A stretch of 64,000 nt of DNA from the human T2T-CHM13v2.0 reference genome, Homo sapiens. A program made the translations under genes and the position numbers. Shown here one piece after another: positions 1 to 64,000 of this stretch; position 1 is the first letter of the stretch, and the number at the start of each line of letters is the position of its first letter. The notes below the pieces were generated by a model, which was not told the origin of the DNA, did no database searches, and worked only from the letters and a program-made list of their open reading frames with translations. Where the stretch lies: the NCBI RefSeq assembly GCF_009914755.1, contig NC_060926.1. The stretch is one strand, 5' to 3'.

Positions 1-330
<330 letters not shown>

Positions 331-1274
331 TCAAAATGTAAATACGTATTCCAACCCCTTACCTCCCTCCTCACCATCATGTACTGACATGGCCAATGGC
401 CTTGCATAGCAGAAAGATGAGCTCAGCTGAAGTCTCCTTTTTTATGTCTGGGGCTTTGGAATGGCTGCTGAAGGTGAGTATGAAATTAGATTCTCTAGCT
501 TGCCTTCTGCACCTAGAAGCAGCTCAGTTCGGGTCCATGGCAGCCAGTATTCACTAGGGGAGGGAAGTGGGCCAGAGAGTGGAAAATGTCAGTGGTTCCC
601 AAACGTAGGTCAGCACCTATCGGTCATTGCTCTGATAAGCTCATAACATGGTGGTAGCAAACAATCCTGAATCGTAACACAGCAAAATGGTATTTCTCAC
701 TCAAGACTATATGACCAATAGCGTTAGCAGGGAGTGTGTGTGTGTGTGTCTTGCTCATTGTAGTTTCCTGGGTACTGAGGCTGAAACAATATGTCAAAGG
801 TAAGTAAATCAGGGCTTCAGGTACATCAAAGATAAGTACATCAGGGGAAGAGGCTGGGAAGAACTACTTACTGGCTTTGAAGCCTCTGCCTGAAAGTAAC
901 ACATGTTACTTCTGCCTACATTTCAGTGGTTATAGCAAGTCACATGGTCATGCTTGCCTTCAAAAGAGGCAGGAAACTGCAATCCTACCACAAGATTAGA
1001 GCAGAGAAATGGAACATTTGTGATCTCTCTGAGAACCTCCACAGACCTCAAGATTCGGATTCATTAGATTTTCCCCAAGTCATTCTAAGTCTCTCCTACA
1101 TTTGGAAACCTCTGATCTACCCAGTTCATCTTTGGAGGAACTTCTTAGCTGAGATTTGAGTCCTTTGTTGGTTTCTTGGCAAGGCATCCTAAGTATTGAG
1201 TATAGATTTGCATTCAGAAGATATTCAATGAACCATTTTTCTCAGTAACTCACCCACTCTTCAACAGGAAACCA

Positions 1275-1907
1275 AATGCAAAGTAACTGTGTTTTTTATT
1301 TCTATGAACAATAAAATACTTTCATAATTTCACATCCCATTGCTTTTAAGAGCACATATATTACAAATAAAGGAACTCCACAAACTTTAAAGATTAGTAT
1401 TTATCAACGCTTTTGTACACATACACAAATATTTTAATATAATGGTATCTGAAATGTTATTCATATATTTTTAGTACTGTCATAGTATTAACTAAAAAGG
1501 ATCTTTTAAATTTGGTAAAAACCGTATATTTTACAATCTTTTATTTACATCTGAAATATGCTTAAATGTTACAAAAACATTCACTTTAACCTTTAAAATA
1601 TGTGTACTAGGACTGGGGTACTGACCATACAATAACTGACAGCAAACTTAGGGTTTGCATTTGAGCTACACATTCACTGGAATTTCATGGCAAATATTCA
1701 ACTTGGCTTGATCAACACTGCTCAAAGAAAAAAAAATTATACAAAATGTGCAAATTCAGAGGTTGGCAAAATTCTGAAGCTAGCGAGGTAAACAAAAATA
1801 TTAACACCATGAAAACTTCAAATAAATTAAACCTATCTTTCTCTTCCCCGAGATTAGCTGCAAATTCAGAAAGTTCTCTTAGAGGTGGGTCTGATGCTGC
1901 AGAGCCC
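1275..1907 (-). other. DOCK10: DOCK10 3'UTR (AU-rich, ~0.63 kb; 3' end approximate)
   Basis: Repeat-free AT-rich stretch between the stop codon and the AATAAA; contains TGTAAATA (Pumilio element) at 1542-1549. Confidence 0.8.
1295..1300 (-). terminator. Polyadenylation signal AATAAA (distal)
   Basis: tttatt on + strand; followed on the minus strand by T/GT-rich ctttgcatttggtttcctgttg. Confidence 0.75.
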
Positions 1908-2024
1908 TCAGACTTCAGCACTAGATGAGATGGAGACCGTGGGTAGGGCCGGAGTTGCTTTGCTAATTACTCGAGTGCAGGTTTGGTCCACTCCGCGCTT
2001 TGACAGGTCGTCCCTGCCCGTAAT
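1908..2024 (-). CDS. DOCK10: DOCK10 last coding exon (~56), CDS part
   Basis: ttttaag|ATT...GTC TGA; ITGRDDLSKRGVDQTCTRVISKATPALPTVSISSSAEV*, recognised as the DOCK10 C-terminus. Confidence 0.96.
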   Translation of the reverse strand: MTGRDDLSKRGVDQTCTRVISKATPALPTVSISSSAEV

Positions 2025-3359
2025 CTTAAAACAGGGAAAAACACAACACAACAGAATGCAGAGGTTAATGTTAATATCCCAAACACAAAATTAAAACCCA
2101 GAATAGAGGTTTTCATTCCCCACAGGGTAATTTATTCAAATTATAAAAAGACACATATTAAAGTGGATCTAAAGAATTTTCCCCCAAGACCACGTGCTAG
2201 CTTTAACTTTTGGTGAAAGTTAAAATATTTTCACAATCCTCTTCTGCTATCTGACATAAATTTATAAATGTTTGGATGAAACTTACAAATATATCTGAGT
2301 AATTCCAGGATTTTATTCTATTCTAAAAGTTTATAATTTATATTGTCAGCATCTGCCAAAAAAGGGAAACATTAGAAATTTTATTTAAATGTTTGCATAA
2401 AAGGAAATATAGTAAAAAAGTCTTGACCTGATTTTAATCTTGAAAATAATGTTAGTGTGCCTAAAAAATACTTTATCAGATTGATTCAAACAATGACGTG
2501 TAAGCATAATAACAACAGAAACTCCAGACACTTTTAAAATATATTTTTGTACAGAAGAGATTTCTGTACAAAGAATTGTGAAGATTTTCCCACTAACTTC
2601 ACACATTATCCCACTGTGCCATGACCTTCATCTCTACTCTTCCAAGATAGAATCGCTACTTCTGTAAGTGCCCCAAAGAGCACTCAGCTGAGAGCATCCT
2701 ATACTACCAATAAATTCTCCTTATGATCAATATCACAAAGCTCTGAATAATCTGGCTGATGATGTGTTCAAAGAGTAGACTCCAGGTGCAGTATACCTAT
2801 GCTTGGTATCACACCAGATTGGGTCCATTCCTTTCTCTGCATTTTGTATTGGATACCCATCATCACAGTTGACTTCACTATGCTGTTATTCTTACTGAAT
2901 GTTGAAACAGACTCCAAATGGGCATCTTATACTGATGCTTAAACTGAATGCTTATATGCATTACTTTGGCTTCAAAGAAGGCTTTTATGTTTTTTGCTAT
3001 TTATTATAAACAGTATGGAATTTTGGCACCTATAAAAGCAATTATTGCCTGCTGGTCAGTGACAACTCAAACTACTTTACCTCAACATCTCCATTTTACA
3101 CAGTAGCATCCACTTTATCTTGTCTTGTCTCGTTCCTTATACTGAAGGTTCCTTCATTAACTAGATGTCTTCAAAATACTCCTCTAGCTAATACTTTTCT
3201 AGACACTTTTGGAGTGAATTGCATATGTAGCTGAAACAGCAGAAGGACGAACATAACTACATTTTTTAGTTTTAATCATGGGGCCTTTACCCATTCCTGA
3301 ATGTAGGCTGGGATCACTTTGGAGCACTGATATAATCTGAAAAAACAGCAATCATGTAG

Positions 3360-4034
<675 letters not shown>

Positions 4035-4083
4035 ACATAATTAATTCTATTTTTCTATTTCCTTTTTATATTTTGATGTGTAG

Positions 4084-4400
<317 letters not shown>

Positions 4401-5056
4401 TGTTTCTATTTTTAAGTGTTCAATAGAATTTTTTTCCTTTGTTGTAATTTTGTATGTACCTGTTTTCAGAATATGTGCATGAATAGATAGGTATGTGAAG
4501 GTATTCCTATAGATGGAGACCTAGGTGACAAATCCCCATTGAAGTTCAGAACCAGGAGAAGGTGTATATTTCCTGTGGACAGATCTTTTTATAGATCTAT
4601 TTCTATAACAAGGCCTGTGCAATCCATCAGTTTCTTTTCTTTGTGTCAGTTTCCATGAGGCATAGAGTCAAGTTTTGCTTCTTTTAGCAAAGGTTTCCTG
4701 GAAAAGAGATGATTTTTCTCTCCCCTTAATCACCTAGTCCTTGTCTTTATATTTTTGTTTTAGCAGTTTTAGGTACAGCATATCTTTGTTTTGGAAACAA
4801 ATCAGCTCAAATATACTTTAGAAGTTGGAGTATGAGTTTTCATTTTAAAAGCTGTGTTGTTAACTTCAGTTTAAATCATGAGGCTTTTCCCCCCATTGAC
4901 CTACCTTGAAATGGAAATGGAGTTGTTCTAATTAAATAAAAACTTAGAGAGCACTAGCTACTAGGGAGGTGACTAGAGAGACTGAATGGCTAGGAAGAGA
5001 GGGGTACACCAGAAGGCCACAGAGGACAGAGTAGACATAAAGAAAGAAAAACATAC

Positions 5057-5132
5057 CACTTTTGCTTACAGTACTGAGGGAAATACTAGACACAGAGGAA
5101 CAGAAGCTGTATAAACACGGACCTCGACAGAG
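5057..5132 (-). CDS. DOCK10: Candidate alternative 76-nt frameshifting penultimate exon of DOCK10
   Basis: cttttctcttttttcctggcag|CTC TGT CGA...AAA AGT G|gtatgt; LCRGPCLYSFCSSVSSISLSTVSKS; shifts the last exon into DYGQGRPVKARSGPNLHSSN*. Confidence 0.75.
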
Positions 5133-6395
5133 CTGCCAGGAAAAAAGAGAAAAGCATTTTTGTCCAAAGTTTCTAGGTCAGATGTGATTTACAGTTGGAG
5201 ACAAGCATTCCTTCACCACCTTCCCGAACTTTCAGATCCATCATTTGTTCTTTTTATTTCACTCCCAGATTTATGATTTTCCCCATTCTATCAAGTCATC
5301 TCTCCTGAGTACTTAATTCCTGTCACCCCTCAAATAGCCTAAACCAATACTACCTCCACGAGGAATCCTATCTACGGCAATTCATTTTCTCCAATATAAC
5401 TCGGTCAACCATTTCTTTCTCTAGCTACAATGGAGAGTTAAAAATCAGGATGGAAGAAGATGGAAAAACCGAAAAGAAGCAAGATGGGAAATGCAATTAG
5501 AAAAAACAGATTCATACAACACACTTCATGGTTTGTGAGTCGTATTAACAGTGCCAGGCCATTTAAGGAAAACAAAGGAAATGCATATTCAGTGGGTGGC
5601 TACCATGTATGAAGCACTACTGGGAGACTAATTCAAGTTCTGCTCCTCAGTTTTTCTGTAGAGAACACATCTAACTCCTGGAGGGGAGCACGGGTGATGA
5701 GATGTCCAGGTAGAGTGTGGGGGTATGGATTCTAGGAAGTAGGCCAGGAAGCAACACTTGGCTTTCAACCAGTTGATTTTTAGCCACCCAAAAAGTACTG
5801 AGATGACTGAATGCCCACATTTTGTGTGCAGCCTTGCAGAACATGCTGTACACATCCCAGACGTCACGGATGACTTGCTTGTGGGGTGGGTGGTTGAGTT
5901 TTATCTGAATTCTGCACATCTGCAGGAGGCCCAGCCTCCATAAAGGCAGTCTTGGTGGTAAACAGCCATGACTAGTCTTAGGGTTCATCGTGAGTATAGT
6001 GTAGAGACCCCCTCAACTGTGGACTCCACATCATGGCCTCAGGGTTGTGAGGTCCTCAACTAGGGATGGCGGAGGGTGGCAGCAAACCCTCATGGGAATG
6101 CCACCCAGTGTTCCTCAGCATTTAATGGGACTCACATAGTCTAGAAAACCCAGGGTTCATGTGGACTGTGGAAAGTATCTAGGTTCTCATAATCTTTTTC
6201 TACAGAGTTTCCCCCAGCCTGATCTCTGCTTTGGGGCACGAGGTGGTGTGCACGGGAGAGAGAACAGATCAGCAACATGGTGCTGATGCAGTGATTTCTG
6301 CAGCAAGAAAAGGGCCTCTTTCCTGTCCTTCTGGCATTGGGAGCGAAAGGGACTTTCTGTCCACTGATAGCGCGTGTGCACCAAGGAGCGCTCAC

Positions 6396-6534
6396 CTGCT
6401 CATTCATGACTGTGGAGAGTTCGCTGAGCATGTCCTTGTAGTGGGACCTCAGTTCTTCCTGGTACTCCAGCTGGTCCTCTTTGATGAGGCGCTCATTCAC
6501 GTCAAGGGCCTGCCCACATGCATCTGCAAATTGC
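6396..6534 (-). CDS. DOCK10: DOCK10 coding exon (~55)
   Basis: ctaaag|G CAA...CAG|gtgag; 139 nt; (R)QFADACGQALDVNERLIKEDQLEYQEELRSHYKDMLSELSTVMNEQ. Confidence 0.96.
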
Positions 6535-6729
6535 CTTTAGCGACAGCATTAAACAAATTAAAAACCAGCCCTCGGAAGTGGCATTGAGCTCAGTGACTGT
6601 GAGTTCAGAGTCAGGCTGCTGATGGACTCTGCCACCTCAGTGAGTTTTGGTGTGATGGATTCTTGGGGGATTGAGGACTCCCTGTCTCAGGAAGTTCAAG
6701 GAAGAACATCCCAACAGCGAGAAGCTTAC

Positions 6730-6830
6730 CTGAAGATCTCCTTCAAAAGCTTTACTTGGTTGTCAGGGTACTTCTTTGCATTGGTTTCTTCAAGAAAAGC
6801 TCGTGCATAGGCCATTGGCCCAGCATTAAC
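6730..6830 (-). CDS. DOCK10: DOCK10 coding exon (~54), starts with the DHR2 nucleotide-sensor Val (VNAGP)
   Basis: caacag|GTT...TTC AG|gtaag; 101 nt; [33 protein letters not shown]. Confidence 0.96.
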
Positions 6831-7112
6831 CTGTTGAGAAGAAAATTGGTGAAGGATGATCTACCTTCTGCATGGAGTCTTTTCCACCGCTGGAAGAGGA
6901 GCAACTGTGCACCAATGGTGTGGTACCCCCATCTCACACCCTGCCTTCTAGTCCACTCATTTGTATACCTGACTTAGCTGCTGTCCTCCAACTTGTCAAT
7001 AGAGCATGAGTCTGAGCTCCACCTTTCACTAACAAACTTCCCAAATTTCAGTCCTTTGCCAACCCCTTCACATTTTTTTTTTTTGTCATATCTGTACGTT
7101 GCTTGAACTACT

Positions 7113-7425
7113 ATTTTTTTCTTTCTTTTTTTCTTTGTTAGAGACAGGGTCTCACTCTGTTGCCCAGGCTAGAGTGCAGTGGCATGATCACTGCAGCTTC
7201 AAACTATTGGGCTCAAGTAATCCTCTCGCCTCAGCCTCTCAAGTAGCTGGGACCACAGGTGTTTACTACCATGCCTGGCTAATTTTTTAAAGAAAGTTTT
7301 TGTAGAGACGGGGGAAGGGGGGCGGTCTCACTACATTGTCCCGGCTAGTCTGGAACTCTTGGCCTCAAGCAATCCATCTGTCTTGGCCTCCCGAAGTGCT
7401 GGGATTACAGGCATGAACCACCCAC
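7113..7425 (-). mobile_element. Alu (AluJ-like)
   Basis: Reverse, diverged Alu. Confidence 0.9.
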
Positions 7426-7962
7426 GGAATCTGCTGTTTTCTTAACAGCTTTTAAAACTAGACTCACTTCTATTAATTCCAATATATTTATTTAAATTTA
7501 ACATTTGTGAAATCAAATGTTTGAAGTGCTAGTTTTTCTTTTCTATTAACACTCAAATAAACACATACTATTATGAAGGGATAATCCACAGTGGTAGTGG
7601 TGTGGGCACTGCCCTAGAATCAGTGTTTCACTGGGTTCCATTTGATGGTCTGGCTTAGATTCTGGCTCAAGGAGGCATTTATCAGATTTGCTGAATGAAT
7701 GCACAGTGCTGGGTTCAATTCATGCTCATGCCCATGGATGGCCTCACTTGTGCAGGAGTTCATATCCCTTAGTGCATAGAAGCCTTTAATGTGGCTGTCA
7801 GGCTTGGGAAGGAAAAAGGTAAAAGAAGAAGGAAGCTGACTTCAGGGGCCTGTGACCAGCAGGCATGGCCAGTGTGGCAGATGCAGTCACTGGTACTGGG
7901 TGTACCATCTTTTGCTTCTCCAGATCAAATCTCCACTTCCCTTCACTCAGCTATGTGCCTAG

Positions 7963-8451
<489 letters not shown>

Positions 8452-9341
8452 TGATCTTCCTTTATTTTAAAATTTAATACTTTATTCCTTACAAATACTT
8501 AGCATCAATTTATTAATATAATAAATAAAAATTAATGCCTTATTCCTGAGTTGCTTGGAGCTCCCTTTAATTTTGTGCCCAAGGTGAGTGCCTTACTCAC
8601 CTCACCTGCCTGGCCCTGGTCAGAGTACTAAGCCCCAGGGCGTCCTCCTTGCAGAAGCCTCCCTATCGCTAGCTGAAGTCACTCCTGTCTACTTGTCTGT
8701 CATCAGATGGACCTCTCAGCTCCCCTGTCTGCTTCCACTAACCCTCCTCTCCTTGCATCTTCAGGTCTAGGGTGGTCACACCGCCTGAGTGCTGCCAGCC
8801 CCTGTGCCAGCCCTTTCTGGCTTTCCCAAATGCTGCACACACTTTTGGGAACAGTTTATTTACTCTATCCTCCTCAATCACTCACTGAGCATGCCATCTG
8901 CTTCCTGTCACAACTCTGCCAGACAGATAAACATGCATGCACCTTTTATGAACTAGTAATCATTCTTTTTTGGATTTGTTTCAAAACAATTTTTTAAGGC
9001 TCTTAATGACAGATATGTACAAGAATGTGGTGTTTCTTCATTAGTTAATTCATTTGTTAGTATACAGATATAGAACACAGTTATCCATAGAAGATGGGAT
9101 AGCAAGGTGGAGGAAGAATACATTTTATTTCAGCTAAACTTAAGAAAGGCCTATCTACAGGTGTTGAGTAACATTAATGCACATTGACAACTAGAAGCCA
9201 TTTTAAAGACCCAGATAAAGGTGTTCTATTCTCACAAAAGGGAAAATGTTTCTTATATTCTTTGTAAACAAAGTTCTCAGGGCATTTTACACCTGGTTTC
9301 ATTGGCCATGTGCATCTCAGCCCTGGGCAATGCTTACTCAC

Positions 9342-9532
9342 CTTCACGCTGACACTTCCTTGCAGTTTGAGCTGCAGTCTGATCATGTCCACTTCTTCCA
9401 TTGTGCAAAGCTGATTAAGCTCAGAAACCTTCTTGGACATCTCGTCAATTGCCACTTCAATTGGATTCAGTTCTGTGCTCGATTGGCTAATTACTTGTAT
9501 TCTCTTCTTCACGTAGGGGAACAGGTGACTCG
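9342..9532 (-). CDS. DOCK10: DOCK10 coding exon (~53), DHR2 lobe B/C
   Basis: tacag|CG AGT...AAG|gtgagt; 191 nt; (T)SHLFPYVKKRIQV...ELNPIEVAIDEM...LQLKLQGSVSVK. Confidence 0.97.
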
Positions 9533-9802
9533 CTGTACAAAAGCCATACAAAGGGATTTCAAGGTTGAGGATTAGTGAAGAGTCAAGGGTTTCCCTGAAG
9601 GACCAGAGGATCATGTATCATTTCACGGCACATGGCACCTTCCATTCTGCATGCTTTTCATGCATGGGAGTTACTTTTTCTGCTAGGTGCCATCCTCTCT
9701 AATACCTCTTAGCTTGTGCCCAAGCTCCTTTGACCTGTGTGCCCTTCTGCCTTCACTGCTAACAGGCCCTCATTCTCAGGGCTGTTTTAGGCCTTTAGAA
9801 TT

Positions 9803-10113
<311 letters not shown>

Positions 10114-11089
10114 AGCCTTTAGAATTTCTAAACACTGAAAAGATTAAAGCTTCCACAGCAACTTGTAATTCAAATAAAAACTACACTAACCCACAATACA
10201 GAATGCCTAAATATATACCAAGTAGTATATATTGATATAGCTTTGTTGTGGCTTTTTTATTTCAAAAGTTTTGGATACATTTACTGAAGGCAGACGCTTG
10301 TCACAGTTTAGACATCAGTGCTACTGATAGGCTGTAGCCTATTCCAGGATGGCCCAGCTCTCAAAGCGGGTTACTGATCATTTCCTCCAGAATGCCCTTG
10401 CTCACCTCCCCTGCAGCCAGCCTTAGGAGCCCCCACTGGGTGCTCTTGTTTCATTTCTCCTGCTCCGCTCATCTGAAATTCTTGCCTTACTTGGCTCTTT
10501 CTCCTACCAGACTGTGAGCACCTTGAGGGCAAGAATCATGTTTCATTTGCATTACCAGTACCCAGAACAGTGCCCAGCCCCTAGCAGGGCCTCACTAAAA
10601 GTGTGTTGAGGAAATGAAAGGATGACTAGCTCACAGCATAGATCTAGAGAGCACATCGAGGGATATTGGAGACCGACATCTGCATTCGTTTTACAGATGA
10701 AGAATATGAATCCCAGAGTGGTTTAGAATCTTTCCCCAAAGCACACGATAAGAGCTGTTAACCCTGAAACAATTGAAGGTAGACTCAGAGAGGAAAGTTC
10801 AGAGTGCCTTGTGCCTTTCCCAAGGCACTGACCCCATCACCCTTCACACTTACAACCTTAAGGGAATAGGTATGCAAAGCAACTCTTTTGACAATTTCTC
10901 CTCTGGTTGACTTCTGTTAATGGAGAATAAAGAGATGGAAATCTCTTCTTGGCAAACATTTCCCAGTTAGCACATGTTGGGTACTTCTCTGCAGGACTGA
11001 AATAACTCTTGATTCCTACTGATCCAGCCCTATAAAGGGGCCTGTGCTGGAACAGGTGCCACATGTGTGGCCCGGCTACCTGCACCTAC

Positions 11090-11300
11090 TTGTCAGGATC
11101 GTCCGCCGCTTGCACTGCTCCGCCACCCCACCGTGCTTCTTGCCCGACAGCGTGAAGGGTGTCTCGAAGACAAAGCGGTTGATGTTGTGGTGCATTTCGA
11201 AATCTGTCTTCCGGTCTTCGATTTCCTTTTCCTCAAAGAACGGCGTCACATAGGTCACCTGGATGTAGGCATATTTGGGGTCCAAATCCTTGGGGTTTAC
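11090..11300 (-). CDS. DOCK10: DOCK10 coding exon (~52)
   Basis: cacag|GTA...ACA A|gtagg; 211 nt; [22 protein letters not shown]...[28 protein letters not shown]. Confidence 0.97.
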
Positions 11301-11574
11301 CTGTGTTAACAGATTATGGGCAAAGTGAGTGGTGTGCCCTGGAGCGCTCTGAAAGCGGGAAGCTCCCATTCCCTCAGCTTGCATCCAGAGGAGGCTGTGC
11401 CTCTCCCCTTGGAGAAAAATGGGCAGTCACATCATTTCAGAGCTGGGCAGGATCACAGAGAGAGTAAAGGCTGGACTGCAGCTGAGCAGCCAGGTCTGTA
11501 GGGGTGGAATTAGAGCCAGCATACCAAGTAGGTGAGGCTCTTCCAGATGTGCCTGGCTGTGGCATGTTATTTAG

Positions 11575-11959
<385 letters not shown>

Positions 11960-13423
11960 CTAGAATGCAAGCTTCTTGAGAGTAATTCAAATGAAAACTT
12001 TTAAAAAATATCTTTTGGTCCCTCTATGATTTTACCCATGTATCTAGACTGAGGCCACTGGCTTTGGGCTTGTGCCGAGGAGGGAGATTCCTTGTTTAAT
12101 TTAGCAGATTAGCTGATAAGCCTATTACATGATTGCAAAATTTTATAGTTTTAAGGTCAGGTTCCTTCTCTTATCTGTAACAAGTCATCCCATGCATTTT
12201 TTTTTTTTTTTAAACAAACTGCTTTGGTGAGTGAGTTTGACAAATAGCAAGGAAGACAGGCTGGGGGTACTAAGAAAATCCAGGAAATTGCACTTGCTCT
12301 CCCTTGGAGTTGGAAGAGCTGGAGTTCTCAGCTTTTCTAATGAAACCTCAAAGAATTTTAAAACTTCTTCCAATTTTCTCCATCTGTCTACCCATCCACT
12401 GCCTATCCAGTCCCAGAGATTTGAGGGACCTCCTGAATTTATTTTGTAATGCTACTACTAATTACACTGTAAGGCGGGTATAATTGTAACCATTTTACAT
12501 CAAAAATAGAGGTTTCGAGTGACCAGCTAATTTCTCTAAGATCATCAGCTGATAAGTGGTGGGATGGTGGAATGAATTCTTAAGTTGTTCTGATACCAAA
12601 TTTGGCATTTTCTCATCCCCCCACGCTGCCCCAGGAACTCTGTGTATACTTTCTACCTAGGAGAGCCACTAATAAAGTAGTTCCAGCTGCCTGCCTTCCT
12701 GGGGAAGGTGACTATAGCTAAGAAGGAGAATGATGAACACATTCACAGAAATTTCTGCCCAGACTCAAGGATTTCATGCCCAGATGCCTCCAAACTTGAG
12801 CTTGTAAAAGAGGACAGAAAAAAAAAAAAAGAACTCTTCTGTAGCCCAATAGAACTGTATGCCATTGGGCACAAACCACCTTTTCCAGCTGCATCTTCTG
12901 CCACACTCTTCTATCCAAACTGTGTTTCAAAGACCTGCCATTCTCTAAACATATCTCCCTCTTTCATTCCTCCCCATCATTGCATGTGCTGGGCTTCTCA
13001 GCATGCCCTTTGCTTCCAGAAAACTAACTCAAACATCATCCCTTCTATGTAATGCTGCCCAACTAAGAATGAGCTGTTAAGGAAGGTCCCTGCCCTGAGC
13101 TTTCCTTGTACAACTTGGACTTTGACTCTCTGGTGACACTTTATTGTAATCTATTTAATTGGCTGTTTGCACAGGTCCTTCTCTTCTTAGCCCCATGTGA
13201 ACTGTGAGCTCCAGAAGGAAAAGACCCTGTGCGCCTCATCTCTCAGTTCTGGGCTTGGCATTCAGCAGGCATTTGATAGAGGTTGGCTAACTGAACGACA
13301 GTGTGTAAGAAGATGCTGAGTAATCTAAAAGAAGAGGTAAGTATTTGCTTTCTGGAGCCAAGAGGAAGGTAACTGAATGTTCAAAGGTTAATGTAATGTA
13401 ATGTAATGTAAAGTATGGCGTAG

Positions 13424-13973
13424 TGTGATGGTTAATATTAAATGTCAACCTGATTGGATTGAAGGATGCAAAGTATTGTTCCTGGGTGTGTCCGTGAGGG
13501 TGTCGCTAAAGGAGATTAACATTTGAGTCAGTGAACTGGGAGAGGCAGACCTGCCCTCAATCTGGGTTGGCACCATCAAATCAGCTGCCAGTACAGCTAG
13601 GATAAAAGTAGGCAGAGGAATGTGGAAGGATTAGACTGGCTAAGACCCTGGCCTCCATCTTTCTCCTGTGCTGGATGCCTCCTGCCTTCTAACATCAGAC
13701 TCCAAGTTCTTCAGCTTTTGGACTCTTGGACTTACACGAGTGATCTGCCAGGGGCTCTTGGGCCTTCAGTCACAGATTGAAGGCTGCACTGTCAACTTCC
13801 CTACTTTTGATGTTTTGGGACACAAAACTGGTTTCCTTGCTCCTCAGCTTGCAGACAGCCTATTGTGGGACTCCACCCTGTGATCGTGTGAGTCAATACT
13901 CCTTAATAAACTCCCTTTCATATATACATCTATTCTGTTAGTCCTGTTCCTCTAGAGAACCCTGACTAATACG
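13424..13973 (+). mobile_element. ERVL solo LTR, MLT2A-type
   Basis: tgtgatggttaatattaaatgtcaacctgattggattgaagg...cctctagagaaccctgactaatac; ~550 bp; AATAAA near the 3' end. Confidence 0.85.
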
Positions 13974-14322
13974 CCTGGGAAGACTTCCTTAACTGAATAA
14001 ATATTTTCAACTTGCTGTTTTCTCCAATTCCACCACTGAGCCCAATTACTTTCAGGCTTTGATTGCTATTCAAATGCAAATAACCAATGGAGACGTAGAG
14101 AATTTACTAAGCTCTTTTTAAAAGTTACCCAAATAAACACATATAATGTTTTTGACCCTCCTCCCCTCAAATTACCAACCAACAGGCAAACAAGCAAAAC
14201 ATCTAAAATCGTTTTTGTAGTTTACTTTGCATCGTCAGGCAGAAAATGAAAACTTAATGTAGTTAAAGAATAAAAAACTCAGTCAATTCTTAGCACTTGC
14301 ATGAATACTGATTTTCCTCTAC

Positions 14323-14469
14323 CTTGTTGGAATCCTGGATTATCTTCACATTGTCTGCTCCAAATTTATCTGCATAGAGCTTGAGTAATCTTTGGGAAAT
14401 CTCGGACAGACCTGTCAGCTTAGGCTCTTTATAAATATACTCTTTACCTTCTTCTTCTTCAAAAAAGCC
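14323..14469 (-). CDS. DOCK10: DOCK10 coding exon (~51), DHR2 lobe B
   Basis: ccatag|GGC...AAG|gtaga; 147 nt; [49 protein letters not shown]. Confidence 0.97.
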
Positions 14470-15288
14470 CTATGGAACATAATGAACCACCAATTTTATT
14501 AGACAATGCTAATCATAAATCAAAAGCAAAACAAAAAGCCATTTACTTAAAAAACATATACAGTTTTTGGTTGTCATCTAATCCATTGGTTAACACCCTA
14601 TAAAATTCAAAATCGGAGAAGAAAACACAGTGAGAAAATAAAGTATCATCTTATAATCAGACATTAATGTAAATATTTCCTAGCCAGGCCAAAGAAACTC
14701 ATGAAATATCTTACAAATATTATTTTCTCTATTTGTAGAACTCAATGGTACTACCTACTTGCATATATTTTGGGGGAAGAATGCCCTCTTGTGGCAGCTT
14801 GGGGTAGAACACGAAATATGGAGCAATTTTTGGCAGCATTCAAAGAGCAGTCAGTATCATTTTTAATAAGATCTCCTGTAAGTCTTTGAAACTAACATAA
14901 GAAATGGTGTATGGCATGTAAAGCTATTTAAATGGGCTGACGTGCATCCCACATAATCTTAGATGAAAAACCACAACACTTTATGTAGTTGTCGTAACAG
15001 AAATTACATGTGTTATGCTCCCAAGTACTGCTATTTAAAAAATAACTTTACATCAACATGACTTCAGGGACCTCCTGAAACTTACCTATATGTAACTTAA
15101 TCATGCAATTCACCTTACTAAGAGATCTTTTACATTCTTGAAAAGGAAGACATTATAGGATTAAAAATAGCAATCATATCATCATTTTTATTCCACAAGA
15201 GCAAGTAGGTTTTAGCCTCTATTAATTTATTTGTCTGGTTTGAAGCAGGGGGAAGGGAAGATTCTATTAGCTGCAGATAACTAAGTGA

Positions 15289-15681
<393 letters not shown>

Positions 15682-16805
15682 TATATCTGGTTTCTTCTAA
15701 TTGTAGAGTTGACCCATAAGGAAATGCCTTTTGAGGTCTGGGTGAAGACACTGGATGTCAAAAGGAAACTTACCCATATTAAAAAATCAGTTTTGACTAT
15801 TTAAAAATATTAATTGTTAAAAAAAGCATAGGCAAAGTGTTCCAGTGCTATTATTTTTTCATGGTGAGACAATATAAGAATATTGATTAAACTCACATCT
15901 GTATGATGCTTTATACTTCAAAAGCACTTTCATACATGTAAATAGGATCATCTTTAACAGGGTAATTTGTATTCTAAGTGGGCTGTGGCTGTACCTTTGC
16001 AGAAGCCAATGAACAAGGTCTACTCCATAGCAGAATTCTTGGCAATCAGGTAATCACCTGCTTCCTTGCACATCTCCCTAATTGACTTTGGGCTTTCTAA
16101 AGGTGGGAAATGTGTCTTCAACATTGCATGCCCAGTGTTTAGCACAATGCCTGGTCTTTAGGAGGAGGTCACTCTATTTGTTGAACAAGCAGATGAATGA
16201 AAGAGTTCTTAAAGGGCACACATCTTAAAAAGGCGTATGTGTACCAGGCATAACTGGAAAATAGTCCATGGCTTTAAATAAAGATGTTTTTATTGAACAA
16301 TTTCTTCGAGAAATGTTCAAGACAAAATGCAAGTAATTATAAATGCCTTGACCCCAAACTGCTACAAAGTGTCATATGATGTTGAAAGCATGTAAAGCAG
16401 CTCCTGTCATTCCTGTAGACTTTGTAGGGGTAGTGAGGTCTGACTCCACTCCCACATGACTTCCAGCCTGCTATGTTTTTTTTCTGTTGCTGTCTTTGTG
16501 GAGTTTTGTCTGATTCAAGGTCAGGAGTTAGTGGCTACAATTGACAGACTGACACATCAGAGAAATAAGGCTTCTGAAGCTTTCAGGCGAATCCTCATGG
16601 GGCTAAAGCTGAAGCAACATTTGCAACTTCAATTTCAAGTAGAAAAATGTCTCTAAGGTTCAGGAAAAGATTTTTTCTTTTTCACCATAGTGTGAAAACT
16701 AGTACAAAGACACATTTTCACTGTAAAATTTTTCCCCTGACAAATTTCCGAATCTAGAGTGAGCAGAAAATGAGTGGTGGGAGGCAGGTAAAAATTGTCA
16801 TCATC

Positions 16806-17099
<294 letters not shown>

Positions 17100-18217
17100 T
17101 GTATTGCGGCCTTGCTCATAACCTGTGACTTTCTTTCATCCCTCCTCCTTGGGCTGTGGGATGGGAAAATTCAGACTCAGCAACCTACTTACTGGGAGGC
17201 TGTAAGGACCGCGCTTGGTAAACAGATGGCCTTTGGTGAGTGCTAGCTATGTTGAGGATGGTAATGATCATGACGCTGGTGGTGATGACAACAATGATGA
17301 AAAAACTCTGTATCTATAAAGCAATTTGAGTTCTGGCTTTTATGCAGCTTAACTCAGTTTTCAGTGCTCGAAAATACATACTTTCAGCTTCTCTTGCCTG
17401 GGCAACGGAGTTTTTCTTATTATAAAAGGTCTGTTGAAGCTCATTACAATATTTTGGCAAGTGATCAATTGGTGATTGGAACCTTTTTCTAAAGAGCTTG
17501 GAAATGTAAACCTGTTTTGTAAAATGAATAAGAAGGAGATGGAGGAGCAGAATAAAGCATTTACTCTGCTGTCCACTGGGGTTTCTGTAAAGAGTTTTGA
17601 AGCCAGACAAATGGCAGCTCTGAAAATGTTTGGAATGCATGCTTACCTTATACCCAGGGAAACTATCAAAGCAAAGCCCACTGAGCTACAGACACTATCT
17701 GAAGGAAGGCTTCAATTTCAGCTCTGTCTATGATATAAATGATTTACAAACAGGGACACAGAGTTATGAAAACCAGGGTCAGTTTCTCTTTTGCTTTAGC
17801 CCCAAGGTTATAAGCTGACTGCATTTCAAGGCAATGGGAAATGTGATCTCTGCACTTCCCTTGCTAGTTTGATTTTTAAAATGTCATTTTGCAATGCAGT
17901 AAACACCTTCTTCTGCTCTGGTCAAGAAAGAACACACACTAGTTAAACAAGGACTGCATGGATTATGAAACTTTAAGGCAATACATTATGGTAAAAATGT
18001 ACTTCAATAAACTGACAACTAAAAGCATTGACTCCTCCTCAGATGCTTTTGCAGGTACTTCAGAATCTTGCAATGTCCCTGGATCATCACTGTGTTGTCA
18101 AATATTAGGGCCCCTGGTATTTTATTAGACTCATTCAAAGTTCACAAAGAGAAGAATGTATTTGAGGAGGAATCTAGTATACAAAAGACAGGCCAGAAAA
18201 TGTCAATACTAGGCTAA

Positions 18218-18280
18218 ATGCTAAGAGAAGAGAAGCTACATGAATGAATTTCTCTGCATTCATGTAGCTTCTCTTAGCAT
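18218..18280. repeat. Inverted repeat / hairpin, 24-bp stem
   Basis: atgctaagagaa[gagaa]gctacatgaatg - aatttctctg - cattcatgtagcttctcttagcat. Confidence 0.92.
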
Positions 18281-18688
18281 ATAAATCTGAACTCAATTAT
18301 GACATTTAATTATACAGTATAGATATGTGGCCTAGATCAGCGACTTTCCTATAGGTGGAGAGCTATATCATGTCCCAAAGTGGAGATGATGGTTTTCCAT
18401 ACTACGCCTGCACCTTCCCTCCTCCCCCAAACTCCTTTTTTATTAAGATCCTGAGATGCAAGTACACCCATATAGGCATGACTGCAAATTATGGAATCTA
18501 TGGCCTTTGGTGGATAGAATAAAATTCTTCCAGGTCTTTTACTTAATTAATTCCAGGGGCATCTGATATTTTAAGTTATGTAATGGGTATTCACTTGCTT
18601 TCATGTTAAATACCAGGGCCTAAGGACTTCATTGATTATAGTCGATGTTTGCTCACTGCTGCTGTTTCATTACTATGGAAATCAATAC

Positions 18689-18724
18689 CTCAGGGACACT
18701 TTGGAGGACACTTTGTATAGGCTG
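18689..18724 (-). CDS. DOCK10: Candidate alternative 36-nt exon of DOCK10 (QPIQSVLQSVPE)
   Basis: atatag|CAG CCT ATA CAA AGT GTC CTC CAA AGT GTC CCT GAG|gtattg; stop-free, phase 0-0; TAGCAG tandem acceptor; weak pyrimidine tract. Confidence 0.6.
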
Positions 18725-19380
18725 CTATATGTCAAATTTCCATATTGATGCTGATGCCGGGTGTTGCATTAGACAATTCATGTTGTGCAAGACTTGCATT
18801 TTTTTAAAGTTCCTGCTATGAACGATCAGTTTTAAACTTGTTTTCTAGTGTCTGGCTCATTACAGACACAATTAGTATTAAATACCCCAGCCAAAACTAT
18901 AAAATGAGAGCAGTGGTCTGCGTGGGACACTAAAAAATTGTACCCAAAGGCCTTTGTGCAGGCAAAGAGCCTATTGCATATCATATTTCCATAATCTTTT
19001 TAACATCATTGCAAGACACGTCAACTTGGATATTAAAAGGTAAGTTTTACAGGGACATAAAGCACCATTATGAATAAGAAATCATTTCTGACCATGGAGA
19101 TTATGCTAATCAAGTAGTCAAGATTTTATCTTAAATCTTCGGAACCTTCATTCTGTACACGTTCGGGGGAATGCTCAAGTCTACTTGGTATTTATTTATC
19201 ATGGAATGTGAAGTGATATGTGCTGTCTGCTCCTGTTGAATCCCATAGTTCTCACTCTCCATGTGGTGTCTTGAGACAGGCATTTGAATCTCATCTGAGC
19301 AATGATGAATGAGGCTCTAATTTGCTGCTTATCAGGATGACCTCCATTGGTTCTCCTTGTTCAAAGGTGGCTGAGTTTGA

Positions 19381-19760
<380 letters not shown>

Positions 19761-20923
19761 TTGGAATTTTTTTATAAAGACAAGTGAGAGTACTGCAGCA
19801 TTAAAAAAAAAATCAGGTGTAAAATCAGCACACTTTACTGAGGAGTCTGAAAGAAGAATAAAGTTAGGTCATTTGCAAGGGCTCCCCCCAATACTTCCCC
19901 ACTGCCCCCCCTCAGTCTATTTAGTACAGGGGTTTTCAAGTATTCTTTTAGTAGGTGAGTTAAGGGCCCATAATCCCAAATTTATAAATGAACATAGAAA
20001 ATGCTGGTATGGTATGAATGTGGGAAGGAATTTAAAGAATTACAAAAAAGTATGTACTGGTCAGACAAGTAGGGCTGAATATGGACAATGTGTAGATATT
20101 AAATGCTTTCTCTTTCCAGCTTAACTGACAATAATTAGGTTGAACCATATAAAGTTGCCATTTTTGTACATAAAAAAGTGGTTGAATATAGGCAATTTCA
20201 TATGACTCAAAATAATATGAAGAAAATCCTTTGTCATAGAGCTCTGGGTACTGGCAGGTTATTTTGGACATGGCTTGTTCTCCAAATTTCTTACCTTGCT
20301 CCTTTCTCCATCTCTGGAGACTTACCCAGACATATTGGGTAAAGATTTATTCCCTGGTTCATCTTTTATGTTTGGAATTAGTCCCATCACCTCTGAGAAT
20401 GCTTAGAGCTCACCACCATAGACCCCCATCACTCTAAGACACTCCTTCAGAAAAAACACAGTTTTTTCAATATCTTGGGAGGTGCTTACCAATAACCATC
20501 ACTCCAACTTCCAAAATTCTGACCATTCTGGTCTCCTTAATAAGCTGCAACTCATAGTGGCCTGAAATAAGTAGACGATCTACAATACCAAGTCTATGCT
20601 ACATATATTTAAGATACGTGGTACCCATACTTATCTCTGTGTGTGTTTGTGTATGTAAGGCTTTCAGACTACATCTACCTTTAGGCAGAAAGCATGTATG
20701 AAAAACAAAGGATACATTTTTGTAATTCAGATAACTGGCATAAACACAACTTAGTTAAAGAAATGCAGGATGACTCCAAAAATGAATGAAAGCAGGATTA
20801 TCTCTCCCTTTGTACCAAATGGTGATTTGCACAAAAAGGTTAAGGTTCAGTAAAACCATACAGAGGGAAGTGTGAGGGGTGTTAGAGCATGCAAATGGAG
20901 AGCGAGAGTGAGTGAGAACTTAC

Positions 20924-20929
20924 CACAGC
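20924..20929 (-). CDS. DOCK10: Candidate alternative 6-nt microexon of DOCK10 (Ala-Val)
   Basis: ctcttttcttcttttggtcttgattgttccag|GCTGTG|gtaagt; phase 0-0 in the intron between ...FYGQ and GFFE...; TGCATG ~30 nt downstream (20888-20893). Confidence 0.75.
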
Positions 20930-21677
20930 CTGGAACAATCAAGACCAAAAGAAGAAAAGAGTAAACATCTGCATTAAAAACTATTTGAAAAGCAGCGTGA
21001 TTCACTTCTACCTGCTTTAGAGCCCATATCTCATATATTGGTTGCAGAAACCATCTGGTAGGCAATCCTGTTTTCATGATCAGGTTATTAACGGGGTTTT
21101 TTACTTTTTCATTGGAAGGAATGCCTGAGGCTTTATAGAGTCATGTCTTGGTGACCCAGAAGCACATCTTTTGTGCTACTTCTGTGCTGCTCAGTTAGCC
21201 TGTGGCCATCTCCCTTGAAACTCTGTTTTTCCCTTTCAATTCTTCTGCTCCCACATCCCCTTCCCGACTCATATAGCATTTTCTGCCATTTTTCTTGCTG
21301 TCTCACCAATGTCACAAATTGTATATTTTCTTCATGGCTTCCAAAATGGCTCCAAAATGCCATTTTCTCTTCTCTCTCTTCCTCTTCTGAAGGTTCTCAC
21401 ACTTCTCTCTCTCCCAATGTGTGTTCTCACTTCAGATAGTTCAGATTCTTTTCCATGGACCCCAAAAATGTCTAAATTTGCTTTTTTTTTTTGGTATAGA
21501 TTGTTTATGCAGATCCCCATTTTTCAGACCATTCGTTTCTCTGTCTCCACTATCCTGATATTCCTGTGTCCTGAGAAAAATCCCGGCTGGATTAATTTGT
21601 TTATAATAAATGGCTACTTGGTGATACTTATCTTTTCCAGGTAGAAAGTATCTGCCTTTATTAATTCAAAGGTTAGC

Positions 21678-21969
21678 TTTTTCTTTCTTTGATGGAGTCT
21701 CACTCTGTCACCCAGTCTAGAGTGCAGTGGCGCGATCTCGGCTCACTGCAAGCTCTGCCTCCTGGGTTCACGCCATTCTCCTGCCTCAGTCTCCTGAGTA
21801 GCTGGGACTACAGACGCCTGCCACCACACCCGGCTAATTTTTTGTATTTTTAGTAGAGATGGGGTTTCACCATGTTAGCCAGGATGGTCTCGATCTCCTG
21901 ACCTCGTGATCCGCCCGCCTCAGCCTCTCAAAGTACTGGATTACAGGCGTGAGCCATGGCGCCCAGCCC
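21678..21969 (-). mobile_element. Alu (AluY-like)
   Basis: Reverse Alu; TSD aggttag(c/t)tttt. Confidence 0.93.
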
Positions 21970-22104
21970 AGAGGTTAGTTTTTAAGCTGCCTTTGGTGAG
22001 CAGAGGAAAATATGTATTTTTCAAACGACTTCAATGGGGATTGACCTAGAATGAACATGCTGGAGTTGACTCCTTCAGCTGCAACCTTAAGAACAAGAAG
22101 CTGA

Positions 22105-22387
22105 GGCCGGGTGTGGTGGCTCACGCCTGTAATCCCAGCATTTTGGAAGACTAAGGTGGGTGGATCATGAGGTCAGGAGTTCAAGACCAGCCTGGCCAAC
22201 ATAATGAAACCCTGTCTCTACTAAAAAATACAAAAATTAGCTGGGCATGGTGGCACCTGCCTGTAATCCCAGCTACTCGGGAGGCTGAGGCAGGAGAATT
22301 GCTTGAACCGGGACCCAGGAGGCGGAGGTTGCAGTGAGCCGAGATCACGCCACTGCACTGCACTCCAGCCTGGGCTACTGAGCGAGA
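22105..22387 (+). mobile_element. Alu (AluS-like, tail lost)
   Basis: Forward Alu, head-to-head with the preceding element. Confidence 0.92.
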
Positions 22388-23211
22388 TGATGGGCTGGGG
22401 GCAGAGGAAGTGTGAGGTCTGAGAGCCACTGCCATTCCGAAAATAAAAGCATGGGATGTCTATCCACACAAGCAACAGTCTAAAATACGTCTGCTGAAAT
22501 ATAATAGCGTTATAAGCCTTCCTGAAAAGAAAATGAATGGTGCCTGGGTTTAGCCCATTGAAAATGTTGCTCAGAGACATTCATAATTAATATATAGTAT
22601 GTTCACTTTCAGGCCAACACTGTGGCTAAGTAATATTTTCCATCTTCTTCATTGCTTATGCAGCAAACTGGGAAAAACAACTTTGAAATTACATTGACTT
22701 GCAATATAGGAAACAAAATAACCATCTGGTATTTTGTCTAGAAACAGTGGTAGTTCGAAAATAGGAGAAAAGAAATTGTGTGATAGTAAAATCAAAGGTT
22801 TGATATGGTGGAGCCCCTAGGAATTCTCTTATTTCCTAGAATATTAGGAATGTTATTTCTTAAAACATATTCAATTTAATTTCACTTTAATATATGGCGT
22901 AAACTTATAATTAGATATTTTAGGGTGAGCTGGAAAGAAGAGAGTGTTGAAAAATAAATGCCCTCTTTCTTCAAGAAGTTAGAAATCACTGTTAACTCAA
23001 CCCATGGATTTCTTTGCTCACTTGTTTCCCAACTTTGTACATTCCTATGGATAAACATATAGACCATCACATCCAGAGAAACACTCAAGTATAGTCAGAC
23101 ACACCCACACCTCTCCATTCACTGGTACACACAGATGTCTCATAAAGAATGAAAGACAACATTCAACTGCTCAGCAGAATTTATGGGCCGTGTTATTTCT
23201 GGTGAACTTAC

Positions 23212-23325
23212 CTGCCCATAAAATGCCACACGATAGTAGCGACCAAACAGCCGCTTCTCCGAATTCACCACCTCTGCCACTTTCAGATATGACCGATGAA
23301 TGTCGTAGTAGAGATCTGACAATTT
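23212..23325 (-). CDS. DOCK10: DOCK10 coding exon (~50)
   Basis: ttcag|AAA...CAG|gtaagt; 114 nt; KLSDLYYDIHRSYLKVAEVVNSEKRLFGRYYRVAFYGQ. Confidence 0.97.
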
Positions 23326-23464
23326 CTGAAACCATAAGTGAAAGAGTTTCATGAAGATGATGCTGTCATACAAATAAGGGAGTTTTTAATTTTGAAAACT
23401 GTAAGTAATTTTCCAATTCAACATAGGATATTTTAATTAACTTCTAGGGGGTTGGAATACATAC

Positions 23465-23587
23465 TTTGAAGTCTCGTTGTTTCTCAAAGACAGCAATGAT
23501 GGGCTTGTTGACATCAGCAATGAGTTCATATCGCTCAGACTTCCAGAGAAACTCCACACACATGTATAGCTGCTCCACCAGGATATT
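23465..23587 (-). CDS. DOCK10: DOCK10 coding exon (~49)
   Basis: ttgcag|AAT...AAA|gtatgt; 123 nt; NILVEQLYMCVEFLWKSERYELIADVNKPIIAVFEKQRDFK. Confidence 0.95.
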
Positions 23588-23689
23588 CTGCAATTCCCCC
23601 AATCAAAATAAGATTTTACATGATTAGGGTTGTGGCTCATGCCTGAAACTTGGTTTCCAAGCTGTTGCATTGTCAAACTTTTCCCTCTG

Positions 23690-24130
23690 TTACTGGCATT
23701 TAAAACCCAGCAGGGGATCGTGGTGTCATCTTGGATTCTTGCCTATCCCGCACTGCCGTTACCTAATTCGTGCCCCAAAAGTGCTAATTTAAATCTGTGA
23801 AATGCCTTCAGATCTGTCTCCTTCTTCCCATTCCCACTGCTACTGACTTCGTACTCCCTGACCCCTGCTATAGTTTTGAGCGAGTCTGTTTTCCCTCTCC
23901 AATTGCTGCTCTCCTGTAATCTTTCTTTGTAAAACATAAATCTGATCATGAGATCTCCAGTGCCTTAAACCTTTGTGGGAACTCCAGTATGTAAACTGCT
24001 GTCCAAACTCTAGCATGGCCTTCAAGAAGCTCCACAATCAGGCACCAACCTCCCTCTCAGTGACCCCTTCTTTCAATGCTCTGTCACTGACTTTGCACCT
24101 TGGCCATACCATATACCACTCCATTATTAG
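23690..24130. mobile_element. L2 fragment
   Basis: Pyrimidine-rich degenerate L2-like text (gtcatcttggattctt...aaatctgatcatg...tccaaactctagcatggccttcaag). Confidence 0.5.
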
Positions 24131-25253
24131 AATACCCTCTGACCTCCATACTTTTATCTGTGTTATAGATGCAACTATAAGAACCTTATTTCACACCTTC
24201 AAGTCCTATCAAGACTCAGCACAAAAAAAAATGAAGAGCTTTTATTTACATTCCATTCATCACCATTTCAACACTTCCATGTAAAAAAAAAAGTTCCCCT
24301 TCTGATTGCAACTGTATATGATACCTAGATTTGGCCACTGGGCATCTGTTTTTGCCTGGCCATTCCCCACCCTGTAGGAACTCTGTCTTTCTCAAGATCC
24401 TAAATTCTTTGAGAGCAGGAATTATGCCTTATTTTTTTTCCCAGCCCTTACCTCAATTCCTTTCATATACTAGTGGTTTAATAAATTTTCAACTGAATAA
24501 AGTTATATAAGCTTTAAAGCAAATGTATGATATTATTGGAATGTTTTCAACAATTTGTTTTAAGAAAAGGTTCTTAAACATTATTTAAAGTAGTTAACAT
24601 AAATATGTAATTATATTTACTTTGTTTATTTGCAATATATGCTAAATTGGTGTAGAACCATTTGTAAAATTGTATTAAAATTCATCTGAAAATTTACTTT
24701 CTGTATAATTTTTTCCATTTATGTAATACTGACCTAAAAATCAGCTTATAAAATATTTTACTTAATGAGAGGAGTTCTATTTTCTTCACCAGAACTATTG
24801 CTAAGTAATTCTCAGTAGAAAGTTTCTTTTTTTAATTAATGAAAAATAACTCTGGTTATTTTCCATAACAGAAGGTTTTCTAAAGAAACTAGTGAACTTT
24901 TACGTCCACCTGCATTTGTAAATAAACTTGCTAATGCTTTTAGAAAGAAAGCTATGATCAGTTCGCAAAATTTAGCATCCCTTATCACCTTTACCAAAAA
25001 GCCAAGATTTTATCTGATAGAAGAGCTGATAATATACATTTGAGTCCATCTTAGAGAAGTAAGACTTAGTTTAAATTTTCGCTGAAATCTGGTATCTACT
25101 AATCTTGGCTTAATTTTAGCCTGCATTTCATTTTGTCTAATTAAGTTATATTATAAAATAGCTGTAAGCTTGTTTCCCCCTTATTTAGCTTAATGTCACA
25201 AGCCAATGCATCTCTTTCCTTCGTTACTGTACATGAGATAATTTTGGTCTAAC

Positions 25254-25360
25254 CTCATTGTATGGTGTATCTTGCATTCCAGAATCCTCTTTCATCGCTC
25301 CTTCTTCCTTAATGTTTGGTGTAATGCTCAAAAAAGCTGGCCATCCCATAGAGAACATGC
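25254..25360 (-). CDS. DOCK10: DOCK10 coding exon (~48)
   Basis: ccaag|GC ATG...GAG|gttag; 107 nt; (S)[35 protein letters not shown]. Confidence 0.95.
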
Positions 25361-25770
25361 CTTGGGAGGACCAAGCAGAATAAAACATTATTATTTGAGA
25401 CAAATTTTGCTTAGATTAGATAATGCCTTTCTTCATGATGTTACCAAGTGGTAGTATTACAAAGCTCACACAATCAACAAGATGGTTAGATTATGACTAT
25501 TGATAAATGCGCTCTGCCAGGCAAACAATATTCCCCTTTTTATAATTTTTGTATCATTTTCAGGTGGCATTTTTTATAAAGAAATAGCATGGGATTATGG
25601 ATAGAACATAAGATTCGTGGGTAGATGTTGCGGTTCCAATCTTCTGGTTTAATCTCGGAGACTGTGTCCCTCTCTTGTTAAACTGGGGACATTAATATCT
25701 CTCTCAAAGGATGTTGAAAGGATTCAAAACATTAATATTTGAGAAAATACCCAGTACACTCAGCACATTA

Positions 25771-26268
<498 letters not shown>

Positions 26269-27078
26269 AATACTTGCTATATTTCACTCTTTTACATTAT
26301 GTAGAAACCTTTTCAAATTTTCTTAGTATCTTAGGCACCAAGATTTTAAAAGGTCTGTCTCTACAGATACATGTGAAAACAGTTGATAATGGGTAACATT
26401 CCCAGAGGAGAGATAGATCTGAATTGTGGGGAATGTGAGTGACTAGGAGCACTAGCCGGAGTGACAGACCAGCCCCTGCACTTTGGCTCCAACACAAGCT
26501 AACCATGACATTTGGGGCAGATTGTTTAGCTTCTCTTGTTTTTCTCACCCATAAACAGGAGGTGATAATAGCACCTAACTCACAGATTTGTAACTGGCAA
26601 CTAACTGAGACATTGCTGGTACAGGGCTTAGTGTGGTGCCTTCTATGTAGCAAGTGCTTTTTAAGTTATAGCTAATACTTTTGTGGCATGTTTTTGTTTT
26701 TAATAATCAGCTCATTGGTTATGTAACTAAATGATCACTCCCCAAACATGCTAGAAATTATAAATATAATAATTATTGCAATCTAATCCTTGCTTCTAAA
26801 TAAATTTTATTTTTCTACTTTTTATAATAATATTAAACATATATTAAACTATATGATAGTTAATTGTAGGAGAAGTCACAACATACTTCTTGCAGGATGA
26901 TGATTACTTATTAGTACAACTGAAGCAGCTGTACTTTCTGGGGTCACCTATCTTCACCTATATTCATACAATTGTGAACATTGTAGGGAAGGGATAATTT
27001 ACTCCTTTGACTCAAAAATATCAAAATAGAAAAGTATATTAAGGGCTTCAAATACATGCCAATGACATTCCCATATAT

Positions 27079-27134
27079 GCTGATGATATATGCTAATTAG
27101 AATATGCTAATATATCATAGCATATATCATCAGC
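27079..27134. repeat. Inverted repeat, perfect 17-bp arms, 22-nt spacer
   Basis: gctgatgatatatgcta (27079-27095) / tagcatatatcatcagc (27118-27134). Confidence 0.9.
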
Positions 27135-27656
27135 TAATGTATCATCAGATATATGTTAATGTATCATAGATGATCACCTTCCTAATTTTAAAGTTTACTC
27201 AACAAATATATCCTTTTCTTGATGGACATACATTATATTCTCATATCACCTTAGGTCTAACATTGGGCATTTAAAGCATTTTGAATATTAAAGATTCACA
27301 CAACTTTTTGGTATCTAAGTTTCCACAAGTTCTCAAACTAACACCTGCCTTTATTGGTTTTCTTCAATTTTGTTCTTAGAATTTGAAAGTCTTTATGGAA
27401 CGTTACGGCATCTGGTTATGATAAGCAATAGATGAGGAGGAAGGGCATGTTAAATAAGGCAATGATGTGTTTGATGACATGCATATAAATATCAGGCTAC
27501 ATAGGAAGTGTGACACTAAGCAAGAAGATTCCTGAATTTTTGGGTGGACATGAGCCATGGGTGCCATAGGGTGCCACATCTGGCTTCTTCTCCAAGGTCC
27601 TTAAACAAGTGACCTCACTGTCTCTCAGTTTGCTTTGGTCATTTGGTTCAAAAGTC

Positions 27657-27962
27657 TTTTTTTTTTTTTTGAGATGGAGTCTTGCTCTGTTGTCCAGGCT
27701 AGAGTGCAGTGGCGTGATCTCAGCTCGCTGCAACCTCCACCTCCTGGGTTCAAGCAATTCTCTGCCTCAGCCTCCTGAGTAGCTGGGATTTATAGGCACC
27801 TGCCACCACGCCCGGCTAATTTTTTTTTTTTTTTTTGTATTTTTAGTAGAGACGGGGTTTCATCATCTTGGCCAGGCTGGTCTTGAACTCCTGACCTTGT
27901 GATCCACCTGCCTTGGTCTCCCAAAGTGCTGGGATTACAGGCGTGAGTCATGGCACCTGGCC
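27657..27962 (-). mobile_element. Alu (AluS-like)
   Basis: Reverse Alu; TSD gttcaaa(a/t)gtctt. Confidence 0.95.
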
Positions 27963-28446
27963 AGTTCAAATGTCTTATATGCAAAATCCAGTGAGACCTT
28001 TTAGAAAACATACAAATATTTAAATGAATAAGGGATGAATTATGTTTCTGAAATATAGCAAGTAAAGTCCATTTACATTTCGTTTAAGTCTTTTGATTTT
28101 CAACATCTAAAAATGTATTTCAACATCTAAAAATGTTGTTTGTACACGGAGTTTTCCACTGCATTTGGAAAGTTAAACCAGTGTTATCAAAGAGACTACA
28201 GTTCATAAAATTTGGATTCAAACAAATTTTTGCAATTGAATGTAGATTTAATGTGTAAACTATATCACTCACTTTTTTGTGCAAAGAGTAACTCTTTAGT
28301 CATTATTATAATTTCAAAAAATCAGACATTAATGATGGAATATTTCTAAAGGAAATCTGTACCATAAGCCATATGTTATAAATTGTCAGTTTATACTTTT
28401 TAAAAATGAAATGGAACATGCTGATTATAAAGTCCTACATATATAG

Positions 28447-28770
<324 letters not shown>

Positions 28771-29162
28771 CCTATCTTTTATTTGGAATAAACAGTTTTA
28801 TTACATTTAAAAATTAAAATAGATTCCTCTTGCAATTTCAAACAATTTACCAATTTCAGAATAAACATCCCTATGGCAGACTGGCATGCAGATTGGTAGC
28901 TAAATATGGCTGTAACTCATAAACTTGAATGTTGGAGAACATACAGTTCTATTTGCTGACAACTTTTCAGTTATTTAAATTTTATAAATTTTGGATGGGA
29001 TTTCTGAATGGCAGGAGTTTAAGTTTTTTGCAGAGTAAGTTGGGTAGATCTGAGACAGTTTTTGCTTCTAAGAATATATTTAAGAAGGTTTCACTGAAGT
29101 AGAATTTGAGCAGCAAGTGGATTTCCTCTGCATTGGGATAAATGAGCAGTTAGGTCACTCAC

Positions 29163-29261
29163 TTCCTCCACTGGGAGTTGTTAGTAATGAGTTGCTATCA
29201 CAGGGGTGGGTATCCTCCGAGAGCAGGGATGCTGTGCAAATCTTTTCCACTTTCCAGTAAC
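29163..29261 (-). CDS. DOCK10: DOCK10 coding exon (~47), 99 nt symmetric
   Basis: ccatag|GT TAC...GGA A|gtgagt; phase 1-1; (G)YWKVEKICTASLLSEDTHPCDSNSLLTTPSGG. Confidence 0.88.
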
Positions 29262-29588
29262 CTATGGTAGTGCAAGATGAGGTTAGGACATTGCTACATG
29301 TTTATGTTAATACAAGCTTTAGAGACTACAAATCGTTAGCCAATGATGCATTCTCGTTTTGAACTAAGAAGTTGACCATCCAGTTAGCCTTTGCTGTACA
29401 TAGAATAAATAAGTCAATGGCATGATAGACTTAAAATGTTTAAAGTACAGCATAATTAGAAGTATCTGTGAAAGCGATTATTACTTAAACATAACAGATT
29501 AATAAAATGTAAAATTAATACATTATTTCTATTAGGCTTCAATGTGTTGATATCTAGGCTTTTTGCCTCCCTCATGTGGTCATCTTAC

Positions 29589-29646
29589 CCTTTCTTTTCA
29601 GATACTCTGCAATGAGAGCAGCAATATGGATGTAACACATGGCAGC
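29589..29646 (-). CDS. DOCK10: DOCK10 coding exon (~46)
   Basis: acag|GCT...AAG G|gtaag; 58 nt; AAMCYIHIAALIAEYLKRK. Confidence 0.95.
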
Positions 29647-31067
29647 CTGTAATGAGAAAGAAAATAAAGAGGCTCAGGGGATGGAGTTTAATATAATTAG
29701 GGCTAATCTTCCAAGGCGAGTCAGTATTCCATATCAGAATATGTTAGAAGGATCCTTTGTAATCACCAAATTGAAAGCAAGGATCAATTGTATTTCCAAA
29801 AAAATTCACCATCAAGAATAAAATGAATATTTGGGTTTTTGTTTGTTTGTTCTTGGTTAGTTTGGAGATGGGTGAAGGAGCTGGCCCAAAGAATTTTCCC
29901 ATAGAATTCTCTTCCTCCCTTAAAGTCTAAGCCTAGATTAAAAATAAATCATAAGTCTCCTTTTAAAATTAAAACTATAACTCTAGTATTTAGATATAAA
30001 GTGGAAATAAAAATATCTGCCTTCTAAATAAGTTTTTTTTTAACCTCCTGGAATAGCCCCTCTGAATTTGTGTTGCCTTTAAAATGGTCACCTCACGAGT
30101 ACTTGATTGACTAGTGTGACACAATGTAACACCCGTGCTCCCCACAAACTAGATTATATGGCTGATGTTATATTTTAATCTGTCTCTTATGAAGCCCTGA
30201 ACGTTGCTGAACACATATTAAAACTCGACTTGCTAAAGATTCCAAATGACTTCAGCTTTTTCCTTTTGAGGTTTTATGGAGAAATTTCATCATTTTCAGA
30301 GCAGCCCAAGGGCTTCTCATTCTTGTCCTCACTAAATTGCTGCCAAGCCAGCCTTCTGGTTTCCATTCCAGAGTCCCTGATTACCACATGTGTTTAGAAG
30401 AGCTTCAGAGTTTAGGACTATCCTAGACAAATTAATCTCTTCCCCAAAGGGACATAGTTCCAGAATAGCGTAGAACTTCCCATTTGGTACTAAGAAGACC
30501 TTGGGTGCTATGAATTGCTGCTTATGATCCACCCAGTATTGAAACTGACATAAAAAGTTAAGTGTTGACTTATAATCCTCGTGCAGTGGACTCTCCTCAC
30601 ATGGTGCTAAGGATCATTCATTTTTCCATGGCCAGTTCAAACTAGCTGTAAATGAGGACTGATTCCCCCTGCCTGAGTTAACTCACTACGGTGGCAAGCT
30701 TCCCCATTCAACTCTAGTTGCAGAGAAGAAGTTTTAAAACACAGAACATTAATTTAACGACTCAATTCCCAGACACCCTTACCACACCCCTCCTTAGCCT
30801 CAGGTTTTTAGCATTCAGCGTTGCATTACAATTTCTACACCTGCAGTTGCCCCCACTGACTCTGGCCTTTATTTGATATCATTTACTTAGCGTTAGGTAT
30901 CCTTGAATGCTATATGGAAATGTATTGTATATGATATATAACTGAGTCATTTCTAGATTAGTTGAAAAACATGGCATCCTTTTCTAGTCCATGCTGTAAA
31001 TGAAAATCCAATTTTCCTGATAAAGAGGACAATACTGATGGTAAATGACCAAGCCTTGGCTAATCAC

Positions 31068-31283
31068 CTCAGATAAATCTCCGTTTCTGGCATGAATCTT
31101 GGCCATACTTTCCAGCCAGGTCCTGCGTAGTTCAGGAGTGCTTGCGTAGGAGTTTGCCAGGCTGTACTGGAGATCCACCAGCATCTCGGGGTCCTTCTCG
31201 TGCTCCTTCATCTGAGCTGTGGCCATCAAAACAGTCCTTATACGCTTAGTCAGGTCCTTCACCTCTGCTGGGAAATTGCTGTT
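31068..31283 (-). CDS. DOCK10: DOCK10 coding exon (~45), entry into DHR2 lobe A
   Basis: ccaaag|AAC...GAG|gtgat; 216 nt; [72 protein letters not shown]. Confidence 0.97.
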
Positions 31284-31499
31284 CTTTGGAAAAGAGAGAG
31301 CCTGGGTCATTATCTGTTTAGAATCTATAGGTTAACTGACTTTAAGTTATGCTATTAATTATGGCTACGCATCACAGTTTGGAGCATTCTATATATAGTT
31401 ATAAATGAGTGCATTCTATATATGTGCATTCTATGTTTTGTGACTGTGGATACACACATTTGAAGATAAACATTTCAGGAGCCTCTATTCTTTTGTCTT

Positions 31500-31960
31500 C
31501 AAGAACACCTTCTTCTGGTGAAACGTCCTGATTGTCTTTGAGATATATTCCCCTTCCTGACTCTAGCTCATGTGATTTGAACAGGTCTGACTTTACTCCT
31601 AGAGACCATGGATGGCATATAACACTGGCCTGGCCAATTCTATTTTTTGATCCTCCAAGCTACAGTGATTGGTTTAGGGATAAGCATATTATTTAAGCTT
31701 GGATCAAAGAGATTCAGTTGTGGGACTTTAATTGGAACTATCAAACAAGGTGATTTTCTACTCATAAGATACTACCAAGGTCCTCAGAATTTCTGAGAAC
31801 ATGCCCAGGGGGATAGCCTGTCTGGAAATGAAGTAAACAAAGAGGAAAGCTGAGCTGACAGACAGTGAGAGAGGCAAGATCGAGGCAGTAGAGGGATGGG
31901 TCTGAAAATTATTTTAATCCCTGGGTCCAGCCATGACTGAAGCCTGGCTCTAGACTTGGA
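31500..31960. mobile_element. Degenerate MLT1-like MaLR LTR
   Basis: ggcctggccaat...agtgattggtttagggataagcat...tccctgggtccagccatgactgaagc motifs of old MLT1 elements. Confidence 0.45.
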
Positions 31961-32235
31961 CTTTTCAGTATAATGACTACAGGAGAAGTCTTCAGAAAGT
32001 GCTAAACAAAAGATAAGATGAATTTTCCCCCAAATAGAGTTAGGAGTGTCATTGTATTTCTGGATATTTATGGTAAATCCTCTTGTTCTAGGCCATTCAA
32101 CCACACATATTGGGAATGCCTCTTAACAGATCACATGCTTAAAGTGTAAGAGCTGCTTAACGATTCAAACAATAAACTTGATAGTTTACTTTGAGGAGTG
32201 CTCAAAGCTCAAAGTCTCATAAACAAAATAAACAA

Positions 32236-32413
32236 TTATTATTATTATTATTATTATTATTTTAGAGACAAGGTCTTGCTCTGTTACCCATGCTGGAGTG
32301 CAATGGTGCCATCATAGCTCACTGCAGCCTCAACTCAAACTCCTGGCCTCAAGCGATCCTCCTGCCTTGGCTTCTCAAAGTGTTGGGAATACAGGCGTGA
32401 ACCACTGTACCCA
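32236..32413 (-). mobile_element. Alu monomer (FLAM/AluJ-like) with (ATT)n tail
   Basis: Short reverse Alu-like element; (ATT)~8 at 32236-32261. Confidence 0.85.
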
Positions 32414-32503
32414 ATCTATTTTTATGATTTTGATATCTCACAAAAAGAATCCACTTCAGATTTAAAAAAATTCTGCAGTAAAAGCCCACAAAGCATTTCT
32501 TAC

Positions 32504-32614
32504 TTTCATTTGCTTATCTCCATTGGCGAAATTATTGGTAATTGCAAGCGAATGTTGAAACCGAGAGCCTCCAATCCCAGCATCGGCTATTAACTGGCTC
32601 ACAGCTTTGATGAG
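32504..32614 (-). CDS. DOCK10: DOCK10 coding exon (~44)
   Basis: ttctag|CTC...AAA|gtaag; 111 nt; [37 protein letters not shown]. Confidence 0.95.
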
Positions 32615-33151
32615 CTAGAAAAGAAAAAAAATGAACTCTCAAAAACAAGACCAGAAATAGTCTTCTTAAAGAAATCCACTGGGCTGGGTAAATGTATTAT
32701 TAGTTTCTCCCTGTAGGTCCAATAAAAGAAGTGTTTATGTATTAAAGCTCCAGAACGTATTATTAAATCTAGGGTGTTTCCTATAATCTTAAATACCTAA
32801 GAGAGGCTGCAGGAATCTTGGAATCTTGGGATGCCTAGAAGAAAAAAAATTACGTTTGGAATTTGGCGGGGTTTGACCTGTTGGAGCTAGCCATGGTTTC
32901 CTGAGTTGTTTACTCCATATGATTCTATTTCCTGGCAGAAGAAAGGAAAGTACAAGTGGAGATAGGGCTCTGCTGATTTCTGCCCAGCTGTGCCCCTACT
33001 ATTAAACAGAACTGAATGCTGTGGGCGTCTTTAAGGAGGACGCTAGTGGAGGAGTTAGTGACGGCTTGCCCTGAGGACAGTAGGCTTTAAGCACTGCTGA
33101 AACAGATCAGTGGTTTTAACAACAGCATTAATGAAAATTGGCAGCACTTAC

Positions 33152-33334
33152 TTGTAAGTGGGACCGGACAATTGACTTCTGCTTGTTAAATTCAAAATTC
33201 TTCCTCATGAAAAAGTACAGAAGGGCTGAGGCTTCTGTCTGAGTTGACCGTGACCTGTGGTTACAGCATTTTAGGACTTCGTAACAGAATGATCCACAGA
33301 GGTCAGCAGGCCCTTGAAAGAACGCTGAAGGAAA
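33152..33334 (-). CDS. DOCK10: DOCK10 coding exon (~43)
   Basis: ctgcag|TTT...CAA|gtaagt; 183 nt; FPSAFFQGPADLCGSFCYEVLKCC...KSIVRSHLQ. Confidence 0.96.
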
Positions 33335-34018
33335 CTGCAGAAATGGAAGAACGGGTGAAGGGAGCAACATGCCTTCATTTTGCTCTGTTCATTCTCATAT
33401 TTTAAAATTCCCTAAAACAAAATCCCTCTCCTTTTTTTTTTTAACTTGGTCTATTTTTTTTTTTCATTTGCAAGTGAGGAGGATAGAATTTGTTAAGGCC
33501 TATGTTAGCATTTGTCTTTTTTCCTAGATAGAATTATTCTCTACATTGTATAAGTATCCTTTGTATCAGTAACTGATGACAATCCAAAATAACAGTGAGA
33601 GCTTTGAAATGACCTCAATTCACCTGACATTGTTAAGATCACAGGTGTTATTTACAAGCGTCCTCAAAGGCGGTGGCTGTATCCACTTTAATGTGGAATC
33701 TTTAACTTGATATGCACCCCTTTAAGTTCAAGGGGTGCATTTTACCTAACTTGGTGCCGCAAACACAGATAACTCAAAGAATTGGTGACCAGATGCTAAT
33801 TGTCACCAGATGCTAATATCTTCTGGTATTTGAGCAGACAGATTGTCAAGGCTGTGCACTCATTTTGAGACCAGGAATCAATGTCTAATAAAACCCAAAT
33901 TGAAGAAAACAATCCTTCTTCCCTCCCTACTGAGAAACGCAAGGATTCCTATAGGTTTACTATTCTATGGGTTTACTGTCATCCTACCTAAACTTCATTG
34001 AAACCTGGAGATCCTTAC

Positions 34019-34156
34019 CTTGCATACAAACAGTCTCAAGGAGGCAAACACATGCTTCAGCGCTGTGGCTGACTGATTGACTTGGAAAAAGAGCATGTAG
34101 GTATCAAAGACCCTTTTCATCAATGAATTTTGACAGTCACATTGTTGGAGTTGTCT
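34019..34156 (-). CDS. DOCK10: DOCK10 coding exon (~42)
   Basis: ccag|AGA...AAG|gtaag; 138 nt; RQLQQCDCQNSLMKRVFDTYMLFFQVNQSATALKHVFASLRLFVCK. Confidence 0.95.
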
Positions 34157-34821
34157 CTGGAAATTCAATGCAGATGTTATTCAGGATAAGTGAAAGAAAA
34201 TTTTCATTCTATCAAAAAATATTTATTGTGAACCTGTCATGTGGTAAGGCACTATTTTGAGTGCTAGAAATAAAGGATTGAACAAGGAGACACAGTTCAT
34301 GTTTACTGTGAAACTTACATAGCAGTGATTGAAAAAAACATGACAAATGGAAATAGACTAGGATGATGTGATTGAAAGTAGTTGCTTTGGGGGTAGGATT
34401 ACTTCCATAGGGTAGTCAGCAAAGACCTCTCTAATGGAAAATTGGCATGTGAGCTCAAAGGGGCCTGCCCTGGAGAGATCTGGGAGGACTGTCCTGTGGG
34501 GGAGAAACAGCTAGTAAAAGGGCCTTGATTTGGAAAGGAGCTTATGAGTTCAAGGTTGAGAAAGAAAAGTAGCTGATGCAATGGCGAGTTGGGTGGGGCC
34601 GGGGAGAAATGGGAGAGAGGTCACAGGTTCTTGAAGGCACTAGTAAAATCCTTAAAATTTGTGAGATTTGAGTGACATTTTCATGGCCCAATAAGAATCA
34701 ATATAGTCATTACTTTCTCTACCACCATGCTGACATTTCATCTGAAATAGGGCTTTCTTGGCATAATTATGCTGTTCTGTGTAGACTTTATTCAAAGAAT
34801 CCAAGTTTTCCTGGCTCAATC

Positions 34822-35146
<325 letters not shown>

Positions 35147-35184
35147 TAGGTGTTTAAGCTCATTTGGTAGAGCTGCAAATGTTT

Positions 35185-35915
35185 TTAATAGTTTTATTGA
35201 AGTATAATTGACATACAATAAATTGAACTGTGATATGTATAATTTAATAAGTTTAACACTGTCATACACCCATGAAACCATCACCACAATCAAGATAATG
35301 AACGTATCTATCACTCTCAAAAGTTTTTAAATACTTTTTTTTGTAATTCCTTCCTCCCATCCTTCCTCCACATCCCTAGGCAACCACTGATCTGCTTTTT
35401 GTTCCTATAGTTTGCATTTTCTAAAATTTCATATAAATGGAATAATATACACTGAGTAATACGGTATATACTCTTTTTAAATTTGGTTTCTTGGGTTTCA
35501 CCCATGTTACAGCATGTATCAGTAGTTTATTTCTTTTAACTGCTGAGTAGTAGTCTATTGTATGGATATACCACAGATTTTTAAATCTATTCACCTGTTG
35601 ATGTATACTTGAGTTGTTTGTAGTTTCTTTTTTTGCTATTAAAATAAAGCTGTCATGCATATTTGTGTATAAAGTTTTATGTGGAGATATGTTTTCACTT
35701 CTCCTGGGCAAATACCTATTACAGTATTGGAATGGCTGGTCACAGGACAGATGTATGATTAACTTTTTCAGAGACTGCCATACTGTTCTCCAACATGTTT
35801 TTACCATTTCGCATTCCCACTGTCAATAAATAGGAGTTCTAGTTTCTCCACACCCTTGCCAAAACTTTGGATGGTCAGTCTTTTTAACTTTAGCCATTCT
35901 AAGTAGTGATAATCA
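35185..35915 (-). mobile_element. Old L1M (L1MB/MC-type) fragment
   Basis: ORF 35421-35807 resembles a degenerate ORF2 C-terminus (WRTVWQSLKKL, LWYIHTIDYYSAVKRN); L1M 3'-end sequence. Confidence 0.8.
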
Positions 35916-36338
35916 TTTCATCAAAGATATCTGAATGTCAAATAAGCACACAAAAAGATGCTCAACATTATTAGTTTTCTTTAGATCTAGTTGTAAATTT
36001 AATATATAGGCCCATTTATCTCTTCCTCTTCTACTGAAAAAGTACAGAGTCACACTATCACTCAGCCCAGCTTGCCTGAGAGTGAAGCAAGATAAATGAG
36101 GAAGAAAGACTATTTGACAATAGTGAAATGCACACGTGTACATATCAAACAAACATTAGTCAACCTGTGATAAAATCAAAATCTCATCTTTAACATGTTT
36201 TCCACTCACACTTAGGTTGATTTATATAAGGTTAATTGATTTCATAAATAATTAAAAAAAACCATGTTTTTGACTTCACATGGTTTTTCTACCTCATATT
36301 TCATCATTTTTTGCAGAAAATGTTATCATCATATTCAC

Positions 36339-36451
36339 CTGATGAGTCTGTGTGAAGAGGGATAACAGGTCCAGAATAGTGAGGCAAACCTCCGTAGCTA
36401 TATTGGCCTCAGTGTCTACATGATGCACGATGTCTATTTCATTGGAGTTGC
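36339..36451 (-). CDS. DOCK10: DOCK10 coding exon (~41)
   Basis: tatag|GC AAC...CAG|gtgaa; 113 nt; (S)NSNEIDIVHHVDTEANIATEVCLTILDLLSLFTQTHQ. Confidence 0.95.
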
Positions 36452-36897
36452 CTATAAAATACAAAATAAAACATGCGTAAAAGTCTAAGACAATGCTTTG
36501 TACCCTATAAAGGATTTCCTTTCATTACAATATATTCAAAGTTTACTGGCATTTTGATTAATAATTTATTAAATCAAAGTGTTTTTGTTTGTTCAGTTTC
36601 TTCATTGACTGAATTAAAAGTACTAGAGTCTTTAGTGTGTGTGCCCTTTCCATATATCAGTTGTGGGGTTTCCATTGTTTCTGAGTTCTTTTCCGTTAAT
36701 TTGGCCAAAGACAGGGTCATATTTCTTTCATAATCAGGCTGTCTCAAGTTCTAAACTTCTGGGCTAATAGACCAAATGTACAGTCTCAGTGGACAGTCTT
36801 TATGTCCCCTCGGAAAGTCACAAAGTGTCTTTATCGGTTAAGGCATATACTTTCAAACAAGTAACTGTGGGCCATGTGCCCATAATTGCTAACAATC

Positions 36898-37678
36898 TGT
36901 CAATGAAAAGAGTCAAATTCTGTAAAATATTTGAAGAGATTTATTGTGAGCCAAATATGAGTGACAATGGCCTGTGACACAGCCCTCAGGAAACCCTGAG
37001 AACATGTGCCCAAGGTGTTTGGGCTACAGCTAGGTTTTATATGCTTTAGGGGCACATAAGACATCAATCAATACGTGTAAGATGTACGTTGGTTTGGTCT
37101 GGAAAGGCAGGACAACTGAAAGTGGGGGAGAGGGGCACTTCCAGGTTATAGGTGTATTCAAAGATTTTCTGATTGGCGATTGGTAGAAAGAGTTTATCTA
37201 GAGACCTGGAATCAATAGAAAGGAAATGTCTGGGTTAAGAAAGGCAATTGTGGAGACCAACATTCTTATTATGTAGATGAAGCCTCCAGATGGCAGACTT
37301 CAGAGAGAAGAGATTGTAAATGTTTCTTATCAGACTGAAAAAGGTGCCAGACTCTCAGTTGATTCTCTCCTGGATCAAGAAAAGGTCCTGAAGAGGGAAA
37401 GGGGATTCTTTACAGAATGCAAAATTTTCCCCACAAGAGACAACTCTGCAGGGCTGTTTCAAGACATGGCAAAAAAAAAAAAAAAAAAAAACATATTTGG
37501 GGATAAAATATTTTGATTTCTTTCCTTATCTGTCATGTGATGTTATGCCAGAGTCAGGTTGGAAAGTAAGCCATGTTATATAGGGTTAACTAAAACCCCT
37601 CTGATGAGACTGGTGTGACTTTCCAGGCCCCTGAAGAATTTGGGCAAGAGAAGAGAAAAGGTCAGAGTTTAGTCCTCA
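36898..37678 (-). mobile_element. ERV1 solo LTR, MER4 group
   Basis: Termini TGAGGACTAAACTCTGACC...TTTGACTCTTTTCATTGACA (minus), typical of MER4-family LTRs. Confidence 0.8.
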
Positions 37679-38103
37679 AGTTACATGCTTACAAAACGCT
37701 GGCCTCCATTTTACCCTCATTCACAAGCTGGAGTGTGTGCATCTCTAAGTTCAAGAGGTCACCCTTGCTGCTTCTGGGACATGGGCAACTTTATCCCCTC
37801 CCCACAGAGGAAGCAGTAATCATCTGTTTGACAGCAGCCCCCATAACCTGCACAATGCTGAAAGTAACTTGTTTCCAAGGGAGCTATGCTAAACATATGA
37901 TATTGAGGGTTTTGCCTCTCCCCTTTCTTCACCATAGGGCACTACATTTTTTTTTAACCACTCCCTGGTGAGTCTTTCCCTTAAGAAATATTCCCAGAGG
38001 TACAGCAAACCTTAAAAACTGTGGTTTTAGTGCATTTCATGTCCTACACATACCTAGAGAAAAACTGGTAACCATCTTGTTCCTATTATTTCAGTTTACT
38101 TAC

Positions 38104-38228
38104 TGGTCATGGTATTGTCTAACATCTGTAAGAGTTTGGGGTTAGAAAGTGCATTTTTGCCTCGAATTATAGGTAAAGTTTGTGATCTGTGCTGCTTATG
38201 GCCTTCATGACTGGAAGTGGAGTGCATC
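38104..38228 (-). CDS. DOCK10: DOCK10 coding exon (~40)
   Basis: ttcag|G ATG...ACC A|gtaagt; 125 nt; MHSTSSHEGHKQHRSQTLPIIRGKNALSNPKLLQMLDNTMT. Confidence 0.94.
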
Positions 38229-40185
38229 CTGAAAACAAAAAAAGAAAAGTGGTTAGAGTTATTTGGGGATGTTATAGCCAAATAACACTTGTTCATTCTC
38301 AAATGTTCTAGATTGAGTCAAATATTAAAAACTAGTTTGGAAAGCAACTTTTTATTACAAATATTAATTATAGGTGACATGATGAGAGAGACTTTTTAAA
38401 GTACTTTTGGAGAAATTTTATTTAAGCCAAAATAGTGTTCACAAGGGTAATCTGTAGAATAACAGGTCATTGAGTGAAATCTATTCAAGCATATCATTAT
38501 TATTTATGAAATAATGGGATTCTGTGAATGTTAAGTTGGCTACTGGCTGATCAGGAAGGCACAGTGGTGGACATTAAAAAGTACAATATTGTACAGCTCA
38601 GATGCATCAAATTATTTTTGAAGAGATAAGTGTAAAATCAGGTTCTAAAACAACTCTTGCTTTCCGAGGTATTTGTATCTGGAAATTCCTGTTGATTTGT
38701 CATTTCACTGATGTCATGTCCACAGGGGGCTGACATGTGATGGTTGTGGGAGGTAGGTAGTTAAAGGACCTCTGTGCCTCTGTGCTTCCAGGGCAATGAC
38801 AATGGCCTGCAATGACTCATTCAACACCCCATAGCATTTCCAGCTGGGAAAAATGAGCCAGTGTTACTGTGGAAATAGGAATATTTCCTACTGCTGACTT
38901 TATCATTTGGCCAAGGAAATAGGTTGATAATTCTTGGGATATGTGCTGTCATAAAAACTATTTATAACAACACTTATGGAAAGAAAGCAGCATTTGGAAA
39001 TACCCTGAAGTATCTCCTAATTCCTCCTTTAGGCCTTTACCTAAAAATGAGGCAGTGGTCTTCTCTTTCTCCCACTTTTCAAGGCTGTTTTGGTTCTGGC
39101 TAAATCAGAAAACCTGGATGGGTGGAGGCCAAGGAGATGAGACTTTGGCTTTCAATAGCCAGGGGAGCCTGGGTCATTCCTGAAGCTAGAAGGAGTGCGT
39201 GATTCCTTGGCTCTAGGCTTTAGGCATTTGGATTGGCTTATTTCTAGGTTTTGAGTGTAGTACAGTCTGAACTTGTGGAGGAAAAGCCCTGGTTTCTAGG
39301 AGGCGAGGGACAGAAATGGCCAGGACCCATCCAGATGTCTCAGGAGCAGCCTGAAATCTAACCCACCACACATCTACAAAACTTCAGTGACCTCAGGTGG
39401 CTCACTATTATTATTAAACATGGAAACTAATTCTTTACTGTCCTCTATTATTTTTTGCAAAAAATGTCCATTACATTTTTTTTCATTTACTTTCTCACAA
39501 GGGGGCAATTTCAAAGGGCATGGAGGGAGGCACAATTTATTCTATGATTTATTCGCTATGTACGACTCTTATATTTCTTTCTAAAACCCTTTCTAAAATA
39601 TTCATAATATATATTATGATGATACCTCTGGGAAGAATAAATCAAAGTGGAGATAATTTTAGCAAAGAATTCTCATTTACAAGACCCAGAGGAGCTCCGA
39701 GGTAGAATTTCAGGGCAAATGTTTCCCATTGGTTAGGCCGGTGAAGGATGACTCCAGGTCCTATCTGCTAGTCAAACCAGTCTAATGACTAGGAAATCTA
39801 AAGTGAGGTTATGGGACTATCCATGCTTCCTCATTGCCTTTGACCCTTTAAAAAACAATTTCAGCTTCAAGAACATTGCAAAAAATTATAATTACTGAAA
39901 AGCCTAGGGAGACATGATTCCACATTTCCGTTTGTCACTGGAAGATTAGCTAGCATTAAAAGAGGCATTTATTGGGCCTATGTCTCAGGTTTCATTAAAT
40001 GAAAATACTCATTAATGTTCAGTCTATGCAAGGGATTGTGCTCTAAGTGCACACATATATGGTGTACTCCTTATCTCTTTGGTCTCTACCAGCTAGTAGG
40101 GCAGACAGTAAAGTATCTAAGAAGTTTCTTTAGGTAGACATATAGTTACTTGAAATCTGCACTTGGTTTGAATATATAAATAGAA

Positions 40186-40188
<3 letters not shown>

Positions 40189-40220
<32 letters not shown>
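40189..40220. repeat. (TG)16 microsatellite
   Basis: Read directly; (CA)n on the DOCK10 pre-mRNA. Confidence 0.97.
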
Positions 40221-40222
<2 letters not shown>

Positions 40223-40299
40223 TACCCCTGACATGTGCATATACAGACACACACACACAGCTATATATAATTTTAAATACCAAGCAAATGTGACATTAC

Positions 40300-40401
40300 C
40301 ATTGTGACAAGAGACCTGATGTCTGGCAGGAAGGATTGGATCCTTTGAGAGTTCCATTGTTCTGGGTGGACTGCACAAATTTAAATGCAGCAGCAATTTT
40401 T
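40300..40401 (-). CDS. DOCK10: DOCK10 coding exon (~39), 102 nt symmetric
   Basis: ttgcag|A AAA...CAA TG|gtaat; phase 2-2; (R)KIAAAFKFVQSTQNNGTLKGSNPSCQTSGLLSQ(W). Confidence 0.88.
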
Positions 40402-40981
40402 CTGCAATGAAAATGGAAGTTTTAATCATAGCTCAGTGTTTGTAATTTACATATAAAAATGAATGGCAACTGACAAAACGATTACTGCACAATGAAATAT
40501 TTCACATGCTGTGAATTAATCAAAAATAAAACCCTGTTTTCTTTCGGAAATCAGAAATTGGGATTTAGTGAAGGTGCTTCAAACGTTGTTGTCTCATGAG
40601 AAAATGATGACAGTACGAAGTTATTCCAGATTACTTGTTTTTTTTTTTTTTTAGTTTACTGGAAATGTTTTCTGAAATAGGTATCTTCCAAGTTATATCT
40701 ATATAATGATAAATTCATTCTGAAGATACATGAAATGTGGTTTTCTTTCAAAAATTTGTGTTTTTGTGCTTTTCTCCCTAGACAACATGAACTATTCCTA
40801 GATCTACAATGCGTATGAGGCAATCTTCAAACTTACTGTGTCTAATGTGACGTCAACCTAACAATCCTTATTTGCATTTTAAGATTTCTAATATATATTT
40901 GTAACTCTAACCTGACACATTAATACATGTCATATGCTTTTTAAAAGACCAGATTAACCTATTGGAATTTAAAATTAGTAC

Positions 40982-41029
40982 CTTATTATGTTGCGTTTTC
41001 CTAGGTATCTGAAATTTTGAAGACAAACG
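40982..41029 (-). CDS. DOCK10: DOCK10 coding exon (~38)
   Basis: tctag|C GTT...ATA AG|gtact; 48 nt; (D)VCLQNFRYLGKRNII (DOCK 'F.Y.GK' motif). Confidence 0.93.
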
Positions 41030-41245
41030 CTAGAAAGGAGAAAAAAACCACATTTTAATTATTCATATTCTTTTATTATACAAACTGTTCATCTAAGTAT
41101 ATTGAAAGAAAAATATTAAATTTTCTTTAAATAGTTCATATATTATTGATAACTTACTATATGGGTTCTTGAAATGAAACATGGTATAGTGGACTATTTA
41201 GAAATTTCCAGAAAAAAGTGTTAAGTCATCAACTCTAAAACTTAC

Positions 41246-41312
41246 TCCAAGATGCTGAAGAAGTCGGACACCTCTGGGCTGGGAGCTCTCTGCCAGTAGG
41301 CAATCAGAGTCT
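41246..41312 (-). CDS. DOCK10: DOCK10 coding exon (~37)
   Basis: ttttag|AG ACT...TTG GA|gtaagt; 67 nt; (E)TLIAYWQRAPSPEVSDFFSIL. Confidence 0.93.
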
Positions 41313-41393
41313 CTAAAAGGAAACACCAGGTAGTATGAGAATCTGAAGGTTTTCTTTTTCCTTTTTTCAAAAAAATTAAAGAATTCTCTTTAC

Positions 41394-41508
41394 CGTACGA
41401 AATCGTTTTCATAATGTGAAGAAAACACATCAGGAGACTCCTGGTTTCTGCTTGATCTAACTTGTCAAATCGAAGAGTTGAGCCAATCAAAGACAAGGGT
41501 CTTGGGAT
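41394..41508 (-). CDS. DOCK10: DOCK10 coding exon (~36)
   Basis: cccag|ATC...TAC G|gtaaag; 115 nt; IPRPLSLIGSTLRFDKLDQAETRSLLMCFLHIMKTISY. Confidence 0.94.
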
Positions 41509-41595
41509 CTGGGAATTCAAGAACCAATCAGGATTGAGTGAGAGTGAGTGACCTCTGCCTTGTAATGATCAGTAGGTTTGAGAGGGAAGTCATAC

Positions 41596-41717
41596 CTTTT
41601 CACAGTTGTCCGTCTTCTCACTGCTCTTCTCATTGGTACTTGGATTGGAGTCAAGACTTGCTAAAGATGCTCTGGAGTCAGCATGGTTTACTGTAGAAAT
41701 AGCTATTGATGAAAATG
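41596..41717 (-). CDS. DOCK10: DOCK10 coding exon (~35)
   Basis: tttacag|CA TTT...AAG|gtatg; 122 nt; (A)FSSIAISTVNHADSRASLASLDSNPSTNEKSSEKTDNCEK. Confidence 0.92.
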
Positions 41718-42313
41718 CTGTAAACACAAGCCACAGCACACGTATGGGAATGAGATGTATGGGCACACACACACAAAAGGTTCACATGATGAACCAAAAA
41801 GATGTTGATACTGAGGTAGCAGCAGTGTTGTCAAAGACCAACATAACAGCGTCTGGGATTGGCATTAAAGCCAGCTCTTGTTTTAAAAATGCTTTAGTAA
41901 AAGTTCATAAAGATACTTTTGGGAAGGGGCTTTCAACTTTTGACTGTTTATGAGAAACTGAAATGACATTTCCAAAACAGTTCTTAAAAATAATACTTGA
42001 AGTTGAAAAGCCATTATATCTTAAAAGGCTGTCTGCAATGAAAACTTAAAGACGGTTTCCAGAATAAAGTAATTTGATAACATCCAAGTAGGCTGCTCCT
42101 TAAGCCAAGTAATACTGAACACTAAGTAGAAGAGGAAGTCACTGGATGGAATTCAAAGAAATATGTAAAAAGACTCTTTGGTTGTATAAATGTAGTATAC
42201 TTTGCCACGTAGATTATGCATAATAAATTACGGACTGAGTAAAAAGCACAATGATATACAATGTAAAGGTGGATGAGTGTTAAAAATAAGTGTTCTCAGA
42301 AGATCTCAAGTAC

Positions 42314-42425
42314 CTGCTATGGAATTTAAAACATCTTTAGAAAATGATGTATCCACAGAGTTTGCATGTTTGATAGCTGTCTGGCTTTGAAATCCTCCAT
42401 TGGTGCTTAGATCATCTCTAGACCC
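42314..42425 (-). CDS. DOCK10: DOCK10 coding exon (~34)
   Basis: tacag|GGG...GCA G|gtact; 112 nt; GSRDDLSTNGGFQSQTAIKHANSVDTSFSKDVLNSIA. Confidence 0.9.
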
Positions 42426-42809
42426 CTGTATTCAAAGTATAGTAAAGATTAATGGGAATCATGGCATTTCAACATTGTTAACCCACATATGCCTTCTTCG
42501 TTACACTTCCAATTAAGTGATATTTAATTTGTTCTTTTATATCCCCTTACAGGTTTTCTGCTAAAGTAGGCAGTGAAAACAAATACAGCCAAAACCATAC
42601 TCGTAGTTATAATTTGATTTATGTGACTTTTTTACAATGTTGTAGAAACAATCTTTTAGATACAGATATACAGACTACATGGCTGGATTGGTTATTGATA
42701 TATTCATGGATCACATTATAGATATAATTATTACCATGAGTTATCTTATGTACATTACTATTATTAGCAACTACATTTTATTTTATTTTAATTATTCTAT
42801 TTCATTATC

Positions 42810-43098
42810 TAACAGGCAGCGTCTTACTGTTACCCAGACTACAGTGCAATGGCATGATTATAGTTCACTGCAGCCTCAACCTCCTGGCTCAAGCGATCCT
42901 CCTGCCCTTAACCTCCTGAGTAGCTGGGACTACAGGTATGTGCCACCATGCCCAGCTAATTTTTTAAATTTCTTATTTGTACAGGTGGGGTCTTGCTATG
43001 TTGCCCAGGTTGGTCTTGAACTCTTGGCCTCAAGGGATCCTCCCATCTTGGGCTCCCAAAGTTGATGGGATTAGAGATGTGAGTCACCATACCTGGCC
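42810..43098 (-). mobile_element. Alu (AluJ-like)
   Basis: Reverse, diverged Alu. Confidence 0.9.
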
Positions 43099-43855
43099 TA
43101 AAACTATGTTTTAAATATTTATTGCTTGCCAGGCTCTAAAATAAATGTTTTCTAGTACACAATTTAATCCTCATAAAGACACTGTGATTTAGGTATTTTA
43201 TCCCATTTTATAATGAAGGAAATGGAGTCTTAAGGAGGTTGGCTAACTTATTTCCAGTCACCCAGATAGTCACTGATACTGCTGGGATTTGAAAAAGGTA
43301 AAAAAAAAATCCATAGGCATAGCTCCTAACTCCTAGATGGTAATACCTTCCTTAGATACTGGATTCAGCAGTGGGTTATTTCATCTGAGATTTGAACATA
43401 GGCAACGGATCTTTAATGGATTGTGCGTAGTCACTGTGGTGCCTCAGTGGAGGAAGGATTATAGTCACTCCTGGGTTGTGACTACAAATAAGGCACTTGG
43501 CTATTTATTCTGACACCAGGGGGGGATGTAGGGAATGTAGAAAGTGGTAGGAGAAGGTGTCCACTGAGGAAGGGGTCATAATTGCAACAGAGGAACCTGT
43601 AAAAGCTGGAAAGAATTGGAAGCTGATACAGAGAACAGAGAGAAATGAAAGCAAAATGCTGAAGGGTGGATCAGGTGGAGGCTAAAGGGACCTATCTGGA
43701 ACAAATGACACATTGATGTGAGTACATAGCAGAAAGTGTTGTTCAATGCCTAGTATGTTCACAGATGAGAAGAAATGGTTATCCAGGGCAAAAAATAATT
43801 AAAAAAAGACAAATTCTTTATTAACATAGAAATGTGACATATTGTGCAAACGTAC

Positions 43856-43972
43856 CTGATTAGATGTATTGACAGTAAAAGGATACAGGTCCTTCAGATA
43901 AATCCTTGGCATATTGTCCAGGAGCATGCCGTACAGGGGCATGTATAAACTTGCTATCTGGGCCTGCTTTCT
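43856..43972 (-). CDS. DOCK10: DOCK10 coding exon (~33)
   Basis: cctag|AGA...CAG|gtacg; 117 nt; RKQAQIASLYMPLYGMLLDNMPRIYLKDLYPFTVNTSNQ. Confidence 0.95.
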
Positions 43973-44098
43973 CTAGGAGAAAAGGTAGCCAAAAGAAATG
44001 ATTCATGTAAAAATCAATAGGCTTGTCGGTTTCATATGCATTTAATGCAGTGAGCCATTAAATGGTGTTTAGGGAAGGGAGAAAGGAAGATCACTTAC

Positions 44099-44274
44099 TG
44101 GCTCTCTGTATCGATCATCAAATGAATGCTTAGCCATTAGATTTTTTAGGACAGCTAAAGCTAAGTGTCTGACATCTTGGTCTTCCTGCAGGGCAAAGCC
44201 AACTTCTCGGAGCAGAATTCCGATTAAGAAGTGTTTGCGACAAAATTCATTTGTGACTGAATATTCAGGCATAT
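44099..44274 (-). CDS. DOCK10: DOCK10 coding exon (~32)
   Basis: caaag|AT ATG...CCA|gtaagt; 176 nt; (D)MPEYSVTNEFCRKHFLIGILL...KHSFDDRYREP. Confidence 0.95.
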
Positions 44275-45195
44275 CTTTGTGAGGAAGGAAAATAACTCAT
44301 GTTATTGAAAATCAAATGATCACTTTATAATTGAGACAGATATACCAAACAACTACCATCAACTTCTTCCACCACTAGGAGGGATTCAGGAATACAGTCT
44401 TGCTACAGAAATGAGGTGTGTTGTATCCTCAAGGAGCATTCAGTAAGGGGACTATTCTGTGTAGACAAACACAAATACAGGTACAAACTAACACACAACA
44501 TCAACTTTTGAATTCCATAATAACAGCATATTTACAGGATTACAGGATTTGAGAGGGGGAAAAACACATTTTCTGCTTGGAGGAATCAGGATATGTTATA
44601 AGTAGGAATCCATCAAGATGAGTCTTTGAGGATACTTGAAGTTTGGAGGTGCAGATCTTTGTGGGAACAGACAGAGGCAATGGAGAAAGGACAGGAGGCT
44701 GGGAGAAGCGATTGGATTTTCGATGGCACAGAATTCTGAAAGCGCAGGTGTGGAAGGGAGCAGGTATGGAGGGGAGCACGAGTATGTGGGAGTCAATAAG
44801 CACAGTGGCTAAAAGAGGAATGGTGAGAGAATTAGGCTTGAGAGGCTGGGGCTAGATGATGGAGAACAGTACAATTTCCTTAGCTGCCATCTAGGTCCCT
44901 CTCCATTTGTATTTAATTCTGTAAGGAATGTTAACACACCGATAGCTTTGAGATCAGTGCCCTGATAAGGCTCATGCTTTACTGACTTATTAATATGGTG
45001 TGGCAGGGTGTAAATGAATTAGACTGTGGGGAGATGTGGGGTGAGGGATACAATACAGGACATTGTAGCAATGGGGGAGGGAGGGGGCAAGTGACAACGT
45101 GATATCTGGGCTGGGGTAGCAGAAACTGAGTGACAAGAGTAACTCACTAGGAAAAGTTGACTGAAGTATTTGAGGGAGCAAGGAGAGAGAAATGG

Positions 45196-45343
45196 CACTG
45201 CCAAATTTTGAGCCTGAATTATAGGGAAAAGACACTGCCAAATTTTGAGCCTGAATTATAGAGAAAAGACACTGCCAAATTTTGAGCCTGAATTATAGAG
45301 AAAAGGCCCTGCCAAATTTTGAGCCTGAATTACAGAGAAAAGA
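45196..45343. repeat. Minisatellite, 4 x 37 bp
   Basis: Unit cactgccaaattttgagcctgaattatagagaaaaga starting at 45196, 45233, 45270, 45307; few substitutions. Confidence 0.95.
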
Positions 45344-45429
45344 ATGTTAAAAATTTCCAGTAATAATGGATTTATTCAAATTGTCCAAAGGGTTTTTAAA
45401 ATGTAACCATTAATAGTAGTACTTGCACG

Positions 45430-46658
45430 TACAAGAAAACATAGGGAGAAAGCTCTTTGACAGTGGCATTCACAATGATTTTATGAATATCACCCCAAAA
45501 ACACAGTCAATAAAAGCAAAAATAAACAAGTAGGATTATATCAAATTTAAAAGTTTCTGGACAGCAAAGGAAGCAATCAACAAAATGAAAAAGCAAACTA
45601 CAGATTGGGAGAAAATGCTTGCAAACCATATACCTGACAGGGGGCTGATATCCAAACTCTACAAGGAACTCATACAACATAATAGCAACAAACAAACAAA
45701 CAAAAACAACCCGCCAAGTTTTAAAAATGGGCAAAGGATCTGAATAGACATTTTTTGAAAGAAGACATACAAATGGCCAAAAGATATAGAAAAAGTGTTC
45801 AATATCACGGATCATCAGGGAAATGCAAATCAAAACCACAATGCACTATTACCTCATAGTTTTTAGGATGGCTATTATCAGAAAGTCAAATGAGAACAAG
45901 TATTGGTGTAAAGAAAAGGGAATCCTTGTACACTGTTGGTGGAATACGGTCATTATAGGAAACAGTATAGAAGGTCCTCAAAAAAGTAAAAATAGAGCTA
46001 CCATATGATCTAGCAATCCAACTTCTGGGTATACATCCAAAAGAATTCAGATCATTATGTTGAAGAGATACATTGCAGCATTATTCACAATAGCTAAGCT
46101 ATGGAAACCTAGGTGACCATCTATAGATGAATGGATTAAAAATGGTATATACATACGATGGAGTATTATTCAGCCTCAAAAAAAAAAAAAAAAAAAGAAA
46201 TCCTACCATTTGTGACAATACAGGTGAACCTAAGAGTCATTATGCTAAGTGAAATAAGCCAAACACAGAAGGACAAATACTGCATGATCTCAGTTAATAT
46301 GTGGAATCTAAAGAAATCAAACTCTGGTGGACAATAAGAGAATACTTGATAGGTACGATGTACATTATTTGGATGATGGATATCCTAAAAGCCTTAACTT
46401 CACCACTATGCAATCTATGCATGTAACAAAATTACACTTGTACCCCTCTAAGTTTCTGCAAAAAAATTAAAGAAGTTAACCTCATAGAAGCACAGAGTAG
46501 AAAGATGGCTGCCATGGGCTGGGGAATGGGAGAAATGGGAGGTGGATTTTAGTCAAAGGGTACAAACTTTCAGTTATAAGATGAATAAATTGTGGAGGTC
46601 AAATACGTAGCATAGTAAGAATCGTTAATAATACAATATTGTATATTTGAAATCTATT
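45430..46658 (+). mobile_element. Old L1M (L1MA/MB-type) 3' region, left part
   Basis: Degenerate ORF2 C-terminus (MQIKTTMHYYL..., ILVHCWWN) followed by L1M 3'UTR; interrupted by younger insertions. Confidence 0.85.
46325..46467 (+). mobile_element. Short L1 3'-end fragment (L1PB/L1MA-like) inserted in the L1M
   Basis: ...cttcaccactatgcaatctatgcatgtaacaaaattacacttgtacccc... plus A tail; degenerate TSD taaagaaatcaaactc (46309-46324) / taaagaagttaacctc (46468-46483). Confidence 0.7.
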
Positions 46659-49718
<3,060 letters not shown>

Positions 49719-50507
49719 CAGTAGTACTAGCACCCGTGTATACAACCTGCTGTCTGCTAGCACTAGGCTAAGCACTTTATGTGCATTATCCCATTTGATC
49801 TGCAGGACAACCCGTAAGGGAGGTATGATTAATATAATTAACTATTAGAATATTCCAGCTCATAAATGACCAATAGCAAATTAAACATACTGACTTTTTT
49901 AGTCCATAAAGAAGCTACTGAATGTGGAAATTCAGGAATGCAGAAGTTCAGGAGACTAAAATCACAGGGCTTCAGGCTAAATACATTTCTCACTGACATA
50001 GTAATATTGAGGATCCAGGAATAGAACACAACTTTTAAATTTCCATCTATGACTACAGAAAAGGTTTGCCTAGACCATTTTAAGTTACTAACCCATTTCA
50101 GATAAAAATAAACTTATACTAATATCCTCTGTCTTAACAAGATTGATCAAACCAGGCTGTGGTTTAGCAAAAGACATACATCATATAAAGTCAGTTACAT
50201 TGAACAAGCATGTTATTATATATATCTGGGAATTTCATTTATGATACAAATTAAGGAAATTTCAGATGCTTTGGGAAATTAAAAAATATTGCCAACCTCT
50301 GGAGAATAAAATACGAAAGAATTGAAATTAGGCAATCATTAAACTATCTGTGACAAGCAAACAATTCAGTCAACTTTTTGAATATTTTTATCATATGATA
50401 TTAAATATGTGAATATTTATTAGCACCCAGAAACTGGAAATTTATAGTTGTCAATATTATTGGATTACAGGTGGTTACTGATGCTTAGGTAAGGTAATAT
50501 CACTTAC

Positions 50508-50552
50508 CTGATGCATGTAACTCTTGAGTCGATTCTGAAGGTGTCAAAGGAT
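50508..50552 (-). CDS. DOCK10: DOCK10 small coding exon (~31), 45 nt symmetric
   Basis: ttcag|AT CCT...TCA G|gtaagt; phase 1-1; (D)PLTPSESTQELHAS. Confidence 0.88.
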
Positions 50553-50659
50553 CTGAATTTAATATAAATAAAAAGTTCAGATATATACATATACATACTC
50601 AGATACATATGTATTCATTATGTGTAGTTTATACTGAACAATTAAACTATATTATTTAA

Positions 50660-51009
<350 letters not shown>

Positions 51010-51195
51010 TATTTGTTTTCTTAAAAAAGAGGGTCATGAGCAGAATTATTCTAATTGTTAGCTTTCTACTTGAGCATCTATTTTTCTATCAGAATTTTGC
51101 CTGCTATGAAACATATTTTTATGTTCATTATTTATAGTATCAGATCTACAAAGAGACTGTCAGGCTTTTCTCTGAGCTACTGACTAATAGTAAGT

Positions 51196-51562
51196 AATAT
51201 AGTTTGACTCTGTGTCCCCACCCAAATTTCATCTTGAATTGTAATCCACACACGTTAGGGGAGGTACCTGGTGGGAGGTGATTTGATCATGGGGACAGTT
51301 TCCCCCGTGCTGTTCTCATGACAGTAAGTGAGTTCTCTTGAGAGCCGATGGTTTTAAAGTGTGGCACTTCCTGCTCTCTCCCTTTCTCTCTCCTGCCGCC
51401 ATGTGAAGAAGGTCCTTACTTCCCCTTCACCTTCTGCCTTGATTGTAAGTTTCCTGAGGGCTCCCCAGCCATATGGCACTGTGAGTCAATTCAACCTCTT
51501 TTTTTCATAAATTACCTAGTCTTAGGTAGTTCTTTATAGCAGTGTGACAATGGACTAAGACA
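51196..51562 (+). mobile_element. MaLR solo LTR (MST/THE1-like)
   Basis: atatagtttgactctgtgtccccacccaaatttcatcttgaattgtaa...ttctttatagcagtgtgacaatggactaagaca. Confidence 0.85.
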
Positions 51563-51940
51563 GTAAGCAACTGAAATAAAAATGACCAAATAAAGATTTG
51601 GTCCTCTTGAATATCTCAATCAGCCTGGCTAACCAATAATAACTTGGCAGTAATTTATAAAACAAAAATACATTCAGAACAACGTAAACACCTTAAAGTG
51701 TTATTATCTAATATGCCATTTCTACCCTATTTTCTATGAAATATGCTTCATAAATTAGAAAAAATTGGAATAATATTATATAGATTATATTTAAGATTAA
51801 AATGGCCAAACTTTTATAGGCTTGATAATGTAATTTTCCCTCCAGAATACTAGTGTAAGCTAATAGGTTAAGGAAGTATAATGAGGCTCTTTACCAATCT
51901 TAGTGTTTGTGTTCATGAATATCAAAGCAAATATGCCTCT

Positions 51941-52233
<293 letters not shown>

Positions 52234-52804
52234 ACCCCCTCCCCCGCAAGAAAAAAACTGTACCTCATAAATAGTTTACTCATTGGTTGGTAATAAAGTA
52301 TTTCATGCTCCTAAATAATTTTATTATTTTATTTGCATCTTGATATTTGATTAGTTTTTGATGTCTACATGGGTAATACTCTCTACCATAATACATATAT
52401 ATTTATATATATAATATTTATAAATTATATATATAGTACTTTTCCTCCCTATAATTTTATGTCTCAAAATGAAAGGAAAGCTGTCTTTTGGAGCCCGTAA
52501 AGTGCCTCTAGGTTCAAATTATTTGATTAACAATCATCGGGTTTATAATTTTGTTGGCCTTCTCTTTAATAAAAAGGGAAACAGACAAAAATTGAGGAAT
52601 ATGAAGCCATATTCATCACCACATGCCAACAACTTCTTTTGCATTTTAATTTAATTCTGATTACCTGGGTCTGATACCCATGTGACAGCTTCAAACAAAA
52701 TTATGACTGAAGAAACAGGAAAATAATAATAAACAAAAGGTAAAACGAACAAACAAAAGCATTCACTTTGCAGGAACTGAGGAAAATTCTGGGAATTTTA
52801 TTAC

Positions 52805-52901
52805 CTGGAATGTTTGCTGATCTTATGGGCAGACACAAAGGGATAAAGTGTTCATGTTGACATACTTCTTGAAGAAAATCAAATTTATACTGGCACAAGG
52901 T
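52805..52901 (-). CDS. DOCK10: DOCK10 coding exon (~30)
   Basis: ttcag|ACC...CCAG|gtaat; 97 nt, phase 0-1; TLCQYKFDFLQEVCQHEHFIPLCLPIRSANIP. Confidence 0.95.
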
Positions 52902-54349
52902 CTGAAAGAGAGGCAAACTAAATGACTATGACTTACAGACCAAGAAACTGAATAAAAACAAACAAACAAAATCTGCACTTGAATCTTATCCCTAAAAAGA
53001 AAAAGTAGTTACCATACACTTGTCGGACCACTAGGTAATTAAGTTGAAAGGATTTTGTCCCCTCCGAACTGCAGTTAAGCTCCCTACTTTTGGAGACTGG
53101 TCAAGGCCTCTTCAGGAAATAATCCCATTTGTAACCTACATGTAGCTTCTATGAGATAAGATCCTACTGAGTCATATTTTTTAGCTTCTTTTAGCATGAA
53201 TCATGACACATTTATTCTGAAAAAAATTCCTGCTGTAACACATGCACAGAATTCTCTCAAAAACTACACTCAGATAATGAAACAGACTTCTACAATGAGC
53301 TCCTACCATCCAGAGCTAAGGAAGACAATGGTGTGTATCACGTAAAATTAGAGTGAAACCCTGTATGCCACATGTTCTCATAGTACATTAATTAATTCGT
53401 CTTTCCTCCCTGCCCTTGCAAATAGGTCTGTCTTTGCAATAATGTTTGAGTTAGATGGAGAGAAATGGAGTCCAGGCACGGTCAAAGTAACACAGGAGTC
53501 AAGAACAGCCACATCAGTAGGAAAAATAAGCATGTTCCTGACTGCTCTATTTTTACTCTCATGCATGCTAAGTAACCATGTTTTAAGACTAAGTTCGATG
53601 ATCATCATTATATTCACTAATCTCAGCTCACAAAATAAAATATATCCCATTTACTCAGATATTTTAGAATTATATCTTGTGGCAACTTTAGTTAATAATT
53701 TAAAATACTGCCATTTCAAAAAGGATAATATTTGACTTAAACCTTTGTACATCAAAGTGAACAGGAGCATTATTAAATTATATGTTAACTATTTTACATT
53801 GAGAACATTCTGTTTGGTCTTTGAAAATACATAATTTAGGTCTGCTGCAATTAAATGGATATTCTGCAAATTTCATGCATGACAGGAGCACAAATGAAGA
53901 ATATACTTTCAAAAAAAATTGAGAGAGAGAATTGGATTTTCAAAACCAGATGACATAAAATCATGTAACTCCTCTGGTCAAAATCTCCACTGCACCCCAT
54001 CTCCCAAAAATAATGTTTAAGCAACTAAGCATGACGTGAAAGGCTGTAAGAATCTCATGATTTATTTTTGGCTGGTCTAAATCCATTGTTCTTTTCAAAT
54101 ACCTAGATAATTTCCCCTTGAGGACTGGCCTCCTTCACAGTGGGTAAAGGTTAACAGAGAATTATTAATTCATATGCCCTGTCTTCTCTCCTTAAGAGGC
54201 AAGCATGTGACCCAAAGCAGGTTGCTCACACACTTCCTCTATGGAAGGTGAATCTGAAGCAGTGTTGGGGGGAGAAAATGGCTTCAGTTGATTCATTTAA
54301 GCAGATGCAGCAGCACCTCGGCCAAATGGTTCTTCATTTGCAATTATTG

Positions 54350-54553
54350 TCAGGCCCCACGTAACGTTTTGGTGAAAGACAGACCATATATACAATGGTG
54401 GTTCCATACAATGAGAACAGAGCTATGTAATGGAGTAGGATATATACTAGCTGGGTTTGTGTAAGTACACTCTATGATAGTCACACAGTGACGAAATTGC
54501 CTAACAATGCTTTTCTCAGTATGTGTCTCTGTCGTTAAGTGACGCATGACTGT
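54350..54553 (-). mobile_element. TcMar-Tigger relic (Tigger3/MER47-like)
   Basis: Terminal cagtcatgcgtcacttaacgacagagacacatactgagaaaagcattgttaggc...gtacttacacaaacc (minus). Confidence 0.7.
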
Positions 54554-54586
54554 ATTCCTTGTGCTTGAAAAGGCCTGGCCCCTGCC

Positions 54587-54884
54587 TTTTTTTTTTTTTT
54601 TTTTGAGACGGAGTCTTGCTCCGTCGCCCAGGTTGGAATGCAGTGGCGCGATCTCGGCTCACTGCAAGCTCGACTCCCGGGTTCACCCCATTCTCCTGCC
54701 TCAGCATCCTGAGTAGCTGGAGCTACAGGTGCCCGCAACCACGCCCGGCTAATTTTTTTGTATTTTTAGTAGAGACAGGGTTTCACCGTGTTAGCCAGGA
54801 TGGTCTCGATTTCCTGACCTCGTGATCCGCCCACCTCGGCCTCCCAAAGTGCTGGGATTACAGGCGTGAGCCACCGCGCCCTGC
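54587..54884 (-). mobile_element. Alu (AluY-like, CpG-rich)
   Basis: Reverse Alu; TSD gcccctgc. Confidence 0.95.
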
Positions 54885-55090
54885 CAGCCCCTGCTCTTTT
54901 CAAAGCCTGCTTCTGCAGCTGCTTCATCAATGCTATTTACTCCCAATTATCTTTCCAATCAATTCCCTTTTGCTCAAATTGGAGTCAGTTTCTGTTGCTT
55001 TCAACCCAAAGAACAGTTAACTGATCCAGCTTTCATCATCTGGCCCATTTCCAGTCTTAGTTCCCTCCAGCATATGCCATAACCATAGCT

Positions 55091-55221
55091 CAGTGGTTCT
55101 CAAACCTGAGAGTGCAAAACAATCACCTAGAGGTCCTGTTAAAACAAATTTCTGGGCTCCATTAGCAGCAGTTCAGTTCCCAAGTGATGCTACCTCTCTG
55201 GTCTAGGAACCACTGCTCTAG
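55091..55221. mobile_element. MER5-like hAT-Charlie MITE relic
   Basis: cagtggttctcaaac...ggaaccactg terminal inverted repeats. Confidence 0.6.
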
Positions 55222-55633
55222 AGTTCTCTTTACATCTCCCCAGCGTATACCCCTATTTGGGTAGGGTATTCAACTGTCCCATTTTGCCCAGGACTTAAAG
55301 GTTTCCAGGGAAGTAGGACTTTCAGTGCTGAAACCAAGCCAGTCTAGGGCAAACTGGACTGTAGGAATTGTAGCTGCAAAGAGCCATTCTCTTCACCACC
55401 CACAGGAAATAGAAATGAAATGTAAACACTTTCATTCCACTCTCCTTTGTCCCCATTAAGGAAGGACTTGGTAGGCACACTCAGCAGATGAAACATTAAA
55501 AGGCTGCCTCTCCTTGGCATAGAAATCACTTTCTGATACAGAGAATGGACTTAAGCAGGTATCCACAGAGACTACTTTATTTATTTACAATGCCATAGTT
55601 TAGAAAACAATCACTCCTGTACGTGGTTCTTAC

Positions 55634-55717
55634 CTTAAGGTCACCGGAGGAGAACATGCTGATGTAATTGTTGACCATCTTAAACACATACCCTCGGTCC
55701 ATAAATGTAAAGCAGCG
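55634..55717 (-). CDS. DOCK10: DOCK10 coding exon (~29)
   Basis: tttag|CGC...AAG|gtaag; 84 nt; RCFTFMDRGYVFKMVNNYISMFSSGDLK (DOCK-D 'MDRG.VF' motif); absent from the ORF track. Confidence 0.95.
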
Positions 55718-58644
55718 CTAAAATAGATAAAATTCTAAATTTAAACACTTTTACTTGAAGAATCATTAAAGATTTTAGAAAATATGATTAAATATATTGA
55801 AGTAAAATAACACTAAACTAAATGTGTTGTATAATTAGGTATTTAAAAAATCTTCTAAAGATGTTTAAGCAGTCATCCACATATGGCAACTAAAATAACT
55901 ACAATTTATATTAAAAATGAAAATGAAACAGGGCAATATACTAACAGAGAATAGGTACATTTAAAAATTCAGAAGAAAACAAGAAAAATTGAAAGGAAAA
56001 ACAGAATGAAAGCATAAATGAATAAAACAAAAATATCAATCAGAAAGTTATAAATCTATATTGATTTTATAAAATGTCACTGGAGCTTTGCAATGAAATA
56101 TTATAGCCCCTTCTTTTTTATACAGAAAGCTTTAGCTTTCGGTTGTCTACTTTTTTAACCACTTAGTTACATTTTATTATTTTCTTTTAATAATTCCATT
56201 TCACACTTATGGGGTTGTAAATCTTCTCCTGTACACACTGGGTCATAATGAGGAGTGGTAGAGACGAGTCAGGAAAGCCTTTTAAATCTCACTGGCCCCT
56301 TTTGACAGAGTAGCTCCTCTCCTTATCAGCTGAGGAAGCTTGCATTTGAAGGCTGAAGGAAGGAGATCGTAAGATTTCTATCAGCGAGCTGCTTACTACC
56401 TTTCTTATTCTGTGGTCAAATTCTCTTTACTGTATCAAGGAGAGTCTTAAACAGTAAGTAGGCTTGGAGGAGCACTTGCTCTCTCTCCAAAAGACGGATG
56501 GTCATGTAACCAGTAACCAAGCTACCACGGCCAAAGACTGCACAGGCAAAGTGTGGAGCAGGAGGAAGGGACCATAGTTCCCAACGCAGGATCTGGGGAG
56601 GCACTAGAGCAGGTGCCTCCCATAGTGGATCTGCAGCTCATTACTTGGTGTGTGAGTCTCATTCTATTCACCCACGTGGGTGTGAGTAAACATGCTGCTT
56701 GGGAAAATTCCACAGCTGGTGTGGAGTGCTTCTTTCTTGTCGAAAGTGTCCAGGATGATCCATTAAAATGGTTTTGCATTTCTTGGAGTCTCTCCTCAAT
56801 TTTACTCACAGACAGGACTACACATAAAATCTTGCTATGGAGAGTGGACCAAGAGCTCTATGGAAAACATTCATTTATTCCAAAAGCACAAGCTATTTAA
56901 GCCAAGTAGAGTAGATATGAAGGGTTTTCACTTTTTAGAGACTTGCTTATCCATCCTTATCTGATATTTAGAGAGAAATACCACAGATGTTTAAACCAAG
57001 TCTCTCTCTAATATTAGGTGATTTCCAAATGGTTTTCAACAGCTCATTGAAACAAAGCAGTGGTTAGTCAGGCGAATGGGCTAAAAGATACGGCTATCCA
57101 ATCAGCAAAATAAAAATCAGAATGAATCAGCCTTTGCTACCATCTTGGTATTGTGCTTCATAAAAAGAGTGTCTAAATAGGTATGTTCAGATAAGTAGAG
57201 CTGTGACCCAGGTGGGTGGCAAAAAGAAAAATGACAAAAGCTGCAATCATTTGAATCCTATTTACTTCACTGAGAGAATAGTTGAGAAATGTACAAGCTT
57301 TTTGGCATAATTGCTGAAAAAATATTACTTTCCCATAATGTGGGGTAAGGGAGGCTACCTTTTAATGTAGAACATTTTTATATGCCCACACACTGGTTCC
57401 CAGAGGTTCTTCTTGATTCTTGGAGACCAATTTTGAGCAACCCATGGAGTTACAATAATATTTTAATTGTTAAATTCCAATGTTGACTAATTCACAGTAT
57501 TTGCTAATGTAGACTTCAATAACAAAAAGAGGTAGCAGTCATTTGAAGCCCCAATTGAGCAAATAACTATTGTTTGCTGGAAATATAAGAGATTTATGAC
57601 ATCAGCACTAGGAGTGGGCTGTGTTGAGCATCTGAAAACTCAAATTTATTGGAATTGCACCAAATGACTACGTTCAGTTTTACATTTTCAAAAATCACTT
57701 TCTTTTCCTTTCTTTTTTTTCTCTCCTAGCTCAAATGATTCATCTAATAAGTGTTCCAATTTTTTTTAATATTATGTGTCAAATAAATGCCATTAAAACT
57801 TCAAATTAGTAATAAGGAGGGTAACTATGAGGTCTTTTCCCTTTTTTAGAGACTTGCTTATTCGTCATTTTTTGCAGTTTAGGGAAGAATATTTCAGATG
57901 TTTCTTTCAATATATTTTATTTGCAAACTGAACTATACATAATTCTTTCTAAGTTTCCTAGTAAACTATTAGCATAGCAATAAACTTTATTCCCATAGGT
58001 CTTAAAATGTGGTAGAAAACTACAGTAACTTTTCCCCCCTTTAAACTTTTCCCCTTTAACACTTATCATTCTTGTCTCTTTCTGGAAGCAAGAAAAAAGT
58101 AAAAATCAGAGACAAAACCTTGAAGAAAAAAATAAATTCAGGATAAGAACACATACAGTGTATAATTTGAAATAGTTTTTAACACATTAAAAAAAAGAAA
58201 TTAGGCTGGATTAAAGCTCACCAGTGACAAGTTGGGCCCATTTTCCACTTCTATAGGCTTTTAACTGTATATTATTAGCATTTATTTATACATTCTCACA
58301 CTCACCCATATGTTCTGGTGACTACCATTAAGAAACAAGTCAAATGACTTCATAAAGGTTATAGTAGTCAAGAGTTAGACTAAAGAAGGAGGCACAGAAA
58401 ACTATTATCTTTCTAATTGCTTGCATTATCTGTTAAATGGTATACTGTAATTATGTATCTTAGTTTTTTCTTCGACTTTGCATTTCTTTCCTCTCAGCTC
58501 AATATAAATGGTTGTAACCCAATGAAATATAACTAATTTCCATACATATCCAGTTTAGTAAGTAGCTACTCAATACTTTACTTGATAATTTTTCTTTCAT
58601 GGGATCAGTGTGATCTTTCCATAATGTAAAAAACAGCGTGGGTC

Positions 58645-58923
58645 AACCTTGGTGGCTCACACCTGTCATCCCAGCACTTAGGGAGGCCAATCTCTTGAGC
58701 TCAGGAGTTTGAAACCAGCCTGGGCTACGTGGCAAAACCCCGTCTCTACAAAAAATACAAAAATTAGCCAGGTTTGTGTCTGTGTCCTACTCAGGAGGCT
58801 GAGGTGGGAGGATCGCCTGAGCCCAGGGAGGTTGAGGCTACAGTGAGTTGTGATCATGCCAGTGTGCTCCAGCTTGGGTTGACAGAGTGAGATCCTGTCT
58901 CAAAAAGAAATAAAGAAAAAAAA
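58645..58923 (+). mobile_element. Alu (AluJ-like, internal deletions)
   Basis: Forward, diverged Alu. Confidence 0.88.
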
Positions 58924-59161
58924 GAGCCTGGAGATAATAAACAAAAATGCTAAATTCCTGAAGCGTTTCCCAAAGTGGCTATTTGGTATCACTGTCAGAG
59001 CTAAAGCCATTATAACATCACTTTCAAAGGCAGAAATGTCCAAGAGAATAATATTACTGTAGTGCAGCTTCCTTTTTAAAAATTTCATTTTTTCTCTTAA
59101 AATATATTTAGAAATACTATGATTTGACTGCACTCAAATGGATACTTTTCTCTAACCTTAG

Positions 59162-59473
<312 letters not shown>

Positions 59474-59688
59474 TTCTAACCTTAGTCTTTATTCAATAAG
59501 ACTTCAAATTGAAAAAAAAAATTAAAAAGTATTTCAAGCAATAAAGATGTATAAATGAAAGTTTTCATCTGACAGTGCTAGTTTTGATTTTTCATCATAC
59601 ATGAAGATGTGAACTGATGAAAGTTTAGACTATCTTGCATCCACCAACATGGGGCCTTGAATAGAACTGCGATCTCATATAACTGTAC

Positions 59689-59835
59689 CTTGAGAAATCT
59701 GGCAACGCTGTGGTTTGCCCTTCTTGTTTCTTCAAGTGCATCCTTGTATTTCCAAATCACATGGTCGGATAGGACCATGACAAGATTGTCCAATTCATTT
59801 TGGTAAGATTCAGGAAATCTCTGAGGCCGGGGAAG
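59689..59835 (-). CDS. DOCK10: DOCK10 coding exon (~28)
   Basis: cttag|CTT...AAG|gtacag; 147 nt, phase 0-0; LPRPQRFPESYQNELDNLVMVLSDHVIWKYKDALEETRRANHSVARFLK. Confidence 0.95.
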
Positions 59836-60586
59836 CTAAGGAAAGAACGGATTATATCTTTCTAATGTGGCATGTGAAATATTAAGCCGAGGAAGTATCA
59901 ACTGAAATATTTACTTTATTTTATAGGTCATTAAAGAAAAAGAATCCTTTTGAAAACTTGAAAGCAGTAATAAAATAGAAGCCTTTTACTTTCAAGGTCA
60001 TGATTTCCATCATTAATATTTAGTGTTTCCTTCAATTTTGGTCAATAAAATTTTCACTTTATAATAAAAGTCAATCATAACAAATATTAATTGCAAACTA
60101 TTGAAACAATGTAGCAATGTACAAAGTAAAATGTGAACCTTCTCTGTGGCCTCTCATATCTTACTTTCCCTCCTTCCCTCTCAGGGAATAGCTACTATTA
60201 ATGGTTAATGAACATTATTCTAGATATTTTGGACATGTAGTTCTCTATTTCATTTAAAAATAAATTATTTTGATTTTTTTACAACTAGGAATGCCCCCAA
60301 TAAACTAGTCTAAGAAATTAATAAATGAATAACTGAATGAATACAGATATTGGTTTGAAATGTCCTCTGACATTTGGTGAGTCCCAGCTAGTTTTAACTC
60401 CCTGGTCCCAGTATATGCCACAGTTAAGAGACACCAGTGGGACCTCACAAGTCAAGATAAAGAAGGGCTTGGCTGTGAGATGACATTACATCCACTGAAT
60501 AAAGCTCTATGGATCTCAAAAGACCATTTCAGGTCCAGATATCCATCCCTCCTGTTTGGACTCCTGCATATGAGGGGAACATTTGA

Positions 60587-60921
<335 letters not shown>

Positions 60922-61166
60922 TTACTTCTGATAAGATTCATTCATCTTTACCAGCTGGCTTTAAAAATTAGACCCAGACACATTTTCACTATAGATAGAA
61001 TCATGGAATTTAGAGTTACACTGAACTGTGTATTTCTAAATTGTGAGCACCCAGACTTCCATGCTGCAAGGATAAAAATCATGAAGGCTGAAGTTACAGG
61101 AGTTGTATGAAACAGATATTTAATGGAATTTAACGGGATGTTGGAGCTGGTTTAGGCTGGCTTCTA

Positions 61167-61465
61167 TTTTTTTTTTTTTTTTTTTGAGATGGAGTTTCGC
61201 TCTGTTGTCCAGGCTGGAGTGCAGTGGTACGATCTCAGATCACTGCAACCTCCGCCTCCTGGGTTCAAGCAATTCTCTGCTTCAGCCTCCTGAGTAGCTG
61301 GGATTACAGGCACCTGCCACCACACCTGGCTAATTTTTGTATTTTTTAGTAGAGATGGGGTTTCACCATCTTGGCCAGGCTGGTCTTAAACTCCTGACCT
61401 CATGATCCACCAGCCTCAGCTTCCCAAAGTGCTGGGATTACAGGCTTGAGCCACCCCGCCTGGCC
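61167..61465 (-). mobile_element. Alu (AluS-like)
   Basis: Reverse Alu; TSD ctggcttctatttt. Confidence 0.95.
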
Positions 61466-62156
61466 AGACTGGCTTCTATTTTTAAGCCACTTTACCAGGA
61501 CATCACTGCATGGATATTTTTGAAAATTTCATGGTTACTCTCTATATATTTAAAATTTATTGTTGAAATCAAATAAATTAACAACTAATGAACTTAACTG
61601 ATTTGATCACACACAGCATTTTTAAATTCTCTTCCATAAAACTTGGGTAATAAAGGTAAACAATTCACCTACAAAAAGCAACAGTCACCTTTTAAAGAAT
61701 CAAAGCACACTTTTAATTTTCAATTTTCGTTTTGTTAGTCCTCTAAAATTCCTTAAGCATATCATACGTACATTTTCCCCACATGCATATGCATGAATGC
61801 CTTGGGCTTTAATATTCCATTTGTTCCTTCCTCTTTACACCTTCCTCTCAAAGTCTCCTGTGGCCTACTCTCACTCTGAACCCAAAGATGTCTGCCTAAT
61901 AAATATATGAGTACTTTTAAAACTGTTTTCCCGAAGTATATCCTAAAGACTCGAGGTGGAAGAATTCCTGCACTGGAGATTGTGAATTTTTTGTCTCAGG
62001 AGATGAAGGGAGTGAGATGGTGGCACACTTCCCAAGCTGCAGAGCTGGACCATGATGAATCTGAGCTACAGCATGGCGAGGTCAAGGGGAACAGGCCTGG
62101 GATGCATGGGCAGAACTGTAGGCTTTTGGGAGTTTTGTTAGAAACAAGGAGGATGA

Positions 62157-62551
<395 letters not shown>

Positions 62552-62793
62552 ATTCCCAGGAAACTGGAACTCACGCTGGCCAAGTGCCCAACAACATTGC
62601 ACCTTTTAGAGGACTAAACCAGATATCTCCCCTGACTTCCTCAGATCTTCCACACTTACTCCTTGGATGATGGAAATTCCTTTAATAGTGGAGAAAACCA
62701 TTCACTTCACAATTTAAAAAGAAAAAAAAAAGAAAATACAAATAGCTTGGGAAAAGTTTACTGTGAATGCTTTGGTGTCAAATGATAATATCA

Positions 62794-63159
<366 letters not shown>

Positions 63160-63160
63160 G

Positions 63161-63478
<318 letters not shown>

Positions 63479-63734
63479 TCAGGTCTTTTCCCACTGTGAT
63501 GATTAGAGATGGTTAGAGTGGAAGGTGCAGGGCTCCTGAAAGAAAACTAGGGTGTGAGGGTTACCACTGAAAGGGGTCACGGAAAGCAAACCTCAATCGG
63601 GGAAGATAAACTGCTGGACACAATCATGCTGGCTATTATCAGTTCATTTATTCTTAGGCTGCTCACAGGTGTGTTTTGTGACCTGTCTATACAAGCAGAT
63701 GCATACTGGTAGGAACTAGAAGAGAATTTTAGTC

Positions 63735-63850
63735 CAATCCACTCTTCTTACAGATGAGAAAACAGGCACTGAGATGTTAAGCGTCGTTTTCGTCAGCTAA
63801 CAAGTTAGTGACAGAGCAGGAATTGCAACAGTGAGGTTTCCTGACCCCAG
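63735..63850 (+). mobile_element. MIR fragment
   Basis: ttacagatgagaaaacaggcactgagatgttaag...agttagtgacagagcaggaatt MIR core. Confidence 0.55.
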
Positions 63851-64000
63851 TAGAGCTTAACAACAGAGAGATACGAACCATTTTTACCTTTGTGTTAGAT
63901 TTTCTCTCCCTCCCAGGTAGGAGGCTCTCATCTCCAGAAGTGGAGAGCAGAAATAGCAGAAAAGCAAAAATAGGATTTGCGAGTTAAGAGTTATGGAACT

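What the first reader, a model, noticed from the sequence alone, without database searches (positions are those of the whole stretch)
20881..20975. 6-nt microexon with neural/muscle-type splicing code
Seen on the minus strand: a long U/C tract, ttccag|GCTGTG|gtaagt (consensus donor), then a CU-rich run, TGCATG at about +30 (20888-20893) and CTCTAAC right after. Established: downstream UGCAUG bound by RBFOX promotes inclusion, and CUAAC-type motifs are QKI/SF1 sites. A UGC lies only ~40 nt upstream, so SRRM4 dependence is uncertain. Use of the upstream AG at 20969-20970 would give a 45-nt exon containing TGA (a poison variant).
Basis: partly seen in the sequence, partly recalled or inferred. 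Interest (0 to 1): 0.7.

Follow-up and report, generated by a model that had tools for sequence, protein, structure and literature searches.

The report
Conserved 6-base DOCK10 microexon (Ala-Val)
The flagged six bases are a genuine, evolutionarily conserved alternative mini-exon of the DOCK10 gene that adds two amino acids to its catalytic domain, matching a known mini-exon in the sister gene DOCK9; which tissues use it was not shown here.

Summary
The sequence is exactly as described: minus strand ttccag|GCTGTG|gtaagt at 20924-20929, TGCATG at +31, CTCTAAC after it, and an upstream AG giving a 45-nt variant with an in-frame TGA. As a motif it is at chance level (1 found, 1.0 expected; PWM control).

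Independent evidence shows it is a real cassette microexon. It is in phase 0 and inserts Ala-Val between DOCK10 exons 23212-23325 and 14323-14469. Twelve of 114 DOCK10 protein records with usable context read ...AFYGQ-AV-GFFEEEE... These come from chimpanzee, rodents, a mole, a marsupial and two frogs; a Komodo dragon model reads VSAV. The homologous DOCK9 intron carries aag|GCAGCG|gtaagttct (Ala-Ala), present in DOCK9 models down to paddlefish and listed in print as a 6-nt microexon. A shared 17-mer pattern occurs only 9 times in the genome, and 2 of those are these sites.

Human RefSeq annotates only the acceptor, as the start of terminal exon 14476-20929. The RBFOX/QKI/SRRM4 reading is untested: UGCAUG is present, the canonical QKI core is absent, and the nearest upstream UGC is at -44. 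This is a known kind, already in databases. Interest is low to moderate.

The parts
20924..20929 (-). 6-nt cassette microexon GCTGTG. It is in phase 0 and encodes Ala-Val.
   Evidence: The sequence is and the translation begins AV.... Flanking exon phases come (...tat ggg cag| and |ggc ttt ttt). The AV insertion is present in 12 DOCK10 protein records from other species.
20930..20961 (-). 3' splice site: AG at 20931-20930 preceded by a pyrimidine tract (75% Y over -3..-42) with no intervening AG.
   Evidence: The acceptor PWM score is 9.42, and 5 of 29 true acceptors score higher. The same acceptor starts RefSeq exon 14476-20929 (hub annotation).
20962..20962 (-). Putative branch-point A in tgtttAc, 32 nt upstream of the AG. 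This is an inference only.
   Evidence: Read. It was not tested.
20918..20923 (-). 5' splice site gtaagt. With the last exon G it gives 7 consecutive consensus positions.
   Evidence: The donor score is 7.65, and 16 of 28 true donors score higher. gtaagttct is identical at the DOCK9 microexon.
20888..20893 (-). TGCATG (RBFOX-type hexamer) at +31 from the donor.
   Evidence: The chance of one or more within 100 nt is about 0.022.
20872..20915 (-). YCAY cluster (TCAC, TCAC, CCAT, TCAC at +9, +13, +26, +49) inside the CU-rich run. This is a NOVA-type signal.
   Evidence: 3.7% of 70-nt windows on this strand have 4 or more.
20881..20887 (-). CTCTAAC. Its TAA (20884-20882) is the stop codon of the read-through frame AVVSSHSLSLSICML*. 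It is not a canonical QKI ACUAAY core.
20969..20973 (-). Upstream TGC (20973-20971, -44) overlapping the alternative AG (20970-20969). That AG would give a 45-nt exon with an in-frame TGA.
   Evidence: The alternative acceptor PWM score is 6.27, and 14 of 29 true acceptors score higher.
23212..23325 (-). Upstream constitutive DOCK10 exon, ending ...RVAFYGQ (Gln1886).
   Evidence: The residue number is derived from the 6tky construct 1695-2151.
14323..14469 (-). Downstream constitutive DOCK10 exon, starting [16 protein letters not shown] (Gly1887).
14476..20929 (-). RefSeq alternative terminal exon (6454 nt). It uses the microexon's acceptor but not its donor. The coding part is AVVSSHSLSLSICML*.
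   Evidence: Hub annotation.
14495..14500 (-). AATAAA, 19 nt before the annotated transcript end at 14476. This is a likely intronic poly(A) signal just upstream of the next exon's 3' splice site.

Best explanation
Identity (shown or strongly supported; about 0.85-0.9). Window 20924-20929 (minus strand) is a genuine, conserved, frame-preserving 6-nt alternative cassette exon of DOCK10. When included, it inserts Ala-Val between Gln1886 and Gly1887. That point is the start of the loop between the first two beta-strands of lobe B of the catalytic DHR2 (GEF) domain. The exon is the paralogous counterpart of the 6-nt Ala-Ala microexon of DOCK9, so it most likely predates the DOCK9/DOCK10 duplication. 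DOCK11 lacks it. Human RefSeq annotates only its acceptor, as the start of a 6.45-kb terminal exon. That exon would give a DHR2-truncated protein ending AVVSSHSLSLSICML*.

Mechanism (inferred; about 0.45). The tiny exon is recognised through a strong pyrimidine tract and 3' splice site, plus a gtaagt donor. Skipping is the default form. Inclusion is promoted from the downstream intron by RBFOX binding UGCAUG at +31, possibly together with NOVA on the YCAY cluster at +9 to +52. This would give neuron-enriched (perhaps also muscle) inclusion rather than SRRM3/4 (eMIC) dependence. At the protein level, the two residues lengthen the acidic [10 protein letters not shown] hairpin loop of lobe B from 10 to 12 residues. 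Lobe B, with lobe C, forms the GTPase-binding catalytic centre, so this plausibly tunes GEF activity or a regulatory contact without abolishing the fold.
For: Sequence and frame.

Acceptor: it is independently annotated in the hub table as the start of exon 14476-20929.

Orthologs.
- A search with the downstream exon returned 848 hits, of which 120 were listed.
- Of those 120, 82 read RVAFYGQ|GFFEEEE and 12 read AFYGQ-AV-GFFEEEE.
- The 12 are Pan troglodytes, Cavia, Chinchilla, Jaculus, Nannospalax, Condylura, Gracilinanus, Xenopus laevis and 4 Engystomops models.
- Varanus reads VSAV.
- The chimpanzee record continues into the next two exons and is identical to the human translation there.

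Paralog.
- The DOCK9 homologous intron has a long Y-tract followed by aag|GCAGCG|gtaagttct.
- Of 119 DOCK9-side records, 11 carry AA at this junction. Ten of these also carry a 12-residue exon and one carries AA alone. They include turtle, lizards and the paddlefish Polyodon.
- PMC8627023 Table 3 lists a 6-nt DOCK9 microexon as literature-reported, citing Irimia 2014.

Genome-wide: AGGCNGNGGTAAGTTCT occurs 9 times in 3.1 Gb, against 0 for the reversed control. Two of the 9 are these two homologous introns, in the sense orientation.

Splice-site scores lie within the range of real DOCK10 exons.

Skipping is common.
- 94 of 142 records skip the exon.
- All solved DOCK10 DHR2 chains lack AV: 6tky, 6tkz, 6tm1, 8i5f, 8i5v, 8i5w.

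Position in the protein.
- The construct spans 1695-2151, and lobes B and C contact CDC42/RAC.
- The AF2 model has a strand at 23-31, a loop at 32-43 containing AV, and a strand at 44-49.

Regulation.
- TGCATG lies at +31 and the YCAY cluster follows.
- The abstract of Li et al. 2015 states that RBFOX proteins promote micro-exon inclusion in brain, muscle and heart.
Against: - I could obtain no human RNA evidence (junction reads, PSI).
- None of the 24 human RefSeq transcripts has the 6-nt exon as a cassette (hub table).
- Gene models are predictions. Some Ensembl models may be projected from one another, so the 12 AV records are not 12 independent observations.
- The motif itself is at chance level.
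- The regulator assignment rests on single short motifs with uncorrected chance levels of 2-6%.
- I could not test their conservation because no other vertebrate genome is held.
- The DOCK9 paralog has its only downstream TGCATG at +175 and no YCAY cluster near the donor.
- No DOCK10 splicing event appears in the supplements I could search: Li 2015, Quesnel-Vallieres 2015, MicroExonator, Head 2021 files 1-12 and the CHyMErA-seq paper. Each of these had files unsearched or uses coordinates rather than gene names.
- The AF2 model is of low confidence overall (mean pLDDT 54; 63-83 around the site).
Confidence: 0.5

Rival explanations
1. The microexon is real and conserved, but its inclusion depends on SRRM3/SRRM4 (the eMIC neuronal or endocrine microexon programme) rather than on RBFOX or NOVA.
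For: The exon is very short (6 nt) and sits in a DOCK-family gene. The paralog DOCK9 has SRRM4-induced exons in the same gene. These include the 36-nt exon of the same intron, HsaEX0020665, whose PSI goes from 0 to 41 on SRRM4 expression (mapped to the intron). One UGC lies upstream at -44, and at -45 in DOCK9. That most very short neuronal microexons are SRRM4-dependent is recalled knowledge, not from a call.
Against: The only upstream UGC is about 44 nt from the exon, beyond the pyrimidine tract, rather than next to the AG. The 3' splice site is strong rather than weak. Neither a DOCK10 event nor the DOCK9 6-nt exon is in the SRRM4-induced list of Head 2021 file 7. DOCK10 expression in those cells is unknown, and files 13-19 were not searched.
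Confidence: 0.22
2. The microexon is real but has no sharp tissue switch. It is included at a low or intermediate level wherever DOCK10 is expressed (lymphocytes, microglia, neurons), and the nearby motifs are coincidental.
For: The splice sites are strong enough to work without enhancers. The motifs are individually near chance and are not shared with DOCK9. Annotation pipelines pick up AV isoforms in very different species, so the transcripts are not rare there.
Against: Exons this short normally need help to be defined; this is established knowledge, and the Li 2015 abstract says the same. Five unnamed transcript-like clusters in the protein database (P0007, P0009, P0011, P0030, P0040; 102 member sequences) all lack AV.
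Confidence: 0.15
3. In human, the acceptor at 20929 serves only the annotated alternative terminal exon 14476-20929 (an intronic-polyadenylation isoform ending AVVSSHSLSLSICML*). The 6-nt cassette is not used.
For: This is the only human RefSeq use of the site (hub table). An AATAAA lies 19 nt before the annotated end. The read-through frame stops after 15 codons.
Against: The gtaagt donor directly follows the six bases. The human sequence encodes exactly the AV seen in other mammals and frogs. The chimpanzee record with AV joined to the downstream exons is identical to the human translation. The RefSeq model could itself stem from reads of the first junction of the cassette form; this is an inference.
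Confidence: 0.1
4. A chance AG-N6-GTAAGT in a long intron, with no function.
For: The motif frequency is at expectation.
Against: Orthologous AV models, the paralogous DOCK9 exon, and the genome-wide rarity of the shared 17-mer.
Confidence: 0.03

Closest known systems
DOCK9 6-nt microexon (hg19 chr13:99,461,376, length 6; listed in PMC8627023 Table 3 with Irimia et al. 2014 as source)
   Same: It sits at the same intron position and phase in the paralogous gene. The architecture matches: a long pyrimidine tract, a 6-nt exon GCNGNG, and the donor gtaagttct. It inserts two small hydrophobic residues (AA versus AV) before GFFE(D/E)... in DHR2 lobe B.
   Different: The DOCK9 intron is 1.5 kb and also holds a 36-nt exon (QYQFTDSETDVE) that is SRRM4-induced. 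I found no counterpart of that exon in the 8.7-kb DOCK10 intron. The flanking intron sequence is not alignable, and TGCATG is at +175 rather than +31. I inferred, but did not verify, that the hg19 coordinate equals my T2T site. The hg38 position of the neighbouring 36-nt exon is consistent with it.
RBFOX- and PTBP1-regulated micro-exons (Li et al. 2015, Genome Res; abstract and outline seen)
   Same: A very short exon with strong splice signals, a downstream UGCAUG and flanking CU-rich tracts.
   Different: No CLIP, knock-down or tissue data exist for this exon. DOCK10 was not found in the 5 supplementary files I could search (file 1 unsearched).
SRRM4/eMIC-dependent neuronal microexons (Irimia 2014, not held; Head et al. 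2021 supplements seen)
   Same: The size class (3-27 nt), frame preservation, deep conservation, and location in or next to a protein interaction domain.
   Different: There is no UGC close to the 3' splice site, and that splice site is strong. The exon is absent from the SRRM4-responsive list I searched.
Composite terminal exon with intronic polyadenylation
   Same: RefSeq exon 14476-20929 starts at the same acceptor and ends after an AATAAA.
   Different: That isoform truncates the DHR2 domain. The cassette form keeps it intact.

Membership tests
Vertebrate alternative microexon (3-27 nt cassette) | Length of 3-27 nt, flanked by AG and GT | tested here: met
   The exon is 6 nt and reads cag|GCTGTG|gtaagt. 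The splice-site scores lie within the range of the window's real exons.
Vertebrate alternative microexon (3-27 nt cassette) | Preserves the reading frame | tested here: met
   It lies in phase 0 between ...YGQ and GFF..., and adds AV.
Vertebrate alternative microexon (3-27 nt cassette) | Both inclusion and skipping forms exist in transcripts | tested here: inconclusive
   Both forms occur among gene models of other species: 12 AV and 94 skip among 142 records.
Vertebrate alternative microexon (3-27 nt cassette) | Evolutionary conservation | tested here: met
   AV is found in primate, rodents, mole, marsupial, lizard (as VSAV) and two frogs. The paralogous AA exon in DOCK9 extends to paddlefish.
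Neural (SRRM4/eMIC-dependent) microexon programme | UGC-containing enhancer close to the 3' splice site | tested here: not met
   The nearest upstream TGC is at -44, and there is none between it and the AG.
Neural (SRRM4/eMIC-dependent) microexon programme | Neural-specific PSI and a response to SRRM4 | not testable with these tools
   No expression data were available. There is no DOCK10 event in Head 2021 files 1-12.
RBFOX-enhanced exon | (U)GCAUG in the downstream intron within about 300 nt | tested here: met
   TGCATG is at +31, and it is the only copy within 300 nt.
RBFOX-enhanced exon | Motif conservation, CLIP binding and a response to RBFOX loss | not testable with these tools
   No other vertebrate genome and no CLIP data are held. 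The paralog has TGCATG at +175.
QKI-regulated exon | ACUAAY core (with a UAAY half-site) near the exon | tested here: not met
   There is no ACTAAY within 300 nt on either side. There is only CTAAC at +39, preceded by T.
NOVA-regulated exon | YCAY cluster near the exon | tested here: met
   There are 4 YCAY at +9, +13, +26 and +49; 3.7% of 70-nt windows have as many. Binding was not tested.

The most novel reading that the evidence does not exclude
The 2-residue insertion is an ancient isoform switch of the DOCK-D subfamily: AV in DOCK10 and AA in DOCK9, both at the start of the beta1-beta2 hairpin loop of DHR2 lobe B. It would have been present before the DOCK9/DOCK10 duplication and lost in DOCK11. 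It would change GEF output (rate, CDC42-versus-RAC preference, or an autoregulatory or dimer contact) in the cell types that include it. If so, every biochemical and structural study of DOCK10 so far has used only the skipping form.
Probability: 0.2. Interest if true: 0.55.

Novelty: already known. Interest (0 to 1): 0.3.

Why it matters
DOCK10 is a CDC42/RAC exchange factor with roles in B cells, amoeboid migration and dendritic spines (passages seen).

A conserved 2-residue insertion in the catalytic DHR2 domain is missing from the human RefSeq cassette annotation. It is also absent from all six solved DOCK10 DHR2 entries.

Practical consequences:
- RNA-seq aligners and annotation can mis-assign reads of this exon to the long 'terminal exon'.
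- Variants in these 6 bases or their splice sites would be read as deep-intronic.
- The functional difference between the two isoforms is untested.

It is, however, an ordinary member of a well-described class.

Tried and rejected
Literature, main text:
- DOCK10 + microexon gave 3 papers, none about this exon.
- DOCK10 + micro-exon gave 0 papers.
- DOCK10 + SRRM4 gave 4 papers, judged from the listing only, none relevant.
- Dock10 + Rbfox gave 29 papers, 24 listed. Only PMC8975553 touches Dock10 splicing (B-cell development, no exon given).
- Irimia 2014 (PMC4390143) is not held.

Supplements with no DOCK10 splicing event:
- Li 2015 (file 1 unsearched).
- Quesnel-Vallieres 2015 (file 6 unsearched).
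- MicroExonator (its tables may use coordinates rather than gene names).
- Head 2021 files 1-12 (files 13-19 unsearched).
- CHyMErA-seq paper (1 file held).
[quoted passage not shown] It has a Table S4 of DOCK10 junction coordinates, but that table is not held. I cannot say whether it concerns this site.

Other dead ends:
- The Nova2 paper's Dock9 'exon 37a plus 37b' could not be tied to the DHR2 microexon, so I do not use it.
- RNA folding of 20860-20990 pairs the upstream AUGCAGAUG with the downstream CAUUUGCAU and loops out the exon. The z-score is only -0.32, and 70 of 200 shuffles fold as well, so I rejected it as a signal.
- The bacterial promoter/terminator scan is not applicable to this genome.
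- I rejected a recursive-splice-site reading, because joining the upstream exon to GCTGTG does not recreate a donor.
- A search for a DOCK10 counterpart of the DOCK9 36-nt exon gave best local scores of 19-23 against a self-score of 63. None was found.
- I did not run a structure search with the AF2 model, because its confidence is low.
Full report
OBSERVATION

On the minus strand the window reads ...tcttttcttcttttggtcttgattgttccag|GCTGTG|gtaagttctcactcactctcgctctccatttgcatgctctaacacc....
- The six bases are 20929-20924.
- The AG is 20931-20930 and the gtaagt donor is 20923-18.
- TGCATG is 20893-20888, at +31.
- CTCTAAC is 20887-20881.
- The only nearby upstream TGC is at -44.
- The upstream AG at 20970-20969 would give a 45-nt exon reading MFTLFFFWS*LFQAV.

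IS IT MORE THAN CHANCE?

The motif alone is not.
- YAGNNNNNNGTAAGT occurs once against 1.00 expected; 64 of 100 shuffles had at least one.
- I built a crude weight matrix from the 28 donors and 29 acceptors annotated in the window. The candidate donor scores 7.65 bits, and 16 of 28 true donors score higher. The acceptor scores 9.42, and 5 of 29 score higher.
- Pairs of that quality 3-30 nt apart occur twice on the sense strand (this one, and one inside exon 14469) and three times on the antisense strand.
- TGCATG is not enriched in the window: 36 found against 45.9 expected.

FRAME AND ANNOTATION

The upstream exon 23212-23325 ends ...tat ggg cag. The downstream exon 14323-14469 starts ggc ttt ttt. 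The six bases therefore sit in phase 0 and add Ala-Val, giving ...[25 protein letters not shown]....

The hub's RefSeq table lists no 6-nt exon. It does list an exon 14476-20929 in another transcript, so the same acceptor is already an annotated splice site. Read through the donor, the frame is AVVSSHSLSLSICML*. The stop is the TAA inside CTCTAAC. An AATAAA lies 19 nt before the annotated end at 14476, only six bases before the next exon.

ORTHOLOGS

- A protein search with the downstream exon (49 aa, longer proteins only, 87-2000 aa) gave 848 hits, of which 120 were listed.
- Of the 120, 82 read RVAFYGQ|GFFEEEE and 12 read AFYGQ-AV-GFFEEEE. Ten did not match my pattern. Sixteen had other contexts, mostly short open frames that begin in the intron.
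- The 12 are Pan troglodytes (P0005), Cavia, Chinchilla, Jaculus, Nannospalax, Condylura, Gracilinanus, Xenopus laevis and four Engystomops models.
- P0005 continues through the next exons and is identical to the human translation there.
- A second search with P0005 added 22 records.
- Over all 142 records, the tally is 94 skip, 12 AV, 1 VSAV (Varanus), 2 VS and 1 VR (teleosts), 4 bird-type VSQL/VSCL variants, and 28 without usable context. The 28 include two Salmo models reading YGL-VS-G.
- VS and VSQL look like read-through of the gtaagt donor to a nearby downstream GT. I could not check the DNA.
- These are gene models. Some may be projections of one another, so they are not independent counts. 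They do require the same 6-nt exon to exist in each genome.

PARALOGS

- The two flanking exons each find DOCK9 (contig 13) and DOCK11 (contig 23) in the window's own genome.
- In the homologous 1.5-kb DOCK9 intron I found ctttctgctttttttctttcttcctgtcttttctttattactttcttaag|GCAGCG|gtaagttct. It is in phase 0 and encodes Ala-Ala.
- 447 nt further on lies a 36-nt exon encoding QYQFTDSETDVE.
- Only AG-GCNGNG-GTAAGTTCT is shared between the DOCK9 and DOCK10 sites; the rest of the flanks does not align.
- That 17-mer pattern occurs 9 times in the 3.1-Gb genome, against 0 for the reversed control. Two of the nine are these two sites.
- A search with the DOCK9 downstream exon listed 120 proteins. Of the 119 new ones, 49 skip, 10 carry AA plus the 12-residue exon, 8 carry the 12 residues alone, 1 carries AA alone, 1 is another variant, and 50 have no usable context.
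- The AA carriers include a turtle, two lizards and the paddlefish Polyodon.
- PMC8627023 Table 3 lists 'DOCK9 chr13:99,461,376, length 6' among literature-reported functional microexons, citing Irimia et al. 2014. I saw that table and the reference list, not the Irimia paper, which is not held.
- Head et al. 2021 give the 36-nt exon as hg38 chr13:98808640-98808675, SRRM4-induced. This places the 6-nt exon about 450 nt upstream, consistent with my site. I did not verify the lift between assemblies.
- The 541-nt DOCK11 intron has no such exon.
- No counterpart of the 36-nt exon is detectable in the DOCK10 intron.

WHAT IT IS

It is a genuine, conserved, frame-preserving alternative microexon of DOCK10, paralogous to the DOCK9 6-nt microexon. 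Most likely it is older than the DOCK9/DOCK10 split. I put this at about 0.85-0.9.

PLACE IN THE PROTEIN

- The upstream exon maps to residues 155-192 of chain 6tky_B and the downstream exon to 193-241.
- The construct is residues 1695-2151 (passages of the bioRxiv paper 10.1101/2022.06.15.496229). The insertion therefore lies between Gln1886 and Gly1887.
- All solved DOCK10 DHR2 chains lack AV: 6tky, 6tkz, 6tm1, 8i5f, 8i5v and 8i5w.
- The same paper states that lobe B has two antiparallel beta-sheets and that lobes B and C contact CDC42/RAC.
- An AlphaFold2 model of P0005 with a 34-sequence alignment is weak overall (mean pLDDT 54; 63-83 over residues 21-100).
- The model places RYYRVAFYG in a strand, [12 protein letters not shown] in a loop and EYIYKE in the next strand. 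AV therefore lengthens a hairpin loop.
- The effect on GEF activity is inference only.

REGULATION

- UGCAUG at +31 has a chance of about 0.022 within 100 nt.
That is a NOVA-type cluster.
- CTAAC has a chance of about 0.064, but no canonical ACTAAY is present within 300 nt.
- These figures are not corrected for multiple motifs, and I could not test conservation.
- In DOCK9 the only downstream TGCATG is at +175. There are no YCAY within 130 nt of the donor, and the upstream TGC is at -45.
- The abstract of Li et al. 2015 says RBFOX proteins promote micro-exon inclusion in brain, muscle and heart, and that PTBP1 also acts.
- I therefore rank the possibilities as follows: RBFOX with or without NOVA enhancement at about 0.45, SRRM3/4 dependence at about 0.22, no sharp switch at about 0.15, and terminal-exon-only use in human at about 0.1.
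- Skipping is clearly the commoner annotated form. Five unnamed transcript-like clusters (102 member sequences) all lack AV.

COMPARISON AND NOVELTY

This is a standard vertebrate microexon. It meets the structural, frame and conservation criteria. It does not meet the sequence hallmark of the SRRM4 class (a UGC next to the AG) or of QKI targets. It does meet the simple sequence criteria for RBFOX and NOVA targets.

The exon is already in public protein records of many species, and its paralog is in print. I found no paper that discusses the DOCK10 exon itself. Human RefSeq on T2T lacks it as a cassette. That the chimpanzee record is a projection of a human GENCODE transcript is my recollection of how such records were made, not a result from any call.

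VERDICT

The interpretation as a microexon is supported. The proposed regulators are untested. The kind is known, and interest is low to moderate (0.3).

Noticed in passing
L012:1027-1062 (-) = G000:C13:98018542-98018577; L012:1510-1515 (-) = C13:98019025-98019030: The homologous DOCK9 intron holds two alternative exons: the 6-nt Ala-Ala microexon and a 36-nt exon (QYQFTDSETDVE). DOCK9 protein models show all four combinations. Head 2021 lists the 36-nt exon as SRRM4-induced (PSI 0 to 41).
   Followed up: yes
L003, about G000:C23:117054075-117054095 (+), DOCK11 intron: The 541-nt DOCK11 intron has no 6-nt exon. It does contain aaaaacag|gtaagtgtac, an AG directly abutting a copy of the first 10 bases of the intron's own donor. 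This could be a remnant of a lost microexon, a small duplication, or chance.
   Followed up: no
L007, G000:C14:39053033-39053170 (-): An intron-less DOCK11-like copy on contig 14, with an open frame of 304 aa. It reads ...[18 protein letters not shown]... straight across the junction, so it is probably a processed pseudogene made from a transcript without any insert.
   Followed up: no
window 14476-14500 (-): An AATAAA lies 19 nt before the end of RefSeq exon 14476-20929. That end is only six bases upstream of the 3' splice site of exon 14323-14469. A poly(A) site would thus be embedded in the polypyrimidine/AG region of a constitutive exon.
   Followed up: partly
window 14448-14469 (-): Inside the constitutive exon, GAAG|gtaaag scores as a good pseudo-donor 22 nt after the acceptor (PWM 8.68). 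It lies within the GAAGAAGAAGAAG run that encodes EEEE.
   Followed up: no
Proteins P0057, P0081, P0083, P0091 (birds); P0131, P0133-P0135, P0142 (teleosts); P0121 (Varanus): At the same junction, bird DOCK10 models carry VSQL/VSCL and fish models carry VS/VR. Varanus has VSAV. V-S is what a gtaagt donor encodes when read through, so these look like alternative downstream donors or model artefacts rather than the AV exon.
   Followed up: partly
window 20860-20990 (-): The upstream AUGCAGAUG (which contains the -44 UGC and the alternative AG) can pair with the downstream CAUUUGCAU (which contains the RBFOX hexamer), looping out the microexon. The fold is no better than shuffles (z = -0.32).
   Followed up: yes
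PMC12424998 (text; Table S4 not held): A preprint reports altered DOCK10 splicing in Parkinson-mutant dopaminergic cells and Lewy-body brains. [quoted passage not shown] The coordinates could not be seen, so any relation to the 20929 acceptor is unknown.
   Followed up: partly
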